DNA from: Alphaproteobacteria bacterium
GTDB taxonomy: Bacteria; Pseudomonadota; Alphaproteobacteria; Rs-D84
Direction of reading: 5' to 3'
Length of the DNA stretch: 64,000 nucleotides
Assembly (NCBI GenBank): GCA_017962125.1
Contig: JAGCVZ010000002.1
Location: forward strand, 4,492 to 68,491
Each line of letters begins with the position of its first letter. Positions within the stretch are counted from its first letter, which is position 1. A program made the translations under genes and the position numbers. Positions 1 to 64,000 of this stretch are shown here, piece by piece. The notes under the pieces were generated by a model. It ran no database searches and had not been told where the DNA came from. It saw only the letters and a list, made by a program, of their open reading frames with translations.

Positions 1-895
1 TGGTTTTCGTTTGCCTTCTTGTATTGATAATCGACCACTTACTTTTGACGAGTGGAATTCAATGCGACCCCAGACGATTTTTGTTTCTGCAACCCCAGCG
101 GAATGGGAAATGAAAGAGGCGGGTGGAATTGTAGCGGAGCAGGTGATTCGTCCAACGGGCTTGTTGGACCCTGAATGTATTGTGCGACCAATAAAAAATC
201 AAGTTGACGATTTGATGGCGGAAGTAAAATCGGTCAAAGGGCGTGTGTTGGTCACAACATTGACGAAGAAAATGGCGGAACAACTTACAGATTATTTTGT
301 AGAAAATGGTTTTCGGGCGCGTTATCTGCACAGTGATATTGAAACTTTGGAACGTATAGAGTTATTGCGTGATTTGCGTATGGGAAAATTTGATGTCTTG
401 GTTGGAATAAATTTATTGCGCGAAGGTTTGGATGTGCCGGAATGTGAAATGGTTGCGATTATGGATGCTGATAAAGAAGGTTTTTTGCGGTCTGCGCGTT
501 CACTTGTTCAAACAATAGGTCGGGCGGCAAGAAATGCGAATGGGCGCGTGATATTATATGCTGATATTGTAACTGAGTCTATGCGTGTGGCGTTGGATGA
601 AACAAATCGTCGGCGTGAAAAACAAAAAGCATATAATATTGAACATGGAATTATACCAAAAACCGTATCCAAAGGCGTCTTTGACGAGATAACAGATGCG
701 CAAGAAAAGACAGATAAAAAACGTAAGTTTATTTATACAAAAGATGGTGTTTTTGATGCAGAAACTTTACAAAAAGAGATAAAGAGTTTGAATAAAAAAA
801 TGCGCAATGCGGCGGAAAATCTTGATTTCGAAACCGCAGCAGAAATTCGTGATGCAATACGAAAAATGGAAGATGACTTATTATTTTTGGAGTAG
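1..895 (+). CDS. uvrB: Excinuclease ABC subunit B (5'-truncated by window)
   Basis: Motifs [41 protein letters not shown]; C-terminal UVR domain ([15 protein letters not shown]). Confidence 0.98.
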
Positions 896-898
896 CCG

Positions 899-1312
899 AT
901 GAAAACATATATAACAAAAGATATAAATGAAACGCGTAATTGGGCATGTAATTTTGCAAAGAACTTGCATGCCCCAGTAACGATAGCGTTACATGGTGAT
1001 TTGGGTGTTGGAAAGTCAGAGATTGCAAGAACAATAATTCAAACGCTTTGTGGCCCAGATACTGTTGTCCCAAGCCCAACTTTTACAATTGTACAATCGT
1101 ATGACAAAGGAAAAGATAAAATATCACACTTTGATTTGTATCGTGTGTCGGATGTTTCGGAATTGGTTGAAATTGGGCTTTTGTATGCAGTGCAAAATGA
1201 TATCACTTTGATAGAATGGCCCGATATAGCAAAAGATTTTTTACCAAAAGATACTGTTCATGTATATATAACAGAATTTCAAGACGGTCGTAAAATAGAG
1301 ATTGCAGATTAG
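899..1312 (+). CDS. tsaE: tRNA threonylcarbamoyladenosine biosynthesis ATPase
   Basis: GDLGVGKS P-loop, SPTFTIV, HFDLYR, IEWP. Confidence 0.95.
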   Translation: MKTYITKDINETRNWACNFAKNLHAPVTIALHGDLGVGKSEIARTIIQTLCGPDTVVPSPTFTIVQSYDKGKDKISHFDLYRVSDVSELVEIGLLYAVQNDITLIEWPDIAKDFLPKDTVHVYITEFQDGRKIEIAD

Positions 1313-3096
1313 ATACTCTTGATAGATGGTAATAAAGACATTACCGCAAGAGGAAAGTCCGGCGCATGCTCAAGATATGAACCGCTTACCAATAAATCTG
1401 CGCCCGCGGCCCAACACAAGCGTGCGGTTTCTGGGTTTATGCCACCATCAACAGAGATGGTAAATTTAAGACCATATTTTTTTCGTGTTCCTGCAAGTAT
1501 GGAAATTTTATTTAGTACATTTGTATTAAATTTTTGCCCGGCGGCACCAGGAGAAACGCCCATTACCATGATTTCATCAATGTCTCGCAAAATTGTTTTT
1601 AGTAAAGATACCGAAGATTCTGGATTTAATGCGATACCTACGCGTTTTCCTGCGTTACGAACAATCTGAATCGCCCGGCGCAAACCGACAGTGTTTGTAG
1701 AAAGTATGACTGTATCTGCACCTGCATTTATCGCATCAGTTGCCCAGGCGGATGGTGCATCTGTCATTAGATGAACATGCAGATGACCAGGCCAATTTGA
1801 ACGAATTTTTCGTAATTCATCAATTCCCCCGGTGATTTTATCAACATAAAGCCCATCCATAATATCGACATGAATTATTGATATTCCACCGGCACGAAAC
1901 AAGGTATATGTTTCGGGGCATGTCATGTCAAAGCAAAGGGTGCTTGGCATAATCGGAATAAAGGTCCCGCTTTTTTTCTTTGATTTTGTGCGGTAAAAAA
2001 CACCAAAAATTTTATTTATGATTCTTTTCCATCTGTTGAGACGAGATATATATGCCTTGCGATAGGGTTTGGCGCAATCCCAGATATATTTTGCAAGTGC
2101 ACGAACTGTTGTATCCGGGTCAGTTTGTACAACCGGGATTTCAAATGTCTGTGATAACAATTTAATGATACCGTTCAACCTTGCACCACCACCAGTTATA
2201 ATGATTTCAGTTGGATGATATTTTTCAATGTATTTTGTAGAACTGTCTTTTATATTTTCTATGATGTTATAAAAGAAAGGGGCGACCATTTCATTTACAT
2301 CGGCACAAGAAAAAGCATATGCGCTGTCTGCGGGACTAAATCGAGCCATTTCGTTGGAATAAAGATTTGCAACATTTCTTTTAATTCTTTCTGCTTCTGA
2401 GAAAGATATGTCAAGTTTCGTTGAAATTTCTTCGGTCAAATCGTTTCCGCCAACAAAGTGTCCATCGTACCATATTAGGCCGCGGTCAGTCCAAATTGAT
2501 ACAGTGGTGTGTTCGGCACCAAAATCGATAAACATAACGTTTTTTTTCTGTTCGCGTAATACATTAAATTCAAGAAAATGTGGTGCATAAAAAGCCGATG
2601 GCTGTATATGTGATTGTCGCAAAAGACTTTGTATTTTTTGTATGCGTTCTTTTTCAAAAAAAAGTGCAGATATTGTTGAAACAAGGCGCGTGTCACTTAG
2701 ACCAATCGGGGTCAATAAATTTTTTGTTTTATCTGTATCGTAGCGTAGCGGTATAATATGCATAGGGTAAAAATCATCAGGAGCATCAATTTGTGCAATT
2801 TGTGCCTTGATATCAGATGGGGTTATTTTGTGTTCGCTTGTCCAATTACTTTCTTTTACCGATATATTAAAGAACACAGAACCAAAATTTCCTGTAATAT
2901 ACGCCGTATCAAAATGTGTCCCCATTTGTTGTTCAAGTTCATCAGCAACGGATTTTAATGCGAATACTGTATCAAAATCATCAACCGAATAATACGCGGA
3001 CTTATCAATCGTAGCATTTCGTATCCTGTGCGCAACACCGCGAACCCCGCATGTTCCGATGTCGATACATAAAAAGCAAGAATCAATCATTCGCAT
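1309..3096 (-). CDS. FtsA-like actin-fold cell-division protein fused to ribulose-phosphate 3-epimerase (Rpe)
   Basis: N-terminal DIGT, IDFGAEHT, GGNDLT, AERIK, TGGGA (FtsA), located downstream of ftsQ; C-terminal IHVDIMDG, HLHVHLM, ALNPES, PGAAGQKF, VDGGIN, GADLLVSGS (Rpe); one uninterrupted ORF. Confidence 0.88.
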   Translation of the reverse strand: MRMIDSCFLCIDIGTCGVRGVAHRIRNATIDKSAYYSVDDFDTVFALKSVADELEQQMGTHFDTAYITGNFGSVFFNISVKESNWTSEHKITPSDIKAQIAQIDAPDDFYPMHIIPLRYDTDKTKNLLTPIGLSDTRLVSTISALFFEKERIQKIQSLLRQSHIQPSAFYAPHFLEFNVLREQKKNVMFIDFGAEHTTVSIWTDRGLIWYDGHFVGGNDLTEEISTKLDISFSEAERIKRNVANLYSNEMARFSPADSAYAFSCADVNEMVAPFFYNIIENIKDSSTKYIEKYHPTEIIITGGGARLNGIIKLLSQTFEIPVVQTDPDTTVRALAKYIWDCAKPYRKAYISRLNRWKRIINKIFGVFYRTKSKKKSGTFIPIMPSTLCFDMTCPETYTLFRAGGISIIHVDIMDGLYVDKITGGIDELRKIRSNWPGHLHVHLMTDAPSAWATDAINAGADTVILSTNTVGLRRAIQIVRNAGKRVGIALNPESSVSLLKTILRDIDEIMVMGVSPGAAGQKFNTNVLNKISILAGTRKKYGLKFTISVDGGINPETARLCWAAGADLLVSGSYLEHAPDFPLAVMSLLPSIKSI

Positions 3097-3097
3097 T

Positions 3098-3778
3098 TTA
3101 TTTCACCAAAATTCTTGTGTCATCGCGCATGTCTATTACTTTCAAATCTTTTGATAAAATATTGTATTTTTTGTCCAAGACAACGATATTTCCGATTGCG
3201 GCATCTGGGCCTTTTTCAGGGAGCATAATAATTTTTCCATCAAGGGTTACCAAATTCCATCGCCGGTCATCAATCCATTCTAAATAATCAAGTACATGTA
3301 TAAGATTGTTCGCGGCTTTGGTAATTTCGCTGATGTTATTTGGGACATTACCGCGAAACATAACAATTCCTTCACCACGTACCTCGGATGGTTTCTTTAC
3401 AATCGTTCCATCGGCAGATATTGGATAATAATACATGCCGTCCGTCCATCCAGCAACCGCATGATAAAGATTCACACGAATATCTAGGTTGCCGTTTGCT
3501 AATCTGCGAACCGAGGATTGTTTGACCCCCGGGGTTTGAGAAATGCGCGCGTTTACAAGTTCTAGGTTCATAGCATGACTGTGTGTTCCGGGTGCAATCC
3601 CGGCCGCAGCAACAATTGTAGTAAGGTCTTTATCGGTTGTGTCGGCTGATATAGATATATGGCGAATCATTGATGTTGGACCGTATCCCATAAATGCCAT
3701 AACAATACGTGCCGCAAAATATATTGCAAGTAAAACAGCCGCAATAAAATACAACCAAAACCAGAGATTTCGTTTCAT
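3098..3778 (-). CDS. ftsQ: Cell division protein FtsQ/DivIB
   Basis: N-terminal TM helix, POTRA-like VKQSSVRR, RRWNLVT, C-terminal IDMRDDTRILVK; adjacent to ftsA. Confidence 0.88.
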   Translation of the reverse strand: MKRNLWFWLYFIAAVLLAIYFAARIVMAFMGYGPTSMIRHISISADTTDKDLTTIVAAAGIAPGTHSHAMNLELVNARISQTPGVKQSSVRRLANGNLDIRVNLYHAVAGWTDGMYYYPISADGTIVKKPSEVRGEGIVMFRGNVPNNISEITKAANNLIHVLDYLEWIDDRRWNLVTLDGKIIMLPEKGPDAAIGNIVVLDKKYNILSKDLKVIDMRDDTRILVK

Positions 3779-3873
3779 GTCGAAAATTATATCATATTTT
3801 GGTGGTCAGTGTTAGTGATTAGTGCAAATAATAGATTTTTATGAAATTTTTAACCGATATTTATATTAAACCC

Positions 3874-4254
3874 TTAGGTCGCACGTAACAAATAACCACG
3901 TTTAAACATACACTTGCGGTATGAGCCCACAGATCGAGAAGTTGTGTTCCTTGGGACAGATAGCAACGCGCGTTGTCCGACATCCTTGTATTCATTGGAT
4001 TGAAATGTTACCCAAAGTCCATCCCAATCCGGCATACGAACCGTTTGGTTGGGTGAAAGTAATTTGGCAAGACGTGATCGCGGCAAATATGATGGCGCAT
4101 TTATGCCGAGACAAGATTTGTGGTCACGGACAAACTGTTCCATGGTAACCGATTCATTTTCCCAATTTAAAATAGTGGCATCGTCTATGCTGCCCCTGTT
4201 TGGGGATGCACAGGCGCATAAACCTAGTAATAAAATTATTTTTAACATTCTCAT
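3874..4254 (-). CDS. Hypothetical lipoprotein
   Basis: Lipobox-like LGLCAC after a short hydrophobic leader; C-terminal CMFKRGY. Confidence 0.6.
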   Translation of the reverse strand: MRMLKIILLLGLCACASPNRGSIDDATILNWENESVTMEQFVRDHKSCLGINAPSYLPRSRLAKLLSPNQTVRMPDWDGLWVTFQSNEYKDVGQRALLSVPRNTTSRSVGSYRKCMFKRGYLLRAT

Positions 4255-4330
4255 AGTTCCTATTATAATTTAATTGCGTTTTTGTGGCAATAGTTTTTAT
4301 AATGTGTAAAAATATATTGGGAGAAAAGAG

Positions 4331-4654
4331 ATGGCAGTCACTGTTCAGAACTTTATAAAGTTGGCAAATTTTTACAATCAGATGGCAAAAACCATGTCGG
4401 CGATTTGTGTGAACAAGGGTGGAATACCAATGGAAAAATATGTTGGACGGTTTTTTGCTGCGGATGTATTAGAATTTGTTGTTGAATATGGGGAACGTTT
4501 GTTAAAATCATCAAAGGCCGATAAATCTGAGGTTGCTTCGGTTATAGAAATGTTTAAAAAACAGTTGGCTATGGTGCACGAATGGGTTACACCGTCTCAG
4601 AAACCAATATACGAAATGTCTTTGGAAGAATTTGAACGTGCGATGAATATATAA
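4331..4654 (+). CDS. Hypothetical protein
   Basis: GGAG RBS upstream; 107-aa ORF filling the intergenic gap. Confidence 0.6.
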   Translation: MAVTVQNFIKLANFYNQMAKTMSAICVNKGGIPMEKYVGRFFAADVLEFVVEYGERLLKSSKADKSEVASVIEMFKKQLAMVHEWVTPSQKPIYEMSLEEFERAMNI

Positions 4655-4669
4655 TATAGAGGAACTGAT

Positions 4670-6007
4670 ATGATAAACTTTTTGAAAAATTTTGTTTTGG
4701 TGTTGTTTGTCTGTATAATGATTGCAGGATGTATGGAGGCTAATAATCCATATAATACAGAAGGAATTGAATATAACACAATACAAGTTGTTGATAATCT
4801 TGTTATAGATGACAATTCTGTGCCGATTTTTCCAAAGAAAGCTGCTTTGACAACGGATACTGCACGTCGTTTTTCGATTGAATTGCCAAGACGTTGTACG
4901 GTGGATTGGGATTCTCAATCTGTGATATCTGTGGTCCCAGAAGAGAAAATAGAAATTGTAAGATTAAATGTTGGTGACCCGTTACCAGATTTAACTGTTT
5001 CGGATTACGATTTTCGAAAGCAAACTATAAAAGATGCGTTGGATAAATTACTTTCTGGAACGGATATTGCGGTCATAGAACAAGAAAAGATGTACGAAAG
5101 AATATCTGGGTCTATTGTGGGTGGAAATCTTGCGGATGCGGTGGATTTGATGGTTCATCTTGGGCGTGCATATTATTCGTATGATGCAAAACTTGGGGAA
5201 TTAAAATTGTTTAATCGTGGCAAGTGGTTGATTAAAATGCCAAGAAACGATGATATTGTTATGGCTATTTTGGATGCGATGCATGGCGCAGATGTACGAA
5301 ATGTAATCGTTGATTGGGCTGATAATACTTTGGTGTTTGAAGGTAATTATCAAACAGAGCGTGAAGTCGCAAGAATAATTTCTGATATAGCATCAAAAAA
5401 GTATGTAATGGCGTGGGATATGGATGTTTATCGTGTTTATCCGCGAACCGATAATCCAATTGTGTGGATGAATATGTTGCCCGCATTTGGTGAAAAAAAT
5501 ATAAAAATGTCTGTGCCTGGGGTTGTTGGTCGGGCTCTGGTCGTTGGACCAGAGGTAAATACAAAGACATTACAAGAGTTTTTGGCTCAACAGGCAAATG
5601 TTGTTTTGATATCTCAGGGACATTTTGTTGTGCCTGATGGTTGGCAATCTCGTTTTGATATCGGGCAATGTGGTAAAGAAGAAAGAATAGAAACAGACCT
5701 GATAGTGGGGGCAACTGCAGAGTATGTTGATTTTGCTGGCAAGGACAAGATAGATGCGAAAATTGTATTGCGCACCAGTAATGGGGAACTTTCGTCATTT
5801 TCTATTCCGTCCAGTGTCGGTGATAATTATGTCATAATTGGTATTCCGACACATTCTTTTGTGACAACCCCAGAAACATTGATAAGTCCTTTTGCAGAAC
5901 TTGTTGTGTTTATGTCGCCAAGAATAGTTTCTATTGTGAATCCCAGTGATATATCGGACAAAGCGCCATTGGTTGGTGATGAGTTACGAGAATGGTTAAA
6001 GAAATAA
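4670..6007 (+). CDS. Lipoprotein, possible PilN/BfpB-like (type IVB pilus) secretin
   Basis: Lipobox IAGC; STN-like segment (DFRKQTIKDALDKLLSGT), N-domain-like segment, beta-rich C-terminus ending ELVVFMSPRIV. Confidence 0.45.
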   Translation: MINFLKNFVLVLFVCIMIAGCMEANNPYNTEGIEYNTIQVVDNLVIDDNSVPIFPKKAALTTDTARRFSIELPRRCTVDWDSQSVISVVPEEKIEIVRLNVGDPLPDLTVSDYDFRKQTIKDALDKLLSGTDIAVIEQEKMYERISGSIVGGNLADAVDLMVHLGRAYYSYDAKLGELKLFNRGKWLIKMPRNDDIVMAILDAMHGADVRNVIVDWADNTLVFEGNYQTEREVARIISDIASKKYVMAWDMDVYRVYPRTDNPIVWMNMLPAFGEKNIKMSVPGVVGRALVVGPEVNTKTLQEFLAQQANVVLISQGHFVVPDGWQSRFDIGQCGKEERIETDLIVGATAEYVDFAGKDKIDAKIVLRTSNGELSSFSIPSSVGDNYVIIGIPTHSFVTTPETLISPFAELVVFMSPRIVSIVNPSDISDKAPLVGDELREWLKK

Positions 6008-6022
6008 GAATAGGGCAAACCG

Positions 6023-7276
6023 ATGTTTACAAAACTTGAAAGAAAAATTGCTTTTAGATACTTGGCGGCAAAGCGACGCGGGTTCGGTTCTGTGGTGTCG
6101 TGGGTGTCGCTGATAGGAATTATGTTGGGTGTTGCGACACTTATTGTCGTGATGTCTGTTATGGGCGGTTTTCACGATACGCTACTTGCACGAATTGTTG
6201 GTATGAACGGGCATGTTGTTGTTTATCACCAGGACGGCGCAATTGCAGATTATGATTTTTTGTCTGAAAAAATGATGGAAAACAAAAGTGTCGCGCGTTC
6301 GGTTTCTGCGATAGTTCCTATTGCCGAAGGTCAGGTTATGGTTACTGTAAACGGTAAGAATTCTGGCGCGATGGTTCGTGGAATTCGTATGTCTGACTTG
6401 ATAACCAAAACGAATAGCGGTGTACGCATGTATGGTCGAAATTTATCCGATATCCAAGATGGGGAATTGATAATTGGTTCAACTCTTTCTCGCAATCTTG
6501 GGGTGCATATGGGTGAAAATGTTTCGCTGGTGTCCGCTGATAATGCGACGCCTACGCCGTTTGGGACTATGCCACGGATTATGTCTTATCCGGTGATGAC
6601 ATCTTTCTTTATGGGAATGTATGAATATGATTCTGGATATATATTTATGCCATTAGTTACGGCACAAAAATATTTAAATCTTGGGGATGCGGTCACACAT
6701 ATTGATTTGTTTTTGAAAAATCCGAATGATACAGATGCGGTGCGCGACGCATTGATTGATGTTTTGCCCGATGGATATATTGTGCGCGATTGGCGTGATT
6801 TAAATCGTGGATTTGTCGGGGCGCTCCAGGTTGAATCTAATGTTATGTTTTTGATTCTGATGTTGATAGTTATTGTTGCTGCGTTTAATATAGTGTCGTC
6901 GCTTGTTATGTTAGTAAAAGATAAATCCAAAGATATCGCTGTGTTGCGGACTTTCGGCGTTTCACGACGTTCAATGATGCGTATATTTATATTGTCTGGG
7001 ACCAGTATTGGTGTTATTGGGGCGGTGTTTGGAACTATACTTGGTGTTGTGGTTGCAATTTATATTGAACCGATACGGCGGTTCTTTCAATGGGTAACGG
7101 GGCGTGATTTGTTCCCAGCGGAGTTGTATTATTTGTCAGAATTACCGTCACGTGTAGAATTTGCGAGTGTGCTTGGGATTGCATTGATTGCGATTGCGCT
7201 GGCATTCTTGGCAACAATTTATCCAGCATGGAAGGCGGCAAATACAGACCCAGTAGAGGTTTTGCGAAATGAATAG
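6023..7276 (+). CDS. Lipoprotein-releasing ABC transporter permease LolC/E
   Basis: IAFRYL, VMSVMGGF, AAFNIVSSLVMLVKDK, YPAWKAA..DPVEVLRNE. Confidence 0.95.
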   Translation: MFTKLERKIAFRYLAAKRRGFGSVVSWVSLIGIMLGVATLIVVMSVMGGFHDTLLARIVGMNGHVVVYHQDGAIADYDFLSEKMMENKSVARSVSAIVPIAEGQVMVTVNGKNSGAMVRGIRMSDLITKTNSGVRMYGRNLSDIQDGELIIGSTLSRNLGVHMGENVSLVSADNATPTPFGTMPRIMSYPVMTSFFMGMYEYDSGYIFMPLVTAQKYLNLGDAVTHIDLFLKNPNDTDAVRDALIDVLPDGYIVRDWRDLNRGFVGALQVESNVMFLILMLIVIVAAFNIVSSLVMLVKDKSKDIAVLRTFGVSRRSMMRIFILSGTSIGVIGAVFGTILGVVVAIYIEPIRRFFQWVTGRDLFPAELYYLSELPSRVEFASVLGIALIAIALAFLATIYPAWKAANTDPVEVLRNE

Positions 7277-7323
7277 AGTTATGATAAATACAAATTTACG
7301 CAATGACACAAGAGGAATGTAAT

Positions 7324-8034
7324 ATGGCATCTATATTAAATTCTTTATCAAAAGTAAAAAAGGGCGCGGTTGTCCTTTCTGTGCGTGATATAAAAAAGAC
7401 CTTTATCGAAGGTGGACAGCCTTTGCATATTTTGACCGGCGGTGGTTTTGATTTGCATCGTGGTGAAATAGTCGCGCTTGTTGGACCATCGGGTAGCGGA
7501 AAATCTACATTGTTACAATGTGTAGGGTTACTTGATAAACCATCGGGGGGCAGTATTATTGTATCGGGCACCCCAGTGCATAAAATGAATGATGATACGC
7601 GGACGATGATTCGTCGTCGGAAACTTGGTTTTGTGTACCAGCGGCATAATTTGTTGTCTGATTTTACCGCACTTGAAAATGTTATGTTGCCGATGTTGGC
7701 GGCTGGGGTGGAATCAGATGTAGCAGAACGTCGTGCGATGGATTTGTTGAAATCTGCGAACGTTGCACATCGTGCATCACATTTACCAGGACAAATGTCG
7801 GGTGGAGAACAGCAGAGGGTGGCTGTTGCACGTGCATTGGCCAATAATCCAGATATATTACTTGCCGATGAACCAACAGGCAGTTTGGATCCAAATCATG
7901 CAATTTCTGTTTTTGAATTGTTATTGGATTTAGTGCGAAAAAATAAAATGGCGATGTTATTCGTTACGCATGATATGTCACTTGCTAATCGTGCAGATCG
8001 GCGTATAACTATTAAAAACGGAACAGTTAAATAA
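7324..8034 (+). CDS. lolD: Lipoprotein-releasing ABC transporter ATPase
   Basis: GPSGSGKST, MSGGEQQRVA, LADEPTG; follows lolC/E. Confidence 0.93.
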   Translation: MASILNSLSKVKKGAVVLSVRDIKKTFIEGGQPLHILTGGGFDLHRGEIVALVGPSGSGKSTLLQCVGLLDKPSGGSIIVSGTPVHKMNDDTRTMIRRRKLGFVYQRHNLLSDFTALENVMLPMLAAGVESDVAERRAMDLLKSANVAHRASHLPGQMSGGEQQRVAVARALANNPDILLADEPTGSLDPNHAISVFELLLDLVRKNKMAMLFVTHDMSLANRADRRITIKNGTVK

Positions 8035-8062
8035 AGTAATAAATAAAAAAAGGAGAGAGAAA

Positions 8063-8875
8063 ATGAAAAATACAAATTGTGATAATTGCTATATTTGTTC
8101 GCGCAAACAAAAATTTTGGGCTTTGGTATTGCTTTTTGGTATATTCGGTTGTGGATTGATGACGGGGCTTTCACCGGTTGGGCACAAAATTGTCAATACG
8201 GCGGATTCTGGCGTAAAGACGGAATCCAAAGGTTTGGTAGGAACAGTTCAAGAAGTAATCAATCCGGAACCTTTGGAACCATGTCAAATAAATGAAAAAG
8301 TTTTAAAAGGACGGCTGGTTCAAGACATTGACGATAATGCAACGGAATGGGCGATTGATGCGCATCAAAAGAATTTTATGATTTATGAACGATTGGTGAA
8401 TATGGGTTGCCGTGAAAATCGTGGATATTTTTCTGATATGGCTGAAAACGAAATGGCGTATATAAAAGCGATAACTGGTATTGATAAAAAGAGTAATGAA
8501 GTGTCTGATGTTGAAAAGCCATGTCGAGAGATAGAAAATGCTTTGAATAGACGTGTAATCAGTGATTGCACAAATTATGGTGTTGTTTCTGAATGCCACC
8601 TTAATAATGCCGAGGTTTATTCGAAACTTGCAGAAGACGGGTGTGCAGAAAATGCCGAGCAGTATCGTAAGAATGCGTTGGATGAATTACAAATTGCCGA
8701 TGGAGTGCGTATAAACGCAAGTGATGTTAATCCGCGTGAAGTTCGTTCAACAATTAATACCTATAAAAAGTTACAGATGCAAAACGAGGCGCGGCGGTAT
8801 TTAAACAAAGTTGAAAGAATGTTGGACCCAGGTATAGATTTTATAATGGAATTGCAAAAGGTCATAGAAGAATAG
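8063..8875 (+). CDS. Hypothetical membrane-anchored protein with two internal Cys-containing repeats
   Basis: AGGAG RBS; one TM segment; repeated PC..E..L..R...H..N...Y..L...GC.EN motif. Confidence 0.7.
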   Translation: MKNTNCDNCYICSRKQKFWALVLLFGIFGCGLMTGLSPVGHKIVNTADSGVKTESKGLVGTVQEVINPEPLEPCQINEKVLKGRLVQDIDDNATEWAIDAHQKNFMIYERLVNMGCRENRGYFSDMAENEMAYIKAITGIDKKSNEVSDVEKPCREIENALNRRVISDCTNYGVVSECHLNNAEVYSKLAEDGCAENAEQYRKNALDELQIADGVRINASDVNPREVRSTINTYKKLQMQNEARRYLNKVERMLDPGIDFIMELQKVIEE

Positions 8876-8884
8876 GGGGGTAAA

Positions 8885-9532
8885 ATGGGTTTAAAAAAAA
8901 TTGCTTTGTTTGTTATTGGTGCTGTATTGGTTACAGCGCCATATGGATATGCCCAAGATGATGATTTTGAAGAAGATTTTATGTATGAAGAATATGAAGA
9001 AGATGATTATGATTATTTTGATGACGATATTGAAGATTTAGTAGAAGAAATTGATGAATCGGAAACATCTGTAAATCGTAAGGTTTCTGAACGGTTGTCT
9101 TGTGATGATATAGCAGTGCGTATTTCAGAGTTACGCGAAGATGTTAAGGCTTATCCGGAATTAAAGACAGATTTAGAAAGTATGCTAGCTCAACAACGTA
9201 ATAAATGCGCCCCACGTGCATCACACAGACCGGTTCACAATTATAGAAATGTAAATCCTGTGGTTGATGTAGAAGTACCAGAATCTGTGGCTTTGAATCA
9301 GGACACTGTTGAAGTGGTTTCAGAAAACGCGGTTGATGAAACAAAAAATATAGAAATAGAGATTCAAACAGAAATTATTGAAACACGTATTGACGGCGTG
9401 TGTGTAAATAATGCTAAACCCAATAAATACGGATGTTGCGAAGGCGAAGTGTTCAAACAAATGGAACATCTTGATTTTGCGTGTTGTCCGAAAGTTGGTG
9501 ATGGTGAATGTTATGCGCCGATAAAAAAATAG
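8885..9532 (+). CDS. Secreted hypothetical protein with acidic N-terminus and Cys-rich C-terminal domain
   Basis: Signal peptide, D/E-rich tract, GCC..E...CCP...C.API. Confidence 0.7.
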   Translation: MGLKKIALFVIGAVLVTAPYGYAQDDDFEEDFMYEEYEEDDYDYFDDDIEDLVEEIDESETSVNRKVSERLSCDDIAVRISELREDVKAYPELKTDLESMLAQQRNKCAPRASHRPVHNYRNVNPVVDVEVPESVALNQDTVEVVSENAVDETKNIEIEIQTEIIETRIDGVCVNNAKPNKYGCCEGEVFKQMEHLDFACCPKVGDGECYAPIKK

Positions 9533-9600
9533 TAATATACTGAAATAGTGTATTGTTTGATAATATTTCGGTTTTGTGGTAAAATCACTTCTGTAAAAAG

Positions 9601-10560
9601 ATGTGTAGAAAGTTTTTTGTTTTTATGTTTTTCCTAGTTTTTTGCGCACGCGCTGGGGCAGAGGTTTACGATTTGGAAAACGCTTTGCGTGCGACATATA
9701 ACAACTGTGTTGGAATAGAAGATTCTTTACGTGACATGAAAGTTATGGCGGGCGTAAATACTGCAATTACTGGTGTTGGGACAGGGTTGGGAATAGGGGC
9801 TGTTGTGGCTGGTGTTGAAAAAAAGAAAGTTGATGCAGAAATAGAAGAAAAATTTAATACTTTGGAAAAACTCGCTTATGGGGCATCTTCTGATGTTGAT
9901 ACAATAGACGAGGAAGAATGGTTGAAAGTTTTTGAACAAAATAATGAAAGTGCCGGTAATTTTAAATCATCAGAGCCAAACGATAATAAAAATAAAACAC
10001 AAGAAATACGTAGTTTAACAGAAAAGAGTAAAAAACTTGGAAAATGGCGTACTGGGTTACTAGCGGGAAATACCGCGACAAATATAGCGGGGGCGGTTAT
10101 ATCTGGCGCAAACAAAGTTGACTTGAGTTTGTCGGAACAAATACAAAATTGTAAATTAGCGGTGCAAAATTTACAAAAATCTATAGCACAAGCAGAACTT
10201 GATGATGTTGATGTTTCTGAGGGTTTGAAAATAGCCGATGCGTGTAAAGGTTTTTTATATATTGATGATAATTCTATAGCAAAAATCAATAATCGCGCAA
10301 AAGGAGGAATGGTTTCATCTGTGGTTGGGGTGGGAACTGGAGTCGTTGGAGTAATAACTAGTGCGCTTGCAAATTCAGATAAAATCAGGCGTGATAATAG
10401 TCAAAAAGATAAAGAGAAAAATTTGAATACGGCGGCAAATGTTCTTGCAACCGGAAGTAGTGTGGCTAGCGCAACAGCCACAGTGTTTAATGCTACACAA
10501 ATAAAAGCGATAAAAGATATTTATGTGGTTGCGGAACATTGTACGGAGGCATTGAGATGA
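9601..10560 (+). CDS. Secreted glycine-zipper-like hypothetical protein
   Basis: Signal peptide; several Gly/Ala/Val-rich hydrophobic segments between helical stretches. Confidence 0.7.
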   Translation: MCRKFFVFMFFLVFCARAGAEVYDLENALRATYNNCVGIEDSLRDMKVMAGVNTAITGVGTGLGIGAVVAGVEKKKVDAEIEEKFNTLEKLAYGASSDVDTIDEEEWLKVFEQNNESAGNFKSSEPNDNKNKTQEIRSLTEKSKKLGKWRTGLLAGNTATNIAGAVISGANKVDLSLSEQIQNCKLAVQNLQKSIAQAELDDVDVSEGLKIADACKGFLYIDDNSIAKINNRAKGGMVSSVVGVGTGVVGVITSALANSDKIRRDNSQKDKEKNLNTAANVLATGSSVASATATVFNATQIKAIKDIYVVAEHCTEALR

Positions 10561-11420
10561 AAGGCTTTCGTTTGATTTTGTTGTTGGTAATAATGTGGAC
10601 TGGTGCTGGTTTTTGTGGTGATGGAAATCATGAAAATGCTCTGATATACATAGAACCGGCGGTCGCAAGGATTGTGATTGAACGATATTTTGCACATATG
10701 GCGTCGGAATATTCTTTGTTTTGTGAAAGTGAATTAAGTGATGGTGCAATTTTAAAAAATGTTATTGATGCATATAACAATATGTTGGGCGACACGGGTG
10801 GATATGTATCTGTGAGTGGCGTAAATAATGTATGTGATGTTGCATTTAAAGATTTGGAACCAAAAGGTATTGATGGTCTTATGATGTTAAAAACAAAGCG
10901 AAGAATTGTGTGCCTTGATTTTGTTAAAGATTTAGTTGCGACTGAAATAGGTGAAAAAGATTGTCAGTATTCAATAAAAAAAGTTAGTGGCTCTCAGATG
11001 CGCATTAGATACACAGATAAAGAAAAAGGTGGTGGATTTATTCGCAAGGGTGGGACGATTGCGTGGCGTTTTTTTAATCCTGGGGCATTGCGTGATAGTC
11101 CGTATAGATGTGTGTTGATAAATACTAAACCCGGCGGAAAATACGCAGCGTTTGATAGTTATGAAAAGGGGAGGTTCGCAATTCGTTGGTTGTTGGAAAA
11201 CGCAGAAAAATACAATGGCAAAACACCGCGAGAGGCCATACCAATGTACGCACCAAAGTTTGAAAATAATACCAAAAAGTATATAAGGGATCTTATAATT
11301 CTTGGTGTTGATGTTGATAAAAAAATGTCTGAACTTAGCGAATATGAATGGGAAAAATTTTTGGATGCTATTGAGCAGATTGAAGGCTGGAATGACCAAG
11401 GGGTCATAGAAGAAATTTAA
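10557..11420 (+). CDS. Secreted protein with C-terminal phage-like putative peptidoglycan hydrolase/virion domain
   Basis: RFFNPGALR...YAAFDSYEKG..AIRWLL...YAPKFENNT..Y...AIEQIEG resembles the RNNNPGN/WAP..ENNT family. Confidence 0.55.
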   Translation: MKGFRLILLLVIMWTGAGFCGDGNHENALIYIEPAVARIVIERYFAHMASEYSLFCESELSDGAILKNVIDAYNNMLGDTGGYVSVSGVNNVCDVAFKDLEPKGIDGLMMLKTKRRIVCLDFVKDLVATEIGEKDCQYSIKKVSGSQMRIRYTDKEKGGGFIRKGGTIAWRFFNPGALRDSPYRCVLINTKPGGKYAAFDSYEKGRFAIRWLLENAEKYNGKTPREAIPMYAPKFENNTKKYIRDLIILGVDVDKKMSELSEYEWEKFLDAIEQIEGWNDQGVIEEI

Positions 11421-11470
11421 CCCAATTATGGCTATGGTCAAAATTTTTTTAAATGAACAAGATGATTTGT

Positions 11471-13699
11471 TTAATTGTTTTCCATTTGTGCGAGTTCGGC
11501 GCGTTTTTGTTTCAACAAGTCATTCGTTTCTTCTGTCTTTTGTTTTAACCGTTCTATCTCTTGTTCTAACCGTTCTATCTCTTGTTCTAGCAGTTTCCTG
11601 CCGGTGTCATAATCTTTTATTTTGTTATCTTTTGTGCTTTCAGGTGTGTTCGTGTTTTCCATTTCGCGATCTAACAGGTATACATTTGGCGGTGTTTCCA
11701 CAAATAACTTACCTGTTACCGCATCCTTTCTAGCAATACCACGTTCCATAACTTTTACTATTTTGTTTCCAACAATTTGTTTTTTGCAACCTTCAAGAAA
11801 ATGGGAATTAGCAAGTATTCGGCCATATGCTTGTGGATAAATATCAATTTCATACACATCGGGCGATGTCTCTGTTAGTTCAAACACGGTGTCTTCGTAT
11901 GGTGTTGATCTTACCCTACAGAGCCGCCCATTAAGTATACTGTCGGCATATAATTTCTTTTTATCTGTGTCGGTATATGTTGATTCTGGGGTTTGAAACG
12001 CTTCTTGTCTGTCATCGTTTGGGCTTTCTGTTACGTGGGAAAGCTTGGCATCGTCGTCTATGAAATCAGCATATAAAGTGTTATTTGTTGTTTGATTTTT
12101 GTCTGTGGTTGGTTGTGACGTATTGTATATTTTGGATTCCGCCATTTCGCGGGTCAATAGGTGAACATCAGGCGCCTTTTCAACAATCAGTTTGCCCATT
12201 CCGTTATCTTTTGCAATACCGCGTTTAAGAACTTTTACCACTGTTGCGCCGTTCAAAACGGTTGTCGTGCAACCGTCCAGAAAGGACGGATTGGCAAGGA
12301 TTCGTCTGTATGCCGGTTTGTAAATGTCAATTTCGTATGTGCCGGGCGATGTTTCGGTTAGTTCAAAATTAGTATATTCATCTGGTACCGGTTTGGGGCG
12401 ATATAGCTCTCCATCAATTATAGTAATGGAATATAATTTCTTTTTGGTTGTATTGTTAGCCACAGGTTCGGGATTTTGTTGTAATGTTTCCGTTTTTTCT
12501 TCGTCCAATAGATGGACTTTTAATTTTTTTTCTACGATAAATTTACCAAGGGGTGCATCCTCTCTTACCACACCAAATTCTTTGATTTTTACTATATTTC
12601 TGCCAATTACTTGTTTGTCTGTGCCTTGAAGAAAAGCCGCGGGATTACGAAGTATTCGTGGATATGCGGGTTCGTATAAACCAAGTTTATATTTGCCGTC
12701 GGGTTGTTTGGTTAGTGTAAGATTTGTGTCATCATTTGGCTTTTGTGTTACGTGGCTAAGTGTACCATCGTCTATGAAATCGGCATATAAAGTGTTATTT
12801 GTTGTTTGATTTTTGTCTGTGGTTGGTTGTGACGTATTGTATATTTTGGATTCCGCCATTTCGCGGTCAAGATGTATTATAGGTTTGTTTATTATACGAA
12901 GTTTACCATTTGATTCCATTACTGCCTTGCCAGGTTCTTGTATTTCAATGTGGTTTCCACTTCCTTGCCACATTGCACCATCAAGGAACTTTGATGGATT
13001 ACTAAGGATTCTTTGGTATGCTGGTTCATATGGAACGATTTTGTATGTTGTTCCGGATTCTTGTGTCAATACCCAGTTTGTATCACCATTTGGTTCATCT
13101 GTAGGGTTTTGTATTTCACCTTTATATGTTAAATTTGATGCATATATGACCAACGAATTTTTTTCATTTGTTTGTTTAGTTTGTATTGATTCTGAGTGCG
13201 AAAAACTTTTCTGAACTATTTGATTTAACGATTGTGCCAAAGAGTTGTCCATTTCATTAGCAAACAAAAACCTATACCGTGGAGACCATTGCCGCCAAGT
13301 ACCAAAATCACCATTTCCCACTATGTATGTAAATTCGGATAATATATTTGTATTGAACCATGATTTTAAGTCTTGTGCGAATTTTTGTTCGTCCAACAAT
13401 TTGATTCCTGGTTTTACAAAAATTGTTATGGCGGCATAGTTACTACCTGGGCGGGGGGAGCTTGCCTCGTATATTCCTGTATGGACTATTGTGTACGCAA
13501 CGGTACCGCTTGGTAATGTTTCTTTTATAAATTTTTCACCAGGTTTTGACGGGGTCTCCACATATTTTGGGTTGCCTATATGGAATCTGTCATAATAACC
13601 TTGAACTTCTGGGCGGTCGTCGCGTGTGGCGTTTGACTGTTGCCCAAGTGGACAACCATGAACTATCCATGCAAATGGTATCATTGGTTTTTCTGACAT
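11471..13699 (-). CDS. Hypothetical protein with four tandem ~95-aa domains and C-terminal coiled coil
   Basis: Motif Y.PAY.RIL.NP..FL.G occurs four times; EQEIERL repeated at the C-terminus. Confidence 0.85.
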   Translation of the reverse strand: MSEKPMIPFAWIVHGCPLGQQSNATRDDRPEVQGYYDRFHIGNPKYVETPSKPGEKFIKETLPSGTVAYTIVHTGIYEASSPRPGSNYAAITIFVKPGIKLLDEQKFAQDLKSWFNTNILSEFTYIVGNGDFGTWRQWSPRYRFLFANEMDNSLAQSLNQIVQKSFSHSESIQTKQTNEKNSLVIYASNLTYKGEIQNPTDEPNGDTNWVLTQESGTTYKIVPYEPAYQRILSNPSKFLDGAMWQGSGNHIEIQEPGKAVMESNGKLRIINKPIIHLDREMAESKIYNTSQPTTDKNQTTNNTLYADFIDDGTLSHVTQKPNDDTNLTLTKQPDGKYKLGLYEPAYPRILRNPAAFLQGTDKQVIGRNIVKIKEFGVVREDAPLGKFIVEKKLKVHLLDEEKTETLQQNPEPVANNTTKKKLYSITIIDGELYRPKPVPDEYTNFELTETSPGTYEIDIYKPAYRRILANPSFLDGCTTTVLNGATVVKVLKRGIAKDNGMGKLIVEKAPDVHLLTREMAESKIYNTSQPTTDKNQTTNNTLYADFIDDDAKLSHVTESPNDDRQEAFQTPESTYTDTDKKKLYADSILNGRLCRVRSTPYEDTVFELTETSPDVYEIDIYPQAYGRILANSHFLEGCKKQIVGNKIVKVMERGIARKDAVTGKLFVETPPNVYLLDREMENTNTPESTKDNKIKDYDTGRKLLEQEIERLEQEIERLKQKTEETNDLLKQKRAELAQMENN
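12054..12152. repeat. 99-bp intragenic direct repeat, copy 1
   Basis: Matches 12768-12866 with one mismatch. Confidence 0.9.
12768..12866. repeat. 99-bp intragenic direct repeat, copy 2
   Basis: Matches 12054-12152 with one mismatch. Confidence 0.9.
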
Positions 13700-13756
13700 T
13701 ACATTTTCCTTTGTTTTAATCGTTATTATTTTATCAGAAAATGTCTGAAATTAAAA

Positions 13757-14326
13757 TTAAATTCGTTCAGGTTTGTATATAATGTGTTTTTTGTTTACAT
13801 AGTCGCGCAGAACTTTTTCCCCAGATTTAGATTCAATGTTGCCATATACGGTGATGTTTCTGTGTTTGAATTCCTCTATCCAATTTGGTTTAAAACCTTC
13901 GTCAAAGCCAGTTATGTCTTCAACTATATTTGATGGAACGCCGAAATATATTTCTTTGATTCCGGACAACATGATGCCACCCAAACACATTATGCATGGT
14001 TCCGCCGTTACATATAAAGACAGATTGTGTGCTGATAAATCGTAAGTATGCAGTATTTCTTCGGCAGCGTGAATTGCATTCATTTCTGCGTGATTATGAC
14101 TGCATGTGTCTTTTACTACTGTGTTTGCAGTTTTGGCAATTAATTGCCCAGAAGAATCATAAATCGCGGCTAGGAAAGGTCCATAACCACGCGAAATGTA
14201 AGTTGGTAATTCGTTGTATAATTCAGTGATGATTTTTTTTGCATGGGTTAGTTTTGTATCATTGATTTTTTCATTTGTGATAATAGTATTCGAATTTTTG
14301 CGCATCTTGGTTGCTCCTGGTATCAT
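13757..14326 (-). CDS. Zinc-dependent nucleoside/guanine deaminase (CDA family)
   Basis: HAE and EPCIMC zinc motifs, GPF.AAI, GFDEG. Confidence 0.9.
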   Translation of the reverse strand: MIPGATKMRKNSNTIITNEKINDTKLTHAKKIITELYNELPTYISRGYGPFLAAIYDSSGQLIAKTANTVVKDTCSHNHAEMNAIHAAEEILHTYDLSAHNLSLYVTAEPCIMCLGGIMLSGIKEIYFGVPSNIVEDITGFDEGFKPNWIEEFKHRNITVYGNIESKSGEKVLRDYVNKKHIIYKPERI

Positions 14327-14473
14327 TTGTTTATATTATACAATTTGTTACAATAATAAACAAGTTGATTGTCGGATGATATGGCGCAACATGATGCAAG
14401 TCACGGGCTGATTTTAGAGATTGGACGAGAAATGGATAAATGCAAAAAATAAATTTAATTTGTCAAATTTAAA

Positions 14474-14767
14474 CTAATAGTGTTTTCTTTTACGCTTTTT
14501 GTGTTTTTGATAATATATAGTAAGCATCAAAACAAATATCAAAAAACAAATATCCAAAGACACAATAAATATCAGTCCTAATTCTGGTGTTTCCAGCAAT
14601 ATATACGCCATATAACATAAATCTGCGGCAATCCATGTGAACCAGTACCCTAAACTTAAATCGTCTGCAGATTTTGTTTTTAATAATTTAACAATTTGTG
14701 GCATATAAGCAACGAATTCTAGTACGGTGTAAACAGAAAGAAAAATTAAAGATATTGTCGTTTTCAT
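14474..14767 (-). CDS. PQ-loop / SemiSWEET-type small transporter (cassette cargo)
   Basis: YMPQIVKLLKTKSADDLS PQ-loop motif, three TM helices. Confidence 0.85.
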   Translation of the reverse strand: MKTTISLIFLSVYTVLEFVAYMPQIVKLLKTKSADDLSLGYWFTWIAADLCYMAYILLETPELGLIFIVSLDICFLIFVLMLTIYYQKHKKRKRKHY

Positions 14768-14831
14768 AATACAAATTATATCACAAAAACCACGAAAGTT
14801 GTAAAAAATTACTATTTTTTAAAACAAAAGA

Positions 14832-14855
14832 AAACTTGCCACGATTGGCAAGTTT
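14832..14855 (-). terminator. Junction hairpin AAACTTGCCA-CGAT-TGGCAAGTTT
   Basis: Perfect 10-bp stem with T-rich tail on the minus strand. Confidence 0.7.
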
Positions 14856-14861
14856 GGAAAC

Positions 14862-14887
14862 TGTGGTTGTGGGGTGCTGGCAAAACG
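14862..14887 (+). repeat. 26-bp inverted repeat, left of SSS transporter gene
   Basis: TGTGGTTGTGGGGTGCTGGCAAAACG, exact reverse complement of 16282-16307. Confidence 0.95.
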
Positions 14888-14903
14888 CGAGTTGAAATAG
14901 ATA

Positions 14904-14932
14904 TTGACCCCTAATACTGGTTTGTATAAAAT
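14904..14932 (+). promoter_or_regulatory. Sigma70-like promoter of SSS gene
   Basis: TTGACC-N17-TAAAAT followed by GAGGGG RBS. Confidence 0.55.
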
Positions 14933-14953
14933 TTACTCAAGAGGGGAATATAT

Positions 14954-16279
14954 ATGTTTGTGTTCTTTGTTTGTTATTTAATAATTTTGCTGGCTATTGC
15001 ATTATATGTATCAAGGAAACAGTCAATAAAAGGTTATTTATTAAATAATCGTAAAACATCAACATTTTTATTAACTTTGTCCAATGTTGCGACTTATATC
15101 GGTGCAGGTGCCACGGTTTTTGTGGTGTCTGAAATGGCACGCGGAAACTTTTTATCTTGTTTGGGGTTGGCGTTGGGAATTCCAATGTCTTTTGTCTTGT
15201 TTGGTCTTATTTCTGGAAAAATTAGAAAATGCGGAACGGATTTTAATGCGACAACAATATCTGATTTTTTCAACATAAAGTTTGGGCGACCAAATAGAAT
15301 ATTAATGTCAATTTTGCAACTGATTTATATTGCTTCTGTTATAGGAATTCAGGTTGTTGGTGTGTCATGGTTGGTTGCGCATATGTTAAATGTATCGTAT
15401 TTGTTAGCGGTTGTTTTAGTGTTTGGTGTATCAACTATTTATTCTGCTATTGGGGGATTAAAGGCGGACCTTATTACCGATGCAATACAATTTTTCATCA
15501 TAGCATTATTATTCGTTGGTTTGGGATTTTTTATACAGATATCGCCAAATTTTGGAACAGATATTATAGCGGCGTTCAGTGATATGTTTGTTTTATTTAA
15601 TAATAGCATGATTTTACCGTTTGTTCTTATATTTTTGGTTTTGTCTGTGCATTTAATTACGCAGCCAACGAATTGGCAACTTGCTTTATCAGCACAAGAT
15701 GAACATAGTATAAAAAAGTCTTGTTGGTGGTCTGCGGGGATTACTTTTGTTATTCAAATGATGGTTTTGTTCTTTGGGGTATATGCTTTTGGTACTATGG
15801 CGAATTTAAGTAATCACGACCTTGCGTTTTTTCAACTGATACAAAACACTATGCCAAAGTGGTTGGCTGGTTTAGGGTTTACAGGGTTATTGGCTATGTC
15901 AATGTCTACTTTAGATTCTGCATTTATCGCTGCATCTGCAATTATTACAGGTGAATTTAGAAATATAAAGAAAACAGGAACTGTCAGGTTGTTTACTTTA
16001 TTGTTTGGTTTGTTTGTATTCACTTTGGTTATGGTGTTTCCGTCGATAGCAACACTTGGATATTTTAGTGTTACTTGGGGGCTGATACCGTTGCCAGCAG
16101 TTTTGATTGGTATATACGGTAAAAAAACATCTGGTAAAACGATATTTTTATCTGTGTTGATACCTATGATTGTGACATTGATAGTTTATCCAATTATTGG
16201 ATTTTTGTCGGTATGTTTTATTCCGTTATTATCTGTGCTTATAATTTTTATAGGTAATAGATACATAAAACAGAAATAA
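14954..16279 (+). CDS. Sodium:solute symporter (SSS family) (cassette cargo)
   Basis: About 12-13 TM helices, ATYIGAG, GGLKADLITDAIQ, AMSMSTLDS. Confidence 0.88.
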   Translation: MFVFFVCYLIILLAIALYVSRKQSIKGYLLNNRKTSTFLLTLSNVATYIGAGATVFVVSEMARGNFLSCLGLALGIPMSFVLFGLISGKIRKCGTDFNATTISDFFNIKFGRPNRILMSILQLIYIASVIGIQVVGVSWLVAHMLNVSYLLAVVLVFGVSTIYSAIGGLKADLITDAIQFFIIALLFVGLGFFIQISPNFGTDIIAAFSDMFVLFNNSMILPFVLIFLVLSVHLITQPTNWQLALSAQDEHSIKKSCWWSAGITFVIQMMVLFFGVYAFGTMANLSNHDLAFFQLIQNTMPKWLAGLGFTGLLAMSMSTLDSAFIAASAIITGEFRNIKKTGTVRLFTLLFGLFVFTLVMVFPSIATLGYFSVTWGLIPLPAVLIGIYGKKTSGKTIFLSVLIPMIVTLIVYPIIGFLSVCFIPLLSVLIIFIGNRYIKQK

Positions 16280-16281
16280 TT

Positions 16282-16307
16282 CGTTTTGCCAGCACCCCAC
16301 AACCACA
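16282..16307 (-). repeat. 26-bp inverted repeat, right of SSS transporter gene
   Basis: CGTTTTGCCAGCACCCCACAACCACA, starting 3 bp after the stop codon. Confidence 0.95.
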
Positions 16308-16391
16308 TTGAACAGTAATGTTGAGCGGGGTAAGTTGTTATTGTAAATTCAAGCTTTTTACCAGTTCAAATGTTTTTGGCGATTTATTGAT

Positions 16392-16443
16392 AGTTCGAAA
16401 GTGTAGAAAATAACATATTTTTTCATAAATAAACTTTCGAACT
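16392..16443. repeat. att-like palindrome AGTTCGAAAGT-N30-ACTTTCGAACT
   Basis: Perfect 11-bp inverted arms; homologous to 16992, 17696 and 18788. Confidence 0.9.
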
Positions 16444-16468
16444 TACCAAAAACTTGTGTTCCAAACAA

Positions 16469-16490
16469 AAAATGCCCCGGCGGGCATTTT
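16469..16490 (-). terminator. Junction hairpin AAAATGCCC-CGGC-GGGCATTTT
   Basis: Perfect stem with T tract, 9 bp before the TGGTTG core. Confidence 0.75.
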
Positions 16491-16618
16491 GTTAACTGTG
16501 GTTGTGCTGTCTGTGCAATTCGCGAACCGAATTGTTAGAAATTGGACGAGAAATTGATGAGAAAAAAGATAAATTGAACCTATCAAATTTACATTAAAAA
16601 CATTATCAACGCGATTCT

Positions 16619-16948
16619 TTATCGTTTAGATTCTATCAACTCGTTTCGAACAACTCTTGTTTTATGCATCCTGTCTCTATGGTCAATCACGACTGTTGAA
16701 CCTTTTTCATAAAATTCTTGATATTTTTTTAATATGTTTTCAATATTACCATTTTCAATTAAATAGTGAACATCAGCGTCATACTTTATGTCGAGCGGGG
16801 AAGTAAAAAGACATACTTTTACATACCATTTCACCGCCGCAATTTCTTGATCAGTCAATGTGCGCCCCTGTCCCTTATTTTCTATACGCTTCAGCAATGA
16901 ATCTTCTACTTCTTTTGTGGCGTTTTGTAATTTTTTCTTAGCAACCAT
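16619..16948 (-). CDS. Hypothetical protein (cassette cargo)
   Basis: AAGGG RBS; 109-aa ORF between two junctions. Confidence 0.6.
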   Translation of the reverse strand: MVAKKKLQNATKEVEDSLLKRIENKGQGRTLTDQEIAAVKWYVKVCLFTSPLDIKYDADVHYLIENGNIENILKKYQEFYEKGSTVVIDHRDRMHKTRVVRNELIESKR

Positions 16949-16991
16949 AGTTTACCCTTTTTATTGTTTATGCGTACATTGTATCATAAAA

Positions 16992-17041
16992 AGTTCGAGA
17001 ATCAAAAAAATAGCACTTTTTCAAAACTAAACTTTCGAACT
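16992..17041. repeat. att-like palindrome (degenerate left arm)
   Basis: AGTTCGAGAAT-N28-ACTTTCGAACT. Confidence 0.8.
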
Positions 17042-17218
17042 CGGTGAAAGTATTTGAAACCAAACAAAATCCCGCCCTGAAACGAACGGTTGTTTATCTT
17101 GGTTATGCAGTGTGTGCAGTTCCCGAGCCGAATTATTAGAAATAGGGCAAGAGATTGATAGAGTGAAAGAAATCTCTAATCATAACAAATAAAAACGGAC
17201 AATTTGCCCGTTTTTACA

Positions 17219-17566
17219 TTATTTGTTTCTTGACATCAACTTTCTAGCCATATATCGTTTACCCCCCTCTTCACCAAATACAGTATATAACTTGTCTCTC
17301 AACTTTAACTCGCTTGACTTATATTTTTTAAACGCATCGGCCAATCTCTCATCATTAAATAAAGCATAACTTGGGCATTTTTTATTTCCGCATACATCAA
17401 ATTCCCCTTTATAGTATGGGCATACTATTTTGCCTATACCTAATATGCATAATGGTGCAAAATCAGGAGCAGAGTGGTAGTTTATTTTGGTTGTATGTTT
17501 TTTTGCCCACTGAAATTTTTTATACCGCCAATTTGTTTGTAACGTTAAACCGATAATAGTTCTCAT
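17219..17566 (-). CDS. Hypothetical Cys-containing protein (cassette cargo)
   Basis: AAGGAG RBS; 115 aa; hairpin terminator at about 17191-17216. Confidence 0.6.
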   Translation of the reverse strand: MRTIIGLTLQTNWRYKKFQWAKKHTTKINYHSAPDFAPLCILGIGKIVCPYYKGEFDVCGNKKCPSYALFNDERLADAFKKYKSSELKLRDKLYTVFGEEGGKRYMARKLMSRNK

Positions 17567-17694
17567 GTTTATACTCCTTATTGTTTACACTGTCACTTTA
17601 TTAACGATATATTATACTAATAATTATATCTGTCAACAAAAAATTTTAAAAACTATTTTTCCAATTTTTATGCAAGCATTAAAAATTTAATAAA

Positions 17695-17747
17695 GAGTTC
17701 GAAAGTTCAAAAAATTTGATATTTTCTGAGGACTAACTTTCGAACTC
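17695..17747. repeat. att-like palindrome
   Basis: GAGTTCGAAAGTT-N27-AACTTTCGAACTC, perfect 13-bp arms. Confidence 0.9.
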
Positions 17748-17804
17748 GGTGAAACACTTGCTTTTCTAACAAAAAACCGCCCTTATGGACGGTCTTGTAA
17801 ATCT

Positions 17805-17827
17805 TGGTTGTGGGATGCTGGCGATAC
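17805..17827 (+). repeat. 23-bp inverted repeat, left of methyltransferase gene
   Basis: TGGTTGTGGGATGCTGGCGATAC, exact reverse complement of 18679-18701. Confidence 0.95.
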
Positions 17828-17873
17828 GCGAGTTTTTGTGTTATAATAGTCAAAGATAAGAAAAAGGGATAAC

Positions 17874-18668
17874 ATGACAGTCAATAAACACAAAGATATT
17901 ATTATAAATAATTACACTGACTATGATGAAGATTCTCGTTTGGTTAAAGACCGTGCACATAACATGGAATATTTAACAACTATGCGTTATATTCAAAAGT
18001 TTTTGAAACCAGGGGCGAAGATACTTGAAATTGGTGCAGCAACAGGAAGGTATTCCGTCACTTTAGCAAAGATGGGTTATAATGTTACTGCTGTTGATTT
18101 GACTCCGAGATATGTTGAAATAATGAAGCGCAAATCACGCAGATTAAAAAACTTTCAATGCATGGTTGCTGATGCACTGGATTTAAGTATGTTTAAAGAT
18201 AATTCTTTTGATTTGGTTTTGAATTTTGGACCAATGTATCATTTGTTTAATCAAAAAGATAAAAATCAAGCAATCAAAGAAACTATTCGTGTAGCCAAGA
18301 AAAATGGTGTCTGTATGTTTGCATATATATCAAATGCATGTTTTATGACAGATTATGGTTTAAGACACGATAAGGTTGAATATTTGTGTTCTGTAATGGA
18401 TGATTTTGGAAAAATTCGTGATATTCCAGAAGAGATTTTTGCAACTTTTTATATAGAAAATTTCAAAAAACTTTTTATAAAAACAAAAACCAAATATATA
18501 ACGAATATAGCAACAGATGGAATTGCACCAGCTATGCGCGAATGGGTTAATCAATTGTCTAAAAAAGCGTTTGAAAAATTTTTACATTGGCATTTTATAA
18601 CATGTGAAAGGTTGGACCAACAAGGATATAGTAATCATCTGTTGTATATCTGCAAAAAATTAAAGTAA
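17874..18668 (+). CDS. Class I SAM-dependent methyltransferase (cassette cargo)
   Basis: ILEIGAATGRY, VTAVDL, ADALDLS, FGPMYHL. Confidence 0.92.
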   Translation: MTVNKHKDIIINNYTDYDEDSRLVKDRAHNMEYLTTMRYIQKFLKPGAKILEIGAATGRYSVTLAKMGYNVTAVDLTPRYVEIMKRKSRRLKNFQCMVADALDLSMFKDNSFDLVLNFGPMYHLFNQKDKNQAIKETIRVAKKNGVCMFAYISNACFMTDYGLRHDKVEYLCSVMDDFGKIRDIPEEIFATFYIENFKKLFIKTKTKYITNIATDGIAPAMREWVNQLSKKAFEKFLHWHFITCERLDQQGYSNHLLYICKKLK

Positions 18669-18678
18669 AATTTAAGTT

Positions 18679-18701
18679 GTATCGCCAGCATCCCACAACC
18701 A
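18679..18701 (-). repeat. 23-bp inverted repeat, right of methyltransferase gene
   Basis: GTATCGCCAGCATCCCACAACCA. Confidence 0.95.
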
Positions 18702-18787
18702 TAGTTAACAAAAGGACCGGTTAGAGCAGCTTTTCATTAGTTTTATAGGATTGTTGCTTGTTCGAATGTTTTTATAGTGTTATAAGC

Positions 18788-18839
18788 GGTTCGAAAGTGT
18801 TGATAGAGAGATAATTTTTCTAAAAATTACTTTTGAACT
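18788..18839. repeat. att-like palindrome
   Basis: GGTTCGAAAGT-N30-ACTTTTGAACT; flanking sequence similar to the 16392 copy. Confidence 0.85.
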
Positions 18840-18892
18840 TACCAAAGTCTTATGTTTTTGCTTTCTGGAATGCGCACGAGACCTTGATAAAA

Positions 18893-19138
18893 TTATTTCC
18901 AAAAATGTCTTTTTGCGAATGCGTATCCGGAACCTGTTTTAAGGTATTGTTCAAATTCCAATGCGGCGTCTTTGGAACTAAATGCAAAATAATTTACTAA
19001 TTCCCAAGGTTTATATTTTGCTGTATGTATTGAATATCCTGCATTATGTTGCTTTAATCGTCGTTTCAAATCATCAGTTTGCCCGATGTATTTTTGTTCT
19101 GGATGGGAAATACTTTTTATAAGATAGACGTAAAACAT
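18893..19138 (-). CDS. Small GIY-YIG nuclease family protein
   Basis: MFYVYLI...YIGQT.DLKRRL.QHN...FEQYLKTGSG; probable start at ATG 19138. Confidence 0.9.
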   Translation of the reverse strand: MFYVYLIKSISHPEQKYIGQTDDLKRRLKQHNAGYSIHTAKYKPWELVNYFAFSSKDAALEFEQYLKTGSGYAFAKRHFWK

Positions 19139-19217
19139 TTGATTCCTATTCCAGCCACACTCCGTTAAAACTATGTGTGGCGCTACTTCGCGATAACTGC
19201 TCCGTCCGTGTGGCCTG

Positions 19218-19248
19218 CCACACGAAGCGTCGCAGACGCGAAGTGTGG
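19218..19248. repeat. REP-like hairpin with GAA/GAA internal loop abutting the tRNA 3' end
   Basis: CCACAC-GAA-GCGTC-GCA-GACGC-GAA-GTGTGG. Confidence 0.65.
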
Positions 19249-19319
19249 TTGGGGCGCACGGATTCGAACCATGATAAAGAGAACCAAAATCTCTTGTCCT
19301 ACCATTAGACGACACCCCA
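19246..19319 (-). tRNA. tRNA-Gln (anticodon TTG)
   Basis: Cloverleaf: acceptor TGGGGTG/CGCCCCA, anticodon arm AGAGA-TTTTGGT-TCTCT, T-arm GGTTCGAATCC, encoded CCA. Confidence 0.96.
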
Positions 19320-19446
19320 AAAGCGGTTTTGATTATAGTCGTTTTTCGACGTTTTGCAATAATAAAATATTTTTCTTGTTTTGGACTTGATTTTTAATTA
19401 TTAAAAATTATAATGATTGTTGGTTTTAATAAAGCAGGGGGTGAAT

Positions 19447-19896
19447 ATGGCGCATAAAGAATTAGTGTCTTTGATGTGGAAAAATATATTGGCGTTTGCG
19501 AAATTGTCGGAACGTATAAATCGCAGTCAAATGTCTTTTAGTGATTATTCGCGAACACAGATGCAGTTGCTGATACGTCTGTATCTGGGGGGGCGGGTGC
19601 GCTTGAAAGATTTGGCGGCACGCGAATTTGTGCCGGCACCGAATTTATGCACGGCTTTCCGTAAGATGGAACATGATGGTTTAGTGGTGCGCGCAGTAGA
19701 TGAAAATGATCGTCGGAATACGTGGTATTCGGTCAGCGAACATGGGGTTCAGGTGGCAAATGGAATTATTGAAATGTTACACGATGCGATTGGTGCTATG
19801 TTCAAAGATATTGATAAAAAAGACGAAGAAGAATTGGTTAGGTCATTCAAATCTATGAATGAAATTCTGTCAAAAATGGAGAATAAAAATGCGTAG
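19447..19896 (+). CDS. MarR-family transcriptional regulator
   Basis: wHTH with GLVVRAVDENDRR; first gene of the efflux operon. Confidence 0.88.
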   Translation: MAHKELVSLMWKNILAFAKLSERINRSQMSFSDYSRTQMQLLIRLYLGGRVRLKDLAAREFVPAPNLCTAFRKMEHDGLVVRAVDENDRRNTWYSVSEHGVQVANGIIEMLHDAIGAMFKDIDKKDEEELVRSFKSMNEILSKMENKNA

Positions 19897-21208
19897 ATTT
19901 TTTATGTGTGTTTTCTCGCTATACGCCGGATTTTCCTGTATAGACAGTTTTGCAATGGATTTGTCATTGAATGAAGCAGTGCAAAAAATTGTCGCAGAAT
20001 CACATGATTTGAAAAAGGCAGATGCAAATGTTAAAAAGGCGCAAGCATCATTGGATGTCGCAAACGCAAGTCGGTGGTTTAATGTTGAAGGTTCTGTATC
20101 TTATATGAGCCTTATTAATGTCGAAAAACCGTTTGATTCATATAATGTGCAATTGCCACCTGAAATCGGTGGTTTAGTACCTCAACTGGCTGGGTTTGAA
20201 AGTATAGATGTTCCAGATAATATCTTTATTGCTGGGGTTACTGTGACGCAACCGATTTATACTTTTGGTAAAATTGGTAATGCGGTTGATAGCATGCGTA
20301 GCGCAATAAAGATGAGCGAATATAGCAAAGAAATGGTCTTGCGCGAGGTGCGATACAGTGCGGCAGATTTGTATTGGACCGCTAAGATGACAGATGAAAT
20401 TGTGAAAATTGCAAAAAAAAATCTAAATGATGCAGTATCTGCAAAAAAACAACTAACAGGCGCAGGGCGTGCGAATCGTGGCAATTTGGTAAAGATAGAA
20501 TCGGATATTGCAACCAAAAAAATTAATCTGTCAGATGCAGAATTTAATTGTGATACGGCGCATAGGATGTTAAAAATTTTGGCGGGAATTGATGTTGATG
20601 AACCATTAATTTTAACCGATGAATTCCCAGAATCTTTTCCAGAAATGGAAGATAAAAAATTGTCCAATACTCCAGAATGGCAGGTGTTAGACCAACAGAT
20701 AAAGATGTATGAGGCCAAGGCTTCATCTAATCGGGCGAATGGGTATCCAACACTTGCGGCGGTTGGGGCATATGACTATGTGACGATGGACAAAGATTTA
20801 AAAAATATGTTTAATAGTAATGGAGTGCAATCTGCGTATTTAGGTCTTGCGCTTAAGGTTCCGATTTTTAGTGGTGGTGTAAACAAGGCTAATGCAACGC
20901 TTGATGTAATGAGTGCCGAAGTTGTCCGCCAAGATTTGGATAAGTCGAAAAAGATTACATCCGAAAAATATACTAATGCGATAAAGCAATATAATCATTT
21001 GCGTGATAATCTTGGTGGACTTAGTAATGCTCGTAATTTGGCGGCCAAGGCGTACGGTTTTTCGCTTGATAGGTTTGCGGCGGGTCAAACTTCTGCGGTG
21101 GAATTGGCCGATGTTTCAAATGGCTTATATCAATTAGACATGGCTTTGTTAAATGCAAAGTATAAGATTTTAATGTCGGCAGAATCAATTAAAAAACTTG
21201 GTGAATAA
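19889..21208 (+). CDS. TolC-family outer membrane efflux protein
   Basis: Signal peptide, LSLNEAV, QPIYTFG, YPTL, VPIFSGG, RFAAG. Confidence 0.9.
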   Translation: MRRFFMCVFSLYAGFSCIDSFAMDLSLNEAVQKIVAESHDLKKADANVKKAQASLDVANASRWFNVEGSVSYMSLINVEKPFDSYNVQLPPEIGGLVPQLAGFESIDVPDNIFIAGVTVTQPIYTFGKIGNAVDSMRSAIKMSEYSKEMVLREVRYSAADLYWTAKMTDEIVKIAKKNLNDAVSAKKQLTGAGRANRGNLVKIESDIATKKINLSDAEFNCDTAHRMLKILAGIDVDEPLILTDEFPESFPEMEDKKLSNTPEWQVLDQQIKMYEAKASSNRANGYPTLAAVGAYDYVTMDKDLKNMFNSNGVQSAYLGLALKVPIFSGGVNKANATLDVMSAEVVRQDLDKSKKITSEKYTNAIKQYNHLRDNLGGLSNARNLAAKAYGFSLDRFAAGQTSAVELADVSNGLYQLDMALLNAKYKILMSAESIKKLGE

Positions 21209-21210
21209 AT

Positions 21211-21810
21211 ATGAAAATACTTGGTAAAAATTTTGATGATAAAAAAACAAAAAAAATTGTCTATACGGCGGTTTTAGGCGTATTAGCTGTTTGGTTTATA
21301 TATCGTTTTGTTATGGTTGCGATTGAATCACGTATGGTTGTTTTTAATCCTGGGCGTGATGCAGGACAGAATGGAATTGTTGTTGATATTATTATAGCCG
21401 AGCAAAAAACAGGCATTATAAAAACTCCGCTTTCTGTTGAAAGTAATCGTGCGTATGTTTCGGGGGCGCACCGTCGTGGATTGAAAGTTGGGCAAAAAAT
21501 TGGAAATGGTAAAATTACATATGTTGGTAGTCAACTGGATTTAGATACAGGCATGTATGTTATTAAAACAAAAGATGTAGATGATGGTGTTGCTTTTGCA
21601 GAAAGTGAATGCAGTGGTTTTTTTATCCCAACCTATGCGGTGCGTGAATCAAATGTTCTGCGTGCCGAGTCGGGTGTCGCGGTTGTTGTGCCTGTAACTG
21701 TTAATACAAGTGATTCAGATTTCTCATGCGTTGTCGGTGATATACATGATGGTGATATCATAGTGTTGTCCAAGGTTGGTGCGGGTCAAAAGATAAATGT
21801 TCAAAAGTAA
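21211..21810 (+). CDS. Short membrane-fusion-protein-like periplasmic adaptor
   Basis: N-terminal TM helix, GKITYVGSQLDLDTG, IPTYAV, GDIIV; lies between tolC and the RND gene; only 199 aa. Confidence 0.6.
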   Translation: MKILGKNFDDKKTKKIVYTAVLGVLAVWFIYRFVMVAIESRMVVFNPGRDAGQNGIVVDIIIAEQKTGIIKTPLSVESNRAYVSGAHRRGLKVGQKIGNGKITYVGSQLDLDTGMYVIKTKDVDDGVAFAESECSGFFIPTYAVRESNVLRAESGVAVVVPVTVNTSDSDFSCVVGDIHDGDIIVLSKVGAGQKINVQK

Positions 21811-21822
21811 AAAGGTGGGGAT

Positions 21823-24800
21823 ATGTTAAAGTTTTTTGTTAAAAGACCGGTTACAACAGTTATGTTTGTGTTGTTGTGGGTGGTTCTTGGATTGGTCGCT
21901 TTTCCAAAGATGAATGTAGAACGCACGCCAGCATTGGATTTTCCAATGGTAACCGCAACATTTGTTTATCCGGGTGCTGCGCCAGTAGAAATAGAATCAC
22001 AAGTCATAAAAAAAGCAGAAGATGCAATTTCCCAAGTGCCGGAACTTAAAAAAATTACATCGCAAGCGTTTGAAAACGGTGGTTATGTGATGGCTGAATT
22101 TAATTTAGGTGTCAATGTCAATGACAAGGCAAGCGAAATTAAATCAAAAATTGATGCACTGGCTTCGGAGTTTCCGTCTGATTTGAAGCAGCCTGTTATT
22201 GAAAAGTTGAATCCGTTGCAGACGTCTGTTGTAGATATTGCATTGTATGGTGCGTCTTTACGTGATTTGCAAGAATATGCTGATAATACGCTTTCGAATA
22301 AAATTACATCCATAAATGGTGTAGCAAGTGTTTCAATATTTGGTGGTGAAAAGCGCGCAATACGCGTTGCGTTAAATCCGGAAACTATGGCGGCGTATGG
22401 TATAACAATCATGGATGTTGTGACCGCAATGGGGGCGAATAATATAAATGTCCCAGGTGGTAAAATAGAGATTGGTGCAGATTCTTCTAATGTTCGTTTT
22501 ATTGGTGAGTTTGAATCTGTGGATGCGATAAAAAATTTACACATAACGACCGCCGAAGGACAAAGATTTAAACTTTCTGATGTCGCGACAGTGACAGATT
22601 CTGCGCGTGATATTGATAGTGGCGCACGGTTTAATGGTTCTGATGTTGTTATTGCTTCGGTGGTAAAGGCATCTGATGGTAACGCGATAAAGGTTGCGCG
22701 TGCGCTAGATAGAAAGTTGCCGGAATTTAATGCTGATTTGTCGTCACGTTTCCCAGGGGCGCAAATGGAGATAATTTCTGATTCTTCAATTGTGATTGCA
22801 GATGAGACAACAGGAACGATATATGGAATTTTGATTGGGGTTCTGTTCACAATTTTGGTTTTGTTGGCGTTCACCGGAAATTGGCGTTCGACGATCGTTG
22901 CGGGCGTTGTGATTCCGGCATCGTTGATTGCGGGGTTGTTCTTTGTGAATGCAAGTGGTTTCACGATAAATGTTATGACGTTGCTTGCATATTCATCGGC
23001 ATTGGGGACATTGGTGTCAAACGCGATTATTCTTATCGAATCGGCGTTGCAAGAAATTCGAAACGGAAAATCCGCAGAAAGCGCTGCAGTTGATGGAACA
23101 AAAAAAGTTGCGGTTTCTGTTCTTGCGGGTGTTGGAACAAATGTTGTTGTGTTTTTGCCGTTGGCGTTTATGGGTGGAATTGCTGGTAAATTTATGACAC
23201 AGTTTGGTATGACGGTTGTGTATTTAACATTATTATCTTTGGTGTTTTCGTTTACACTTACGCCGATGATGATTGCGAAAATTCTGCGCATAACCAAAGA
23301 AAAACGTGTTTCGGCGAACGATATGAAAAAATCAGCATTTCAGAAATGGTTTGCGTATCAATATAAACATTCAGGGCGTGTGATTTTGTTTGCGTTTCTT
23401 GCGTTGGTTGCAAGTTCTATGTTGATGCGGTTCACCGGAAACGAATTTAGTCCCGCGACCGATGCAAATGAAATAAATATCACCGCGCGTGCGCCGATGG
23501 GGGCGACATATGAAAAGTCACAATCTATTGCAAAAGATATTGAAAAAGTTTTATCCGGGTTTGATGAAGTAAAATCGACATCGGTAAAAATTGGTGAACG
23601 CGGGTTGCAAAATATCGCAGTTAAAATTAAATTGGTTGATAAAGGTAAACGCCGGCACAGCGATAAAGAAATCGCGCGTCAGATGTTGCCAAAACTTTCC
23701 GTGATTCCAGATGCAGAAATTCAAATACGCGCAGGTGAGGGCGTGTCTTCGTCAATTTCATCTGATATTGTTTTGAATATATATGGTGATGATGATGCAA
23801 AAAGACAAGAGTATGCAACACGCGCATTAAATGCGATAAATAATATTTCCGAAGTTCAAACCGCAGTTTTTGCTCAGCAGGTGCCAGGTAATGAAATAAA
23901 ATTTATTCCGAATGCGGAACAAATGGATTTTTGGGGAATAAAAAATTCTTATGCTGGGGCAGCGCTAAGAACCGCGCTTTATGGGAATGATGTGTACAAG
24001 TATAAAGAAAATGGCGAAGAGTACCCGATTATTTTGGAATTCGCGCGCCCGTTCAAAAATCCAAAAATGTTTGAAAATGTTTTGGTAAATTCGCAAAAGG
24101 GTATGGTTGCGCTGTCGCAAATCGGGGCGATAAAAACTGAATCTGCAACACCTAACATTTACCGTTTGGATAAAAGTCGTATTACTGAAATCGATATCAA
24201 TATAGGAAAGTCAACCAGTGGTCCCGTGCAATCAAAAATTGTGTCGGAATTAGATAAGTTCGATTGGGCGCCGGGCTATGGTTATTCGTTTGGTGGTATG
24301 GCAGAAATCCAAGGTGAAACAACCGGCGAAATTGGAACGGCATTTATGCTTGCCACGGTTTTGACGTTTATGTTGTTGGCGGCGATTTTGAATTCTTTGA
24401 TTCATCCGCTGACCATTGCGACATCTATTATTACAAGTTTTGCGGGCGTGTTTATATTGCTGTTCTTGTCTGGTGCATCAACGAATGTTGGTGCGATGCT
24501 TGCGTTTGTTATGCTGGTTGGGTTGGTGGTGAACAATAACATTTTGGTGTTGGAACCAACGGTGCAAAGAATCGCGCGCGGTGAAAATCCAAAGGCCGCG
24601 TTGTGGGACGAACTTAACGCGAAAAAGAATATGGTGCTTATGACATCTATTGCGGTTATGGCGGGTATGTTGCCGCAACTGTGGAGTGCCGATGGTATGA
24701 AACGCGCTATGGCGGCGGTTATGATTGGTGGTATGCTGGCATCGCTGATATGGACATTTACTTTGACACCGGCGTTGTTCTTTGCGATGGAAAGATTCCG

Positions 24801-24825
24801 CCAAAGATTAAAAGGGAAGAAATAA
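21823..24825 (+). CDS. RND (AcrB/AcrD/AcrF family) transporter
   Basis: FVKRPV, YPGAAP.EIE, VFLPLAFMGGIAG, TLTPMM, 1000 aa. Confidence 0.93.
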   Translation: MLKFFVKRPVTTVMFVLLWVVLGLVAFPKMNVERTPALDFPMVTATFVYPGAAPVEIESQVIKKAEDAISQVPELKKITSQAFENGGYVMAEFNLGVNVNDKASEIKSKIDALASEFPSDLKQPVIEKLNPLQTSVVDIALYGASLRDLQEYADNTLSNKITSINGVASVSIFGGEKRAIRVALNPETMAAYGITIMDVVTAMGANNINVPGGKIEIGADSSNVRFIGEFESVDAIKNLHITTAEGQRFKLSDVATVTDSARDIDSGARFNGSDVVIASVVKASDGNAIKVARALDRKLPEFNADLSSRFPGAQMEIISDSSIVIADETTGTIYGILIGVLFTILVLLAFTGNWRSTIVAGVVIPASLIAGLFFVNASGFTINVMTLLAYSSALGTLVSNAIILIESALQEIRNGKSAESAAVDGTKKVAVSVLAGVGTNVVVFLPLAFMGGIAGKFMTQFGMTVVYLTLLSLVFSFTLTPMMIAKILRITKEKRVSANDMKKSAFQKWFAYQYKHSGRVILFAFLALVASSMLMRFTGNEFSPATDANEINITARAPMGATYEKSQSIAKDIEKVLSGFDEVKSTSVKIGERGLQNIAVKIKLVDKGKRRHSDKEIARQMLPKLSVIPDAEIQIRAGEGVSSSISSDIVLNIYGDDDAKRQEYATRALNAINNISEVQTAVFAQQVPGNEIKFIPNAEQMDFWGIKNSYAGAALRTALYGNDVYKYKENGEEYPIILEFARPFKNPKMFENVLVNSQKGMVALSQIGAIKTESATPNIYRLDKSRITEIDINIGKSTSGPVQSKIVSELDKFDWAPGYGYSFGGMAEIQGETTGEIGTAFMLATVLTFMLLAAILNSLIHPLTIATSIITSFAGVFILLFLSGASTNVGAMLAFVMLVGLVVNNNILVLEPTVQRIARGENPKAALWDELNAKKNMVLMTSIAVMAGMLPQLWSADGMKRAMAAVMIGGMLASLIWTFTLTPALFFAMERFRQRLKGKK

Positions 24826-24826
24826 C

Positions 24827-25279
24827 ATGACACAAGAAATTCGATTTTGTAAGCCCGAAGGTGAGTATTGGTTCTTAAGTCCGTTGGCGGCGTTTCCAAT
24901 AAAGATGTCCGTGGATGGTAAAGATTTTACTTTTCCAACGGTGGAACATTATTACCAGGCGATGAAGTTTTATGTACGTGATCCGCGTTTTCACTTTGTT
25001 TTGAATCAGAAAGACCCCGATGCGGCGCGGCTTTTAACAAAGGAACCAGAATATAGAGAAGGACGCAGGAAAAATTTTGACCAGCGAAAATATATTATTA
25101 TGGAAAATGCATTGCGTGCAAAGTTCGCGCAAAACCCCGATGCGGCGAAATTGTTAAAATCTACGGGTGATGCGATATTAATAAAATCATGTCCGGTGTG
25201 TTATAAATGTGGGTTTGGTGAAGGCTCGGGATACAATCGTATTGGAAAAGTATTGATGCAAATTCGGTCTGAGTTGTAA
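24827..25279 (+). CDS. NADAR (YbiA-like) family protein
   Basis: FPTVEHYYQAMKF, AKFAQNP, LLKSTGD, N.IGKVLMQIR. Confidence 0.85.
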   Translation: MTQEIRFCKPEGEYWFLSPLAAFPIKMSVDGKDFTFPTVEHYYQAMKFYVRDPRFHFVLNQKDPDAARLLTKEPEYREGRRKNFDQRKYIIMENALRAKFAQNPDAAKLLKSTGDAILIKSCPVCYKCGFGEGSGYNRIGKVLMQIRSEL

Positions 25280-25356
25280 AAGTAAATTTGTTTTTTATTT
25301 GCTATATCATTTTTCGTTATTATAATTCGATGAATTTTAGATAAAGGTGTTAATTC

Positions 25357-25953
25357 ATGTTAAAACCTGTGGATGTTGTTTTGTTTGACTTTGATGGAAC
25401 GTTGTCGTGGCCGGATTCGAATTTCGCGTTTGGACGTTATTGTTTTCTGCACAGTTTGCGACCATGGCTGTTTTTGCCATTGATTGGTGTGTGTTATGTT
25501 GCGCGCTTTTTCAATAGTGGCGGTATGTGGTGGCGGCAAAATATGCGTCGCTTTATAACCGCCGACATGGTCAAAAAATTTGTTCCGGACTTTGTGCGCG
25601 AACATACACGGAATCGCTTTGGTTGGGCGGCGGAGCAAATCGCGAATGAACGCGCGCGTGGAAACAAGGTTTTACTGATTACCGCATCACCGGATTACTT
25701 GGTGGATAAATTGGTGCGCGATTTACCGTTTGATGCGGTGATTTGTTCCAAGATGGACTCGCGGACCCCTTGGAAATATGAATCTTTGTGCTGGGGGAAT
25801 AATAAGGTTATTGCGATGGACGAATGGGCCAAGGCGCATAAATATATCCCGCATGTTGTGCGCGCATATTCAGACAGTAAATCCGATTTGCCGATGATGA
25901 CCATCGCCGACGAACAAGTATGGATAAATCCCAAGACAGGGTTGAGAAAATAA
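25357..25953 (+). CDS. HAD-IB family hydrolase
   Basis: FDFDGT, TASP, YSDSKSDLPM. Confidence 0.88.
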   Translation: MLKPVDVVLFDFDGTLSWPDSNFAFGRYCFLHSLRPWLFLPLIGVCYVARFFNSGGMWWRQNMRRFITADMVKKFVPDFVREHTRNRFGWAAEQIANERARGNKVLLITASPDYLVDKLVRDLPFDAVICSKMDSRTPWKYESLCWGNNKVIAMDEWAKAHKYIPHVVRAYSDSKSDLPMMTIADEQVWINPKTGLRK

Positions 25954-25957
25954 CAAC

Positions 25958-26091
25958 CCCCGCCCTTGCGGCGGGGTCGCAGAGTGCGAAGCACGATGCG
26001 GGGGTGGGTAAAAACACATAAAAACATAAACCCGCCCCCGACTCGACTATCACTATCGTTCTGTCTTGTCGACCCCGCCGCAAGGGCGGGG
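25958..26091. repeat. REPIN-like element: two inverted 22-bp GC-rich palindromic units
   Basis: CCCCGCCCTTGCGGCGGGGTCG (25958-25979) and exact reverse complement (26070-26091). Confidence 0.85.
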
Positions 26092-26130
26092 TAGGGGTAA
26101 AAATAAAATATGTTTCTTTTTTTATTACCC

Positions 26131-26188
26131 CCACCTCGTCGCCGTTCGGCGCCACTCCTCCGGAGGAGGAGAACTTTTCTTTCTGGAA
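26131..26188. repeat. 58-bp REP-like direct repeat, copy 1
   Basis: 54/58 identical to 27875-27932 by manual alignment. Confidence 0.9.
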
Positions 26189-26229
26189 ATTTTTTATTTT
26201 GAATAAAGTCAAATATGTGATAAAATGTG

Positions 26230-26405
26230 CACGACGTGGCGGGTTGCCATGTCTGGGCATAGAAACCCATGTCAAGCGTCCCTGTTTTTTATGGGACGAT
26301 AAAGAAAACTCCCAACCGTGGGTTGGGGTGTTGCGAATATGTTGAATAAGCGACGCAATTCTTGACATTGTTTCTAAGCCCCAATCCACACCGTGGCGTT
26401 TGTCA
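26230..26405 (+). ncRNA. Structured ncRNA candidate, probably 6S RNA (ssrS-like)
   Basis: TAAAAT -10 box at 26221; long-range pairs GGGC/GCCC, TAGAAAC/GTTTCTA, ATGTCAAG/CTTGACAT; branched apical hairpins. Confidence 0.5.
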
Positions 26406-26431
26406 TTGTGTGATTCCAAAAGCAGGGGAAA

Positions 26432-26728
26432 ATGAAACATTATATTTTGATTTTTTTAATTCTATTTTCGCCGGTGGTACGGGCGGATGATACTGGTGTT
26501 ATGGACGCGGATATGGCGCGGCAAATGGAACTTTCGAAATTGAAACGTGAAGTAAGTGAACTTGAAATCAAACTTTCCGAATGCAAACGAAAGAATAAAA
26601 ATTGGCGCACAGCGACATGGATTGGTGCGGCGGGAACCGTTGCAACCGGTACCGCGGCGATAGTGCAGGGTGTAAAACTAAATAACCTAAAAAAAGAAAA
26701 AGCGAACGCAAAACAAAATGAAAAATAA
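26432..26728 (+). CDS. Small secreted coiled-coil/glycine-zipper protein
   Basis: Signal peptide, coiled coil, WRTATWIGAAGTVATG. Confidence 0.7.
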   Translation: MKHYILIFLILFSPVVRADDTGVMDADMARQMELSKLKREVSELEIKLSECKRKNKNWRTATWIGAAGTVATGTAAIVQGVKLNNLKKEKANAKQNEK

Positions 26729-27110
26729 AATTGCAATTTTAATTGGAATGTTTGCGTGCTGTGGCGCGATTGCAGAAACGGACTATATTGATATGCAAAT
26801 TCGTGAATTGCAACAACGTCGCGACGCATTACAGGCGGAATTAGGCGCGTGCGAAGAAAACACACGTAAATTCAAAATCGCCGGTGTTGCAACACTTGGG
26901 GCGACGGGTGTTGGTGTGGTTGGAAACATCGCATTGCATAACGAAATTAAAAAAATCGAACAATCCAAAAATGGTGGTGGGTATAGCGGCGGTGCTGTGG
27001 GTGGTGTTCAGATGGATACGCAATCAGACGAACAGAAAATGGATGCGATGTGTGTAAAACTTTGTAAAGAATTTCCTGATGAAGCTGCTGAAGATGAGTG
27101 TGAATGCTAA
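26718..27110 (+). CDS. Small secreted coiled-coil/glycine-zipper protein (paralog)
   Basis: Signal peptide, coiled coil, FKIAGVATLGATGVGVVG, C-terminal cysteines. Confidence 0.7.
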   Translation: MKNKIAILIGMFACCGAIAETDYIDMQIRELQQRRDALQAELGACEENTRKFKIAGVATLGATGVGVVGNIALHNEIKKIEQSKNGGGYSGGAVGGVQMDTQSDEQKMDAMCVKLCKEFPDEAAEDECEC

Positions 27111-27143
27111 TTGAGAAACAACAAAAAACAAAAGGAGAAAAAA

Positions 27144-27797
27144 ATGAAAAAAACTTTGTTGTCTATGTTGGCTGGGGTGGCCATTGTAAATACTGCAAAT
27201 GCAGATATTAGTGTAGATAGAATGCGTGAAAGATGTTTGAAACATCCAGATAAATGGGTTTGGGTGGAACAGACACACAGGTGTGTTGATATTAATCCGT
27301 GCAAATCTGATGACCCAATAGAGGTTGATGCATATTGTAATAAGACGTTTGCAGATGTTCAGGTTGGAGAACCGATGGTTGCACATAAGCTCGTGTATAA
27401 ATATCTAAGACATGTTACGGGTATAAGAGACTATCGTACTGTTGAAGATGTGTTTGAAAAAAGATCTTGGTTTGGTCAGGATTATTATGGTTATACATTG
27501 CCAGGCGGGGGATACGTTGTTTTTGAATTTGATGATACAACCGATATTACTAATAAGGATGTACGAGATGGCACAATGGCGGCATTATGTTCTCATGTTT
27601 ATGGTGGAACGCTTGGTAAACAAGATACTTCAAAATCTTTTGAGTGTGGTGGTGTAACAGAGAATATTTGCGAAACTATTGCGACAGATCTTGAAGATTG
27701 GAATTTTGATCTTTGGGATGGTCAATATCCAATTGTAAATTGGCAATATAGTGAAGAAGATGGTGTATGTTCGGTGTATTTTAAGTACTACAGGTAA
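27144..27797 (+). CDS. Secreted Cys-rich hypothetical protein
   Basis: AGGAG RBS, MKKTLLSMLAG signal peptide, multiple Cys. Confidence 0.75.
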   Translation: MKKTLLSMLAGVAIVNTANADISVDRMRERCLKHPDKWVWVEQTHRCVDINPCKSDDPIEVDAYCNKTFADVQVGEPMVAHKLVYKYLRHVTGIRDYRTVEDVFEKRSWFGQDYYGYTLPGGGYVVFEFDDTTDITNKDVRDGTMAALCSHVYGGTLGKQDTSKSFECGGVTENICETIATDLEDWNFDLWDGQYPIVNWQYSEEDGVCSVYFKYYR

Positions 27798-27837
27798 TAT
27801 ATCTATTCCGATCCGATTTGGTGGGGCATGACATAAT

Positions 27838-27865
27838 AAAAACGGTTGCGAATGCAACCGTTTTT
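27838..27865. terminator. Bidirectional intrinsic terminator
   Basis: AAAAACGGTTGC-GAAT-GCAACCGTTTTT between convergent genes. Confidence 0.8.
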
Positions 27866-27874
27866 CACAAATCT

Positions 27875-27932
27875 CCACCTCGTCGCCGTTCGGCGCCACT
27901 CCTCCGGGGGAAGAGAACTTTTATCTCTGGAA
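27875..27932. repeat. 58-bp REP-like direct repeat, copy 2
   Basis: See 26131-26188. Confidence 0.9.
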
Positions 27933-28021
27933 TAATTTTGTAATTATAAAAATATAAAAAAACACTAACCCCTGCCTCGCCGTAGCCTTGGCGTAGGCGG
28001 GACTCACACTAACACTAATCA

Positions 28022-28900
28022 CTAATTATCAAAATCTAGTTCTTTAATCTTTTCTGCGCGGGGGGTGATTTTGCCGATGGAGGTTTGTAATTGTTCTATG
28101 TCCGTTTGGGCAAGGTTAAAGTGTTGTGAAACTTTGCCCGCGCGGTCCGCAAGGCGCGAAAGGTCCGTCAGCAACATGTCGAGTTCGTGTTTAATCTGGC
28201 CCGCAACGCGTTTGATTTTTATGTCTGACAGTACCGCGCGAATTGTGTTCAGTGTCGCCCACAATGTCGCCGGTGAAACGATAAATACTTTTTTGCGTGC
28301 GGCGTATTCTATGGCACCCGGGAATTCGCGGTGTAATGTTTCAAATATGGATTCAGATGCAATAAACATCATTGCAACCTCTGCCGTTTTGCCGGGGATA
28401 ATGTATTTTTCAGCGATTGCGTCAATATGCTTGCGAACGTCCAGTTCGAATTGCTTGCGATACATTTCCGGGTTATCATCGTTGCGCATACGGTTATATG
28501 ATTCCAGTGGAAATTTGCTGTCTATAATCATGTCGCCCGGCGGATAGGGCAGGCGGATTATGCAATCGGGCCGCACGCCTGTATCCAACACACTTTGAAA
28601 CGCGTATGTTTCGGGTGGCATAATGTCGGCGATTAAATCTTCGAGTTGTCGTTCGCCGAATGTGCCGCGTGCCTGTTTGTTCCCCATAAGGATATTTTTG
28701 AAATTCGCGATATCCGAACTGATGTTTTTAAGTTCAATTGCGTTCTGTGACAATGCACCAAGCCGTTCAGAAAGCCGTTCGCGCAGACGGGCGTTGTCTT
28801 CACGTAATGCAGACACGTCTGTTGTCGCCGGTCGCATAAGCAGCGCGCCCAGCATGATGATTATAATCGCGCACATCGCAATCAAAATATAAGTTGTCAT
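28022..28900 (-). CDS. rmuC: DNA recombination protein RmuC
   Basis: RGTFGERQLE, RPDC, IDSKFPL, KYIIPG, SPATL. Confidence 0.92.
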   Translation of the reverse strand: MTTYILIAMCAIIIIMLGALLMRPATTDVSALREDNARLRERLSERLGALSQNAIELKNISSDIANFKNILMGNKQARGTFGERQLEDLIADIMPPETYAFQSVLDTGVRPDCIIRLPYPPGDMIIDSKFPLESYNRMRNDDNPEMYRKQFELDVRKHIDAIAEKYIIPGKTAEVAMMFIASESIFETLHREFPGAIEYAARKKVFIVSPATLWATLNTIRAVLSDIKIKRVAGQIKHELDMLLTDLSRLADRAGKVSQHFNLAQTDIEQLQTSIGKITPRAEKIKELDFDN

Positions 28901-28945
28901 TTGGAATTCCTTTGTTATAATTTTTTATTATAAAAGGATTTATGT

Positions 28946-29446
28946 ATGTTGCAAATGAAACTTTGTGGCGATTTAGTACTGCGGGAGAAATGTACTCCCG
29001 TGGATACTATTACACCGGAAATTTTAGAAACGTTGGATGAAATGGTTAAGATGATGGATGAACAACATGGGGTGGGTCTTGCTGCGCCCCAGGTTGGTAT
29101 ATCAAAGCGGTTTTTGGTTATGAAAAATCCGGTCAATGATGAAGTTATCAAAATGATAAATCCAGTTATTTTATCGCGCAGTGATGAAATGGTGGTAAAA
29201 GAAGAAGGGTGTCTTTCTGTCTTGGGATCTGATGGGTTGCCGGTATTTGCTGATGTCGCACGACCGGCCAAGGTTTCTGTACAATGGACCGGTATTGATG
29301 GAAAACAAAATACTGCTAATATGTCGGGGTTTCGTGCGCGGATTGTGCAACATGAAACGGATCATTTAGATGGAATTTTGTTTATTGACTATCTGTCGCC
29401 GGTAAAGCGTGAAATGGTTATGAGCAAGGTAAGGCGCAAGAAATGA
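28946..29446 (+). CDS. def: Peptide deformylase
   Basis: GVGLAAPQ, EGCLS, QHETDHL. Confidence 0.97.
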   Translation: MLQMKLCGDLVLREKCTPVDTITPEILETLDEMVKMMDEQHGVGLAAPQVGISKRFLVMKNPVNDEVIKMINPVILSRSDEMVVKEEGCLSVLGSDGLPVFADVARPAKVSVQWTGIDGKQNTANMSGFRARIVQHETDHLDGILFIDYLSPVKREMVMSKVRRKK

Positions 29447-30246
29447 ATGTAGTACTGATGGGAACGCCCGATTTTGTTGTGCCTATTTTTGATGCGATTG
29501 CCGTGCGGCATAATGTTATCGCGGTCTTTACGCGTGCGCCAAAGCCCGTCGGGCGAAAGCATGTTATTACAAAATCACCGGTGCATGTATGGGCGGAATC
29601 GCGTGGGTTGCCTGTTTATCATAAACCGAGCGAATATAATTTTAAGCCCGATATGGTATTTGTTGCGGCGTATGGTGCGATATTGCGTGATAATGTTTTG
29701 AATTCGGCGCCCTGTGTAAATTTGCACCCAAGTTTGTTGCCACTGTATCGTGGTCCTTCGCCGATTATAACCGCAATTAAAAATGGTGATACGGAAAGCG
29801 GTGTTTGTTTGATGAAAATGGTGGCGGAACTGGACGCGGGTGATATTTTAATGTGTCGCAAGTTTGAAATCGGTATTGACGATACGACCGATACGGTGGA
29901 ACAAAAGGTTTCTAAAATCGGTGCCGATATGATCTTGGAATATATGGAAAATCCGGAAAAATACAGGGCCGTTCCGCAAAGTGGAAAAATCGTCTATACG
30001 GCGAAAACCGGCGTATACGACGAAATCATTGATTGGAAAAAATCGCCGATTGAGATTCATAATTTGGTGCGCGCGCTTGGTGGTGGCCGGACAAAAATAA
30101 ACGGCATTGATGTCAAGATTTTAAAGACAAAAATGAATGGGGATAAGTTAGAGATTTTAACAATTCAGCCGGTGGGCAAAAAACAAATGGATTGGAAAAG
30201 TTTTGTAAATGGTTTGCATGGTGCAGAGATAAAATACGGAGAATAA
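29443..30246 (+). CDS. fmt: Methionyl-tRNA formyltransferase
   Basis: MGTPDF, NLHPSLLP.YRG, LDAGD. Confidence 0.95.
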   Translation: MNVVLMGTPDFVVPIFDAIAVRHNVIAVFTRAPKPVGRKHVITKSPVHVWAESRGLPVYHKPSEYNFKPDMVFVAAYGAILRDNVLNSAPCVNLHPSLLPLYRGPSPIITAIKNGDTESGVCLMKMVAELDAGDILMCRKFEIGIDDTTDTVEQKVSKIGADMILEYMENPEKYRAVPQSGKIVYTAKTGVYDEIIDWKKSPIEIHNLVRALGGGRTKINGIDVKILKTKMNGDKLEILTIQPVGKKQMDWKSFVNGLHGAEIKYGE

Positions 30247-30248
30247 AG

Positions 30249-30536
30249 ATGAGTGATGAACGGGAATATGATACTTATTGTACATATAAAAACACAATGG
30301 TTGCGAAATCAGAATATAATCAAAGTGGCGCTTTTACTCATATTAGTCAAAATGGGGTTGGGGTGGTTATTGGTTCAAAGACTCCTTGCAGGTGTGTTGA
30401 TTGTTTGCAAACAGATCATAGTAAATGCGAAGAGTGTGATTGGCCCAAGCAGTTAGAACAAGAATTTGCAAAATCTTTGTCAAATAGGTGCATGGGGTGT
30501 ATGGCGCAATATAAGAAAAATGGTTATTTGAGATAA
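30249..30536 (+). CDS. Small Cys-rich hypothetical protein
   Basis: GGAG RBS; CRCVDC, CEEC, CMGC. Confidence 0.6.
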   Translation: MSDEREYDTYCTYKNTMVAKSEYNQSGAFTHISQNGVGVVIGSKTPCRCVDCLQTDHSKCEECDWPKQLEQEFAKSLSNRCMGCMAQYKKNGYLR

Positions 30537-30552
30537 AGTTTGGAGAATAAAG

Positions 30553-30750
30553 ATGTGTAAAGATACAGAAATTTGTTTTTATTGTGAACGTTTCTTTTGT
30601 ACCGACTATCATCATCCGCGTACTCGTATGGTTTGTTCTGGAATTTTACCACAATGGGAATGGTTATGGTTTTTGATGAAGAATGTGAAAGCAACCGATA
30701 CTTGTAATAGATTTAAATTGCATAATATATACAAACAGAAAGAAAAATGA
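30553..30750 (+). CDS. Small Cys-rich hypothetical protein
   Basis: GGAG RBS; CFYC..FC; overlaps truA start. Confidence 0.55.
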   Translation: MCKDTEICFYCERFFCTDYHHPRTRMVCSGILPQWEWLWFLMKNVKATDTCNRFKLHNIYKQKEK

Positions 30751-31490
30751 TGCGATATAAAGTTATTCTTGAATACGATGGAACGGATTTGATAGGGTGG
30801 CAGGAAAACCGCCAGGGGCCGTCTGTTCAATCTTTGTTAAAGGACGCGATTGAAAAGTTTTGTGGTGCGCGTCCAGATGTTGTTGGGGCAGGGCGGACGG
30901 ATGCGGGTGTGCATGCGGTTGCAATGGTTGCGCATTTCGATTTGAATTCTGATGCAGATGCAAATACGGTTATGCGGGCGATAAATTTCTATCTGAATGA
31001 TGCACCGGTTTCGGTTTTGGATTGTGAGATTGTGTCCGATGATTTTAATGCACGTTTTTCATGTGTTATGCGGCACTATAAATATATAGTTCTAAATCGT
31101 TCTGCACCGCCGGTGTTGGATAAAAATCGTGCATGGTGGGTGCCGCGTAAATTAAACATTAAGAAAATGCGTGATGCGGCAAAATTATTGCTTGGTAAAC
31201 ATGATTTTACATCATTTCGTGCATCGCAATGTCAGGCTAAAAGTCCGATAAAAAACCTTGATTGTTGCCGTATAGAACAAAAAGATGATTTGGTTGTTTT
31301 TGATTTTTCAGCGCGTTCTTTTTTGCATCATCAGGTTCGAAATATGGTTGGAACACTGGTTGAAATTGGCATTGGTGCGGATTACGACATAAATGAAATC
31401 TTTGCGGCACGTGACCGTTCGGCGGCTGGTGCAACTGCGCCAGCATGTGGGCTTTATTTTATTCAGGCCGATTATGCCATGGGCGATTAG
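30747..31490 (+). CDS. truA: tRNA pseudouridine(38-40) synthase
   Basis: YDGT, GRTDAGVHA, GKHDFTSF, FLHHQVRNMVG. Confidence 0.97.
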   Translation: MMRYKVILEYDGTDLIGWQENRQGPSVQSLLKDAIEKFCGARPDVVGAGRTDAGVHAVAMVAHFDLNSDADANTVMRAINFYLNDAPVSVLDCEIVSDDFNARFSCVMRHYKYIVLNRSAPPVLDKNRAWWVPRKLNIKKMRDAAKLLLGKHDFTSFRASQCQAKSPIKNLDCCRIEQKDDLVVFDFSARSFLHHQVRNMVGTLVEIGIGADYDINEIFAARDRSAAGATAPACGLYFIQADYAMGD

Positions 31491-33390
31491 ACGGAATTTG
31501 AATCATTTTTCCGGATTTGTATATCACTCCGCCGTTTCGTATAATTTTATCAGGACATTTTTCAGAATTTATATCAAAGTTTGATGCAATATATTTTATG
31601 CGTGGGTTTTCGCAGGCTGTCAAAAAGTTTTTAGAAAGTGATACAAAATTTTTGAAATAAACGATGTCAAAATCTTTTGCTAAAATCGTGTATACGCCGG
31701 ATTCTGCTGTAAAGCGTAAATTTTCTGTGCCTGGTTGTTCGCCATTAAATTTCTTCCAATTATCAAATGTAAAATAATTTCCACTGTCGTGCGATTTATT
31801 GAATTTTAGTTTTCCATTGATTGGTGTTGCGATAAGTTTATGATCAGAACTGATATAAAAAATTGGTTTTGGGGTTGTCGCACAGATTATTATTCCTGTG
31901 CTGATGAATAAAATTGCGCCAAGTGGTCCAACGTGTCTTGCAAAAAAGTTTTTGAAAGAATCGATATCTTTAATAAATAGTAAACATGCGAAACCTAATG
32001 TTATTAGTATAATTGCAGAATTAGGTATATTACCAATAGTTATGTTGGAATACGGAATTTGTGATAATTTTTCAGCCATGATGTATGCTTTGTTGTACAA
32101 TATATGTACGAATTCCAATGGCGCATGGATACCAATTATGGCACCTGGTGTACCGATAATCACAAGTGGCATTATGATAAAAGAGAATATCGGAAGAAAG
32201 ATAAGATTACCCATTATCCCATAAATTGGTATTGTGCCGAAGTGCGAAATTATAAATGGTGCGGTGAACATTGTTGCCACCAATGCAGTTAAAACTGCTG
32301 TATAGATGTATTTTATAATTTTGGAATTTGGGGTTTTTGGATTTATGTTTTGCCATAACCAAATGATACCATATATTGCCGCAAAAGATAATTGAAACCC
32401 TGCTGTTATTACATAATACGGATTGATAAATATGATTGTAAAAAATGCCAAACTTGCCATACGAAACGATATAGCATTACGTCCAAGTATAAAAGCTGTT
32501 ATGACAAGGGTCGCCATTATAAAGGCTCTAATTGTTGCCACACCACCACCAGATATAAATACATAAACAAGCAAACCGGTCCAACTGCAAACAAGTGCGG
32601 GACTGCGCGCGGGAATATGCCTTACTAGTGACGGAAATAATCTTAATATGAAATAAAATAATATAAACAACCATCCGCCGATAAGTGTCATATGATAACC
32701 GCTTATTGACCAAATGTGTGCCATGCCATTTGTTGCCCAAATTTCGCGATGACCGTTTGGCAGGGCGTTTTTATATCCAAGGACAAGGCTATCGGTTAGA
32801 AAAGATTTTGATAAATTGTGTATTTTATGACGAATGTTGTATACGCCAGAATCCGCTGTATAGATGATTTTTATATTTTGTAAATAGCCAGTTGCAGTAA
32901 TGTTCTTGAAATACATATGTCGTGCAAAATCAAATCCATGTGGTGTATCTGCCGGTTTTGGTTTGAATAAGCCACCATTTCCAGATATTACGTCACCAAT
33001 TTTTATATTTATTGTATCTGTTGTTGATACGCGTATGTTTCCAAACTTTTTTGTTTGTAAATATATCTTGGTCTTTTCACCAGTTGTTTCAATATCGTTG
33101 ACGATTCCTTGTATTTCAATTTCATGAATATCGTGATGTAGCACAGGTGTGTTTTTTATGTGTGTGTATATTCCCGCATATCCAAAACCAGTAATAAAAC
33201 ACGCAATAAGTGCTAAAATTGGTGATTTTCGAAATGTAATAATTGCGGTTATACCAAGTACGAATAATAAAATTAGCAGAATTATGTTTGGTTCGTTATA
33301 TTGTGAAAAATAAAGACCAACGCCAAACGCCACTATGATAGGCGCCCAAAATAACGTGTTTAATTTTTGTGCTTTTATAAATTTTTGCAT
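31459..33390 (-). CDS. comEC: ComEC/Rec2 competence protein
   Basis: FDFAR, GMAHIWSISGYHM, RAFIM, GFQLSF. Confidence 0.9.
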   Translation of the reverse strand: MQKFIKAQKLNTLFWAPIIVAFGVGLYFSQYNEPNIILLILLFVLGITAIITFRKSPILALIACFITGFGYAGIYTHIKNTPVLHHDIHEIEIQGIVNDIETTGEKTKIYLQTKKFGNIRVSTTDTINIKIGDVISGNGGLFKPKPADTPHGFDFARHMYFKNITATGYLQNIKIIYTADSGVYNIRHKIHNLSKSFLTDSLVLGYKNALPNGHREIWATNGMAHIWSISGYHMTLIGGWLFILFYFILRLFPSLVRHIPARSPALVCSWTGLLVYVFISGGGVATIRAFIMATLVITAFILGRNAISFRMASLAFFTIIFINPYYVITAGFQLSFAAIYGIIWLWQNINPKTPNSKIIKYIYTAVLTALVATMFTAPFIISHFGTIPIYGIMGNLIFLPIFSFIIMPLVIIGTPGAIIGIHAPLEFVHILYNKAYIMAEKLSQIPYSNITIGNIPNSAIILITLGFACLLFIKDIDSFKNFFARHVGPLGAILFISTGIIICATTPKPIFYISSDHKLIATPINGKLKFNKSHDSGNYFTFDNWKKFNGEQPGTENLRFTAESGVYTILAKDFDIVYFKNFVSLSKNFLTACENPRIKYIASNFDINSEKCPDKIIRNGGVIYKSGKMIQIPSNRPWHNRPE

Positions 33391-33569
33391 ACCCAAACAT
33401 AAAAACTCTTGTTCGTAGTTATTTCTATTTAAACCGTTTTACCGGTTCTTTCGTGTAATAACAAAACCATAACCGGTTGCCATGTAGCAGAAGAGGGTTA
33501 TCAATATAACGAAACTATGGCAGACTAGAAATGGTCAGTGTTTTTGGTAAAACTTTGCGTACGGTTAAA

Positions 33570-33818
33570 TTATAAACCAAGTGCATTACGATACATCTTG
33601 GTCAATTCATCCGTTTCATCAAGTTCGTCTGGGTCCATTTTGCGTAAACGAATCATTTGGCGAATATATTTTGGGTCATACCCCACAGATTTTGCTTCGG
33701 CAAAGATTTCTTTGATGTCCGCAGCGATTGCCGCACTATCTTCATTTAATTTTTCGATTCGTTCGATAATTCCAAGTAATTGCTGATTATCGAAACTTCC
33801 ATGATTTGCATTTTTCAT
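33570..33818 (-). CDS. DUF2312 / GapR-like nucleoid-associated protein
   Basis: IIERIEKL.E...DIKEIFAEAKSVGYD...LRK...Y..ALG. Confidence 0.88.
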   Translation of the reverse strand: MKNANHGSFDNQQLLGIIERIEKLNEDSAAIAADIKEIFAEAKSVGYDPKYIRQMIRLRKMDPDELDETDELTKMYRNALGL

Positions 33819-33896
33819 TTATGTTTTCCCCTTGTTAAAGTGACTTTTTTATGATATACAATAAAACATAAAAATCAACTAGAGAGATTGTAAAAT

Positions 33897-35267
33897 ATGA
33901 CAAGATTTACAAAAATAACCGCATCTATTGGTCCAAGTTGTGAAAGTGTCGCTATTTTGCGCAAAATGATTCTGATGGGTGTGAATGTATGCCGTATGAA
34001 TTTTAGTCATGATACTGGCCAAGAACAGGGTAAAAAGGTAGATGCTATTCGCAAGATATCCAAAGAATTACAAACGCCGGTTGCTGTTTTGATAGATTTG
34101 CAAGGTCCAAAGCATCGAATCGGTAATTTTAAGACCGAAGAGAAATATCCATTAACTCCTGGACAGGCTTTTACTTTTGATTCTAACCCAGAGCCAGGAA
34201 ATTCCGAACGCGTTTATTTGCCTGATACTGATGTTATGCGTTCGTTACATGTAGGTGAAAGAATACTGTTGAATGACGGTAAAATAGAAATGCAAGTTAC
34301 TGATGTTTTACCGGATGCAATAAAAACAAAAGTTATTCGTGGAACAGAAATTTGGTCGCGGCGGGGATTTAATTTACCAGATACCTATGTTGATACGTCT
34401 GTGTTAACAGACAAGGATAAAACGGATTTGGAATATGCGCTCACTAAAAATCCTGATTGGGTCGCAGTTTCTTTTGTACAGCGCGCCGAAGATATTTCTG
34501 AGGTTCGTGATTTTATTACGGCGCACACCGCACGACCAGTTAAAATAATGGCTAAGATAGAGCGAAAAACTGCTGTTGAACAGATTGATGAAATAGCGAT
34601 GGCGGCGGATGGAATAATGATTGCGCGTGGTGATATGGCTGTGGAATTGCCTTATGAACAAGTCCCCGCAATATCGCGACATATCATTCGTGAATGTCGC
34701 AGATTGAATCGGCCCGTGGTTATGGCAACTCAGATGTTAGGTTCAATGGTTGAAAGCGAATTCCCGACACGTGCAGAAATAAGTGATGTTGCTAATGCCG
34801 CTTATTTGCGAGTGGATTCTACTATGACATCCGAAGAAACAACAATTGGTGCAAACCCATTAAATGTTGTTGAAACAATGTCCAAGATATTAAGTTTCTC
34901 GGATGAAGATGCGGTAAAAAATGCAAATGATTGGGTGCGGTCCGAAGAGTCCGGTGAAAATGACTGGTCACGTTCTGTATCATCAATGGCATATTTAAAT
35001 AAAGCAAGTGCGATTATCGTATTTTCGCGTGATACTGAATCTGCAGTGAAAATTTCTTGTCGTCGCCCAGACACGAGAATAATTGCAGTGTGTGATAGCG
35101 AAATTGTTGCAAATCAATTATGCCTGATGCGTGGTGTATTTCCGCTCTATACGCCGGATTTGTTCGCACAGCGTGATTATGTGACGGTGGCGCACAATGT
35201 CGGAATTGAACATGGAAACATCGTTATCGTTGACGGTGAAAATGTAAGTTTACAAAACCTTGATTAA
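33897..35267 (+). CDS. pyk: Pyruvate kinase
   Basis: TKITASIGP, RMNFSH, DLQGPK, AKIE, MIARGDM, ATQML, PTRAEISD. Confidence 0.95.
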   Translation: MTRFTKITASIGPSCESVAILRKMILMGVNVCRMNFSHDTGQEQGKKVDAIRKISKELQTPVAVLIDLQGPKHRIGNFKTEEKYPLTPGQAFTFDSNPEPGNSERVYLPDTDVMRSLHVGERILLNDGKIEMQVTDVLPDAIKTKVIRGTEIWSRRGFNLPDTYVDTSVLTDKDKTDLEYALTKNPDWVAVSFVQRAEDISEVRDFITAHTARPVKIMAKIERKTAVEQIDEIAMAADGIMIARGDMAVELPYEQVPAISRHIIRECRRLNRPVVMATQMLGSMVESEFPTRAEISDVANAAYLRVDSTMTSEETTIGANPLNVVETMSKILSFSDEDAVKNANDWVRSEESGENDWSRSVSSMAYLNKASAIIVFSRDTESAVKISCRRPDTRIIAVCDSEIVANQLCLMRGVFPLYTPDLFAQRDYVTVAHNVGIEHGNIVIVDGENVSLQNLD

Positions 35268-35269
35268 TA

Positions 35270-35518
35270 TCACTTTACGATTGGTGGGAAACAATCGTCG
35301 GTTCCTTCGGGACAACAATTCCACCCTTGGTCGCCCATGTCTGTATATGTCTCCCCAGGACAACAACCATGCGAATCAGGTTCAAGGTTATCTTTGCACA
35401 TAATTTTTTCCGCGGTATATAAACCTAAAACATCATGATTCATTATATATATTGTTGTAAACGCAGTAGCAATACAGGTTATTATGCATGCAATCAATAT
35501 CTGATATTTGGTTTTCAT
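35270..35518 (-). CDS. Small membrane-anchored Cys-rich protein
   Basis: TM helix plus GCCPGE...CCP....CFPPI, similar to the C-terminus of 8885-9532. Confidence 0.7.
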   Translation of the reverse strand: MKTKYQILIACIITCIATAFTTIYIMNHDVLGLYTAEKIMCKDNLEPDSHGCCPGETYTDMGDQGWNCCPEGTDDCFPPIVK

Positions 35519-35538
35519 TTTTTGTCCTTTGGTTTATA

Positions 35539-37158
35539 TTACTCTGTGACTTCAACAGAATCAATGTATGTCCGGCTTATGTTATCAAGCGGTACCGGTT
35601 GATAGTCTTCGGATGTTATAGAATCTGTATCATTTATTGGCAACACAGTTGTTGTATGAAACAGTATTTCATTATTATTTCTTTCCTCGGAATGATTCAC
35701 ACCATACGTTTTTGAGCGGTATTTGCTTTTGAAACGGTCTGGAATTTTAATGTAATCAAGTGGATTGATGCCGTCAGAACTTAAAGGAATGTTTTCTATT
35801 GCAGAGGTGTATGTTCCGCTGGTTTTGTATATTGGTATTGTAAAAGAAGTTGCTTCGGGACGTGCAACAGATGCTGTCCCGTCACCATTTAATCGCATGA
35901 TGCGCAACGCACGTTCATTTGTTCCGTCATTATGTAACCTGAATAATCCGTTTATCCCCATATAACCACTTGGGTTTGTTAAATGATTATGTTGGTCGTT
36001 TCTTGAATAAAGTGTGCCTATGGCTAATATCGTCGATTCGTATCCGATTGTTGACATACGTGTTGGAAGGTTTCCTGTGGTAATTGAATATACGTTTTTA
36101 AAATCTTCTGGAATCTCGGGCAGTGTTGCATACATAGCCCCCATCATTGTTAAATCGGATGCTATATCTGTTTCTTCCCATAATGGGGTTCCGTAAAACT
36201 TTGCATCACGAGTACCAACCCCGTAATAGCGTAAAAACGATGCCATGGACTTTGTATCGTTTCCGTCACCAAGGAACAAAATAGAATCATATGGTAAATC
36301 GCCTAATGTATCGACCCTGTTCAAATTTTCAAGTTGGTGTGATAGAGAATATTTTTCCGGGGCACTTAGATTTTCATGATTAAGTATCGCAGATAAAATT
36401 TCTTTGCCGCGTGTATTTGCCGCACTTCGTGCCTTGTACATTGATGCATCCAAAGCAGCCGATTTTATAGAATCCGTATCACGTTCAGTATAATAAAATA
36501 TTCCAACATTATTCATATCATAAAAATCCGCCATTGCATTTGCAACGTTTGCCATAATTGGTCCAGAAGCATTATTGGGCGCAATGGTAATAAATTTCTT
36601 GCCACCAGTTTGGGACATTTCTTTGACTATTGTTTCTATGATATTTGATGGCATAACAGCCATACTTATTATCCCATCACCAACCGCCGATACATCAGAT
36701 GTGAAAGACAAGGCTGGTGTGGAAGAGTTTTTCTTGTCGCGTAATAATTTTGCACTATCAGCGAAAACAGGTCCGATAATCATCTCTGGATTTGAACTGA
36801 TTACACGGTCAATCGTTTCATCCAAATTCCCGTTACCTGTATCATAAAAATTTATTTGTAAACCATCAGGTGCGAATCGCATAGCGGCGGTTTCTATTCC
36901 AAGACGAATCGATTTGCCTGTTTTTGCGTTTGGGCCACTGGTCGGAATTAAAACGGCAATACTGTGTGCGGTATCGGATTGTGTCCCGTACATTCCGAGA
37001 AAATCCGTTCCGTATTGAAGCCTTGTTGGTGCGGATACTGGACCATTTGGTTCTTCTGAGCGCCACACAGAACCCTTGTTGCCGTGACACGACGAAAGCA
37101 GTATCGCGAGGCATGTGAACTTTAAAATCTGTTTTATAATATGCATTGAAAAATCCAT
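35539..37158 (-). CDS. Penicillin-binding protein activator (LpoA/LppC-like) lipoprotein
   Basis: Lipobox LSSC, IAVLIPTSG, IIGPVFA, GINGLFRL..DG.NER.L; divergent from rsmI. Confidence 0.8.
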   Translation of the reverse strand: MDFSMHIIKQILKFTCLAILLSSCHGNKGSVWRSEEPNGPVSAPTRLQYGTDFLGMYGTQSDTAHSIAVLIPTSGPNAKTGKSIRLGIETAAMRFAPDGLQINFYDTGNGNLDETIDRVISSNPEMIIGPVFADSAKLLRDKKNSSTPALSFTSDVSAVGDGIISMAVMPSNIIETIVKEMSQTGGKKFITIAPNNASGPIMANVANAMADFYDMNNVGIFYYTERDTDSIKSAALDASMYKARSAANTRGKEILSAILNHENLSAPEKYSLSHQLENLNRVDTLGDLPYDSILFLGDGNDTKSMASFLRYYGVGTRDAKFYGTPLWEETDIASDLTMMGAMYATLPEIPEDFKNVYSITTGNLPTRMSTIGYESTILAIGTLYSRNDQHNHLTNPSGYMGINGLFRLHNDGTNERALRIMRLNGDGTASVARPEATSFTIPIYKTSGTYTSAIENIPLSSDGINPLDYIKIPDRFKSKYRSKTYGVNHSEERNNNEILFHTTTVLPINDTDSITSEDYQPVPLDNISRTYIDSVEVTE

Positions 37159-37194
37159 TTTATTCTGTATTATTTTACTACAAAGGATTCAGAA

Positions 37195-37983
37195 ATGCAA
37201 ACAGGGCTTTATATTGTTGGTACACCGATTGGAAATCTGGGCGACATGTCACCACGCGCGGTGGAAATTTTGAAAAATGTTGATTTAATCGCGGCTGAAG
37301 ATACACGTGTTTTTGGTAAAATAGCGACACATTTCAATATAAAAACACATCGGGTATCTTGTCATGAACATAATGAACGCAAAGTTATTGGTGATTTGAT
37401 AGAAAAAATTCAAAATGGCGCGGCAATCGCAATTGTAACAGATGCCGGAATGCCAGGGATAAGTGACCCTGGTTTTCGAATTGTGCGTGCTGCGCGTGAA
37501 TCGGGGGTGCCGGTATATGTTGTGCCTGGACCAACGGCGGTTATATCTGCGTTAGTGCTTAGTGGTTTCCCAACAGACCGATTTACTTTCTGTGGTTTCT
37601 TTGATGAAAAAAAATTACGCGAAGACAATAAAATTCGTCATACGATAGTTTATTATGAAAGTCCGAATCGAATTATGAATACCATTGCTGCGATGGCAAG
37701 GGTGATGCCTGAACGACAAATTGCCATAGTTCGTGAAATAACAAAAATTCATGAACAGGCTATAATTGGATATCCTGCAGATTTAATGAATATAGAAGCG
37801 CCCAGGGGAGAGATTGTCATTGTGGTTGCTCCAGCACCAGATCATAAAATGTCAGATAAAGAAATATCTGATATTGTAAATGATGTTGTAGCAAATTCTA
37901 CCAAGGCGGCGGCAACTGATTTGGCGGCGCGTGCTGGAATTTCAAAAAAAGAAGCTTATCGTAGATTAATTAAAAAGGATTAG
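37195..37983 (+). CDS. rsmI: 16S rRNA C1402 2'-O-methyltransferase
   Basis: GTPIGNLGD, AEDTR, DAGMPGISDPG, YESPNR, REITKIHE. Confidence 0.96.
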   Translation: MQTGLYIVGTPIGNLGDMSPRAVEILKNVDLIAAEDTRVFGKIATHFNIKTHRVSCHEHNERKVIGDLIEKIQNGAAIAIVTDAGMPGISDPGFRIVRAARESGVPVYVVPGPTAVISALVLSGFPTDRFTFCGFFDEKKLREDNKIRHTIVYYESPNRIMNTIAAMARVMPERQIAIVREITKIHEQAIIGYPADLMNIEAPRGEIVIVVAPAPDHKMSDKEISDIVNDVVANSTKAAATDLAARAGISKKEAYRRLIKKD

Positions 37984-37987
37984 ACTT

Positions 37988-38542
37988 ATGATAAAGTTCG
38001 TCGGTGGTTTTGAAAAAGTGCATGATTTGCCGCAAACACAATTTCCAGAATATGCGTTTGCAGGGCGCAGTAATGTTGGAAAATCTTCATTGATAAATGC
38101 TGTGGTGGGGCAAAACATAGCACGAACATCAAATACGCCGGGACGGACACAGACATTAAATATGTTTAATGTGAACGACAAAGTTATAATTTTGGATTTG
38201 CCTGGATACGGTTATGCCCGTGCGTCGCGTGCAGATACAGAACGTTGGATGTTGCGGTTTCAAGAATATATCATGACACGGCGACAATTAAAACGACTCT
38301 TTATATTGATTGATTCGCGTATCGGACCACGTACATCGGATATTGAATTGATAAATTTTTGCGATGTAAATGGTATATCATATCAGATTGTGTATACCAA
38401 AAAAGATAAACGTATACGTGAAAAATCACAAATGGTAATTTGTGCTGAGGAACATCCGGCAATGATTGATGATGTTATTGAAACTTCGTCAGAAAAGAAA
38501 TATGGCATAGATAACCTAAGGGCAATAATTGGCATCAAGTAA
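37988..38542 (+). CDS. engB: Ribosome biogenesis GTPase YihA/YsxC (EngB)
   Basis: GRSNVGKSSLIN, TPGRT, DLPGYG, TKKDK. Confidence 0.95.
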   Translation: MIKFVGGFEKVHDLPQTQFPEYAFAGRSNVGKSSLINAVVGQNIARTSNTPGRTQTLNMFNVNDKVIILDLPGYGYARASRADTERWMLRFQEYIMTRRQLKRLFILIDSRIGPRTSDIELINFCDVNGISYQIVYTKKDKRIREKSQMVICAEEHPAMIDDVIETSSEKKYGIDNLRAIIGIK

Positions 38543-41057
38543 AAATATTTTTTATGTTTCAAATCCCGCAAAGATTTTAGAAGGGCTCTGGCAAATTATG
38601 CAAGAATCCGGGGTTGATTTGACGGATATGTTGGTGTTTTTGCCAAATAGACGCGCAGTTCGCAGTGTTGAAAAAATGATTGTAGACAAGATTGGTCATG
38701 CAACGTTGTTGCCAAGATTAATGCCTCTTGGTGAAGGTATAGAAGATGTTGATTCAGATAACGAAAAAGAAATTGGGGTTGTATCAAAGCAAGAAAGGCT
38801 GGTTGCCACTGCGTATTTGTTGGCTTCTATTCCGACTATCAAAAATATATCGAACGCATTACCTGTGGCTAGAACACTGTTGAATATGCAAGATTATCTT
38901 GAAAACAGCGATGTTGATATTGCTGATATTGATTGGACAAGTTTGATTGATGATAAATATGCCAAACATTTTCAAGATAAAGCACAAATTTTATCAATAC
39001 TGGGACGTGTTCAAAATGAAGTTTTTAATGGACGTGATACTGAAACAAAACGCCGGAATTGTGACGTATACAAATGGTGTGATTATGTTAAAAATATGTC
39101 GTACGATAATTCTTTAATTATTGTTTGTGGTTCAACTGCAAGTGTTCCAATGACAAGAAAACTTATGTCTGTTATTGCTGGTTTGCCGAATGGAAGAATA
39201 ATTCTGCCTGGTAAGATTTCTGGGCGACAGGAAGATTTTGAACTTGATACGCATCCATATAATTCAGAGTATAAATTTCTTTCTGAAATTGGTGTTGATA
39301 TATCGGATATTAATGAAATTAATGTTGGTGTATCGCATATCGATTTTATGAATACGGCGTTTTCTAACGTATACAGCGATTTTGGTAGTTATGATTTGTC
39401 GAATTGTCATCTAATAGAAGCCGCGAGAGAATCCGAAGAGGCAGCTGTTGTTGGTGAAATTGTTACGCGTGCAATAGCAAATAAAAAAACGGTTTTGGTA
39501 ATAACTCCGGATGCCGCTGGAAACCAGAGGTTAATGTCTGAATTCGAACGCAGGAATATTAGCGCTGATTTTTCTGGGGGACGTGTGGCAACGATGACAT
39601 TAGCGGGCAGGGCGATTTTGAATTTGCTGGATGATTGGATAGAATCAGATTGTCGTTTTTTTGATGAAGTATATTCAGCCAATAGTTTTGATTTGTTTGA
39701 TACCATTGCTGATGTGGTTGACAGGTTTAATGATAATCTTGCGCCGGCTGTGGATTTTGAAACCCCTGAATCTATCGTTGTTTTAAGGGCAATAAAAAAG
39801 CTTTCTAATTGTTTGAAAGATAAAAAAATACAGGTGAGTCTTGTTGATGCGCGTGCTTTTATTGCGGACGCGTTAAGCGATGTGCGTGTCCGACCCCCGA
39901 TAAACGATTCGGCAAATGTTGTGGTTTTGGGAACTATAGAGTCCCGAATGCAAACTGCGGATGTCGTTATATTGACTGGGTTGAATGAAGGAATGTTTCC
40001 GGCACTTGGATATGAAAATCCGTGGTTACCACGCAAGATATCAAATCAAATTGGGTTGCCGTCACCAAATCACAAGGTTTCACTTATGGCTCTTGATTTT
40101 ATGAATTTGTCTTGTGGAAAAGAAATTTATTGGTTGCGCAGCAAGGTTTCTGGGGGTGTGCAAACACAAGAATCAAGATTTATTTCGCGTGTCATTGTTG
40201 CGCAAGGAAAATTTGATGATGGTATGGCAACCGATATATTAAAAGTTGTTCGTTCACGTGATTCGGTTGAATTTAATCCACTTTGTTATGATAGTCCAAA
40301 ACCACCAGCCGATTGGTCTGATGTTTATGTAACAGGTTTAGAATTACTGATACACAATCCATATGCTTTTTATGTGCGACATATATTACGTTTGCGCAAA
40401 CTTGATGATTACTGGGTTGGACCAGATGCACGTGATTTTGGTACATTGGTTCATGCGGTTATAGAAAAAGCATCTGAAAATGTTACAGAACAATGGTTAA
40501 TTGATGAAATGGATAGGCAGGCATTAGAAGTTTTGGAACAAAAAAATTTGATATTTTATTTCTGGCACAGGCGTTTTCTTGAAATTGCGCCAATCGCTTT
40601 ACAGATGTTACGTGAAACACCGGGTGCATTTAAAGAGATAGAAGGGGAAATTAGTATCGCTGGACGTAATGTGCGCGCACGTGCCGATAGAATTTGGGAT
40701 GGTGGCGTTTTGGATATAAAAACCGGTTCGGCGCCAACAAAAAAACAATTACAAGATGGAACAATGCCCCAGGTTCCACTGGAAGCATGTATGTTAAAAA
40801 ATCGTGGATTCCGTTTTCGTGCAACCGTTAAAAGTGACATGCCCATGATGCAATTTTTGCAATTAAAATCCGGGGATACAAAAATCATAAAATATGATGT
40901 TGAACAAACAGAAATTGCGATGAATGCGGCATATAGCAAGGTTACAGAATTGTTTAATATGTATTCGGTCGGTGGCGCAGAATACAAATATATGCCAAAT
41001 AGTGAGCCTAAGTATAAAGAATACGATGACTTTGCGCGGGCGGAAGAACGTGATTAA
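38529..41057 (+). CDS. addB: Double-strand break repair protein AddB
   Basis: LPNRRA, GLNEG, NPYAFY, RADRI..DIKTG PD-(D/E)xK nuclease motif, YDDFAR end. Confidence 0.88.
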   Translation: MASSKNIFYVSNPAKILEGLWQIMQESGVDLTDMLVFLPNRRAVRSVEKMIVDKIGHATLLPRLMPLGEGIEDVDSDNEKEIGVVSKQERLVATAYLLASIPTIKNISNALPVARTLLNMQDYLENSDVDIADIDWTSLIDDKYAKHFQDKAQILSILGRVQNEVFNGRDTETKRRNCDVYKWCDYVKNMSYDNSLIIVCGSTASVPMTRKLMSVIAGLPNGRIILPGKISGRQEDFELDTHPYNSEYKFLSEIGVDISDINEINVGVSHIDFMNTAFSNVYSDFGSYDLSNCHLIEAARESEEAAVVGEIVTRAIANKKTVLVITPDAAGNQRLMSEFERRNISADFSGGRVATMTLAGRAILNLLDDWIESDCRFFDEVYSANSFDLFDTIADVVDRFNDNLAPAVDFETPESIVVLRAIKKLSNCLKDKKIQVSLVDARAFIADALSDVRVRPPINDSANVVVLGTIESRMQTADVVILTGLNEGMFPALGYENPWLPRKISNQIGLPSPNHKVSLMALDFMNLSCGKEIYWLRSKVSGGVQTQESRFISRVIVAQGKFDDGMATDILKVVRSRDSVEFNPLCYDSPKPPADWSDVYVTGLELLIHNPYAFYVRHILRLRKLDDYWVGPDARDFGTLVHAVIEKASENVTEQWLIDEMDRQALEVLEQKNLIFYFWHRRFLEIAPIALQMLRETPGAFKEIEGEISIAGRNVRARADRIWDGGVLDIKTGSAPTKKQLQDGTMPQVPLEACMLKNRGFRFRATVKSDMPMMQFLQLKSGDTKIIKYDVEQTEIAMNAAYSKVTELFNMYSVGGAEYKYMPNSEPKYKEYDDFARAEERD

Positions 41058-41821
41058 TCAATTTTAATCATCAATCCGCAATGATCGGTTGGTTTTTCGT
41101 TACTTCGTGGCATACAATCAATTTCGCACTTTGTAATCATTTTAGTCGCCGTCTTGTTAGTCATAAAATAATCAAGACGAAGCCCATGGTTGTTTTCAAA
41201 GCTGTGCTGGCGATATCCATACCAAGTGTATCCAATTTCGTCGGGGTGCATTTTGCGCCACACATCGGTCCACCCGTCATTAAACCATTCTTGCAGTATT
41301 TTTCGTGCCGCAGGTGCGGAAATGCTTGAGCCGATATAGTTTTCAGGTTTCCAAACATCACGATCTTCGATTGCTACATTAAAATCGCCACCGATAATTA
41401 CCGCTTCGGGTGAATTTAGATATTGTGAAATATATTCCCCAAAAGCCTTCATCCATTGGATTTTGTAATCAAATTTAGGTGATGTTTCAGATTCGCCATT
41501 TGGCATATATACATTTATGACACGAATATGTCCGTCTATTACAGTTTCAATAAATCTAGCATTTACATCGGGATAATTTGGTATGCCACGCACAGTGTCT
41601 TCAATAGAAAATTTTGAAAAAGTTGCAACCCCGTTCCAGCTTTTTTGACCAAAAACTTTGATATTATACCCATATTCTTCAAATATATTATGTGGAAAAT
41701 TGGCATCTTCGACCTTTAATTCTTGAACCAAAATGGTGTCATATTCGCCAGATTCAAGGGTTTTGATAAAAGTTTCCGCGTGGGCGCGTATTGAATTTAT
41801 GTTTACAGTCAGTATTTTCAT
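41054..41821 (-). CDS. xth: Exodeoxyribonuclease III
   Basis: NINSIR, QELK, NGVA, GDFN, RLDY, DHC. Confidence 0.95.
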   Translation of the reverse strand: MKILTVNINSIRAHAETFIKTLESGEYDTILVQELKVEDANFPHNIFEEYGYNIKVFGQKSWNGVATFSKFSIEDTVRGIPNYPDVNARFIETVIDGHIRVINVYMPNGESETSPKFDYKIQWMKAFGEYISQYLNSPEAVIIGGDFNVAIEDRDVWKPENYIGSSISAPAARKILQEWFNDGWTDVWRKMHPDEIGYTWYGYRQHSFENNHGLRLDYFMTNKTATKMITKCEIDCMPRSNEKPTDHCGLMIKID

Positions 41822-41891
41822 GTTTGCAATCTTTCCTTTTTATGAATATAATAATTACAATATATTAGAAAAACAACAAGGATTTTGAATC

Positions 41892-43472
41892 ATGAATATG
41901 TTTCAATTTTTTGAAGGTGCGGTTAAAAAATGGCCTAATTATCTTTACCTGGTTCGTGAAAATGTCACGTTCGGGGATTTTATGAAAATGGTTTTGGCGC
42001 GGGCGGCGACACTTCATTCTATGGGGGTGCGGTCCGGTGATGTTGTTGGTATTTTGTCGCATAATATCCCGGCATTCCCGATGACATTGTTTGCAATATG
42101 GTATCTTGGCGGAACGGTGTTATTGCTTGATACGAATTTAACCCCATTTGAATATGATAATATGACGAAAATCACAAAGTGCAAATTTGTGTGTGCGGAA
42201 AAATCGTTCTTTTATAAAACAGAAGGTTTTCAATTCTTTGATATTACTGGTGCGGATGAAGGGATAAATTCAAAATTAAAGCCGGCAAAAGTAAAAGATT
42301 CTGATATCGCGACATTGTCTTTTACGTCCGGGTCCACAGGAACGCCTAAGGTTGTGCCACTGACACATTATAACTTGATAGAATGTGCAAATTCTTTGCT
42401 TGATATGAAACAATGGTTCGAAGTTGGTGATGTGATGTATGGATTTTTGCCGATGTACCATATTTTTGGTTTCGCAGTGGAAATTCTTGCAACTTTGCAG
42501 TATGGCGCAGGGGTTGTGTTACAACCTACGGTTAATCCGAAGGAGATATTGGCTGATTTTAAACGTTATCGACCACATGTTATTCCGGCGGTTCCGCGCT
42601 TGTTTGAAGTTTTTCGTAACAAAATAATTGACGGGATAAAGGCAAAACATAAATGGTTGTTGTTTTCGTTTGTGTTAAAGAATTCTAAATGGATGCGTAA
42701 AGTCGGACTGGGAAAATTGGTGGATTTGATATTTAAACCTGTCTTAGATGTGTTTGGTGGGCGCGTGAAGTTGGTAATTGCTGGGGGGGCGGCAACAAAG
42801 CCTGAAATTGAAAATTTCTTTGTTGATTTGGGACTTGGTTTTATCCAGGGGTTTGGAATGACTGAAACAGTTGGGCCAATTTGTATTTCTAAACCATGCA
42901 AAGAACGCGTACCGTTTGCCTTTGGTGGACCAACAACGAATAATGAAGTAGAAATTCGCGACAAGAACGAAGACGGTGTCGGAATCCTTTGGGTGCGTGG
43001 TAATCAAGTATTTAATGGTTATATGAACAATGACGAGGCGAATAAAAATGCTTTTGATGAACGCGGGTTCTTTAATACTGGCGATATGGTGTCTATGGAT
43101 AAAAACGGCGAATTGCACTTTGCCGGTCGCAAGAAACAGGTGATTGTTCTGGACAGTGGTAAAAATGTTTATCCAGATGAATTAGAGGGTTTGTTCATAA
43201 ATATTCCCGGCGTGAAAAATGTCGCGGTGTTTGAACACAAGGTGAAAGATAAAACTGTGTCATACGGCGTTTTCAGTGTTGATAAAGATATGACGATGGA
43301 AAAACTTTCTGCGGCAATTGCGGCGATGAATAAAAAGGTTGCGTCTTATAAGTGGGTAACGCACTTTGCGATGACAACCGAAGATTTGCCAACAACCAGT
43401 ACCCAAAAAGTCAAACACCACATTGTGCGGCAGAATTTGATTGATGGAAAGTATCCGCTGCGTAAGGAATAA
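41892..43472 (+). CDS. Long-chain acyl-CoA synthetase (AMP-binding)
   Basis: FTSGSTGTPK, GFGMTE, TGD, GRKK, GKNVYP. Confidence 0.92.
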   Translation: MNMFQFFEGAVKKWPNYLYLVRENVTFGDFMKMVLARAATLHSMGVRSGDVVGILSHNIPAFPMTLFAIWYLGGTVLLLDTNLTPFEYDNMTKITKCKFVCAEKSFFYKTEGFQFFDITGADEGINSKLKPAKVKDSDIATLSFTSGSTGTPKVVPLTHYNLIECANSLLDMKQWFEVGDVMYGFLPMYHIFGFAVEILATLQYGAGVVLQPTVNPKEILADFKRYRPHVIPAVPRLFEVFRNKIIDGIKAKHKWLLFSFVLKNSKWMRKVGLGKLVDLIFKPVLDVFGGRVKLVIAGGAATKPEIENFFVDLGLGFIQGFGMTETVGPICISKPCKERVPFAFGGPTTNNEVEIRDKNEDGVGILWVRGNQVFNGYMNNDEANKNAFDERGFFNTGDMVSMDKNGELHFAGRKKQVIVLDSGKNVYPDELEGLFINIPGVKNVAVFEHKVKDKTVSYGVFSVDKDMTMEKLSAAIAAMNKKVASYKWVTHFAMTTEDLPTTSTQKVKHHIVRQNLIDGKYPLRKE

Positions 43473-43476
43473 AGAA

Positions 43477-43710
43477 ATGTGTTTCACTCTAAGAAATAGA
43501 AAAGAAATAAAAAACTCGGTGCCAGCCCATGTGATACCTGATAGTTTGGATTGGTATTTGGAAGAATGTCGCAAAAATGATGCTTGGTACGCGTATGCTA
43601 AATGGGTTTATGAACAGTTTGGCAATGAGGAAACAGCCAAAAAACTACGGAAATATAATGATGCGATGAATGCTTTGGTTGAAGAGATTTTTGGCAAAAA
43701 AGCATATTAG
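43477..43710 (+). CDS. Hypothetical protein
   Basis: 77-aa ORF directly after the acyl-CoA synthetase, with AAGGA RBS. Confidence 0.5.
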   Translation: MCFTLRNRKEIKNSVPAHVIPDSLDWYLEECRKNDAWYAYAKWVYEQFGNEETAKKLRKYNDAMNALVEEIFGKKAY

Positions 43711-45009
43711 TTATTTTCCCAAACACAATTGTGAAAAGGTCTTGTCAAGGATTTCGGCGGTGCCGATGGTGCCAAGTATTTTACCAATTGCGTCCGCCGC
43801 GTATCGCACGTGTTCTGATAAAATATCATAGTCGCCATTAAAATCGTTCAATGCCGCAAATAATTCATCGCGTGCGGTTACCAGTAAATCGTACGTGCGG
43901 GCGTTTATCATTACCGCCGATTCGCCGTTATTTGTGATTTCTGCGATTCGGTTACGAATTTCGTGCATTAGTTCCGGCAACCCCGCACCGGTCTTGGCCG
44001 AAACATAGATTGCGCCCAGTATATCGTGCGAATCGATTGTGTCAGATTTATTTATTACCAAGATTTCATCTTTTGTGATTGGTGTAATTGAATCACCGAT
44101 ATTTACAATATGTAAAACTATATCGGCGTTTGCGATTTCTGTGTTAGTGCGTTCGATTCCTATACGTTCCACAAAATCCACTGTGGCGCGCAGCCCCGCA
44201 GTATCTGATAAATTCACCATGTATCCGTCAATGTCCATCTGTGCGGACACGACATCGCGCGTTGTGCCAGGAATATCAGAAACTATGGCGCGCGCAGAAC
44301 CGACAATACGATTAAACAATGAGGATTTTCCGACATTTGTTTCGCCAACTATTGTAATATTTATTCCGCACATAATCGCACGTGAAACTTTGTAATTGCC
44401 CAATGCGCCGGAAACTGCCGTATAGAGCGTTTTCATTCTTCCCAAAATCTTGTCCGCAATGTTAGGTGGTAAATCGTCCGCATCATAGTCCGTCATTGCG
44501 GCGGCGTATGCGGAAATTTCCAACATTTGGTCGCGCCAATTTTCATAGACCGCACTGTCGCCGCCCATCATGGAACGCAGGGCTGCGGCGCGCTGTTTGT
44601 CCGTCTGTGCATCAAGCAACGCAACAAGTCCATCGACATCGGACAAATCCATTTTGTTGTTGTAAAATGCACGACGCGAAAATTCACCGGGGGTGGCGCC
44701 CCGCATATTGTGCCCGCGTAAAAATTCAAAGATTTTATTTATCACCGCCGGTGCGCCGTGGCACTGAATTTCAATTATGTCTGTGCCGGTGAAACTGTGT
44801 GGCGCGACAAAATAAATAACAACGCATTGGTCGATAATTTCACCATTATCATCGCGCAAGTTTGTAAAATATGCGTGCCGTGGTACTGGCGTACGGCCAA
44901 TAATTTTTTTTGCGAATTTTTCTAAATCATTTCCGGATATTCGAATTACTGCAACCCCGGATTTGCCGCGACCGCTGGAAAGCGCAAAAATAGTATCGTT
45001 GTTATTCAT
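43711..45009 (-). CDS. mnmE: tRNA modification GTPase
   Basis: DTIFA, SFTG, GEFSRRAF, GETNVGKSS, GTTRD, DTAG, NKSD, LCLGK. Confidence 0.97.
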   Translation of the reverse strand: MNNNDTIFALSSGRGKSGVAVIRISGNDLEKFAKKIIGRTPVPRHAYFTNLRDDNGEIIDQCVVIYFVAPHSFTGTDIIEIQCHGAPAVINKIFEFLRGHNMRGATPGEFSRRAFYNNKMDLSDVDGLVALLDAQTDKQRAAALRSMMGGDSAVYENWRDQMLEISAYAAAMTDYDADDLPPNIADKILGRMKTLYTAVSGALGNYKVSRAIMCGINITIVGETNVGKSSLFNRIVGSARAIVSDIPGTTRDVVSAQMDIDGYMVNLSDTAGLRATVDFVERIGIERTNTEIANADIVLHIVNIGDSITPITKDEILVINKSDTIDSHDILGAIYVSAKTGAGLPELMHEIRNRIAEITNNGESAVMINARTYDLLVTARDELFAALNDFNGDYDILSEHVRYAADAIGKILGTIGTAEILDKTFSQLCLGK

Positions 45010-45011
45010 CT

Positions 45012-45587
45012 TTATCTGTTTCCACTTATTTCTTTTAATGCCATCGGGACCAGTTTTGATACATTGGCATCAGGATTTTGTGCGACAAGTTTTTGTGCCA
45101 TTTCGATTATGTCCATGCGGCGATAGCCCAATGCCTCTAACGCCGCCAGCAAATCGGGCAGTGCGCCCGTGTCGCCGGATGTATCAAATGCAAACGATGC
45201 GCCGCCAACCTTTGATTTAAGTTCCACTATGATTTTTTCTGCAACCTTTTTCCCAACACCCGGTGCAGTTGCGATTGTTTTTGCGTCGCCGGTTGCGATT
45301 GCGGTCATCAGTGTATCGGTCTTTATAGTGCCCATTATCGCCATTGCGACCTTTGGTCCGACACCCGACACCCCGTTTAGCATGTTGAATAAATTTTGTG
45401 CTGCAAGCGTTGAAAACCCGAACAAACGAATCGAGTCTTCACGTACAACCGTTTCAATCCAAAGTGTCGCCGACGCGCCGTGGCACAAGTTTTCCGGCGT
45501 ATATACCTTGTATCCGACGCCACCCACCATAAGAATAATGAACCCGTCATCAATATGTTCAACAATGCCTTGCAATTTTCCAATCAT
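45012..45587 (-). CDS. ruvA: Holliday junction branch migration protein RuvA
   Basis: MIGKLQG, GVGY, VRED, GVGPK, PGVGKK. Confidence 0.96.
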   Translation of the reverse strand: MIGKLQGIVEHIDDGFIILMVGGVGYKVYTPENLCHGASATLWIETVVREDSIRLFGFSTLAAQNLFNMLNGVSGVGPKVAMAIMGTIKTDTLMTAIATGDAKTIATAPGVGKKVAEKIIVELKSKVGGASFAFDTSGDTGALPDLLAALEALGYRRMDIIEMAQKLVAQNPDANVSKLVPMALKEISGNR

Positions 45588-45638
45588 TTGCTATCCTTTG
45601 TCGGTAATTTTAATCTAATTAAATCAAAAGGTCAAATT

Positions 45639-46355
45639 ATGAGCGGACATAGTAAATGGCACAACATTCAACATAAAAAGGGGCTTGTCGATGCGGCACG
45701 CAGTGGATTGTTCACGAAACTTGCACGTGAAATCACTATGGCGGCAAAGTTGGGCGATAAAAATCCGGACAATAATCCGCGGCTTCGTCTTGCAATTTTA
45801 CAGGCGCGCAAGAATTCTATGCCGAACGATAATATCAAACGTGCGATTGACAAGGCATCGGGTTCGAATACCGAAAATTACGTGGCGGTGCGGTACGAAG
45901 GATACGGCCCCGGTGCGGTGCCTATTATAGTAGAAGCGTTAACAGATAACCCGCGGCGCACTGTGCCAGAGGTACGGAATATCTTTTCCAAGCATGGTGG
46001 CAATATGGGCGAAGAGGGCAGTGTTGCGTTCATGTTCACGCGCGTTGGGCAAATTTTCTATCCAGCATCCGTTGGCAAAACCGAAGATGAAATGATGGAA
46101 ATAATTATGGACGCGGATGCGGATAATTTAGAGACAACCGAAGAAGGATTTGTCATCACGACTAAGCCAGATGACTTTATGAATGTGCAAAAGAAAATCG
46201 CCGATGTTTTGGGCGAACCGGAAAATGCGGAATTGACATGGGTGCCGAATATGCCGATGGATGTGGACGAAGAAACCTGGGGCAAGGTTGAAAAGTTGGT
46301 TGATGCATTGGACGACAACGACGACGTGCAAAAGGTATTCACCGGCGCAGCATAA
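45639..46355 (+). CDS. yebC: YebC/PmpR family protein
   Basis: MSGHSKW, NPRLR, YEGYGP, LDDNDDVQ. Confidence 0.96.
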   Translation: MSGHSKWHNIQHKKGLVDAARSGLFTKLAREITMAAKLGDKNPDNNPRLRLAILQARKNSMPNDNIKRAIDKASGSNTENYVAVRYEGYGPGAVPIIVEALTDNPRRTVPEVRNIFSKHGGNMGEEGSVAFMFTRVGQIFYPASVGKTEDEMMEIIMDADADNLETTEEGFVITTKPDDFMNVQKKIADVLGEPENAELTWVPNMPMDVDEETWGKVEKLVDALDDNDDVQKVFTGAA

Positions 46356-46356
46356 A

Positions 46357-47025
46357 ATGAGTATTGAAACTGATGAATTAGAAAACGCAAAACGGTGTGC
46401 AGAGCAAAATCTGGCACCGTTTGCACATAAAATTGCAAACAGACTGGCTGTGGACGACGTATGTATTGTTGGTGGTGCAGTGCGCGATTCGGTGTTGGCG
46501 GCAATAACTGGTAAAAATTTTTGTGTCAAAGATTGGGATGTTGTATGTCCAAAGGCACCTGTGATTCACGATAATAAAAATATCTTGGGGGTTAAAGAAA
46601 ATTCTTTCGGCGGAACCAAGGTCGAATTACGTGATGTTGGTGTGGTGGATATTTTTCAATATTATACAAAAAGTCCACAAGCAATTATTGCGAATACTTT
46701 TGATTTTAATTGCAACAGTTTATTTTATCTTGGTGGAAAAATTTATGAATCTGTGGCCTTTTTGCATTTTATCGAAACGGCGGAATTGTTTGTATATAAC
46801 CCGCATAAATATAATCCGGCGCATATTGTCGCGCGGGCGTTAAAATTTCAGATCGTTTTTAAAGAACAATTTGGAATTGATGTAAAATTAAACTATAGAA
46901 TTTTACATGAAATATATTCTTTGACGGATACGGATAAAGATCAAATGTTGGAATATATGCGTCGGCATAATTGGTCGATTTACAACAGGGTTTGGCAAAA
47001 TTTTTTGGATATCCGTGCGCACTGA
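46357..47025 (+). CDS. Stand-alone class II nucleotidyltransferase (CCA/poly(A) polymerase head-like)
   Basis: VGGAVRD...KDWDV, FDFNCNSL, RALKF; 222 aa. Confidence 0.65.
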   Translation: MSIETDELENAKRCAEQNLAPFAHKIANRLAVDDVCIVGGAVRDSVLAAITGKNFCVKDWDVVCPKAPVIHDNKNILGVKENSFGGTKVELRDVGVVDIFQYYTKSPQAIIANTFDFNCNSLFYLGGKIYESVAFLHFIETAELFVYNPHKYNPAHIVARALKFQIVFKEQFGIDVKLNYRILHEIYSLTDTDKDQMLEYMRRHNWSIYNRVWQNFLDIRAH

Positions 47026-47072
47026 TAAATTTTGCAAAAAGTATTTATTTGTGCGGCGTAATTAGTGTTAGT

Positions 47073-47097
47073 GCGGGGCGTTGCCCCGCGTTTTTTT
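47073..47097 (+). terminator. Intrinsic terminator
   Basis: GCGGGGC-GTT-GCCCCGC followed by a T tract. Confidence 0.75.
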
Positions 47098-47389
47098 ACA
47101 ATTCTTCATACATCTCATTGAATAATTTTACCAATAATTCGGTATCTTCGATGTCGGGTATCATCATCATCGGTTTTGCGCCGGGGTATGGGGTTTCCAT
47201 TGTTGCGTTTGGAATAATTCTTTGTGCCGCCGCGGTTGGCTTGACCAAGAATCTGTTATCATAAATTCCGCCGATGATTTTCCCGTGATAGTAAATAATG
47301 TATTCGCCCATCATTGCGCGGTACGTTATGTCCGATAGTGTGGATAATTGCGTAAGGATGAAGTCTAAAAATTCTTTACTTGATGGCAT
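47096..47389 (-). CDS. TfoX/Sxy N-terminal domain protein
   Basis: YRAMMGEY, GGIYDNRFLVK, PYPGAK. Confidence 0.88.
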   Translation of the reverse strand: MPSSKEFLDFILTQLSTLSDITYRAMMGEYIIYYHGKIIGGIYDNRFLVKPTAAAQRIIPNATMETPYPGAKPMMMIPDIEDTELLVKLFNEMYEEL

Positions 47390-47392
47390 GTA

Positions 47393-47965
47393 TTATAAAG
47401 TTTTTTTATATTCTGATTTTAATTTTCCAAACATTGCAGTGCTGTGCACGGAACCATCCGACCACAATTTGCGTTCACGTTGAATGCCTTCGAGTTTATA
47501 TCCGTTTTTTTCGGCGTTTCTGTATGAAGCGATATTATCGTTGTCGCACCAGATATTTATTTTTCGCAAATTAAATTTTTCAAATCCTAGTTCTTCTATT
47601 GTTGGCATTATTTTATCCACAATCCCTTGTCCGCGTGCAGATTTTTTTAACCAATAACCAATTTCACCGGTTTGATTTTTTGTGTCTATGCCAGAAAGAC
47701 CAATTTCGCCTAATAATTCATTGTTTCTGAAAATGCCGTACATGGCGTATTTCCATCGTGGGTCGTTGTTTTGTGACTTGTCGTAATAATATCTTTCTAC
47801 TTCGTCAACGGATTTCCACATGTCCCCGTCGAACCAGTGTTTGAATGTAGCCGAATCGGTTGTGAATATGTCGTAAATTTCTTTTGCAAATTTCGGTGTT
47901 CCTGGAATTTGTTTTAATACAAAATCATCAACGATAATTTGTTCGGGTTTAATAAATTCTGACAT
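47393..47965 (-). CDS. RimJ/RimL-type GNAT acetyltransferase
   Basis: EIGYWL, RGQG, NIAS...AEKNGY..EG. Confidence 0.88.
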   Translation of the reverse strand: MSEFIKPEQIIVDDFVLKQIPGTPKFAKEIYDIFTTDSATFKHWFDGDMWKSVDEVERYYYDKSQNNDPRWKYAMYGIFRNNELLGEIGLSGIDTKNQTGEIGYWLKKSARGQGIVDKIMPTIEELGFEKFNLRKINIWCDNDNIASYRNAEKNGYKLEGIQRERKLWSDGSVHSTAMFGKLKSEYKKTL

Positions 47966-47976
47966 GATGCGTCCTA

Positions 47977-48468
47977 TTATTTTATAAACTTTTCAAATCT
48001 TGTTGTGTTGGCGTGGGCAAGGGCGATTGCGATGGCATCGCTTTCGTCCGCGGTTTTGGGGTTCGCCGCGGGCAATAAAATTCGCACCATTTTATCGACC
48101 GCGGTTTTATCCGCATGACCCGCGCCGGTTAGAATTTTTTTTACTTTGTTTGGTTCGTATTCGAACACCGGAATATCACGCACGGAAACCGCGACCATTG
48201 CCGCCGCGCGCGCATGCCCCAGAATCAGTGTTGTTGTTGGGTTTTTGTTCACGAACGTTATTTCCATGCTGCATTCGTCGGGTGAAAATGTTTCGCAAAG
48301 TTTTGTGACACCATTGAATATAATTGCAAGCCGTTCGGGCAGTGCACCGGTTTTCTTTGGTAAAATCACACCACTCGCCACATATTTTCTTTCGTTGCCG
48401 TTTGTGTCGATGATTGCCCATCCAGTATGTAAAAGTCCGGGGTCAATTCCGAGTATTCGTTTCGTCAT
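47977..48468 (-). CDS. ruvC: Crossover junction endodeoxyribonuclease
   Basis: ILGIDPG, EYEP..VKK, G.G.ADK, DESDA.AIA. Confidence 0.96.
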   Translation of the reverse strand: MTKRILGIDPGLLHTGWAIIDTNGNERKYVASGVILPKKTGALPERLAIIFNGVTKLCETFSPDECSMEITFVNKNPTTTLILGHARAAAMVAVSVRDIPVFEYEPNKVKKILTGAGHADKTAVDKMVRILLPAANPKTADESDAIAIALAHANTTRFEKFIK

Positions 48469-48472
48469 TTTG

Positions 48473-48811
48473 CTATTTCCTGAAACTTATTTTACCGACA
48501 CATTCTGTGCCAAAGTATTTATTTATTTTCTTTGTGATATCTGGAACCATATAGGACAAATTTAATGTATACGCCGGATTTCGTGGTCGCAATACGATAT
48601 TGTATGTTCCATCACGCATTTTTTTTACCGCACAGATGTCGGCAAGATTCGAAATTTCCGGGCCGATTATTTCCGGCCAACGTGCCACCAAATCAGAATC
48701 AGATGCGCGCACACCGAAAATTTTTAGCAATCCCCCAAGTGCGCCCGCAATGGTTTGTGGACGTTTTGTGCGTTTGGAAAAATCGTTTTTATTTTGGTTT
48801 GACATAGACAT
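48473..48811 (-). CDS. DUF721 / DciA-like protein
   Basis: RWPEIIG, KINKYFG..CV.KI; start at MSMSNQ. Confidence 0.75.
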   Translation of the reverse strand: MSMSNQNKNDFSKRTKRPQTIAGALGGLLKIFGVRASDSDLVARWPEIIGPEISNLADICAVKKMRDGTYNIVLRPRNPAYTLNLSYMVPDITKKINKYFGTECVGKISFRK

Positions 48812-49892
48812 ATTCTTTCGGCATAAGGATATACATTTCGCCCTGGGCATGTTGACCGTGTGCGTATTGATACGCTTCGTCGCCTTTGCCAAAGAATATG
48901 TCGGCGCGTACGAAACCGCGTATCGCACTGCCAGTATCTTGGGCAATCATAAGGCGTCTAAATTTCTGTCCGTTCGAAAGGTTTGTATCGATGTATACGG
49001 GCAAACCCAACGTATACAGCGAATCGTCCATCGCGATACTGCGTATTTTTGAAAGAGGTGTTCCAAGTTTTCCAATTACATCTGGTGGTACAGATTCATA
49101 GAAATATACATATCTCGGATTATTATAGATTACTTCGCGTGCGAGTTTCGGATTTTTCTTTAAATGTTTCCAAACCGCATCCGCAGAATATCCGCCTTCG
49201 GGTTTTATGCCACGGTTGCGTAGTTGTTCGCCAATCGACTTGAAAGGCATATCGTTAACGGCCGCAAAGTTTAATTTTACCATTTTGCCGTCATCAAGTT
49301 TTAACATGCCGCTACCTTGGATTTGTATATTTTGAACATCGACAATGTTTGCCCAATACAGGACTTTACCGATTTTGTCTTTTACTATTTTTTCCTTTGG
49401 TACGCCACGAAAATTCTGACCGTTTGCTGGAACACCCATCAAAGGTTCATTGCATTCGGCGGTTTTTGTACGGCATGCTGGTATTACTGGTGAATAATAC
49501 CCAGTAAATGTTCCTTTGGGTGTTCCGTTGTCATTATAAATTTTATATGGTTGAAAATGTGATTCGAACCAAGCGCGGACAGTTTCGTTACTGGCACTGG
49601 CGCTGGGTAACATGTTGCATTTTTCTTCAAATAATGAGCGGTCAGGTATTATGCGACCTTTGTATTGAATTTTGGCTTTACAAGAATTGCGGAAAGCTTG
49701 GAGTGCGTATCTAACATCGTCGTCGCGCCATCCTGGCAGGTCGGAATAGGATACTCTTTTAAGATTCTCAGATGGAATGGTTGAATTATCGCCTGTGTGC
49801 GTTGGTGTAGAAACGTCGCAAGATGCTAAAATTACACCTGTGATGGCCAGTAAAAAGCCCCGGTTTATTAGTTTTATAATGTTTATTGTCAT
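48789..49892 (-). CDS. mltA: Membrane-bound lytic murein transglycosylase A
   Basis: Lipobox, FTGYY, QIQGSG, NPRYVYF, AQDTGSAIRG, RADIFFG. Confidence 0.93.
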   Translation of the reverse strand: MTINIIKLINRGFLLAITGVILASCDVSTPTHTGDNSTIPSENLKRVSYSDLPGWRDDDVRYALQAFRNSCKAKIQYKGRIIPDRSLFEEKCNMLPSASASNETVRAWFESHFQPYKIYNDNGTPKGTFTGYYSPVIPACRTKTAECNEPLMGVPANGQNFRGVPKEKIVKDKIGKVLYWANIVDVQNIQIQGSGMLKLDDGKMVKLNFAAVNDMPFKSIGEQLRNRGIKPEGGYSADAVWKHLKKNPKLAREVIYNNPRYVYFYESVPPDVIGKLGTPLSKIRSIAMDDSLYTLGLPVYIDTNLSNGQKFRRLMIAQDTGSAIRGFVRADIFFGKGDEAYQYAHGQHAQGEMYILMPKEYVYVKPK

Positions 49893-49972
49893 TTTTTTTA
49901 CCTCCCCCCTTGTAAATTTTCCCTTTGATGCTATATTATCACAAAACGAGTCATAAAAAAAGGAGCAATCGC

Positions 49973-50413
49973 ATGGCTAAGTTCAATATTATATCTCAAT
50001 TTTTGAAAGACATTTCTTTTGAAAGCCCAAACGTGCCGGATTTATTCTTTAAACAAGATAATGGTCAGGCCGAATTGGAAATCAATATAGATATGCAGGT
50101 CAAGGGTTCAGAAAAGAACTTGTTTATGGTTGATTTGATTACAAAAATTCATTCTAAATTAAAGGCTGATTCAAAATCTATATTTTTAATAGAGGCAACA
50201 TATTCAGGTTTGGTGCAGATGGAAGAAGAAAAAGACGAAGAAAAGAAAAAGCGTACGTTGCTTATTGATGTGCCGACATTGTTGTTCCCGGCGGTGCGTG
50301 CATTGGTTACACGTTTGACCGCTGAATCCGGGTTCCCACCGTTCGCAATGCAGATGGTTGACTTCGCAGATTTGTATGAAAAGCGTAATCAAAAGCAAGC
50401 CGAAGCAAAATAG
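49973..50413 (+). CDS. secB: Protein-export chaperone SecB
   Basis: QFLKDISFESP, P.LLFP..R, GFPP...VDF..LY. Confidence 0.93.
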   Translation: MAKFNIISQFLKDISFESPNVPDLFFKQDNGQAELEINIDMQVKGSEKNLFMVDLITKIHSKLKADSKSIFLIEATYSGLVQMEEEKDEEKKKRTLLIDVPTLLFPAVRALVTRLTAESGFPPFAMQMVDFADLYEKRNQKQAEAK

Positions 50414-50416
50414 TTA

Positions 50417-50438
50417 AAACGCACCGAAAGGTGCGTTT
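50417..50438 (+). terminator. Terminator hairpin after secB
   Basis: AAACGCACC-GAAA-GGTGCGTTT. Confidence 0.75.
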
Positions 50439-50570
50439 CTTAGTGTTAGTGGTTAGTGGACTCTGGAATTTTTTCGTAATTGCGGATTTATTCCAGATAC
50501 TACTAACCACTTTTTGCGTTTCGGTCGTTTTTGTGATATATTTATCAGGGTAGGGGGGAAAGTTAGTTTA

Positions 50571-51755
50571 ATGGCCAAAGATAAATATATCTCTATGCGA
50601 AGTTCGCTTAGTGGGTTTTCTTTCGCGAATCTTGGTATTTTTACCGGATTTGCCGATGGTATTTATAATGCTGTTTATTCGTTGGTTATTCTGGAAATCT
50701 TTATGAATTCCGCGATTGTCGGCGTTTATGTTGCGATTTATTCTGTGTTTTGTATGGTCGTTGCGCTTTTTGCGCATGAGATTTTTCGCCAATTTTCCAA
50801 GACCAAGGTTTTCTATTTCGCACTGTTAATGTTGGTTGTGTGCTATGCGATGATGGGTTTTTCCGTGTTGCCACGAACGTTTATTGTTTTGGATTACACC
50901 AGTGGCTTTGCAATCACGCTTACCGCGATGTTGGTGCCACTGTTTATGTCAGATTTTTCACGTGATGTTGGTATGGCGCGGCTAAATTCGCGATATCATT
51001 TGTGGGGGAATGTTGGTGCACTGTTCGCACCGATGTTGGCGGTGATTGTTGCGACCCGATTCGGTAATCGGTCGGCGTTCTTTTTATCATCGGCGATTTA
51101 CTTTGGTGCCTCGGTGTTTTTTAGGTATTTTCATTTAACCCAAGAAGACAAAGTTATAAAACCGGTAAGTCCGCGACGGACGGTGCGCGCACTTTGGCGC
51201 AACACGATGAATTTTTTCAAAACATCGGGAATGAAGCGCGCGTATATCGTGAATTTTGGATATTATTCGTTGCGGGCGATGCGTCTTTTGTATGTGCCGA
51301 TTGTGGTGATAGAGGCCGGATTTACCAAGGATACATTGGGATTGGTTTTAAGTTTTGGTATTGTGCCGTATTTGATTTTGTCGGAAATTATGGGGCATTT
51401 GGTCCGGCGATTCGGAAAAAGTATTTGGTTGATTTTAGGGTTCGGTTCGTTCGCTGCGTTTTCTGTTTGGGCAACATTTGCAACAGGATTGCCTCTGCTT
51501 GCCATATTTGTTTTGTGGCAGATTTCAGGCGCACTGATGGAACCAGTGCATGATTTGTTGTTTTTTGACGGGACAAAGCCGGCACAACAAACAAAGTTTT
51601 ATGGTGTATTCCGCACAAGTTGCAATTTGCCAAGTGTAATTACGCCCGTAATTGGCGCGGCATGTATTGCGGCCTTTGGAACAACAGCGGCGGTTTGGTG
51701 GGTGACGGCCGCAATGGGTATGATTTCAGCGTTGGTTTTGATGAATAAAAAATAA
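50571..51755 (+). CDS. MFS transporter
   Basis: About 12 TM helices, GHLVRRFGK motif-A-like. Confidence 0.8.
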
Positions 51756-51810
51756 ATTGCATAGTGGTTTTTTTGCTTGTATTATCCATATGCAAACAAA
51801 GGAAGTTATT

Positions 51811-52884
51811 ATGGCGAAGAAAGAAACAGCGGCCGCTACAACTGGTACTAAAAATCCGGCACTTGAATCGGCGCTTGCACAAATTCAAAAACAATTTGGT
51901 AAAGAAGCAATTATGAAAATGGGCGATGGGTCCCAACAGAATATAGAAGCGATTTCTTCGGGGTCACTGGGGTTAGATATTGCTCTTGGTATCGGTGGTT
52001 ATCCGCGTGGGCGAATCGTTGAAATCTATGGCCCGGAAAGTTCGGGAAAAACAACACTTGCGTTGCACGCGGTGGCCGAAGCGCAAAAGAAAGGTGGTAC
52101 GTGCGCCTATATTGATGCGGAAAATGCTTTGGACCCAAGTTATGCAAAAAAGTTAGGGGTTGATGTTGCAAACCTTATTATATCGCAACCTGATTCGGGT
52201 GAACAGGCGTTGGAAATCGCGGATACGCTTATCAAATCTGGCGCGGTTGATGTTGTTGTTATCGATTCGGTTGCGGCATTGGTGCCAAAGGCAGAATTGG
52301 AAGGCAACATCGGTGATAGTTTTGTTGGAACGACTGCGCGACTGATGAGTCAATCGCTGAAAAAACTCGCAGGGTCTGTGTCACGTAGTAATACTTTGCT
52401 TATCTTTATCAATCAGATTCGTATGAAGATTGGTGTGATGTTTGGAAATCCAGAAACAACCAGTGGTGGCAATGCGCTAAAATTCTATGCTTCGGTGCGG
52501 TTGGATATTCGTCGCACAGGTGCTATTAAAGACAAGGAAAACGTTATTGGAAATGAAACACGGGTCAAGGTTGTGAAAAATAAAGTTGCGCCACCTTTTC
52601 GGACTGTGGATTTCAAAATTATGTATGGTGAAGGCATTTCGCGCATAAGTGAAATCTTGGATATGGGTGTGAAATATGACTTTATCGACAAGGCGGGCAG
52701 TTTCTATTCGTACAATAATGAACGCATAGGCCAGGGCGAGGCGAACGCGCGTCAATGGTTGAAAGATCACCCAGAGGCGCAAGCCGAATTGCTTGATAAA
52801 ATTATGGCGCGTGCGGGTGGTATTGCCGAAGAGATGACAACCGGGCCGTCAGAAGAAACTGATGAAGTTGTGACGGAAGAGTAA
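51811..52884 (+). CDS. recA: Recombinase RecA
   Basis: [32 protein letters not shown]. Confidence 0.99.
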
Positions 52885-52890
52885 ATTGTT

Positions 52891-52910
52891 CGGGCGGCGT
52901 TTGTCGCCCG
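52891..52910 (+). terminator. Hairpin after recA
   Basis: CGGGCGGC-GTTT-GTCGCCCG. Confidence 0.6.
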
Positions 52911-52935
52911 GATATTTTGACCAAAAGGAAAAGGA

Positions 52936-53835
52936 ATGAATATAGCTAAAATGTGGGCTATGACACGTGTTGTAATTCGGGGGCATGTGTTTAATTGGCT
53001 GTGGCGTTCGCGTGAGCATCGGCGTGCGGTGCGCAGTGATGTTATATCAAAAATAATTCCAGATTATTTCAAACGCTATCTGCCGGCTGCGGCGGCGATT
53101 CCCGAAAGGAAAATTGTAAAAAATGATAAAGATGAGAAAATTTTTACACTTTGGCTTCAGGGGGAAGAAAATGCACCCGATTTGGTAAAGGCTTGTTTTC
53201 GAAGCGTTCGCCGGTGTTGCAAGCAAGAATTGGTTGTTTTGGATGAAAATTCAGTTCTTGATTATATTACTTTGCCACAGGAAATTATTGATAAATATCG
53301 TGCAGGTAAAATTGCGCGCGCACATTTTGCAGATATTTGTCGCGTGGAATTACTTTACGAGCATGGTGGTTTTTGGCTCGATTCGACTGGCTTTGCAACC
53401 GCGCCAATTCCAGATTGGATTGTTGAACAAGATTTCTTTGTTTATTTAGCAGGTCAGCATGTTGGTAGTCCATATAGTTTTATGCAGAACTGTTTTATTC
53501 GTGCGCGCAAAGGTGCATATTTGTTGGATGCATGGCGGGCGATGATACTTGATTACTGGATGCATGAAAATCATAATTTTGATTACTTTATGCATCAATT
53601 GTTATTCAAAACTTTGGTGCAAAATGATGCACGTGCAAAAAAATATTTTGCAGAAATGCCGCATGTTGACCAAGATCCAACGCATACGCTTTGGTGGGAC
53701 TATAGGGATAAGCCTTTTGATAAGGACACTTTTGACCGTGTTACATCTGGCGCGTTTTTTCAAAAATTGACTTATCGTAGGGCGGATAAACTGGTGCCGG
53801 GGTCGTTTGGCGATGTAATGATAAATAAAATGTAG
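52936..53835 (+). CDS. Capsular polysaccharide synthesis protein (DXD/GT32-like)
   Basis: WLQGEENAP, HFADICR, GGFWLD, DYF, QKLT. Confidence 0.85.
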   Translation: MNIAKMWAMTRVVIRGHVFNWLWRSREHRRAVRSDVISKIIPDYFKRYLPAAAAIPERKIVKNDKDEKIFTLWLQGEENAPDLVKACFRSVRRCCKQELVVLDENSVLDYITLPQEIIDKYRAGKIARAHFADICRVELLYEHGGFWLDSTGFATAPIPDWIVEQDFFVYLAGQHVGSPYSFMQNCFIRARKGAYLLDAWRAMILDYWMHENHNFDYFMHQLLFKTLVQNDARAKKYFAEMPHVDQDPTHTLWWDYRDKPFDKDTFDRVTSGAFFQKLTYRRADKLVPGSFGDVMINKM

Positions 53836-53845
53836 GAATTAAAAT

Positions 53846-54862
53846 ATGCCAAAAATATCAATAATAATTCCAATGTATAATGTCGAAAAGTATTTGCGGC
53901 GGTGTCTGGACAGCGTGCAAAATCAGACTTTTTCAGATTGGCAGGCAATTTGTGTGGATGATGGGTCGCCTGATAAATCTGGGGAAATTGCCGAAGAATA
54001 TGCGGCACGCGATAAGCGGTTTGTAGTTGTTCATAAGGAAAATGGTGGTTTATCTGATGCGCGTAATGCCGGTATGCCGTATGCAAAAGGCGAATATGTT
54101 ATGTTTTTGGATAGTGATGATTTTATTCATCCGCAAACAATGGAAATTGCGTATGCGATGGCGCAGCGTGATAATGCGGATATTGTGGCGTATACTTATG
54201 ATAGATTTTATCGGCCGCAATTGATGGTGTATCACAAGTTAGGTTTGAATACTGATAATGTTCGGCCATTTGGAATTAGAAAAAAATATAATCTGAAAAA
54301 AATAAAATCACTTGTAACTGATGATGTGTTCGAATATGCAACGGAACGTGCGCATAATATGATGAATAAAAAGCGCAAGTGGCTAATTAAACATTGTCAG
54401 GTTTGGAAAAATATGTATCGGCGGGAATTGATTTCGGACATACCGTTTATCAAAGGAATTTTGTTTGAAGATTTTCCGTGGTGGAGTGAGGTTATGTTAA
54501 AAAATCCGCGTGTGACAATTATTAATTTGCCACTTTATTATTATATACCGAACTTTGGTGGAATTGTGCTTTCGGCGAAACAATTACGCATTATGCAATC
54601 GCTCTGTACGGGGATTTCTGGCGCATACAGCGTTTATAAAAAATCTGCAACCGATTATCAAATGAAGAAATGGCAAGAACAATTTATGTGGTATTTTGTA
54701 AATTGGGCTTTTAGAAAAATAAAATATTTGAAGACTGATGATGAATTAAAAGTTGCACGTGAAACATTTGCAGGTTTGAAAAATATGGGTGTGTTTGATT
54801 CTGTGCCAAATGATTGGTTTGAATTGCGAAATAAAATTTATTCTTTTGTTGGGGTGTGTTAG
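53846..54862 (+). CDS. Glycosyltransferase family 2
   Basis: IIIPMYN, DDGS, NGGLSDARN, FLDSDD, ED. Confidence 0.93.
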   Translation: MPKISIIIPMYNVEKYLRRCLDSVQNQTFSDWQAICVDDGSPDKSGEIAEEYAARDKRFVVVHKENGGLSDARNAGMPYAKGEYVMFLDSDDFIHPQTMEIAYAMAQRDNADIVAYTYDRFYRPQLMVYHKLGLNTDNVRPFGIRKKYNLKKIKSLVTDDVFEYATERAHNMMNKKRKWLIKHCQVWKNMYRRELISDIPFIKGILFEDFPWWSEVMLKNPRVTIINLPLYYYIPNFGGIVLSAKQLRIMQSLCTGISGAYSVYKKSATDYQMKKWQEQFMWYFVNWAFRKIKYLKTDDELKVARETFAGLKNMGVFDSVPNDWFELRNKIYSFVGVC

Positions 54863-55870
54863 GTGTCACCAAAAATATCGATAATAATTCCAATATATAA
54901 TGTCGAAAAGTATTTGCGACGGTGTTTGGATAGTGTACAAAATCAAACATTTTCGGATTGGCAGGCGATTTGTGTGGACGATGGGTCCCAAGATAAATCT
55001 GGGGAAATTGCCGAAGAATACGCGCGAAAAGATAGAAGGTTCTTTGTTTTGCATAAAAAAAACGGTGGTCAATCGGATGCGCGCAATGTTGGAACTGAAA
55101 CGGCGACTGGCGAATTTGTAATGTATCTTGATAGTGATGATTTTATTCATCCGCAAGCATTGGAAATACTCTATCAATCGGCGATAGATAATGATGCAGA
55201 TATGGTTGTGTTTAGGTTTGATAATGTGGCGCGAAAACAAATGGAAAAAATGTTGGTGACCGGCGCTGATATTTCAAATTTTGTACCTGATTCTTACAAT
55301 AAAAAATATGATGTGAAAAAAATACCACATATTGTAACTGATTTTATACTAAAATATGCAACTGAACGAGAACACGCGTTGGGTAGATTTAGGGTCAAAA
55401 AATGTTATCCTGTATTGAAAATGTTAAAGCATGATTTGGCGCAAAAATATAAGTTTATACCGGGAATAATTATTGAAGATTTTCCATGGTGGGTGGACAT
55501 TATGTTTGCGCGACCACGAACTGTTATATTGGATGCACCGCTTTATTTCTATGTGCCAAATGCGACATCAAGTCTACATACATCAAAAGCAATGTTTATG
55601 ATAGAATGTGTTTTTGCCGGATTAAAGCATGCGTATATTCTGTGTACTGATGTTGCAACACAAAAAGAGACACGCTGGTTTAATGCGGAATTTTTGTGGC
55701 CTTTTATAATTACGATGAAACGTTTGGCGGCACGTGTGGATAATAAAAAAGATACTGCGCGAATAAAAAATATGTTCATAGAAATGCACAATATGGGCAT
55801 GCTTGAGAACCCGATAAGGATGCGCGCAAAAAAATATAAACATCGCATAGAAAAATTTATATCGCAATAG
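54863..55870 (+). CDS. Glycosyltransferase family 2 (tandem paralog)
   Basis: Same motifs; GTG start; N-terminus nearly identical to the upstream gene. Confidence 0.92.
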   Translation: MSPKISIIIPIYNVEKYLRRCLDSVQNQTFSDWQAICVDDGSQDKSGEIAEEYARKDRRFFVLHKKNGGQSDARNVGTETATGEFVMYLDSDDFIHPQALEILYQSAIDNDADMVVFRFDNVARKQMEKMLVTGADISNFVPDSYNKKYDVKKIPHIVTDFILKYATEREHALGRFRVKKCYPVLKMLKHDLAQKYKFIPGIIIEDFPWWVDIMFARPRTVILDAPLYFYVPNATSSLHTSKAMFMIECVFAGLKHAYILCTDVATQKETRWFNAEFLWPFIITMKRLAARVDNKKDTARIKNMFIEMHNMGMLENPIRMRAKKYKHRIEKFISQ

Positions 55871-56699
55871 TTTTAAAACGGTTCGGAATTTTTACAACCC
55901 ATTTTATTCCCATCATTCCTGGTTTTCCAGGCGCATAGATTGGACGGAATATGCGTTGCATGATGCGGGCGGTTTTTATATAACATTCGCCATGTGCAGT
56001 TTTTGTTGTGGTTAAATTTATCGTTCCATTCCCACGCCGGCGAAGATGATTTACCCAATCGATGCCACGTTTTTCCGCTTTTTTAATTAGCATATTCATA
56101 TCAACTGCGCCAAAGTGAAGCAGATATAAATTTTTATCAATGTGGAAATTGTGGTGGTGTACATGATGAAACCCACTGCCCCAACGGGCCGGTCGCGACA
56201 GTACAACCGGTTTTGTATAACGGGTTGAAAGTAGGGCGTATTCGCGTTGTGACAGCATCGGTTTCGATTGGTTGAGTGGTTTTTCGGTTTTCATATTTTG
56301 TCCGATGTCGAGTCCGATTCCGGAAACTGTTGTTTTGATTCTTATCCATGATAAATATTCGCGCAAAGATTTTTTTGCGGTTGGGTCAACAATCAAAAAT
56401 TCATCACTATCGCAACCAATAACAATGTCGTAAGTTTTGAAAAGTTCGTTTGCTAAATCTGATATTTTTCCAATTCTGTATTTATCGCCAGCGATGCGTG
56501 ACATATCGGTATGTGGTAATTTTATTATATTTACACCGTCTGAATTTTTTGGTTCGTTTTGATCGGTGCCATCAAGGATAATATAAAGATTTTCTTTGCC
56601 TAGTTCGCGCCCATAATAATCAACCCATTTGCTTAAAAAAAATTCATCATTTCGTGCCATCGTTATGGCGGCAATTTTTTTTATTTGTGTTTTTTGCAC
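55857..56699 (-). CDS. Glycosyltransferase family 2-like protein
   Basis: TMARND.FFL, DSDEFL, GFH, LLHF. Confidence 0.8.
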   Translation of the reverse strand: MQKTQIKKIAAITMARNDEFFLSKWVDYYGRELGKENLYIILDGTDQNEPKNSDGVNIIKLPHTDMSRIAGDKYRIGKISDLANELFKTYDIVIGCDSDEFLIVDPTAKKSLREYLSWIRIKTTVSGIGLDIGQNMKTEKPLNQSKPMLSQREYALLSTRYTKPVVLSRPARWGSGFHHVHHHNFHIDKNLYLLHFGAVDMNMLIKKAEKRGIDWVNHLRRRGNGTINLTTTKTAHGECYIKTARIMQRIFRPIYAPGKPGMMGIKWVVKIPNRFKTIAI

Positions 56700-57553
56700 A
56701 TTATCCTCGATATTGTATATTTTATTTTTCTTAGTATTATTTTAACAATGTTTCTTGTTAAAAGCCAATCAATATATTCATCGCCCCATGTCATACGTGC
56801 GGATGCTAAAATATCATTGCGCAAAGATGGTTGTAATCTGTTCAAAACAAATAAAATCTGTCGACCAAAAGACCCATAATGACGAGTCCATGCTAATTTT
56901 TTCATAAATGGCATTTTAATTAGATATAGATGTTTTATACGGTTATAAATGCCACGGTTAAATATGTTGTACAAGCAGCACCATTCAATATTGTATTTGT
57001 TTAACAATCGTGTAAAACCGTTTTCGTAAAGTGCGGTTACCATGGTTTTATATTTTACTTTTTTTACCGAAGTGATAAATCTATTAAACCATTGTGATAA
57101 GAAAATCTTTGGTGTCATGCCGATAAACCAAGACTGAATATGTTCGAATCTTCCGCCGGTTTTTTTGACCATACCGAATGCATCGGTACCAAAAGATTCC
57201 ATTTTATGTAAGTACGGTTCAATATCAAACAATGGACCGTATACGCTGTCGTTCACCATATACATAAAATCATAACTTGATAAATCTGTGTTTTCGGTTG
57301 CCCAAATAAATGCGCGTTTATACGAACCAAAATCATATTCACCATGACGCGTCGCGGCAACATAAAGACAGTATGGTTTAATCTTTGCAATTTCAGATTC
57401 ATCGCAATCAGAATCCATCACCAAGACACAATCGCCATGTTGTGAAAGTTCACGAACCTGGTGCAAAAGCGCGGGATTGATTTTTCCGTTTTTGTCGTAA
57501 CCCGCGATTAAAAAGATGCGATTAATCCTCTGCATGTATGTCATTATAAACAT
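56681..57553 (-). CDS. Rhamnan synthesis F (RgpF)-like protein
   Basis: AGYD, YDFGSYK, NDSVYGP, HIQSWF, YE.GF. Confidence 0.8.
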   Translation of the reverse strand: MFIMTYMQRINRIFLIAGYDKNGKINPALLHQVRELSQHGDCVLVMDSDCDESEIAKIKPYCLYVAATRHGEYDFGSYKRAFIWATENTDLSSYDFMYMVNDSVYGPLFDIEPYLHKMESFGTDAFGMVKKTGGRFEHIQSWFIGMTPKIFLSQWFNRFITSVKKVKYKTMVTALYENGFTRLLNKYNIEWCCLYNIFNRGIYNRIKHLYLIKMPFMKKLAWTRHYGSFGRQILFVLNRLQPSLRNDILASARMTWGDEYIDWLLTRNIVKIILRKIKYTISRIMCKKHK

Positions 57554-57606
57554 AAAAGATTTTTAACACAAACAAAAACCGCCATTGGCTTGGCGGATAT
57601 TTGTTT

Positions 57607-59445
57607 CTATAATGTTTCATCTTTTCCGCGGGCGAGTTTTTTACGCTTTCCGCTGTCTAATTCTTTCTTGCGCAGGCGGATTGTTGCGGGCGTTACTTCT
57701 ACTAATTCATCGTCTTGGATGTATGACAACGCTTCTTCTAATGACATTTTACGTGGCGGTGCAAGGAACAATTTTTCATCGGCCGTTACACTGCGGACGT
57801 TGGTAAGTTCTTTACCCTTTATTGGATTTACTTCCAAGTCGTTTTCTTTGCTGTGTTCGCCGATAATCATACCAGAATAAACCTCGGTTTGAGGGCCAAC
57901 AAATAGGACACCGCGCGGTTCAAGGTTATGCAATGCGTATGTTGCCGTTACACCATTTTCCATAGAAACCAAAACACCTGGACGATATTGAACAATTGGA
58001 CCGCGATATGGACCGTATTTATCAAACACGCGATTCATAATCCCTGTGCCACGTGTATCGGTTCTGAATTCCGAAAGGTATCCGATAAGTCCGCGTGATG
58101 GTGCAGAAAAAACAATACGTGTTTTTCCGCCACCGGACGCCTTCATTTCGGTAATCGTTGCCTTGCGCTTGGTCATTTTTTCAATAACAACGCCACTGAA
58201 TTCATCATCAACGTCAACAACGACTTCTTCGATTGGTTCCAAAGTTTCGCCGTTTTCTCCAGTGTGCATAACAACGCGTGGACGCGACACCGAAAGTTCA
58301 AAACCTTCGCGACGCATCGTTTCGATTAAAATTCCAAGTTGTAATTCGCCACGACCGGAAACTTCGAAAGATTCTTTGTTTTCACTTTGTGTGACTTTTA
58401 GTGCGATATTCGTTTCGGCCTCTTTGAATAAACGTTCGCCAATCATGCGCGATGTAAGTTTTTTACCGCTTTTTCCAGCAAGTGGTGATGTGTTCACGAA
58501 AAACGTCATGGTAAGGGTTGGGGGATCAATGGGCATCGCCGGAATTGGTTCTGTAACTTCGGGAGCGCAGAGCGTGTCCGCCACAGTTGCTTTGCTGAAC
58601 CCGGCAACAACGACAATGTCGCCTGCTGATGCGCTTTCACGGGAAATTTTTTCAATTCCACGATGTTCAATAATTTTCGTGATTTTGGCGTTTTCTATAA
58701 ATTCGCCCTGCATATTTATTGCCTTTACACTTTGCCCAACGTGCACAGTCCCAGATTCAATTTTTCCCGTTAAAATGCGCCCTACATACGGGTCTGATTC
58801 CAAAGTTGTTGCAAGCATAGTGAATGGTGCGTCCAGTTGACAGCGCGAGCAATTGCAATCCGGTGCCGGCACATGGTCAACAATCAATTGGAACAGTGGG
58901 GTTAAATCTTTGTGTTCGTCATTCAAATCGCGTACCGCCCAACCGTCGCGCCCAACCGCGTATAAATATGGAAAATCAAGTTGCGCATCGTCCGCGCCAA
59001 GTTTATCAAACAGGTCAAATGTTTCGGATAAAACTTCGTCTGGGCGTGCATCGTTGCGGTCAACCTTGTTAATGCAAACAATAGGACGCAGTCCTAATTT
59101 TAATGCCTTGGATAATACGAATTTTGTTTGGGGCAGGGGGCCTTCGGCACTGTCAACAAGCAGTACAACACCGTCAACCATTGATAAAATACGTTCTACT
59201 TCGCCACCAAAGTCTGCGTGACCCGGTGTATCCACAATGTTTATTTTGTAATCATGCCACAAAACCGATGTTGGCTTTGCGGAAATAGTGATTCCGCGTT
59301 CGCGTTCAATGTCCCCACTGTCCATAACGCGGTCTTCAACGTGCTCATTTTCGCGGAACGTTCCCGCCTGTTTCAGCATGTTATCAACCAAGGTTGTTTT
59401 TCCATGGTCAACGTGCGCAATAATAGCAATATTACGAATCTTCAT
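57607..59445 (-). CDS. typA: Translational GTPase TypA/BipA
   Basis: AHVDHGKTT, ERGITI, DTPGHADFGGEVER, GRGELQL. Confidence 0.98.
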   Translation of the reverse strand: MKIRNIAIIAHVDHGKTTLVDNMLKQAGTFRENEHVEDRVMDSGDIERERGITISAKPTSVLWHDYKINIVDTPGHADFGGEVERILSMVDGVVLLVDSAEGPLPQTKFVLSKALKLGLRPIVCINKVDRNDARPDEVLSETFDLFDKLGADDAQLDFPYLYAVGRDGWAVRDLNDEHKDLTPLFQLIVDHVPAPDCNCSRCQLDAPFTMLATTLESDPYVGRILTGKIESGTVHVGQSVKAINMQGEFIENAKITKIIEHRGIEKISRESASAGDIVVVAGFSKATVADTLCAPEVTEPIPAMPIDPPTLTMTFFVNTSPLAGKSGKKLTSRMIGERLFKEAETNIALKVTQSENKESFEVSGRGELQLGILIETMRREGFELSVSRPRVVMHTGENGETLEPIEEVVVDVDDEFSGVVIEKMTKRKATITEMKASGGGKTRIVFSAPSRGLIGYLSEFRTDTRGTGIMNRVFDKYGPYRGPIVQYRPGVLVSMENGVTATYALHNLEPRGVLFVGPQTEVYSGMIIGEHSKENDLEVNPIKGKELTNVRSVTADEKLFLAPPRKMSLEEALSYIQDDELVEVTPATIRLRKKELDSGKRKKLARGKDETL

Positions 59446-59566
59446 GTTTTAGCCTTTTTTGCCCTAAGAGCATAGATTACACTATATTTTGGATTTTTCA
59501 AATAAAAAATTTGATTTTGTCAAAATTTTGGAGTAAAATCGTCCGGGCTGAGCCAAAGGATTAAAG

Positions 59567-60430
59567 ATGCCAAAGAATTATGACAAGATGATTGCGGATG
59601 CAACTCATAGAATCGCGAATTATTATCAGACTAAGCTTATACAGAATGCGGGGAAATATTCTGCGGATATGTGTGAACAGATGTATAAGGATGCAAAGGA
59701 GATGCATGATAGTGCCAATGATGTGAATTGGTATATAAACTATGGCTGGTATAAGATAACCATGCAAGTGTATAGTCTGGATAGGGATGTGTGCAACAAA
59801 GTAGCAAGACCATTTTTCAATGCGGCTCGGGAATATATGGTGCACAAGCAAGGTAAATTCGGGGTCTATGATACTGATGAACAGAAAGTGGATACGGCAA
59901 TAGAGAAACTTTATGCAAAAATTGGTGAAAAAAACCAAACATTAGAGGAAAATTCAAAACAAAGACCAATTGATTATGTTGCAACTATTTCTGATACGGT
60001 CGAAAAACTTACAAAGTTTTATGAAATAAAATTGGAAAAGATTAAAGACAAAATATCCGAAGAGAAATATAAAGAGTTTATCAAAGAACTAGATACTTTG
60101 CGTGTTGGCGCTAACATCGAAAGTGAACAGTACTATCTTGGGGCGAATTATGGTTGGATGAGCGCGGTTGGATTGATGAATTTAGATTACAATATGCGCC
60201 AAGTTGCAGAAAAATTCTTTAACGCTGTCAAACAATATGTTAACTCAAAAGCACAAGGTTTAGATGTTTCGAAAAGCGAACAGGAAATTATGCGTTCTGT
60301 TAAAGTGATAAATTTGAAAATTGGTGGTGAAATGTTTATTGGTTTGAAAGATTTGTTCTTGTCGGAATCGCATTTTATGACACGGTGTGACCTTTCAGAA
60401 TGTGTTGCAAGGCTTAACAAAAAAAGGTAG
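59567..60430 (+). CDS. Hypothetical protein with internal duplication
   Basis: Two ~120-aa halves share NYGW, VA..FFNA, EQ and KIG. Confidence 0.7.
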   Translation: MPKNYDKMIADATHRIANYYQTKLIQNAGKYSADMCEQMYKDAKEMHDSANDVNWYINYGWYKITMQVYSLDRDVCNKVARPFFNAAREYMVHKQGKFGVYDTDEQKVDTAIEKLYAKIGEKNQTLEENSKQRPIDYVATISDTVEKLTKFYEIKLEKIKDKISEEKYKEFIKELDTLRVGANIESEQYYLGANYGWMSAVGLMNLDYNMRQVAEKFFNAVKQYVNSKAQGLDVSKSEQEIMRSVKVINLKIGGEMFIGLKDLFLSESHFMTRCDLSECVARLNKKR

Positions 60431-60435
60431 TAAAA

Positions 60436-60924
60436 ATGGGAAAAAATTTAAACGATAGTTTTGAACAGGATGTCAAAGAAAGTTTGCAACTTTTGTATTC
60501 TGTGTTAGATAAAAAATCAAAAAGGGTTGATCCGCAAAATTACGCTATTTGCAGGCAATATGTAGTGTTTTTAAAAAGTGTTGCGAACAATCCTCGTATG
60601 TATTGTAAGCCGGGGAAAGAGTTTGATAAAAATACTGAAAAGTTAAGCTTTTTTGTGCGAAGTGACTACCCATTAGTTAATGTGGATGAACGCGCCGCAC
60701 AAAGTGTTTATGATATAATGATTTGCATGCGTGATTATATTATACACTATACTGAATCGGACAATTCTAAATATGAATGTAAATATAAATCAAAACAAGA
60801 AGCAATCAATGCAATGCGTTTGTTTAAACGTGATTCCATAGAGATGACAGGTGGTATGATTCCATATGTTGCACGAAATCTGATGCAGAAATTACGTGAT
60901 TCTATGTTGTGTCACAAGAAATAA
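60436..60924 (+). CDS. Hypothetical protein
   Basis: 162-aa ORF followed by a terminator. Confidence 0.65.
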   Translation: MGKNLNDSFEQDVKESLQLLYSVLDKKSKRVDPQNYAICRQYVVFLKSVANNPRMYCKPGKEFDKNTEKLSFFVRSDYPLVNVDERAAQSVYDIMICMRDYIIHYTESDNSKYECKYKSKQEAINAMRLFKRDSIEMTGGMIPYVARNLMQKLRDSMLCHKK

Positions 60925-60928
60925 AGAT

Positions 60929-60954
60929 ACCGCCCATTTGGGCGGTTGTTTTTT
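60929..60954. terminator. Terminator between convergent genes
   Basis: ACCGCCCA-T-TGGGCGGT stem followed by a T tract. Confidence 0.7.
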
Positions 60955-62233
60955 AGTGCTTTCCACCAATTTTTGTTCGCCCGCCCATTAACGGTTGGAG
61001 TTTTTTCGGAATGTTCACAGAACCATCGGCGTTTTGGTGGTTTTCAATTATTGGTACCAATGCACGGGGCACGGCGATTCCAGTATTGTTTAATGTCGCA
61101 ACAAATTTTACTTCGCCTGTTGCGTTTTCGCGATAGCGTGTGTTGGTGCGGCGTGCCTGGAACTGACCAATCGATGAACAAGAACCCAATTCCCGATACG
61201 CATTTTCTGATGGGAACCATGCTTCGACGTCGTTCATTTTTACTTTGTTAAAACCCATGTCGCCGGTGGAATTTGCAATTACGCGATATGGTAATTCAAA
61301 ATCGCCCACAACTTCGCACAGGTTGTTTAACAAAAATTCATGCATTTCGTCGCTTTCTTCGGGACGACAGAAAATATATTGTTCCACTTTGTCAAAATGG
61401 TGAAAACGAACCAGTCCGCGTGTGTCGCGACCAGCGGCACCCGCCTCTTTACGGAAACATGTGGAAAATCCAGCATATTTTATTGGTAATTTGTTTTCAG
61501 GTAAAATTTCATCAGCATGCATAGAGTTTAAAATTATTTCTGCGGTTCCCGCCAAACAACGGTCTGTTTCCGCCAGCATGAAAACATCATCATTCATAAC
61601 CGACAAATCCGAACCCATGAAATGGCCTGCATTGAATATAGTTTGTGGTTTCGTAACAGGTGGACATTCAATATATTTGAAACCTTTACTAATCAATTTT
61701 TGAATTACATATGTTTGAATTGCTAGTGATAATTCTGCCAATTCACCACACAGACAATATGTGCGTGTGCCACAAATTTCTGCGATTTTTTCTGGCATCC
61801 ACCATCCGTTCATATCCAACAATTCCCACTGGGGCCGTGGCGTGAAATCGAATTTGCGTGGTGTGCCGACCCGGCGCACTTCCACATTGGCGGAATCGTC
61901 TGCGCCAATGGGTGCATCGCTTGACGGAATTTGTGGAACGCGGTGCAAAAGGTCGTTTAACTTTGCTTCTTTTTCTGCAAGTTCTGCCAAATCATTTGCA
62001 ATCTCGATGCCGATTTGTTTTGATTTTGCAATCAATGGTGCCTTGTCTGTTGCGGTTGGAATTTCGCGCGAAATTTTATTCTTTTCTGCGGTTTTCGTTT
62101 GTGTGATTGTCTTTAATTCGCGAACGCGCACATCGAGGGATAAAATGTCATCGACAACATCCGGAAAGTTTTTTACGCGACATGCGTTCTTTACGACATC
62201 TGGGTTTTCACGAATAAATTTCATATCCAACAT
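60953..62233 (-). CDS. serS: Serine--tRNA ligase
   Basis: MLD, GTAE, CFRKEAG..G.DTRGLVR, FDKVE, ELGSCS, TLNNTG. Confidence 0.97.
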   Translation of the reverse strand: MLDMKFIRENPDVVKNACRVKNFPDVVDDILSLDVRVRELKTITQTKTAEKNKISREIPTATDKAPLIAKSKQIGIEIANDLAELAEKEAKLNDLLHRVPQIPSSDAPIGADDSANVEVRRVGTPRKFDFTPRPQWELLDMNGWWMPEKIAEICGTRTYCLCGELAELSLAIQTYVIQKLISKGFKYIECPPVTKPQTIFNAGHFMGSDLSVMNDDVFMLAETDRCLAGTAEIILNSMHADEILPENKLPIKYAGFSTCFRKEAGAAGRDTRGLVRFHHFDKVEQYIFCRPEESDEMHEFLLNNLCEVVGDFELPYRVIANSTGDMGFNKVKMNDVEAWFPSENAYRELGSCSSIGQFQARRTNTRYRENATGEVKFVATLNNTGIAVPRALVPIIENHQNADGSVNIPKKLQPLMGGRTKIGGKH

Positions 62234-62245
62234 TTTTTATCCTTT

Positions 62246-63151
62246 TTATTGTGCGTTTGCATTAAGGTATGCGATTGCGTCCATCGCTGCAGTACAGCCT
62301 GTGCCGACCGCCGTTGCAATTTGCATTTTTATATTCGAATGAACATCACCCGCGACAAACATCCCCTGTGGCAGGTTTTCCGGTGCAAGTCTTCCAAGGT
62401 CATCGCGCTTTATATCCTCGCTTAGATAATCGGTGTTTGCTTCGTGCCCAATCGCAACAAAAATTCCGTCACAAATTATTTGTTCGTTATTTGTTGTTGT
62501 TGCAACAAGCTCGCCACTTTCGGAATTTGGTCGCGCGGATATAGATTTTAATTCAGTGTTAAAAACACATTCAATATTAGGCTTTTCCGCAACGCGGTCG
62601 CGAATGATTGCTTCGGCGCGGGTAAATGCAGATTTGCGATAAACGATTTTTACGGTTTTTGCAATATCCGCCAAATACAATGCATCATTCAACGCGGTGT
62701 TTCCGCCACCGATAACAAGAACTGTTTTCCCGCTATAGAAAAATCCATCACATGTTGCGCAATACGAAACGCCACGACCAAAGAATTCGCGTGCACCGGC
62801 GATTTCAAGTTTTCGGGGACTGGCCCCCGTCGCCAAAATAACGGCGCGCGCGTCGTATTTTTTTCCGTGTGTATCAGTCAGTGTAAACGTATTGTTTTCG
62901 CCATTTTCAATATGAGAAACAGTGTTCATTTCAATTTTTGCACCGAAAGATTCCGCCTGGGACTTCATAAATTGAATAAGTTCGAATCCAGAACCTTTAA
63001 ATCCTGGGTAATTTTCAAGTGTTGCAATTCCCGCGGTTTGTCCCCCAAGTGTATCACCCCCCATAACAAGAGTGTTTTTGTTTGCGCGTCCGCAATATAA
63101 TGCCGCGGTCAATCCGGCTGGCCCAGAACCTAAAATAATAACGTCATACAT
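62246..63151 (-). CDS. trxB: Thioredoxin reductase
   Basis: GSGPAG, ENYPG, GVSYCATCDG, GGGNTA, AGD. Confidence 0.95.
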   Translation of the reverse strand: MYDVIILGSGPAGLTAALYCGRANKNTLVMGGDTLGGQTAGIATLENYPGFKGSGFELIQFMKSQAESFGAKIEMNTVSHIENGENNTFTLTDTHGKKYDARAVILATGASPRKLEIAGAREFFGRGVSYCATCDGFFYSGKTVLVIGGGNTALNDALYLADIAKTVKIVYRKSAFTRAEAIIRDRVAEKPNIECVFNTELKSISARPNSESGELVATTTNNEQIICDGIFVAIGHEANTDYLSEDIKRDDLGRLAPENLPQGMFVAGDVHSNIKMQIATAVGTGCTAAMDAIAYLNANAQ

Positions 63152-63212
63152 GTAAAAAATCCTTTTTGTGGATTATAACATAACACAAGTATGATAAATG
63201 TGCCATAAAAAA

Positions 63213-63710
63213 TTATTGTTTGCCGAAATGCTTTTTTAGTGTTTGATATGCGGCGGAAATTTTTGCAAATTCGGTGCCGGTTGAATCGGAATTTTTCGCT
63301 GTGTCTGGGTGGTGTTTCTTTGCAAGCGCACGATATTTTGCCCCAATTTCGCGCCATGATGCGGTAATCGGCAACTCAAGCGTTTTGAATGCCGCAATAA
63401 TTGATGATGGCAAAGATTTTTTTGGTGGCATTTTATCGAATGTAGAACGGCCACTAATAAAGTCATTAAGGAATTTTATGTAATCGGCGCTATCTTGGGA
63501 TGAACGTTTGCCAATCGGGCTACCAAAAGTTTGTTTTTCCCAATCTTCTTCGATTTCATCAGCAGACATGTTTGCATAATAGTTCCAATTTTTATTGTAT
63601 TCGGCGGCGTGTTCTTTACAAAAGCACCAGTATTCTTTTAGGTCGCGTGTTTTTGGTGCGCGGCAAGTGCCCGCTTTAGTGCAACCTGGAAAATCACATT
63701 TTTTAATCAT
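63213..63710 (-). CDS. J-domain (DnaJ-like) protein with N-terminal Cys/His motif
   Basis: CDFPGC...RAPK...FCKEH...YN..WNY; C-terminal HPD; start at MIKKC. Confidence 0.88.
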
Positions 63711-64000
63711 GCTTGCATCCTTTGGTTTCTGAAAGTGGGTGGTGTTGTTCAACAACTTGTTGTAATTTCTCTGGTAACACATGTGTATATATTTGTGTTG
63801 TTGATATATCTTCGTGTCCAAGCATTGTTTGTATTGCCCTTAGGTTTGCGCCATGTGATAATAAATGGGACGCAAAGGAATGTCGCAGAACATGTGGACC
63901 AACACGTGAAGGCGAAATCCCCGCGAGTGTTGCACACTTTTTTAGTATTTTAAAAAAACCGTCACGCGTGATATGTCCAGATGCACTATGCGATGGAAAT
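63703..64000 (-). CDS. xerD: Tyrosine recombinase XerD, C-terminal part (truncated by window; absent from ORF track)
   Basis: Minus-strand translation [55 protein letters not shown]. Confidence 0.88.

Follow-up and report, generated by a model that had tools for sequence, protein, structure and literature searches.

The organization of the division locus near the start of the window (the whole 64,000-nucleotide stretch of DNA analysed) was examined, and the features are summarized in Table 1. The first-pass annotation had claimed a single in-frame FtsA-Rpe reading frame downstream of ftsQ. The translation contained no internal stop, both domains were found by Pfam, and the domains of the neighbouring gene identified it as ftsQ, in accordance with that claim. 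The start codon of the fusion may be M1 (3096) or M3 (3090), and in the database the representative of its cluster is 593 aa long. The ftsQ stop codon lies 1 nt ahead of this start codon, and the two genes therefore share one operon. The order of ftsQ then fusion was also observed in genomes G055, G026 and G036, and that of ftsQ then ftsA in sister families, and the synteny of tsaE with the fusion extends to the genus of the window's family that is most distant. The AF2 model of the whole fusion showed a mean pLDDT of 86.7 and a pTM of 0.59, and its best fold matches in Foldseek were FtsA and Rpe structures. The domain limits given earlier had to be shifted, if slightly, to an Rpe domain that begins near residue 381 (nt 1956) and an FtsA core that ends near residue 342 (nt 2071); the remainder of that description stands.

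Table 1. Features of the fusion locus, in positions of the window
Feature	Position	Strand	Description and basis
tsaE	899..1312	plus	convergent; 3' end shares 4 nt with end of fusion ORF
FtsA-Rpe fusion ORF	1309..3096	minus	595 aa, ATG start, stop codon 1309-1311
Ribulose-phosphate 3-epimerase TIM-barrel domain	1312..1956	minus	residues 381-595; Pfam, NCBIfam, motifs, Foldseek
Disordered polybasic linker	1957..1995	minus	residues 368-380; pLDDT <50 for 367-377 (AF2)
Basic amphipathic tail helix	1996..2070	minus	residues 343-367; AF2 model, hydrophobic moment, aligned tails
FtsA-like actin-fold ATPase core	2071..3096	minus	residues 1-342; Pfam, NCBIfam, AF2 model, Foldseek, motifs
ftsQ	3098..3778	minus	226 aa; POTRA + FtsQ C-terminal domains (Pfam)

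The N-terminal half was matched by Pfam FtsA (PF14450) over residues 189-327 with 46.3 bits against a cut-off of 31.8. The NCBIfam ftsA equivalog TIGR01174 matched residues 43-330 with 83.3 bits, below its cut-off of 175.85; the same model gave 49.5 bits in the deepest genus with the fusion and 128-261 bits for sister-family FtsA. For the SHS2_FTSA Pfam domain no match was listed in the fusion at E<=0.01. The core carries the ATP-binding-type motifs FLCxDIGT (residues 8-15), DFGA (191-194) and TGGGA (301-305), which we take to serve the nucleotide-binding roles of the ASKHA fold. In 15 sequences, residues D12, G193, T197 and G302 were invariant and G14, D191 and G303 were kept in at least 90%, and the motif tables from 65 sequences agree with this result. 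Among the Foldseek matches listed, every rank above 20 was an FtsA chain (TMt 0.65-0.75 over 347-397 columns), and the PilM structures scored lower (TMt 0.53-0.58). Identity to sister-family FtsA is only 17-20%, the core being about 50 residues shorter, and across the fused homologues the mean pairwise identity is 49% for the FtsA half versus 67% for the Rpe half. This half, far from the FtsA consensus, may no longer be doing the job of FtsA. A deletion of about 10 residues in subdomain 2B, relative to three sister FtsA, was considered as a mark of FtsZ loss and dropped, since the same deletion occurs in L017, a sister with FtsZ.

The C-terminal half was matched by Pfam Ribul_P_3_epim (PF00834) over residues 396-574 with 144.2 bits (E 4.5e-42, cut-off 21.1), and the NCBIfam rpe models cover residues 382-587. 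The subfamily model NF004076 scored 165.4 bits, barely above its cut-off of 165, and the equivalog TIGR01163 scored 153 bits, under its cut-off of 212.6. In 15 sequences, H409, D411, H442, M444 and D550 were invariant and M413 and M512 were present in at least 90%; the motifs PGAAGQ, DGG and SGS are also kept, and in 65 sequences these motifs again predominate. The first-pass annotation had listed HVD, HLM and DGG as retained, and these were indeed invariant or nearly so in the 65 homologues. From solved Rpe structures, the His/Asp/His/Asp set is presumed to supply the metal-ligand and acid/base residues and the methionines a cushion. Foldseek aligned the half to solved Rpe structures at TM 0.87-0.92 and rmsd 1.5-3.3 (2fli, TMt 0.92, rmsd 1.5; 1tqj, 0.90; 3ovq, 0.88). 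The capping loop of Rpe usually reads PGFGGQ, and here it reads PGAAGQ; together with the missed equivalog cut-off, this makes a shift of substrate possible.

A search for a second rpe or ftsA in the window's genome, as had been proposed, returned the fusion as the sole Rpe match and MreB as the only other PF14450 match, leaving the fusion as the sole FtsA too. Transketolase and RpiB were found in three genomes (that of the window, G000, and also G052 and G055), and an additional stand-alone Rpe-like ORF is present in G009, a genome of the same genus. Only 33 of 65 fused loci have an ATG codon at the Rpe N-terminus, a Shine-Dalgarno-like site precedes the domain in 1 of 65, and in 25 of 65 the 40 codons ahead of it include no in-frame ATG. 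Judged by these codons, the Rpe half is predicted to have no start of its own and to give no separate product. Cleavage of the linker after translation may nevertheless occur.

FtsA normally ends in an amphipathic membrane-targeting helix. The basic amphipathic linker and the internal position of the membrane helix, both claimed earlier, were recovered: the AF2 model gives one helix followed by disorder, and the Rpe domain comes after the helix, which is hence not C-terminal. The hydrophobic moment over residues 350-369 is 0.64-0.77, versus 0.38-0.74 for sister FtsA C-termini, and across 65 homologues the median net charge of the entire tail is +10. In L086, the most divergent of the fused forms, the tail is only 15 residues long and lacks the helix. 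The internal helix is taken to be the earlier C-terminal membrane-targeting helix of FtsA in lengthened form, and binding to the membrane is predicted.

The conservation of the fusion was then considered. In the homologue search, the best 120 of 790 matches were all 529-598 aa long with both Pfam domains and came from several independent sources. Each of the 32 genomes sampled from the window's family gave a full-length fused match, and one continuous ORF of 552-604 aa was found in 64 of 65 species-level loci; in the exception, L078, the ORF is cut by the contig end. The clade consists of small-genome gut Alphaproteobacteria, which records name as Candidatus Enterousia and relatives. The four runs used for comparison are all represented by contigs. 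The contig of run X6 spans window positions 1200-3900 with 9 substitutions and no gaps, and 7 of the 8 substitutions inside the fusion ORF are synonymous. Contigs of X5 and X8 also cross the linker, and the sequence check suggested for this region showed no indels there. The dN/dS values (NG86, 15 pairs of at least 80% identity) were 0.04-0.12 for the FtsA core, 0.02-0.085 for Rpe and 0.05-0.50 for the tail. Both halves are under strong purifying selection.

A stop codon in relatives had been named in the first-pass annotation as the sign of an artefact. Such a stop does exist in sister families, where the genes are separate, but within the fused clade the frame is continuous in 64 of 65 loci, which marks it as an evolved fusion and not an error. 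In these sister families of the same order, ftsA (402-426 aa, with an amphipathic tail end) is accompanied by a separate rpe (195-235 aa). The two genes abut or overlap at loci L017, L018, L020 and L021, and at L019 an ABC-transporter gene lies between them. In a quick tree, a branch with SH-aLRT 100 set off the 65 fused Rpe domains, and a single origin of the fused Rpe clade appears well supported. The fused domains were not placed beside sister-family Rpe in this tree, in which their placement among sister and outgroup Rpe had long branches and a support of 23; descent from the neighbouring rpe is suggested by synteny. The ancestral operon would have been ftsQ-ftsA-rpe, with the stop of ftsA overlapping the start of rpe, and loss of the ftsA stop codon, as synteny suggests, would have produced one polypeptide. 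This is the most likely route to the fusion.

The first-pass annotation had remarked that ftsZ does not follow the fusion, which is correct but understated, as FtsZ was found nowhere in the genome nor in the fused clade. It was not found in the 94%-complete genome of the window, with tblastn and hmmsearch --max included, nor in the single-contig genome G052; it was detected in 0 of 32 genomes of the window's family and in 0 of 5 more divergent fusion-bearing genomes. Among the 29 genomes from sister families, 26 gave an FtsZ match. A 31-bit 'FtsZ' match in G003 (family f4) has no tubulin-family Pfam match and was rejected. Patterns modelled on the C-terminal tail of sister-family FtsZ were run against six-frame ORFs of the genome; a strict one had 0 matches and a loose one 7, none C-terminal in a plausible protein. 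The fusion and the absence of FtsZ occur together in 37 of 37 fusion-bearing genomes and in 0 of 29 sister-family genomes, a co-occurrence that carries no statistical support because it represents one evolutionary event. The divisome proteins FtsQ, FtsA, FtsK, FtsW, FtsI and ZapA are kept, as is MreB. ZapA is an FtsZ binder, and its retention is odd for a lineage truly lacking FtsZ. For FtsB/DivIC (PF04977) only sub-threshold matches were obtained in all 5 genomes searched. MinC was found in 0 of 5 genomes, two of them from sister families, and its absence is therefore uninformative on FtsZ loss.

The reading that we regard as very probable is a bifunctional fusion fixed in one clade, which arose by stop-codon loss, has both halves working, takes part in Z-ring-independent division and became fixed because it was harmless or kept a co-expressed pair together. 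Both halves would still be functional, the N-terminal one as the only FtsA of the cell and the C-terminal one as its only ribulose-5-phosphate 3-epimerase, acting with RpiB and transketolase. With its internal basic amphipathic helix and floppy polybasic linker, the fusion probably sits at the inner membrane while its two domains stay mobile. A complex prediction between the FtsA core (1-342) and the Rpe domain (379-595), run without controls, gave a score of 0.00 (mark 0.32) and speaks neither for nor against docking. As the clade lacks detectable FtsZ, the FtsA half would have to act in a Z-ring-independent divisome with FtsQ, FtsK, FtsW and FtsI. The fusion was most likely fixed as something harmless, or as a handy way of keeping a 1:1 co-expressed pair together.

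The tethering of Rpe to FtsA may instead be regulatory, with pentose-phosphate levels or the conformation of Rpe gating the divisome, although we consider this unlikely. All clade members that were sampled retain the fusion, the basic amphipathic character of the tail is retained and the overlapping ftsA/rpe pair in sister families hints at an older functional link, all of which would suit such coupling; the pTM of 0.59 and the disordered linker speak against it, the known metabolic regulators target FtsZ, which is absent here, and adjacency plus stop-codon loss suffice to explain the fusion. The two genes were neighbours and overlapped even before they fused, so that tethering for flux-division coupling is no more likely than a neutral or stoichiometric origin. 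It is rather improbable that FtsZ loss and the fusion were one innovation, in which an oligomeric Rpe hub would cluster membrane-bound FtsA into a Z-ring-free divisome with FtsQ, FtsK, FtsW, FtsI and ZapA, its assembly being perhaps pentose-phosphate-dependent.

Rpe enzymes are dimers or hexamers in solved structures. Little probability is given to a replacement scaffold, by which, after FtsZ loss, the Rpe oligomer would cluster membrane-bound FtsA, nucleate a Z-free divisome and supply the multivalency normally given by the Z-ring. The coincidence of fusion and FtsZ absence (37/37 vs 0/29) points in this direction, as do the long shared stem branch or strong divergence of the halves and the presence of filament-forming FtsA structures among the best fold matches of the FtsA half, but the co-occurrence is a single event and the short tail of L086 is missing the helix. 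It is highly improbable that, with FtsZ gone, the FtsA half has lost any part in division and persists as a decaying relic or a mere membrane anchor for Rpe, kept through its attachment to an essential enzyme. Its FtsA-model scores (83 and 49.5 bits vs a cut-off of 176), its low identity to sister-family FtsA and its evolution faster than that of the Rpe half would fit decay; against this stand the low dN/dS of the core, the conserved nucleotide-binding-type motifs, the complete fold (TM up to 0.75 to FtsA), the 64 of 65 loci without frameshift or stop, and ftsQ still directly upstream. An assembly error or strain-specific stop-codon read-through has next to no probability, as hundreds of independent assemblies share the architecture and no indel interrupts the linker in contigs of other runs.

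Almost all of what is understood about FtsA concerns its role in anchoring FtsZ to the membrane. In the present case an alphaproteobacterial clade equipped for peptidoglycan synthesis keeps FtsA, FtsQ, FtsK, FtsW, FtsI and ZapA under selection while FtsZ is undetectable, thereby offering a natural setting in which to study the function of FtsA in the absence of FtsZ, and the organisation of a divisome that has no Z-ring, outside Chlamydiae and Planctomycetes. The locus is also a clean, datable case of two overlapping genes that were probably joined by loss of a stop codon, and the finding corrects the database names 'PilM' or 'ribulose-phosphate 3-epimerase', the only labels that these proteins now carry. 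No published description of an FtsA-Rpe fusion was found in the literature searched, in agreement with the first-pass annotation. The accessible part of PMC12306168 has 0 mentions of FtsZ, FtsA or cell division.

The fusion was compared with known systems. Like UgtP, OpgH, KidO and GdhZ, metabolic enzymes that regulate division as separate proteins acting on FtsZ, it physically joins an enzyme of central metabolism to a division protein; unlike them, it does so by a covalent link, with FtsA as the partner in a clade without detectable FtsZ, and any regulation would be hypothetical. Like Rpe (PF00834; 2fli, 1rpx, 1tqj, 3ovq), the fused domain has a complete TIM barrel with His/Asp/His/Asp, three Met, DGG and SGS, but it is not free-standing, is without a start of its own and scores below the rpe equivalog cut-off. 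The actin-like fold is that of canonical FtsA (1e4g/4a2a from T. maritima, 3wqt/3wt0 from S. aureus, 7q6f/7q6i from V. maritimus and 7q6d from E. coli; TM 0.65-0.75), and the gene directly after ftsQ, the phosphate-1, phosphate-2 and adenosine-type motifs and the basic amphipathic helix after the core are shared as well. Unlike canonical FtsA, the helix is internal and followed by a 215-residue enzyme, there is no FtsZ to bind and the score is under the TIGR01174 cut-off. As far as the accessible parts of PMC4164004 and PMC10591338 describe them, FtsZ-less bacteria include Chlamydiae and Planctomycetes and, within Alphaproteobacteria, Hodgkinia and Wolbachia supergroup J, the last having lost almost all essential divisome genes. 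The fused clade resembles Chlamydia, as described there, in lacking FtsZ while keeping MreB, SEDS proteins and class B PBPs, and differs from Wolbachia supergroup J in keeping FtsQ, FtsA, FtsK, two SEDS proteins, two class B PBPs and ZapA.

The reading frame downstream of ftsQ was analysed with profile searches. It is a single stop-free ORF in which PF14450 (FtsA) matched residues 189-327 with 46.3 bits and PF00834 (Ribul_P_3_epim) matched residues 396-574 with 144.2 bits (E 4.5e-42). The in-frame FtsA-Rpe fusion seen in the first-pass annotation is confirmed. The NCBIfam ftsA equivalog aligned to residues 43-330 (83.3 bits against a cut-off of 175.85) and the rpe models to residues 382-587, where the subfamily model NF004076 scored 165.4 (cut-off 165) and the equivalog TIGR01163 scored 153 (cut-off 212.6). 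Two neighbouring ORFs of the window gave no Pfam match: one just upstream of ftsQ has a lipoprotein-like signal peptide, and its conserved C-terminal motif recurs in ORFs near ftsQ of genomes G055 (locus L016) and G026 (locus L014); the other has an N-terminal hydrophobic segment, and a homologous ORF end lies at the matching position in G055 (start of L016).

Coordinates of the fusion ORF, its neighbours and related loci in other genomes
Feature	Location	Strand	Source
FtsA-Rpe fusion ORF, 595 aa, 0 internal stops	window 1309..3096	minus	ORF listing + translation
ftsQ, 1 nt upstream of fusion ORF	window 3098..3778	minus	ORF listing + Pfam
tsaE, convergent, downstream of fusion ORF			ORF listing + Pfam
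126-aa ORF just upstream of ftsQ	window 3874-4254	minus	
445-aa ORF	window 4670-6007	plus	
ZapA homologue, outside window	G000:C7:27227-27484	minus	Pfam
Sister-family locus with ABC-transporter gene, L019	G021:C2 3993-5795		
G003 locus L023	G003:C23 1710-3526		
G003 locus L022	G003:C18 1519-2745		
Stand-alone Rpe-family ORF, 225-aa frame	G009:C2:30045-30617		

The structure of the fusion was predicted with AF2 on a 15-sequence alignment (mean pLDDT 86.7, pTM 0.59). The model gave an FtsA-type fold at residues 5-341, one long helix at 343-367, a disordered stretch at 367-377 (pLDDT <50) and a TIM barrel at 382-587. In the Foldseek search against the PDB the best matches were FtsA structures (3wt0, 7q6i, 1e4g, 7q6f, 4a2a and 7q6d; TM 0.65-0.75 over 347-397 columns), PilM ranked behind them (TM 0.53-0.58), and Rpe structures matched the C-terminal domain (2fli, TM 0.92, rmsd 1.5). 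The tail helix is amphipathic, with a hydrophobic moment of 0.64-0.77 over residues 350-369, that of the sister-family FtsA C-terminal helices being 0.38-0.74. Among the 65 homologues, median tail length is 36 residues and median net charge +10 (from +3 to +14); in L086, which diverges most, the tail is just 15 residues long. The fusion carries an internal basic amphipathic helix, through which it probably associates with the membrane.

The occurrence of the fusion was examined in protein libraries, genomes and other sequencing runs. Among 5.8 billion clustered proteins there were 790 matches, and the best 120 of these, which come from assemblies of ENA, JGI, Logan and NCBI, all had 529-598 aa, both domains and 57-100% identity; those that bear a name are annotated as 'pilus assembly protein PilM' or 'ribulose-phosphate 3-epimerase'. 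In the sample of 61 genomes of the order, a full-length match was found in all 32 of the window's family (four genera, G000, which carries the window, included), with identity down to 37%, and in none of the 29 of other families. Three own-family genomes read in detail have single ORFs of 595, 592 and 585 aa. A scan of one genome per GTDB species gave 65 fused loci, 64 of them with a continuous ORF of 552-604 aa, while L078 ends at a contig end. These loci are labelled Candidatus Enterousia spp., 'Alphaproteobacteria bacterium' or 'Rickettsiales bacterium' MAGs. Against this otherwise alphaproteobacterial distribution, L075 and L076 (42-43% identity) are labelled 'uncultured Muribaculaceae bacterium', probably through mislabelling or faulty binning. 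Other runs supplied contigs that bridge the linker with no indel: X6 covers window 1200-3900 with 9 substitutions, X5, whose study also produced possible source runs of the window, is identical over 1755-3483, and X8 covers 1872-2315. Within the ORF, seven of eight substitutions were synonymous and one was I360T. An assembly artefact is excluded by the family genomes, the continuous loci and these contigs. The fusion is real and old.

In the genomes sampled the fusion is limited to one family and a few more divergent lineages. A library of 1.84 billion proteins clustered at 50% identity was searched as well. About 20 of the 34 matches at E<=1e-30 were near-full-length fused proteins of 30-52% identity; the remaining proteins among the best 150 matches had at most 376 aa, nearly all being plain Rpe of ~190-310 aa, and therefore no independent FtsA-Rpe fusion was seen among these 150. 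In sister families ftsA and rpe are separate but neighbouring genes. In L017, L018, L020 and L021 ftsA (402-426 aa), whose product has an amphipathic C-terminal tail rich in K and W, directly adjoins or overlaps rpe (195-235 aa), and in L018 ftsQ lies upstream of ftsA; in one sister family (L019) an ABC-transporter gene (ABC_membrane + ABC_tran) stands between the two. The fused tail aligns with the sister FtsA C-termini around a common Trp and runs ~18-20 further residues into the Rpe start. On this alignment and gene order, the simplest reading would be that an overlapping ftsA-rpe pair was joined when ftsA lost its stop codon. In the quick ML tree of Rpe domains, one branch (SH-aLRT 100) separates the 65 fused sequences from the rest, consistent with a single origin. 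The tree does not resolve fused relative to sister-family Rpe, and descent from the neighbouring rpe therefore rests on synteny.

The selection on each part was compared by mean pairwise identity (65 sequences) and dN/dS (15 pairs sharing 80% identity or more), which were 49% and 0.04-0.12 for the FtsA core, 31% and 0.05-0.50 for the tail, and 67% and 0.02-0.085 for Rpe. Both halves are kept by selection. The FtsA half conserves D12, G14, D191, G193, T197, G302 and G303; the Rpe half conserves the metal-ligand motifs noticed earlier (H409, D411, H442, M444 and D550-G551-G552) together with M413, M512, PGxxGQ and SGS. Roles of the conserved residues in the two halves are presumably those of metal ligands, acid/base pair, Met cushion and phosphate loops, and the Rpe half probably keeps epimerase activity.

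The G000 assembly (935,647 bp in 16 contigs, completeness 94.3%) gave a single Rpe match, the fusion ORF, and its only further PF14450 match is MreB; no second rpe or ftsA was found, the fusion being the only copy of each in this genome. Only G009, a species of the genus, has an additional, stand-alone Rpe-family ORF among the 32 family genomes, with 29% identity to the fused domain. The codon at the Rpe N-terminus is ATG in 33/65 fused sequences, a Shine-Dalgarno-like site precedes the domain in one of 65, and 25/65 have no in-frame ATG within the preceding 40 codons; judged by these features, separate production of Rpe is ruled out in most species. Transketolase and RpiB occur in one copy each in G000, G052 and G055, in agreement with the statement, in passages of PMC12306168, that the non-oxidative steps of the pentose-phosphate pathway, apart from transaldolase, are present in most genomes of the group.

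The first-pass annotation had also remarked that ftsZ does not follow the fusion, and no FtsZ was detected anywhere in G000: PF12327 and PF00091 gave no match at E up to 1, tblastn of four sister FtsZ proteins gave a best E of 0.5, and a sister-FtsZ profile run with hmmsearch --max on 5,498 ORFs of all six frames reached a best E of 0.049. TIGR00065 found FtsZ in 0/32 fused-family genomes (94-100% complete, one a single contig) and in 26/29 sister-family genomes (24 above cut-off), in loci away from ftsQA. Five fusion-bearing genomes that are more divergent (32-45% identity) and of unstated completeness likewise yielded no FtsZ. The fusion and FtsZ absence coincide in 37/37 genomes tested; these are one lineage, so the co-occurrence is not independent evidence. 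The fusion is found in a clade without detectable FtsZ. In G003, the single sampled genome of family f4 (93% complete), ftsQ is followed by a 368-aa FtsA-like ORF with no Pfam or NCBIfam match and no adjoining rpe, and the only 'FtsZ' match (31 bits) is a 408-aa ORF without a tubulin-family Pfam match. Family f4 may be a second lineage of the order in which FtsZ was lost or has diverged strongly.

The remaining divisome was surveyed. Two SEDS proteins occur in 32/32 FtsZ-less family genomes, two class B PBPs, FtsK and ZapA in the FtsZ-less G000, G052 and G055, and MreB in G000; MinC was found in 0/5 genomes tested, sister families included, and for FtsB (PF04977) all five genomes gave matches below threshold only. 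ZapA is an FtsZ-binding protein, and the G000 homologue scored 40.2 bits (cut-off 23.8); it may have another partner in FtsZ-less genomes. TIGR01174 gave the fused FtsA half 83.3 and 49.5 bits versus 127.6-260.6 in sisters with FtsZ, placing it, by model score, much farther from the family consensus. Several housekeeping proteins likewise have clearly lower model scores: Transketolase_N 207-215 bits in the fused family versus 389-403 in sister families, PBP_dimer ~90 versus 135 and FtsK ~205 versus 242. The whole fused lineage evolves fast, not FtsA alone. The FtsA half probably has a Z-ring-independent role in division.

The literature search found no published account joining FtsA, 'ribulose-phosphate 3-epimerase' and fusion, or joining Rs-D84 and FtsZ; passages of PMC12306168, on reduced genomes of the group, leave FtsZ, FtsA and cell division unmentioned. 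Other alphaproteobacteria are FtsZ-less: Hodgkinia, as listed in Table 1 of PMC4164004, and Wolbachia supergroup J, which according to passages of PMC10591338 has lost almost all essential divisome genes.

What the first reader, a model, noticed from the sequence alone, without database searches (positions are those of the whole stretch)
14380..19319. tRNA-Gln-anchored tandem cassette array: candidate integron-like accretion system without a local integrase
Seen: five unrelated cargo genes (PQ-loop transporter, SSS symporter, two hypotheticals, SAM methyltransferase) lie in 0.5-1.6 kb units. The junctions share one grammar: palindrome (A/G)GTTCGAAAGT-N28-30-ACTTT(C/T)GAACT, then AACAAAA, then a terminator-like hairpin, then TGGTT(G/A). 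Palindrome end to core is 56, 59 and 59 bp (16443 to 16499, 17041 to 17100, 17746 to 17805). A partly deleted junction is at 14793-14869 and a degenerate one near 14380. TGGTTG is exactly the reverse complement of the tRNA-Gln 3' end (CAACCA, 19246-19251). On the tRNA strand each junction therefore reads CAACCA plus terminator, as expected if each unit once sat directly behind the tRNA and was pushed outward by the next insertion. Established: tRNA 3' ends are common integrase targets and tandem islands are known. Inference: these are minimal non-autonomous one-gene cassettes captured one after another by a recombinase acting in trans, functionally like an integron but without attC or IntI. 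I do not recognise this as a described system.
Basis: partly seen in the sequence, partly recalled or inferred. Interest (0 to 1): 0.92.

Follow-up and report, generated by a model that had tools for sequence, protein, structure and literature searches.

The report
Gene cassettes stacked behind tRNA genes
Behind a glutamine tRNA gene of a small-genome gut bacterium lies a stack of six tiny mobile one-gene units whose ends match the tail of a serine recombinase gene found at tRNA genes in related genomes, so it looks like a miniature form of a known way of building genomic islands.

Summary
They are separated by one junction grammar: 50-bp palindrome P, hairpin T, core TGGTTG, conserved stretch U.

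The array is not unique to this tRNA. The same modules form arrays at two other tRNA-Gln genes and initiator tRNA-Met. A variant family with core TGGCAG sits at tRNA-Glu, whose 3' end reads CTGCCA, so the core follows the anchor tRNA.

In the genus (Candidatus Enterousia), a family of large serine recombinases lies convergent with tRNA genes. In 24 of 27 loci the reading frame passes through P and T into the tRNA 3' end. The cargo units therefore look like integrase-less derivatives of these elements, accreted in tandem.

Relatives keep the flanks but carry different cargo. Public contigs show an extra unit bounded by a core repeat, the SSF unit in another context, and core-to-core joints.

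This is a miniaturised variant of known tDNA accretion (Dehalococcoides ssrA islands, CIMEs, tycheposons), not an integron. Recombinase action and the role of P remain inferred.

The parts
19246..19319 (-). tRNA-Gln(UUG), the array anchor. Its 3' end ...CAACCA reads TGGTTG on the plus strand at 19246-19251.
   Evidence: ARAGORN; Rfam tRNA 57.7 bits
18865..19245 (-). GIY-YIG unit. It holds a decayed partial tRNA 3' end (18865-18878), the GIY-YIG gene (18893-19141, -) and a GC-rich leader that ends at the tRNA core.
   Evidence: Pfam GIY-YIG 1.2e-16. The same unit is found at 96-98% aa identity in L018, L043 and L054 with different neighbours. An intact 15-nt partial tRNA copy is seen in L038.
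18789..18838 (.). Palindrome P (fourth copy). An extra half-site GTTCGAATGT lies at 18760-18769.
17805..18701 (+). Methyltransferase unit of the inverted-repeat type. It runs from the core TGGTTG (17805-17810) plus about 20 nt, through the gene (17874-18668), to the inverted copy ending in CAACCA (18696-18701).
   Evidence: Inverted repeat I1; Pfam Methyltransf_11 6.8e-19; such inverted pairs recur in 6 relatives' loci
17686..17804 (.). Junction 4: palindrome P (17697-17745), AACAAAA, hairpin T (17776-17793).
17100..17685 (-). Hypothetical 115-aa unit. It holds the core TGGTTA (17100-17105), conserved U (to about 17170), its own terminator (17189-17217), the gene (17219-17566) and a promoter-like site (17609-17636).
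   Evidence: U profile hit at window 17071-17170. No DNA match in 150 other genus genomes.
16981..17099 (.). Junction 3: palindrome P with a degenerate left arm (16991-17041) and hairpin T (17072-17089). P overlaps the promoter-like site of the 109-aa gene (16978-17005, with TG).
16499..16980 (-). Hypothetical 109-aa unit: core TGGTTG (16499-16504), conserved U (to about 16568), gene (16619-16948).
   Evidence: U profile 2.3e-24. No DNA match in 150 other genus genomes.
16385..16498 (.). Junction 2: palindrome P (16393-16442), AACAAAA, hairpin T (16469-16490).
   Evidence: Public-contig joints at 16496->19244 and 19243->16497.
14864..16305 (+). SSF transporter unit of the inverted-repeat type. 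It runs from the core TGGTTG (14864-14869) plus about 20 nt, through the promoter-like site (14904-14932) and the gene (14954-16279), to the inverted copy ending in CAACCA (16300-16305).
   Evidence: Inverted repeat I2; Pfam SSF 6.1e-18. Contig X7 record 25 covers exactly 14864-16312 at 99% identity with unrelated flanks.
14793..14863 (.). Junction 1: partly deleted palindrome and hairpin T (14832-14855).
   Evidence: In X6 an extra 491 nt is inserted here, bounded by a 35-nt repeat of 14863-14897.
14395..14792 (-). PQ-loop unit, the most distal one. It holds a degenerate U remnant (14395-14446, no core left) and the gene (14474-14767).
   Evidence: U profile hit 5.7e-4; Pfam PQ-loop 8.7e-14. 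About 14 other genus genomes hold 69-76% DNA matches.
13757..14326 (-). Cytidine/deoxycytidylate deaminase gene, the conserved chromosomal flank on the distal side.
   Evidence: Pfam. Homolog present in 9 relatives' loci, 1.2-7.5 kb from the tRNA.
19417..21208 (+). MarR and outer-membrane efflux (OEP) genes, the conserved chromosomal flank on the tRNA side.
   Evidence: Pfam. Both genes matched in all 80 related loci; tRNA-Gln(ttg) found beside them in 64.

Best explanation
Window 14395-19245 is a tandem array of six small integrase-less integrative units. They accreted at the 3' end of tRNA-Gln(UUG) by site-specific recombination centred on the last bases of the tRNA (CAACCA, which reads TGGTTG on the plus strand).

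The units are miniature derivatives of a family of large-serine-recombinase (LSR) elements of Candidatus Enterousia. These elements insert at tRNA 3' ends. In the autonomous elements the LSR gene is the tRNA-proximal gene, and its reading frame runs through a 50-bp palindrome (P) and a hairpin (T) into the tRNA.

The cargo units keep only that tail (P-T-core) at one end. At the other end they keep a conserved stretch (U) that starts with a mimic of the tRNA T-arm. Between the ends lies one gene, occasionally a few, with its own promoter. In minus-strand units the promoter-like site overlaps or adjoins P. T acts as a terminator on the tRNA strand.

Shown:
- The anatomy of the array.
- Its recurrence at 6-7 tRNA genes in this genome.
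- The covariation of the core with the anchor tRNA.
- The LSR-tRNA overlap.
- The homology of P with the LSR gene tail.
- The variability of cargo among relatives.
- Contig-level breakpoints at cores.

Inferred:
- That the LSR family catalyses insertion and excision in trans. A Glu-type copy is resident at C1:494-2098. No Gln-type copy is in this 94%-complete assembly.
- That P is a second DNA-level site, either an accessory recombinase site or an operator.
- That new units mostly enter next to the tRNA.
For: 1. Grammar and chance. The palindrome occurs at 3 sites (5 matches counting both strands) in the window, against 0 in 100 shuffles. In a pattern scan of 41 genomes the backwards-read control pattern had 0 matches.

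2. Arrays at tRNAs. Profiles P and U cluster on 7 contigs. Five clusters end at a tRNA 3' end: C12 Gln-ttg, C11 and C6 Gln-ctg, C8 initiator Met, C15 Glu-ttc. C4 reaches Glu-ctc through a 141-nt overlap with C14. C7 runs to a contig end. The arrays total about 32 kb, or 3.4% of the assembly.

3. Core covariation. There are 25 P sites. Of the 15 in arrays whose tRNA ends CAACCA, 13 are followed by TGGTTG, 1 by TGGTTA and 1 has no core. All 8 scorable Glu-type sites are followed by TGGCAG. For the 2 sites on C15, separated from the core by mini elements, the automatic search found none, though TGGCAG is read there.

4. LSR link. Of 27 loci matching the LSR family in 25 of 101 genus genomes, 24 have the frame running into a convergent tRNA (Gln, Glu, Met, Pro, Asn, His, Arg). 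In 21 of 27 a 10-nt-arm palindrome lies in the tail. Profile P hits lie inside the LSR 3' ends in 4 of the 6 fetched loci (L101, L102, L105, L106). Pfam finds Resolvase + Recombinase in all five LSRs scanned and Zn_ribbon_recom in three of them. The family is coherent: 29-39% identity across tRNA specificities and 72-74% within one. The left end of the G022 element is TGGTTG plus a T-arm mimic.

5. Variability and mobility.
- The deaminase-to-tRNA gap is 1.2-7.5 kb in 9 relatives.
- Among 150 other genus genomes, SSF and both hypotheticals match in none, the methyltransferase in 3, PQ-loop in about 14 and GIY-YIG in 30 or more.
- GIY-YIG is 96-98% identical where OEP is 65-88% identical.
- L015 and L038 share 2033 bp at 98% identity in different positions, and L038 shows a 15-nt partial tRNA copy.
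- 20 of 80 related contigs break at the tRNA.

6. Public contigs.
- X6 has an extra 491 nt bounded by a 35-nt core repeat in a 98%-identical strain.
- X7 holds 14864-16312 at 99% identity in foreign flanks.
- Joints 16496->19244 (X6) and 19243->16497 (X5) are the reciprocal products expected of core-by-core recombination.

7. Homology breakpoints are about 10-fold enriched at cores: 14 of 178 HSP ends, against 1.4 expected.
Against: - No recombination was observed directly. The joints come from assembled contigs, have short sides (29-35 nt), were laid at 90% likeness and may stem from other strains or arrays.
- This assembly holds no Gln-type LSR, only a Glu-type one.
- Canonical LSRs recombine attP with attB only. 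Here every internal junction has the same make-up (T arm + core + U arm), and repeated insertion would need a site that is formally attR. The enzymology is therefore not textbook.
- Some breakpoints lie at the edges of P, not at the core. P-left edges account for 10 of 178 HSP ends against 0.8 expected. Other cases are X6 16443->18850 and the C6/C11 comparison.
- The near-identical X6 strain differs in the middle of the array while the GIY-YIG end is also covered by X6 contigs, though not linked to the same contig. This does not fit strict tRNA-proximal insertion.
- 148 of 178 HSP ends lie at neither feature.
- Relatives also carry tyrosine integrases of about 400 aa that could serve some units, such as those with 15-20-nt tRNA identity.
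- The palindrome arms also encode conserved residues of the LSR tail, so part of their conservation in LSR genes is at the protein level.
Confidence: 0.7

Rival explanations
1. The same tandem accretion at tRNA 3' ends occurs, but it is catalysed by classical tyrosine integrases carried by other elements or phages. On this reading the LSR genes are just one more cargo or element at the same hotspots.
For: - Tyrosine integrases are the usual tRNA-targeting enzymes (Islander paper, passages read).
- 28 of 40 other genus genomes have more than the two Xer-like genes, several of about 400 aa.
- Some units carry 15-20-nt exact copies of the tRNA end, as tyrosine-integrase islands do.
Against: - This genome has only two tyrosine recombinases. 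Both score best as XerD-like and XerC-like.
- On the three contigs where both a palindrome and a tyrosine recombinase were listed (G004:C6, G006:C4, G021:C68), they lie 29 kb or more apart. I compared these by eye only.
- The cargo units share P-T-core with the tail of the LSR gene, not with any tyrosine integrase locus.
Confidence: 0.12
2. No dedicated recombinase acts today. The conserved junction modules (about 200 bp at 75-90% identity) serve as portable homology, so units are swapped, lost and gained by homologous recombination after DNA uptake. The LSR-derived ends are only fossils.
For: - Breakpoints occur at the palindrome edges as well as at cores.
- A middle-of-array difference separates near-identical strains.
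- No Gln-type LSR is present in this genome.
Against: - The ends are kept far better than neutral fossils would be. The 10-nt arms are exact while the palindrome interior has decayed.
- The core follows the tRNA.
- The X7 unit ends exactly at the two core hexamers.
- Partial tRNA copies of 15-20 nt mark precise insertions.
Confidence: 0.1
3. An integron or a cluster of attC sites lacking an integrase (CALIN), in which the palindromes are attC sites.
For: The locus holds arrays of short, mostly one-gene units separated by imperfect palindromes of attC-like size. The cargo is typical of cassettes: GNATs, hydrolases and transporters.
Against: - There is no integron integrase. The best integron-integrase scores are 111-113 bits against a cut-off of 265.
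- Unit boundaries lie at the tRNA-like core, not in the palindrome. The arms do not fit the attC R boxes as I recall them.
- Units carry their own promoters and terminators.
- The arrays are anchored on tRNA genes.
Confidence: 0.02
4. Immobile, REP-like regulatory repeats (shared promoter, operator and terminator) between ordinary chromosomal genes.
For: P overlaps promoter-like sites of minus-strand genes, and T hairpins score as terminators: 9 found against 3.4 +/- 2.2 in shuffles.
Against: - Cargo is not conserved among relatives, whereas the flanks are.
- Units occur in different contexts at higher identity than core genes.
- The modules occur only in arrays beside tRNA genes.
Confidence: 0.03

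Closest known systems
Dehalococcoides ssrA genomic islands with the serine recombinase DsiB (McMurdie et al. 2011, PMC3146451; passages read)
   Same: - Tandem islands lie downstream of a tRNA-like gene and are bounded by direct repeats of its 3' end.
- The large serine recombinase gene always overlaps the att site at its 3' end, and its stop codon falls in the target gene or the next island.
- Insertion is in the T-loop region.
- Many islands lack the integration module and are read as cis-mobilisable.
   Different: - The targets here are true tRNA genes of at least eight kinds, not the tmRNA gene.
- Units are 0.4-1.6 kb with one gene, against roughly 7 kb of integration module and cargo amplified per island there.
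- In the main subfamily the repeat shared with the target shrinks to 6 nt.
- A 50-bp palindrome and a hairpin are kept as standard ends.
- No DsiA-like partner or six-gene module was looked for.
- Homology of these LSRs to DsiB was not tested. The CcrB and CcrC models score only 69-76 bits against a cut-off of 900.
CIMEs and site-specific accretion at tRNA genes (review PMC5704250, passages read; original papers seen only in its reference list)
   Same: [quoted passage not shown]
   Different: - The described cases are decayed ICEs or IMEs of many kb with tyrosine integrases.
- Here the integrase-less form is a standardised one-gene unit present in dozens of copies, more like a MITE than a decayed island.
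- The inferred enzyme is a serine recombinase, which according to that review normally targets the inside of protein genes.
Tycheposons of Prochlorococcus (preprint 10.1101/2020.12.28.424599; passages read)
   Same: Small-genome bacteria lacking ordinary mobile elements build hypervariable islands next to several tRNA genes. The islands form by repeated integration that pushes older elements inward, and partial tRNAs mark old events. A minority of the elements (27 of 937) carry a large serine recombinase.
   Different: - Tycheposons carry their own integrase (910 of 937 a tyrosine recombinase) and often replication genes.
- The units here carry neither.
- No standard palindrome-hairpin end is described in the passages I read. 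Supplements were closed.
Integrons and CALINs
   Same: They work alike in outcome: a fixed platform collects short, mostly one-gene units separated by structured repeats, and cargo differs between strains.
   Different: - Integrons use a tyrosine recombinase (IntI), single-stranded folded attC sites, an attI next to intI and one platform promoter.
- Here there is no IntI, the platform is a tRNA gene, the boundaries lie at a tRNA-like core, and each unit brings its own promoter and terminator.

Membership tests
Integron / CALIN | Integron integrase (IntI) in the genome | tested here: not met
   Two tyrosine recombinases only. Both score best as XerD/XerC-like. The integron-integrase models score 111-113 bits against a cut-off of 265.
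Integron / CALIN | Cassette boundaries inside attC (the R' box) with the R''/R' consensus | tested here: not met
   Shared-unit boundaries fall at the TGGTTG core 56-59 bp from the palindrome. The arms GTTCGAAAGT and ACTTTCGAAC do not fit the R-box consensus as I recall it.
tRNA/tmRNA-gene islands built by accretion (CIME type) | Units bounded by direct repeats of the 3' end of the target gene, with the intact gene at one end | tested here: met
   6-nt repeats (TGGTTG or TGGCAG) at 22 of 25 junctions. Exact partial copies of 15-20 nt at tRNA-Met, tRNA-Glu and tRNA-Gln.
tRNA/tmRNA-gene islands built by accretion (CIME type) | Units lack an integrase but share att ends with integrase-bearing elements | tested here: met
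   No recombinase among the array ORFs scanned. Profile P of the cargo units hits the 3' end of LSR genes. Same grammar by eye.
tRNA/tmRNA-gene islands built by accretion (CIME type) | Excision and integration demonstrated | tested here: inconclusive
   There are only contig-level joints with short sides. No raw reads were available.
Dehalococcoides-type serine-recombinase tDNA islands | The large serine recombinase gene overlaps the att site or target gene at its 3' end | tested here: met
   24 of 27 loci. In the own genome, C1:494-2098 overlaps tRNA-Glu at 2042-2116.
Dehalococcoides-type serine-recombinase tDNA islands | Target is the tmRNA gene, and the integration module includes a second small serine recombinase (DsiA) | tested here: not met
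   All targets are tRNA genes. ARAGORN finds no tmRNA gene in the assembly. A DsiA-like partner was not searched for.
Large serine recombinases | Resolvase catalytic domain + Recombinase domain + zinc ribbon | tested here: met
   All three domains are present in the own LSR and in the G022 and G004 LSRs. Two domains are found in the Arg and His types.
Tycheposons | Element-borne tyrosine recombinase of the tycheposon clade, often with replication genes | tested here: not met
   The units carry one cargo gene and no recombinase or replication gene.

The most novel reading that the evidence does not exclude
Enterousia runs a serine-recombinase counterpart of the integron. tRNA genes serve as capture platforms. 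Standardised one-gene units, each with its own promoter and terminator, are inserted, excised from any position and exchanged between species by a tRNA-end-specific LSR family acting in trans. The conserved 50-bp palindrome is a second recombinase-binding site. It lets a single type of junction recombine with itself, which canonical LSRs cannot do.
Probability: 0.35. Interest if true: 0.85.

Novelty: new variant of a known kind. Interest (0 to 1): 0.7.

Why it matters
- Serine recombinases were stated not to target tRNA genes (Islander paper, 2014). Here a whole family does so, with at least eight tRNA specificities in one genus.
- The family has spawned a population of miniature integrase-less units. 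These fill about 3.4% of a 0.94-Mb genome and differ between species, so they are probably a main source of gene flux in a reduced-genome gut and rumen symbiont.
- A family of LSRs with short, natural, programmable-looking targets (the tRNA 3' end plus a T-arm mimic) and a conserved accessory palindrome may interest those who engineer serine integrases.
- The standardised unit ends give a simple handle (a profile of P-T-core-U) for mining the flexible gene pool of these uncultured bacteria from metagenomes.

Tried and rejected
- Integron reading: rejected. There is no IntI, and the boundaries do not lie in the palindrome.
- Xer-driven (IMEX-like) insertion: considered because only Xer-like tyrosine recombinases are present. 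I saw no convincing dif-like site at the junctions by eye and ran no formal dif search, so this is left open at low odds.
- Structured-RNA reading of the junctions and of the GC-rich mini elements: Rfam gave only tRNAs at or above threshold.
- Promoter scan: the total number of promoter-like sites is not above chance (27 against 23.7 +/- 5.1). Only individual well-placed sites are quoted.
- Viral carriers: one scan of viral contigs with the strict palindrome found a single contig (L153). There the palindrome lies in the tail of an LSR-like reading frame, with no tRNA within the 13 kb fetched. One hit is too little to say that phages carry the system.
- Read laying: X5, X6, X7 and X15 leave parts of the stretch uncovered. 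I draw nothing from the holes. The joint 16493->14859 (X6) could be a circle or tandem copy of the SSF unit, but it is equally explained by the extra unit in that strain ending in a similar hairpin, so it is not counted.
- Literature: searches found no description of this system in Enterousia and no tRNA-targeting LSR cassette arrays. The mSphere 2025 paper on Enterousia has no occurrence of 'cassette', 'tRNA', 'integron' or 'mobile'. Supplements of all papers were closed and may hold att-site tables, for example for the 27 LSR-bearing elements of the tycheposon study.
- Not done: structure prediction, complex prediction and the atlas search. Their results would not have changed the reading.

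Full report
**What is there.** The window lies on contig C12 of a 935,647-bp, 16-contig assembly that is 94% complete. Record titles of the closest related loci name the group Candidatus Enterousia. These are uncultured Alphaproteobacteria from animal guts and rumen with genomes of about 0.8-1.0 Mb.

tRNA-Gln(ttg) sits at 19246-19319 on the minus strand with CCA encoded. On the plus strand its end reads TGGTTG. Between it and a conserved deaminase gene (13757-14326) lie six small units:
- PQ-loop
- SSF transporter
- a 109-aa hypothetical
- a 115-aa hypothetical
- a SAM methyltransferase

**The junction grammar is real.** The strict palindrome P (10-nt arms, 28-30 nt between) occurs at 3 sites in the window (5 matches counting both strands), and none of 100 shuffles had any. 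A fourth copy has a degenerate arm.

An alignment of 16 junctions from the genome shows one module. It runs: a -10-like box, P, a short A-rich stretch, a GC hairpin T, the core TGGTTG, then about 70-100 conserved bases U. U begins with an imitation of the tRNA T-arm.

On the tRNA strand the T hairpins score as terminators (9 terminator-like sites against 3.4 +/- 2.2 in shuffles). Well-placed promoter-like sites overlap or adjoin P, although promoter-like sites as a whole are not above chance.

The two plus-strand genes are bracketed by inverted copies of core plus about 20 nt. Such inverted pairs, 0.7-1.9 kb apart, recur in 6 relatives' loci.

**It is not a tRNA-Gln peculiarity.** Profiles of P and U find the module on seven contigs, always in arrays and always in one orientation relative to a tRNA. 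The arrays are:
- C12 at Gln-ttg
- C11 (six or more units) and C6, each at a Gln-ctg
- C8 at initiator tRNA-Met
- a variant family on C7, on C4 (which overlaps C14 and so reaches Glu-ctc), and on C15 (Glu-ttc)

These placements rest. Together the arrays make up about 32 kb, or 3.4% of the assembly.

The decisive point is that the core follows the tRNA. Gln and Met-i end in CAACCA, and of the 15 P sites in their arrays 13 are followed by TGGTTG, 1 by TGGTTA and 1 has no core. Glu ends in CTGCCA, and all 8 scorable Glu-type sites are followed by TGGCAG. For 2 further sites on C15, separated from the core by mini elements, the automatic search found none, though TGGCAG can be read there.

Some junctions carry longer exact copies of the tRNA end: 20 nt at Met and Glu, and 15 nt at Gln in relative L038.

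**Where the ends come from.** A Pfam search for Resolvase in 41 genus genomes found many serine recombinases. One family of about 500 aa has Resolvase, Recombinase and zinc-ribbon domains. It is 29-39% identical across tRNA types and 72-74% identical within a type.

This family sits next to tRNA genes, convergent with them. Of the 27 loci that match it in 25 of 101 genomes, the reading frame runs into the tRNA in 24 (Gln-ctg, Gln-ttg, Glu-ttc, Glu-ctc, Met, Pro, Asn, His, Arg). In 21 of the 27 a palindrome with 10-nt arms lies at a fixed place in the tail. The three exceptions are fragments or truncated matches.

The tail reads P, hairpin, core, tRNA, which is the grammar of the cargo units. 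Profile P built from cargo units hits these tails in 4 of the 6 fetched loci. The arms change with the LSR lineage and remain palindromic.

The far end of one such element (G022) is TGGTTG followed by a T-arm mimic. This genome holds one member, of Glu type, at C1:494-2098, which ends inside tRNA-Glu(ttc). No Gln-type member is in the assembly.

The two tyrosine recombinases of the genome are XerD-like and XerC-like.

**Variability and movement.** MarR and OEP are matched in all 80 related loci, and tRNA-Gln(ttg) lies beside them in 64 (the rest are cut at a contig end or show only tRNA-Glu). The deaminase-to-tRNA distance is 1.2-7.5 kb in the 9 loci that hold both, against 4.9 kb here. In 20 of 80 loci the contig breaks at the tRNA.

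Among 150 other genus genomes:
- SSF and the two hypotheticals have no DNA match
- the methyltransferase matches in 3
- PQ-loop matches in about 14
- the GIY-YIG unit matches in 30 or more

GIY-YIG is 96-98% identical in loci whose OEP is 65-88% identical. Its right neighbour there is the tRNA, another unit or unrelated DNA. L015 and L038 share 2033 bp at 98% identity in different array positions.

In a crude census of 178 ends of high-identity matches among 56 array regions, 14 lie within 12 nt of a core (1.4 expected) and 10 lie at the left edge of P (0.8 expected). 148 lie at neither feature, and the related genomes are not independent.

**Public runs.** Twenty runs from 15 studies hold part of the stretch. 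Fourteen of them hold about a quarter of its words. Only Logan contigs were available. In the one of these laid (X7) that quarter is the SSF unit; the contigs laid show the following:
- In X7 a contig covers exactly 14864-16312, core to inverted core, at 99% identity with foreign flanks.
- In X6 a single contig with 98%-identical flanks carries an extra 491 nt between the PQ-loop and SSF units, bounded by a 35-nt repeat of core plus the next bases.
- X6 has a joint 16496->19244 and X5 has a joint 19243->16497. These are the empty site and the circle (or tandem) junction expected from recombination between the core at 16499 and the tRNA.
- X6 also joins 16443 to 18850, right after two palindromes.

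The sides of these joints are short (29-39 nt), so they are hints rather than proof.

**How it most likely works.** An LSR element integrates by recombination between its own site (hairpin arm, core, T-arm mimic) and the end of a tRNA gene, and it restores the tRNA. Integrase-less derivatives keep both ends and one cargo gene, and they are moved by a resident or visiting LSR of matching type. Repeated events stack units behind the tRNA.

The role of P is inferred. Its arms stay exact in cargo units while the interior, once coding, has decayed. The same arms are kept in a 45-47% identical LSR tail on a viral contig. P therefore looks like a DNA site, either an accessory recombinase site or an operator of the promoter-like site that overlaps it.

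Open problems are the self-similar junctions (canonical LSRs need attP and attB), the breakpoints at P, the inverted-repeat units, and differences in the middle of arrays.

**Comparison with what is known.** The closest precedent is the Dehalococcoides ssrA islands. These are tandem islands bounded by repeats of the tmRNA gene end. Their serine recombinase gene always overlaps the att site, and many islands lack the module.

The general concept is accretion of cis-mobilisable elements. Tycheposons are the ecological parallel. The Islander paper stated that serine recombinases are not known to target tRNA genes. My searches found no description of this family or of such miniature units.

I therefore file this as a new variant of a known kind. 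It works somewhat like an integron but is not one.

**Cargo.** Across the arrays Pfam finds:
- two GNATs
- three alpha/beta or serine hydrolases
- a radical-SAM/B12 protein
- AAA-type kinases
- peptidases S41, S15 and M15
- a protein kinase
- a nucleotidyltransferase
- a methyltransferase
- two transporters
- several proteins with no hit

Noticed in passing
L038:9115-9372, L024:9200-9386, L018:9205-9385; own genome C8:62105-62274 and 64688-64857, C15 about 2790-2990 and 3600-3790, C7:49630-49800: Non-coding mini elements of about 150-260 nt sit between a partial copy of the tRNA 3' end (13-20 nt) and the tRNA or the next core. They have a conserved AT-rich start, a GC-rich hairpin region, a T-arm-like stretch in the opposite orientation to the anchor tRNA, and a terminator. 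Rfam has no match. They could be the smallest members of the system or could encode a small RNA.
   Followed up: partly
window 18865-19245 and matching places in 30 or more genus genomes: The GIY-YIG unit is by far the most widespread unit and is more conserved than core genes. In L018 it lies without palindrome or core beside it. A stand-alone GIY-YIG nuclease might spread by its own homing-like route.
   Followed up: partly
window 14864-16305 and 17805-18701; L015, L022, L029, L034, L035, L054: A subtype of unit is bounded by inverted copies of core plus about 20 nt, like terminal inverted repeats. The segment between could be invertible. From recall only, it resembles the dif modules of Acinetobacter plasmids, which are flanked by inverted Xer sites.
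   Followed up: partly
own genome C8:60006-61301, compared with L015, L018, L019, L020, L021, L022, L029, L032, L034, L042: A 1.3-kb segment (300-aa ORF) lies between the deaminase and the tRNA-Gln(ttg) array in ten relatives. In this genome it lies at the distal end of the tRNA-Met array instead. This points to exchange or rearrangement between arrays that share the CAACCA core.
   Followed up: no
L095:382-1971 (G003) and one search list: A second, unrelated LSR family of 530-550 aa is common in the genus. In the one locus that contained tRNAs, it ends 140 bp from the tRNA-Tyr 3' end. In the own genome a loose palindrome lies 290 bp downstream of tRNA-Tyr (C4:26836-26883).
   Followed up: no
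own genome C6:254164-254237, C11:7892-7965; C1:2042-2116, C15:2696-2770: This 0.94-Mb assembly has two different tRNA-Gln(ctg) genes and two tRNA-Glu(ttc) genes, each with its own array. Either the elements bring or duplicate tRNA genes, or the bin holds two strains. Contig C11 starts inside a near-copy of the C6 unit.
   Followed up: partly
own genome, all contigs: ARAGORN finds no tmRNA gene in the assembly. This may reflect incompleteness or a two-piece alphaproteobacterial form that was missed.
   Followed up: no
L153:5933-6256 (viral contig): A viral contig encodes an LSR-like tail that is 45-47% identical to the Gln-type LSRs and has exactly the same palindrome arms. This suggests that phage relatives of the family exist.
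   Followed up: partly

Follow-up and report, generated by a model that had tools for sequence, protein, structure and literature searches.

What does a perfect inverted repeat around a single transporter gene signify: an invertible segment, a unit that moves between genomes, or a relic of the gene's capture? The locus that raises this question belongs to an alphaproteobacterial genome of 935,647 bases (16 contigs, 94% complete), which occurs in animal gut metagenome runs. All positions below refer to the window, the whole 64,000-nucleotide stretch of that genome that was analysed.

An array of one-gene cassettes behind a tRNA gene

The two repeat copies, at 14862–14887 on the plus strand and 16282–16307 on the minus strand, are exact reverse complements over 26 bp and do not extend by a single base inward or outward. 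They are the longest of 13 perfect inverted repeats found in the 0.94-Mb genome by a search for arms separated by more than 30 nt and by no more than 6 kb, and such a pair is expected by chance about 1e-7 times per 64 kb. As originally predicted, they tightly enclose a promoter-like site and an ORF (14954–16279, plus strand). The ORF encodes a 441-amino-acid protein of the sodium:solute symporter (SSS) family (Pfam SSF, E 6e-18), for which the NCBIfam models sss, panF and putP all scored below cut-off. Two bases separate its stop codon from the right repeat copy, and the gene is present in 1 of 257 genomes of the genus. The promoter-like site (14904–14932, plus strand; TTGACC, 17 nt, TAAAAT) is the best sigma-70-like site and matches at 10 of 12 positions, but a scan that returned 8 sites compared with 11.4 in shuffled sequences marks it as a mere consensus match.

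Each repeat copy contains the hexamer TGGTTG. This tRNA-like core is reverse-complementary to the final 6 nt (19246–19251) of a tRNA-Gln(ttg) gene (19246–19319, minus strand). The left copy consists of two bases shared by chance, the core (14864–14869) and positions +1 to +18 of an adjoining arm. In the right copy the core is inverted (16300–16305) and the arm (16283–16299) is conserved to +17 only, with the tail absent.

Cassettes of one gene each form a tandem array anchored at tRNA-Gln(ttg), and the SSS gene is the cargo of one of them. The outermost cassette is decayed (14380–14831, minus strand) and carries a PQ-loop (SemiSWEET-like) gene at 14474–14767. It is closed by a terminator-like hairpin (14832–14855, minus strand) that forms the left flank of the SSS module and occupies the same position before the core in other units. 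To the right of the module lie a palindromic pair of 11-nt boxes about 30 nt apart (16392–16443) and a second terminator-like hairpin with a forward core at 16499–16504 (together 16469–16504, plus strand), which ends the SSS cassette and starts the next. Two single-arm cassettes follow (16505–17804, minus strand), with ORFs of 109 (16619–16948) and 115 (17219–17566) amino acids that have no Pfam match. A sister module (17805–18701, plus strand) has a perfect 23-bp inverted repeat (17805–17827 and 18679–18701), which likewise opens with TGGTTG, around a SAM methyltransferase gene (17874–18668). Between it and the tRNA are a GIY-YIG nuclease gene (18893–19138) and a hairpin-rich element that abuts the tRNA end (18893–19245, minus strand).

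On the plus strand of the window the units share one order: inverted 11-nt boxes, about 56 nt ending in a terminator-like hairpin, core and arm. The 6-nt core is present at every array junction. Searching the source genome with a profile of the intergenic unit gives about 40 matches, arranged in rows, several of them behind tRNA-Gln, tRNA-Met and tRNA-Glu genes. There are only four copies of the arm of the 26-bp repeat in the genome, all within this array. An Rfam scan of 13500–20000 passed nothing but the tRNA.

The genus contains 48 modules of the same design with 31 clusters of cargo. The remark that cargo genes with inverted repeats lie on the plus strand and those without on the minus strand is accurate for the window and fails as a general rule: the longest ORF points the opposite way in 11 of the 48 modules, and cassettes without the repeat carry plus-strand cargo in another array of the source genome (contig C7) and at locus L184.

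The left arm is complete and the right arm is short

We collected related sites with a pattern comprising the core and 17 nt of arm, which leaves the arm's tail outside the pattern, so that the tail contrast described here is not built in, and which inverted arms shorter than 17 nt would escape. The pattern occurs in 59 of 257 genus genomes, and a reversed-pattern control gave 0. The resulting 65 loci (53 new regions, 11 further loci and the array in the window) include 53 that can be oriented by tRNA-Gln. These 53 loci contain 53 forward and 53 inverted arms, all of the B type, and every inverted arm is short. Conservation of the forward arms (52 distinct sequences) ends at +24 with the tail GCGAGTT, whereas that of the inverted arms is lost after +17. 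Scored against GCGAG, 48 of 52 distinct forward arms match at 4 or more of the 5 positions and 51 of 52 distinct inverted arms at 2 or fewer.

The SSS module follows this rule in a feature that the original prediction did not remark on. Its left arm continues into the conserved 7-nt tail (14887–14893), absent from the right arm, to give a full-length attP'-like arm (14870–14893, plus strand; +1 to +24) with a predicted zinc-ribbon-domain motif. On the outer side of the right arm is an inverted P-like spacer (16306–16373, minus strand), with TTCAA next to the core and a single box (16364–16370) at 58 nt from it. This arrangement is general. TTCAA flanks the inverted cores on their outer side, and 44 of 52 distinct inverted sites have a box at a distance of 58–59 nt. 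In seven cases this is the left member of the box pair itself, producing a symmetric core–box pair–core layout. Two inverted arms are present in 7 of 44 arrays and three in one. No inverted insertion of a cassette at a mirror site was found.

The trinucleotide CGA stands at +14 to +16 in the tRNA and at +19 to +21 in both arm types, counted from the core end. According to PMC3783163, the zinc-ribbon domain of LI integrase reads positions 16–24 of attP and 11–19 of attB. The offset between tRNA and arm equals this 5-bp shift between attB and attP, a fit that concerns right halves only and depends on placing the crossover, by assumption, at the end of TGGTTG. On this basis the full arm would be a P-type half-site, and the zinc-ribbon motif would be missing from the short arm. 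The left half-sites have no mirror zinc-ribbon motif within 24 bp, only a TT-N-AA motif near the core and the distant boxes, which means that these are not canonical att sites. The tRNA-type motif is absent in register from the short arm, and an attB-like nature of that arm is therefore no more than a guess. The idea of an empty hairpin, built on a GCGA loop and a duplicated GTT, was set aside as the last two bases of the tail vary.

Cassette ends resemble the ends of serine recombinase islands

The box pair that precedes each core recurs in the 3' ends of large serine recombinase (LSR) genes that target tRNAs. In all 21 LSR loci examined it falls within the final codons (SSK...LSN) of genes that read into a tRNA 3' end at a TGG codon, with no tRNA called at one of the 21. 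The encoded enzymes comprise Resolvase, Recombinase and Zn ribbon domains. The distance from box to core is about 81 nt in the LSR genes, counted by eye, compared with 56–58 nt in the cassettes. Pfam PF07508 matches are present in 66 of 121 genomes of the genus, and relatives of one 511-amino-acid LSR (from genome G004) occur at E <1e-40 in 70 of 257. The box-pair pattern itself matches 63 of the 121 other genomes searched from the same family, whereas 29 genomes representing five further families of the order gave 0 matches.

Behind a second tRNA-Gln gene (ctg) of the source genome, on contig C11, lies an in-frame fossil of an LSR C terminus, which is compatible with the origin of cassettes by decay of a larger element. 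Together with the box pair in LSR 3' ends, this fossil suggests that the right end of a cassette descends from an LSR gene end and that the left arm is the other attachment half. The cassette ends thus appear to be remnants of LSR islands of this kind, in which the recombinase gene reads into the 3' end of a tRNA. The SSS module has no integrase of its own, and its ends are homologous to those of autonomous LSR islands.

The serine recombinases of the source genome, one LSR and one small enzyme, are encoded on contigs C1 and C6. The LSR, located at tRNA-Glu, shares 39% identity with the tRNA-Gln enzyme, and an LSR of the tRNA-Gln clade was not found in this 94% complete genome. The helper for the array would therefore be a tRNA-Gln enzyme that is either unassembled or absent. 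We also rejected two genes: the small serine recombinase on C6, which is far from any array and has no arm sites, and a 366-amino-acid gene beside the inverted core at loci L052 and L055, considered as an invertase, which proved to encode a Fic protein. A search of 50,697 phage records with the array adaptor gave no real match, only two 35-nt hits in one phage, and one inverted-site pattern run against viral contigs gave 0 matches.

A model for the module

The ends of the module are likely to be facing copies of an LSR attachment arm, complete on the left and cut short on the right. We consider it probable that the SSS cassette is a recombinase-less module with a single orientation, that an LSR acting in trans docks its circle at the tRNA-Gln end, and that the mirror site, the inverted short arm, is a point of exchange. 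According to this model the cassette from 14864 to 16504 would move as a circle with an attP made of the box pair, terminator, core and full left arm, and this attP would recombine with the tRNA 3' end. The right copy would retain the part contacted by the recombinase domain and linker (+1 to +17) and not the predicted zinc-ribbon motif (+16 to +24); lacking that motif, it should be unable to act as attP'. The combination of full left and short right arms would resemble an attR/attL product pair, which integrases leave alone, whereas any flipped state would look like attB/attP and be returned to the native one. Recombination between the mirror sites of separate modules, through an LSR or short homology, could swap the right-hand adaptor and replace the cargo. 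Because some arrays hold two or three inverted arms, they offer directly repeated mirror sites for exchange of this kind. The perfect match seen here would come from occasional conversion of one arm of a module by the other.

More tentatively, the mirrored short arm may be a dedicated loading site, making the array a serine-integrase analogue of an integron in which genes are captured or replaced between facing arms, as in a natural form of recombinase-mediated cassette exchange, and then latched. The latch in one orientation would follow from only one arm having the zinc-ribbon motif. We regard this as possible but well short of probable.

The module moves between unrelated flanks

Assembled metagenome runs provide direct evidence of mobility. 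A contig from run X7 holds exactly 14864–16312, with 12 differences in 1,449 nt, between unrelated sequence on both sides, and run X12, from a separate study, has the same ends and variants, again with unrelated flanks. At locus L131, where the cargo is different, the adjoining flank opens with sequence that matches the right flank in X7. In run X6, which shares the left context of the source genome, an extra unit of about 526 nt with the same starting arm lies just left of the SSS module, and the SSS left arm carries an 11-nt deletion. No circles were seen among the assembled contigs, a form of data that would hide them.

Other modules behave in the same way. Twelve pairs of modules, drawn from different species and at least 97.5% identical, fall into 8 groups and so are not independent. 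Nearly all of these pairs differ in the left flank. On the right, five pairs keep the same flank, and in the other seven the sequences part 0–9 nt from the inverted core; L123 and L146, which are 99.85% identical, are a further case of flank change. Shared sequence often continues 7–9 nt past the inverted core, an overrun that agrees with homologous exchange as well as with a cut at the core. Of the two readings first offered for the segment, that of a separately captured mini-module is thus supported.

The repeat belongs to the module and not to the gene. This follows from the homologues of the SSS gene: one that is 76% identical lies in a tRNA-Glu-type single-arm cassette without an inverted repeat (L184), and those at 42–60% identity in other alphaproteobacterial metagenome-assembled genomes have no such sites. 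Across 159 loci with SSS homologues, true array sites occur at L184 only, the few other motif matches being isolated and taken as chance.

The arms of a module co-vary. Arm pairs are identical over 23 nt in 8 of the 48 modules, compared with 2.7 by shuffling (p 0.002), and with one module per cargo cluster the mean number of mismatches is 2.37, compared with 3.36 in shuffled pairs (p <=0.002). The signal arises at +1, +4, +8 and +9, with none at +6, +13, +15 and +17. The methyltransferase modules of the source genome and of genome G148 are 80% identical inside, yet each has perfect arms, and the two modules differ from each other by the same three changes in both arms. Within one array, mismatches average 2.5 within modules and 3.2 across them, a small gap from 13 modules. 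In near-identical pairs the arms change about six times faster than the cargo (34 of 552 sites compared with 1%). We read this as probable frequent rewriting of arms by recombination among many similar sites, while now and then the two arms of a single module convert each other. The perfect identity of the SSS repeats had been ascribed to recent activity or homogenisation; co-variation supports homogenisation as a pattern, whereas identity says little about age, perfect pairs being a minority.

These observations bear on the possibility that the short arm is only a capture scar, left by the loading of a gene between two arm copies and without any later role. All 31 cargo clusters join the inverted arm at about +17, and rare arm variants are common to both ends of a module, as expected from copying at formation; the L184 homologue and another cargo, beginning MKSWEKAL, also occur in cassettes free of the repeat. 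Against a mere scar stand the changes of flank at the inverted core that postdate capture in modules 97.8–99.85% identical, the constant spacing of the box in most inverted sites, and the diverged methyltransferase modules that keep perfect arms of differing sequence. We therefore consider a scar alone rather unlikely, and favour a mirror site that continues to serve in exchange.

A possible pairing of the arms as a single strand

attC sites and the attP of the CTX phage act as single-strand fold-back sites. In a comparable role, on a circle or transcript that is single-stranded, the short arm would pair with the full arm on the far side of the box pair, at a distance of about 200 nt, creating a hairpin signal for attachment or transfer. 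The segment 16270–16540 does fold into one long imperfect hairpin that pairs both cores (z −5.0), and the inverted site mirrors the forward spacing. Some LSR islands also weakly match a rolling-circle-type Rep domain (PF23343, E about 2e-4, below cut-off). A low folding energy is nevertheless expected from the repeats themselves, and matching is confined to the core and arm, the bases outside being TTAAC or TTGAA at forward cores and TTCAA at inverted ones. Moreover, an inverted arm is lacking from most cassettes of the genome, and insertions often interrupt the forward side, 37 of 52 tRNA junctions having no box within 75 nt. A fold-back signal is thus very unlikely to be what the repeat is for.

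The module occurs in one orientation

Phase-variable inversion, in which a recombinase flips the promoter and gene together and gives mixed populations, was the other original proposal. It draws on the perfection of the 26-bp repeats and on the presence of an LSR and a small serine recombinase in the genome, and arm co-variation could come from repeated inversion with conversion. Orientation across the genus argues against it. Among the 43 of 48 modules that can be oriented by a tRNA, 40 are full-left and short-right, 3 have a decayed left tail and none is reversed. This count leaves out 12 of the 65 loci, without a called tRNA-Gln, which hold the other five modules; these read full-left after reversal by their box pairs and are not independent evidence. 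A relaxed search found 70 forward full arms and a single inverted match, of unrelated sequence and judged to be chance. Pairs of modules with shared cargo have the same orientation in 24 of 24 cases, kin in these polarity statistics not being independent. Such a single polarity across 31 cargo clusters is hard to square with a two-state switch.

The metagenomes agree. Single contigs cross both repeats in runs X1 and X2, either of which may be the source sample, and in runs X3 and X4 each repeat is spanned with its native neighbours on both sides. No strand-changing joint was present in eight metagenome assemblies, X6, X7 and X12 among them, seven of which cover the module (X15 does not), assembled contigs being a form in which rare variants are dropped. 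Array-skipping joints with short sides (20–47 nt), which other arrays could produce, were left out. There is also no invertase gene among the 12 ORFs neighbouring the segment. Inversion would, moreover, hardly change expression, because the promoter flips together with the gene; a simple promoter on/off switch had already been discounted on this ground. The segment is not borne out as invertible, and we judge phase variation highly improbable.

A non-autonomous DDE-type transposon, either a MITE or composite, with 26-bp terminal repeats that start TGT, end ACA and tightly enclose one gene deserves almost no credence, given that the two outer bases are unconserved in other modules and missing from the mobile copy, which starts at 14864, that there is no target-site duplication and the flanks differ, that the 44 loci with inverted arms are not scattered and lie at tRNA-Gln arrays, and that the ends match those of LSR islands.

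Relation to known systems

The closest published kind is the ssrA islands of Dehalococcoides. In PMC3146451 these encode DsiB, a serine integrase of about 540 amino acids whose gene overlaps attL at its 3' end and has a stop codon that depends on the neighbouring sequence, and many islands without an integration module are proposed to be mobilisable in cis. Both systems stand in tandem behind the end of a tRNA-like gene and have an attachment end overlapped by an LSR gene. The Dehalococcoides islands insert into the T-loop of a tmRNA and have a direct repeat of 20 bp, whereas the array here shares only a 6-nt core at the CCA end and has units of about 0.5–2 kb. The word 'inverted' has 0 hits in the main text of PMC3146451.

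Elements known as CIMEs have lost their integration genes, keep attL and attR and accumulate as tandem rows where a target gene ends; as portrayed in PMC5704250, they are decayed larger elements, and targeting of 3' ends is associated with tyrosine integrases. Like ssrA islands and CIMEs, the modules here lie in tandem at a tRNA end, have LSR-island ends without an integrase, and are gained, lost and spread as units. Unlike CIMEs, as described there, they are stereotyped, carry one or two genes, spread between species at 99% identity and contain a mirrored internal half-site. Sites of the A118/LI type share the register of the zinc-ribbon motif, with the full arm ending at +24 and its CGA 5 bp beyond that of the tRNA; the sites here differ in having no left mirror motif, a distant box pair and a third, inverted 17-nt arm. 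Prochlorococcus tycheposons are a looser parallel, with tRNA-anchored cargo and islands formed by repeated insertion, but their description (bioRxiv 10.1101/2020.12.28.424599) gives tyrosine recombinases for 910 of 937, attachment sites of about 40 nt of partial tRNA, and an integrase of their own. Invertons of the PhaseFinder type share short flanking inverted repeats and are defined by the occurrence of both orientations. The SSS module has the flanking repeats, but a single orientation, unequal ends and no neighbouring invertase.

Integrons hold rows of exchangeable single-gene cassettes bounded by attC sites. The array works like an integron, with sites that come from a serine recombinase island and a tRNA end in place of attC, cargo that has its own promoter-like site, and growth at the tRNA. 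Its junctions, as judged by eye, are tRNA-core sites, and Rfam gives only the tRNA. No IntI integrase with attI lies beside the array; the genome encodes two tyrosine recombinases elsewhere. Titles and the opening parts of abstracts, supplements excluded, held no published description of mirrored truncated att arms or of such arrays in these bacteria.

Implications

The cargo is ordinary and the type of island has published precedent; what is added is direct evidence of mobility, a count of polarity and the model of full and short arms. The locus also cautions inverton screens against taking every perfect repeat that encloses a gene as a sign of inversion. The unequal mirrored ends are a natural test of the directionality rules of serine integrases and might reveal a step of cargo loading. 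To our knowledge, the origin of new gene cassettes is still open for integrons. If the mirrored arm were a loading site, that origin would be testable with one enzyme and three short sites. For the organism, the array points to a 0.9-Mb gut bacterium that swaps single genes through tRNA-docked modules crossing species at 99% identity.

Recombinase genes and tRNA-proximal elements

Contig C11 of the window's own assembly carries at 7720-7930 the fossil of a large serine recombinase (LSR) C terminus, which is in frame and runs into tRNA-Gln(ctg). The spacing in this fossil between box and core (in the window TGGTTG, the reverse complement of the last 6 nt of tRNA-Gln(ttg)) is 81 nt, as in intact LSR genes. 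LSR islands at tRNA-Gln (L050 and L343-L347) contain an ORF of 169-171 aa that has a weak, below-cut-off match to REP_ORF2-G2P and is possibly a replication or transfer gene. Tandem LSR gene pairs, about 1.5 kb apart, occur in three other genomes of the genus (G061:C4, G108:C7 and G021:C68), adjoining tRNA-His in two of the three cases.

A GIY-YIG nuclease gene and a hairpin-rich element lie directly at the tRNA-Gln end in the window (18893-19245), an arrangement found at L051, L052 and many more tRNA-Gln loci. Short palindromic relatives of the element occur immediately on the outer side of forward cores as well as inverted ones (L103, L110, L125, L129, L135 and L143), and in L143 such a relative joins an inverted core directly to a forward core.

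Other repeats and SSS homologues

The window also contains a 742-aa ORF with internal repeats (11471-13699, minus strand), including a 99-nt near-exact repeat pair at 12054 and 12768; a Pfam search with this ORF returned no match. REP-like sequences at 25958-26091, 26131-26195 and 27875-27939 comprise a perfect inverted pair of 22 bp and two G+C-rich direct repeats of 65 nt. Elsewhere in the genome, at C14:21938-24314 and immediately upstream of tRNA-Arg(ccg), two genes (362 and 300 aa) lie between the arms of a 22-bp inverted repeat that is perfect and unrelated in sequence.

Among the SSS homologues (loci L184-L342), Patescibacteria and DPANN archaea are the source of many at 30-36% identity. 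Several of these homologues, L264 and L302 among them, are adjoined by tRNA genes.

Possible arm conversion and adaptor cargo

Over their first 10 nt, the full arms in L134 and L135 match the end of tRNA-Gln(ttg) exactly, which suggests conversion from the tRNA. In two further loci a Fic-family gene (L052:8356-9456 and L055:12698-13798) lies between the box of the inverted site and the box pair; the adaptor is therefore also able to carry cargo.

Follow-up and report, generated by a model that had tools for sequence, protein, structure and literature searches.

Integron cassettes are mostly single-gene units with very diverse accessory functions, and they stand in arrays in which imperfect palindromes separate them. 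RtT-type repeats are located behind tRNA genes, open with a copied tRNA 3' end and hold no cargo genes. According to the available part of the preprint, the tycheposons of Prochlorococcus insert at the 3' side of tRNAs and are flanked on both sides by partial-tRNA repeats; new insertions displace older ones outward from the tRNA, and the elements carry niche cargo and use large serine or tyrosine recombinases (bioRxiv 10.1101/2020.12.28.424599). The pdif modules of Acinetobacter plasmids are described, in the accessible text, with inversely oriented 28-bp sites that have an 11-6-11 XerC/XerD layout and an inner palindrome (PMC6449649). For Bacteroides fragilis, the portion of the article at hand presents Mpi as a global serine invertase that serves invertons, promoter segments bracketed by inverted repeats (PMC12632263). 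A full-text literature search on 'Enterousia' returned no published description of the cassette system that we report here.

The window, by which we mean the whole stretch of 64,000 nt that was analysed, holds an array of single-gene cassettes downstream of tRNA-Gln. Near the tRNA it contains the following elements.

19246-19319, minus strand: tRNA-Gln(UUG), the anchor of the array (ARAGORN; Rfam tRNA, 57.7 bits)
18893-19141, minus strand: gene with a GIY-YIG domain (Pfam GIY-YIG, E 1.2e-16), the tRNA-proximal unit here
18789-18838, no strand: palindrome P4, GTTCGAAAGT-N30-ACTTTTGAAC (direct reading, pattern scans)
17773-17788, minus strand: hairpin that terminates the neighbouring module, with a T-run after it on the minus strand (direct reading)
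17697-17745, no strand: palindrome P3 with the promoter of a 115-aa gene at 17219-17566, minus strand (pattern scans)

In the direction of the tRNA, an ordinary unit consists of a 49-50-nt palindrome P with a promoter, a gene, an end-piece X, and a terminator with a spacer. X is about 23-60 nt long, resembles a tRNA 3' end and finishes with CAACCA; the 3' end of tRNA-Gln itself reads TGGTTGGGG... on the plus strand. A 6-nt core, TGGTTG/CAACCA, marks the unit borders. The set of P, terminator and X recurs at 14785-14890, 16393-16530, 16993-17130 and 17697-17833; the terminator scan called the equivalent hairpins at 14832-14855, 16469-16490 and 17072-17089 and left the one at 17773-17788 uncalled. 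In the relative G011, an additional unit stands between the GIY-YIG gene and the tRNA.

P reads GTTCGAA...TTCGAAC, and its strict two-arm pattern gave 15 matches where a control pattern gave 0. The copies are grouped beside tRNA genes on 9 contigs, the pattern was found in 18 of 24 further genomes from the genus, and the P4 variant also adjoins tRNA-Gln in 7 relatives. In a consensus fold of 18 copies the arms alone pair, with one covarying position (3/18 copies). This fold is compatible with either a hairpin or a protein site and does not decide between them.

As far as the available text on tycheposons goes, the array shares with them the tRNA 3'-side location, the partial-tRNA repeats on each side, the displacement of earlier by later arrivals and the accessory cargo: it starts at the 3' end of tRNA-Gln, and an X with the last 6 nt of the tRNA is present at every unit border. 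By the same text it differs in its single-gene units of 0.6-1.5 kb, which have no integrase of their own, nor the replication module that usually goes with it in tycheposon-like elements, and also in the 50-nt palindromic promoter element of each unit and the second, inverted end-piece of one subtype. The array further recalls RtT repeats in that its repeats, too, begin with a copied tRNA 3' end behind a tRNA gene; unlike them it carries cargo, and no Rfam family of that kind matched. With integron cassettes it has in common that mostly single-gene accessory units are separated by imperfect palindromes. However, the polarity of P (5'-GTTCGAA...TTCGAAC-3') is opposite to that of attC (AAC...GTT), and the units have their own promoters and a tRNA anchor. 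An integron was rejected on the lack of intI, the wrong palindrome polarity (by inspection) and the promoters of the cassettes; both PF00589 proteins of the genome, which are tyrosine recombinases, scored 111-113 bits against an integron-integrase cut-off of 265 bits.

One subtype of cassette is double-ended. The preliminary description had reported a perfect 23-bp inverted repeat (IR) around a methyltransferase gene and a related pair around a symporter, and direct reading of the sequence bore this out. The arm TGGTTGTGGGATGCTGGCGATAC occupies 17805-17827, and 18679-18701 is its reverse complement without a single mismatch. The sister pair is also perfect and is 26 nt long (14862-14887 / 16282-16307), with an SSF symporter gene at 14954-16279 between its arms.

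17805-17827, plus strand: left IR arm X_L, the tRNA-3'-end-like end-piece of the cassette itself (sequence reading, repeat family D3)
17833-17847, plus strand: the cargo's own extended -10 promoter (TTTTTGTGTTATAAT), which begins directly after the GCGAG of the left end-piece (reading)
17874-18668, plus strand: cargo gene for a SAM-dependent methyltransferase of 264 aa, enclosed by the 23-nt pair (class-I domains, Methyltransf_11, E 6.8e-19)
18679-18701, plus strand: right IR arm X_R, a second end-piece that lies inside the cassette in inverted orientation and ends CAACCA (reading, repeat family, pattern and IR scans)
14862-16442, plus strand: sister double-ended cassette, with arms, SSF symporter, a half-site 'arm a' at 16364-16373 and palindrome P1 at 16393-16442

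We scanned the 935-kb genome for perfect arms of at least 16 nt placed 200-6000 nt apart. Eleven pairs were obtained, and the 23- and 26-nt pairs were the two longest. An 18-nt degenerate pattern of the IR core matched four times in the window, where 0.13 matches were expected, and none of 100 shuffles reached four; a chance origin of these matches is excluded. Family D3, the left-arm module, recurs at 14854, 16489 and 17795. A transposon with terminal inverted repeats or a MITE was rejected, as no direct repeat (target duplication) lies outside the arms and the left arm is the regular X module of the array.

Across the genus, we found 36 IR pairs of this architecture in 29 genomes, at loci ascertained with a pattern that was built from the finding itself, which biases their spacing and similarity toward the finding. 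A first genus scan used too loose a pattern, as control patterns matched too, and it served only for picking loci. The 34 cargo proteins fall into 27 clusters, and the proposal of a defined cassette subtype is thereby supported. We are highly confident of the array anatomy and of the double-ended subtype as dissected here. No empty slot, with the 23-nt arms back to back (TGGTTGKGG-N24-54-CCMCAACCA), was present in 257 genomes. The pattern had matches in 8 genomes, and these were mainly a different element of roughly 65 nt with 10-nt ends.

Next to the right arm, the cassette continues with three short pieces that lead to P4.

18702-18759, plus strand: R-module, a putative 58-nt inverted and decayed copy of the ordinary spacer and terminator (length class; resemblance by inspection)
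18760-18769, no strand: extra P half-site, 'arm a' (GTTCGAATGT), with 1 mismatch to the P arm
18770-18788, no strand: 19-nt linker between arm a and P4, conserved in orthologous blocks

In both cassettes 87 nt separate the last letter of CAACCA (16305, 18701) from the first of the palindrome arm GTTCGAAAGT (16393, 18789). GTTC(A/G)AATGTTTTT is present at 16364 and 18760, and GAACTTACCAAA at 16439 and 18835. The identical spacing and the common motifs of the two cassettes were thus confirmed by direct reading. The right-hand blocks (16277-16460 and 18673-18856; repeat families D1 and D11) form one gapless alignment, with a constant offset of 2396. Because of this indel-free homology, the equal spacing of the two window copies does not amount to two independent measurements. 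Judged from its sequence, the 87 nt is the sum of a 58-nt inverted terminator/spacer module, a 10-nt P half-site and a 19-nt linker. The block is inherited as one homologous piece, and what had been called geometry is therefore the inheritance of one block. Arm a lies 58 nt past CAACCA in all three cassettes first examined, and the 58 nt of the R-module match the length class of 56-59 nt that separates P and X in ordinary units. In G011, the linker from arm a to P measures 29 nt.

The spacing between CAACCA and the palindrome was 87 in 22 of the 36 pairs, most of which were retrieved by a pattern that favours spacings of 87 to 97. It was 88 in 2 pairs, 58 or 59 in 5 and 97 in 1; values of 132, 142, 421, 532 and 930 occurred in one pair each, and near the remaining pair no palindrome was found. 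The preliminary description had held that the spacing is under selection. This is weakly supported, the 87 nt being inherited as one homologous block and other spacings occurring as well. A constant 87 in further homologous cassettes, which it had expected, was not seen, as the values ranged from 58 to 930 among the 36 pairs.

The inverted X and the R-module could also be a passive scar that arose once or a few times, either by an inverted duplication centred on P or by the insertion of a unit into a forward one in reverse orientation. In that case the arms would be functionless now, and the perfect ones would be young or freshly converted. We consider this somewhat unlikely. It fits the resemblance, seen by inspection, of the R-module to a reversed ordinary X-terminator-spacer-arm module with a decayed hairpin, and also the lack of a plus-strand terminator call at 18702-18759 in our terminator scan. 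A further point in its favour is the extended mirror symmetry about P, to which X_R, the P region and the following X or tRNA contribute.

Arm similarity bears on the scar from both sides. In 33 cassettes, partner arms had on average 2.76 mismatches over 23 positions and non-partners 5.43, and 0 of 10000 shuffles were as low, with partners chosen as the best or nearest match, which biases similarity toward the finding. At most one mismatch was present in 11 of the 36 pairs. The other 25 pairs had 2 to 8, as a scar would have it, and in at least three of these (with 6, 7 and 8 mismatches) the arms may have been paired wrongly. The 25 pairs indicate that the arms also drift independently, a behaviour that the preliminary description had counted against its own proposal.

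Plain drift does not, however, predict what we observed between orthologous cassettes. The homology between the methyltransferase cassettes of the window and of the relative G158 (80% aa identity) extends from X_L to the left arm of P4, and outside these limits the sequences are unrelated. Each cassette has perfect arms, and the 3 positions at which the two cassettes deviate from each other recur in the left and the right arm. Furthermore, two near-identical cassettes (L036 and L038) have about 4 differing sites in a cassette of about 770 nt and differ at 6 of 46 positions in the two arms, so that the arms are about 25-fold more divergent than the rest, which is also at odds with a scar. The claim that IR self-complementarity is under selection stands in part: the closeness of partners and the paired 3-position change favour it, and the 25 pairs with 2 to 8 mismatches do not.

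The perfect complementarity over 23 and 26 nt in this genome, and the paired changes in the one orthologous comparison, would also be expected if the arms paired within a single strand, as a fold-back DNA intermediate (known from integron attC and panhandle repair) or as a long-range RNA stem in a transcript that spans the cassette. Most homologous cassettes tolerate 2-6 mismatches, however, and the loop would measure 0.5-1.9 kb. With its promoter between the arms, the cargo yields an mRNA that lacks the upstream arm, and Rfam at E up to 1 over 13500-19600 gave no family match besides the tRNA. We find such pairing hardly credible.

Orthologues of the methyltransferase (67-80% identity) occur at 11 loci, only one of them in an IR-type frame. 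In three other genomes the gene lies within an ordinary cassette of a different tRNA-type array. The genome G219 has the same promoter and gene amid ordinary genes and without arms, and the homology begins just inside the left arm (17833). The promoter of double-ended cargo is always flush with the inner edge of an arm. The 34 cargo genes point toward the R-module in 23 cases and away from it in 10, with 1 unclear, and orientation was unchanged in 5/5 orthologous cargo pairs. This diversity of cargo, in both orientations and with the promoter always at an arm edge, argues against a passive scar. Together with the paired changes and the arm divergence, cargo diversity and promoter placement point to repeated events at the arms. 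This array and three others carry, besides methyltransferase and symporter, GNATs, hydrolases, a kinase-like protein, peptidases and unknowns. The C1 array alone has a large serine recombinase at its start.

Both the homology between cassettes and the joints in contigs start at the TGGTTG of X_L. Between the loci L027 and L030, homology extends from there as far as the following TGGTTG, which belongs to the real tRNA-Gln in one and to an X in the other. In public contigs we found the joints 14863-19246 and 16498-19246, each with 6 shared letters (TGGTTG), and a further joint from 16497 to 17804. No strand change was present among the 15 listed of 17 joints in contigs assembled from four public runs, which drop rare forms. 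The absence of inversion in these contigs, and of a dyad in the arms, is in line with a scar.

The array and its double-ended units might be assembled with no dedicated enzyme, by homologous or homology-facilitated recombination of incoming DNA (transformation or gene-transfer-agent-like particles) that uses tRNA, X, terminator and P as anchors. The inverted modules would then allow occasional RecA-type inversion and gene conversion, which would keep the short arms alike. The modules are indeed conserved genus-wide and flank every cargo, and breakpoints fall at module edges. However, RecA-driven conversion would have very little to work on in arms of 23-26 nt, the junction falls at the same 6-nt core in independent comparisons, and for their 0.9 Mb these genomes are unusually rich in serine recombinases (found in 128 of 151 genomes of the genus). 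We regard enzyme-free assembly as quite improbable.

The core sites of classical invertases and of Xer- and Cre-type recombinases carry an internal dyad. In the arms we found none beyond chance: when each arm was examined with its flanks, the best 11-nt dyad had 5-6 complementary pairs, a value matched by 828 to 1994 of 2000 shuffles. The recombinase synapse and the fold-back intermediate that had been suggested for the cassettes were neither of them borne out, given arms without a dyad and no inverted form in the public contigs. A Xer/dif module was rejected on site architecture, with no 11-nt dyad beyond chance. Like pdif modules, as these appear in the accessible text, the cassette is an accessory-gene unit between inverted short sites (28 bp there, 23-26 bp here), occurs in varied contexts and holds no recombinase. 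It is unlike that account in its arms, which lack a dyad and resemble a tRNA 3' end, and in its place in a chromosomal tRNA-anchored array instead of a plasmid.

Our recombinase family searches covered PF00589 and PF00239. The genome has only two PF00589 proteins, neither of which adjoins the array, and both best match Xer-type models (XerD and XerC). The first exceeds only the cut-off of a generic tyrosine-recombinase subfamily (306.3 vs 279 bits) and the second exceeds none; the XerC/XerD equivalog cut-offs were unreached (295.6 vs 329.6 bits; 288 vs 335.15 bits). Xer proteins are near-universal, and their presence says little either way. A large serine recombinase of 534 aa (G000:C1:494-2098) is encoded beside another tRNA array. 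A serine recombinase of 199 aa (G000:C6:52205-52801) scored 277.4 bits against a cut-off of 272 for NF009949, the Mpi-family master DNA invertase. Its gene is itself trailed by an X-like piece and a terminator and does not adjoin its putative targets. A homologue is present in 25 of the 36 genomes examined and absent from G158, which has a perfect pair, and over the 36 genomes the presence of the invertase showed no clean relation to arm perfection. Compared with Mpi invertons, in the portion of the article at hand, the likeness lies in an IR-bracketed segment with a promoter and in an Mpi-family invertase distant from its putative targets. The differences are that a whole gene with its promoter is bracketed (0.5-1.9 kb), that the arms have no dyad and that two orientations of the same cassette were unseen.

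The best explanation overall is probably a recurrent cargo slot bracketed by recombination-prone end-pieces, and we hold this view with some reserve. A double-ended unit is a promoter-bearing cargo between the unit's own X on the left and a second, inverted X on the right. The X pieces would be the recombination sites of the cassette system, and the inverted pair would provide a slot for cargo exchange or flipping. A recombinase from elsewhere may act on X, with the Mpi-family serine invertase, the large serine recombinase and XerC/XerD as candidates. Arm identity would be renewed by exchange or flip events and would decay between them. That such a slot is active in recombination is possible, although we would not count on it. 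Points against it are the arms without a dyad, the 15 listed joints without a strand change, the constant orientation in orthologous cargo pairs, the 25 pairs with 2 to 8 mismatches, the failure to find an empty slot in 257 genomes and the lack of the Mpi-like gene in G158. A wider integron-like gene shuffling without integron parts in reduced-genome gut Alphaproteobacteria (the Candidatus Enterousia group) seems unlikely to us. In it, promoter-bearing single-gene cassettes would stack at tRNA genes, and the paired tRNA-like end-pieces of a double-ended exchange and inversion slot would be cut and re-matched in trans by cassette-borne serine recombinases, either the Mpi-family invertase or the large serine recombinase. 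The sites and the candidate enzymes are small enough for plasmid testing.

Small as they are, at about 0.9 Mb, these genomes maintain hypervariable arrays of accessory genes beside several of their tRNA genes. Should the end-pieces be active sites of recombination, the system would be a compact counterpart, without an integrase, to integrons and tycheposons, and, if true, the double-ended units would be a natural cassette-exchange slot.

The array beside tRNA-Gln(UUG) is periodic and spans 14780-19320. On the + strand each period consists of a 49-50-nt palindrome with a promoter (P), followed by 56-59 nt with a hairpin and then by an end-piece (X) that starts with TGGTTG and whose reverse complement is similar to the 3' end of the tRNA next to it. 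The hairpin is a - strand terminator; three of these were called by the terminator scan. Left of most P copies we found the reverse complement of TTTTTGTGATATAAT, an extended -10 facing the genes on the - strand (at 17005-16978, for instance, TTGATT-16-TACAAT with TG). Read in the tRNA direction, the ordinary unit is a P promoter, a gene, X ending in CAACCA, a terminator and a spacer.

Features of the array in the window
11471-13699, - strand, ORF of 742 aa at the array's far end, without Pfam or NCBIfam match
near 14785-14834, decayed copy of P
14862-14887 and 16282-16307, arms of the symporter cassette
14954-16279, SSF-family symporter, cargo of the sister cassette
16393-16442, 16993-17040, 17697-17745 and 18789-18838, copies of P (GTTCGAAAGT-N29/30-ACTTTCGAAC)
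17805-17827 and 18679-18701, arms of the methyltransferase cassette
17874-18668, + strand, cargo ORF with class-I SAM methyltransferase domains
19246-19319, tRNA-Gln(UUG), adjoining the array

About 23 P copies are present in the genome; they form arrays adjoining tRNA genes on nine contigs, frequently at contig ends. Besides the window, the family is present on contigs C1, C4, C6, C7, C8, C11, C14 and C15 of the source genome. Its members are 49-50-nt palindromes, GTTCGAAAGT-N29-ACTTTCGAAC, and a variant on C7 carries a paired change (GTTCGTAA...TTACGAAC). X opens with TGGCAG... in the C7 array, which is the end of the tRNA belonging to that array. Each P arm contains the 6-nt palindrome TTCGAA, similar to the tRNA T-loop; a -35-like hexamer lies within the palindrome and the extended -10 immediately outside it. 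P may serve as an operator-promoter or as a site of recombination. Within the genus, 18 of 24 other genomes contain its pattern, compared with 1 of 16 genomes from other genera of the order.

Two cassettes of the window are double-ended, with an X copy on either side of the cargo gene, the two inverted relative to each other. Direct reading confirmed the perfect 23-nt repeat described around the methyltransferase gene: 17805-17827 reads TGGTTGTGGGATGCTGGCGATAC, and 18679-18701 is the exact reverse complement. The symporter arms are perfect across 26 nt. When the 935,647-nt assembly was scanned for perfect arms of at least 16 nt with 200-6000 nt between them, these were the two longest of the 11 inverted repeats found. 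An 18-nt degenerate core matched four times in the window (0.13 expected; four or more in 0 of 100 shuffles). In both cassettes, as the preliminary description had it, 87 nt separate the CAACCA end from the palindrome arm GTTCGAAAGT (16305 to 16393 and 18701 to 18789), and the motifs named as common to both are present. The right-hand blocks align without gaps at a single offset of 2396, so the equal spacing is accounted for by their homology without indels.

The anatomy of these cassettes can be given with high confidence: the left arm is the unit's own X, and a second X, reversed and internal to the unit, forms the right arm. Behind the right arm, all three cassettes first compared (two in the window, one in the relative G011) have 58 nt and then an extra P half-site (GTTCRAAWNN), which is followed by 19 nt up to P in the window and 29 nt in G011. 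The 87 nt of the window are therefore 58 + 10 + 19. The 58-nt stretch is of the length class of an ordinary spacer plus terminator and by inspection resembles one in reverse, with a decayed hairpin; the terminator scan called no + strand terminator in it. In the relative G158, the homology of the orthologous methyltransferase cassette begins at the left arm and ends with the P4 palindrome's left arm, and the sequence outside is unrelated. The 87 nt therefore belong to one inherited block.

Pattern searches of 257 genus genomes, together with fetched loci, gave 36 pairs across 29 genomes, a pair being an inverted X and its nearest partner X. The right arm lay 87 nt from P in 22 pairs, 88 nt in two, 58 or 59 nt in five, 97 nt in one, and 132, 142, 421, 532 and 930 nt in one each, while P was not found in one further pair; most of these loci were picked by a pattern demanding a second half-site 18-36 nt behind the first, a choice that biases the spacing. 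Per 23 nt, the arms had 0 mismatches in seven pairs, 1 in four, 2 in seven, 3 in two, 4 in six, 5 in four, 6 in four, and 7 and 8 in one each, with at least three of the poorest (6, 7 and 8 mismatches) possibly false partners. Among 33 cassettes under an earlier partner assignment, partners had a mean of 2.76 differing positions, against 5.43 for non-partners, and none of 10000 partner shuffles scored as low; pairing the arms by best or nearest match biases this similarity. The proposed cassette subtype holds as a real, recurrent form, but the claim on spacing was too strong. Likewise, partner arms are closer to each other than to other arms, but most pairs are imperfect and strict complementarity was overstated.

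Next we consider the unit boundaries. Two relatives' loci, L027 and L030, share one cassette (cargo 92.6% identical in amino acids), and their homology begins at the TGGTTG of the left end-piece, takes in the gene, the right arm with the 87 nt behind it, P, and then spacer and terminator, and stops at the following TGGTTG. That closing core is the real tRNA-Gln in one genome and X in the other. In public contigs from other samples, a joint from 14863 to 19246 fuses the module left of the symporter cassette to the tRNA, and one from 16498 to 19246 does so for the module left of the 109-aa cassette, each with six letters in common. A further joint, 16497 to 17804, puts the methyltransferase cassette directly behind the P1 module. 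G011 has one additional unit between the tRNA and a GIY-YIG gene, and the X displaced there is identical, letter by letter, to the left arm of the symporter cassette plus its GCGAG extension. The three comparisons agree and point to repeated insertion at the tRNA 3' end with a short common core.

That the arms are an active slot for exchange or inversion is plausible but unproven, and we hold it only tentatively. The 34 cargo proteins fall into 27 clusters; 23 cargo genes point toward the R-module (the inverted, decayed stretch behind the right arm), 10 away, and one is ambiguous. The promoter abuts the inner arm edge in every cassette, in either cargo orientation. The methyltransferase cassettes of the window and G158 (80% amino acid identity) each have perfect 23-nt arms; between the two genomes, the same three arm positions differ on both sides. 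Loci L036 (about 5325-5894) and L038 (4284-5006) have about four differences in roughly 770 cassette positions (~99.5% identity), while 6 of 46 arm positions differ; in this comparison the arms stand out as local hotspots of change. The cargo is a discrete piece: in G219 the same promoter and gene have no arms and are surrounded by ordinary genes, with homology starting just inside the left arm. In three other genomes the methyltransferase gene lies within an ordinary unit of a different tRNA-type array. Other results speak against an active site, as does the imperfect match of most pairs. Cargo orientation was unchanged in five of five orthologous pairs. None of 15 listed joints changed strand in contigs of four runs, which cannot reveal rare forms; no empty slot was found in a pattern search of 257 genomes; and, in contrast to sites of the dif, lox or hix type, the arms show no more of an internal dyad than chance would give.

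In L055, a relative found through the methyltransferase, the gene belongs to an array of a different tRNA type, with ends TGGCTGG.... On either side of it, at the end-piece's inner edge, are the arms of a 9-nt inverted repeat, TACACGGAC / GTCCGTGTA, which may represent the double-ended architecture with short arms.

The genome's tyrosine and serine recombinases are candidates, and none was linked to X sites by any test run. Both tyrosine recombinases match Xer-type models best, reach neither XerC nor XerD equivalog cut-offs and score far under the integron-integrase cut-off; the first passes the generic tyrosine-recombinase subfamily cut-off only and the second passes none.

Serine recombinases of the source genome
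C6:52205-52801 (L065 1706-2305), 199 aa, Mpi-family master DNA invertase (NCBIfam equivalog, 277.4 bits, cut-off 272)
C1:494-2098 (L066), 534-aa large serine recombinase, adjoining a tRNA gene and a copy of P

Since an X-like piece of tRNA end and a terminator follow the Mpi-family gene, it looks cassette-borne itself. Its homologues occur in 25 of 36 genomes examined and are absent from G158; several lie at contig ends or near arrays, one (G190) about 3 kb from a double-ended cassette. The P copy, C1:1911-1960, overlaps the terminal part of the ORF called for the large serine recombinase. Similar enzymes of 526-563 aa are common across the genus, and serine recombinases were found in 128 of 151 genus genomes.

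We also observed small elements, mostly 63-70 nt, in 8 of 257 genus genomes (for example G176:C8:6049-6116 and G135:C3:13165-13228). Their ends, TGGTTGGGGG and CCCCCAACCA, match the tRNA-Gln acceptor end on both strands; the interior is conserved, with a hairpin, and no genome has more than three copies. Two matches of this search, 44 and 56 nt, appear different. By eye only, some tRNA 3'-region copies seem to be interrupted within the T-loop, where a GC-rich insert, about 100 nt long, separates GGATT from TCGAAC:
L010, about 7250-7400
L009, about 7620-7790
source genome C8, about 62100-62230
source genome C7, about 49640-49760

The array works similarly to tRNA-anchored islands and tycheposons, but its units are single genes that lack an integrase and a replication module. 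The double-ended units resemble the dif modules of Acinetobacter. We rejected membership among dif modules on site architecture (the arms have no dyad) and among integrons on integrase, site polarity and promoters. As for invertons, an invertase is present in the genome, but both orientations were not seen in the contigs of four runs. In the literature searched, no account of cassettes of this kind was found for the genus. The double-ended subtype is real and recurrent, and its arms are unusually alike and unusually changeable.
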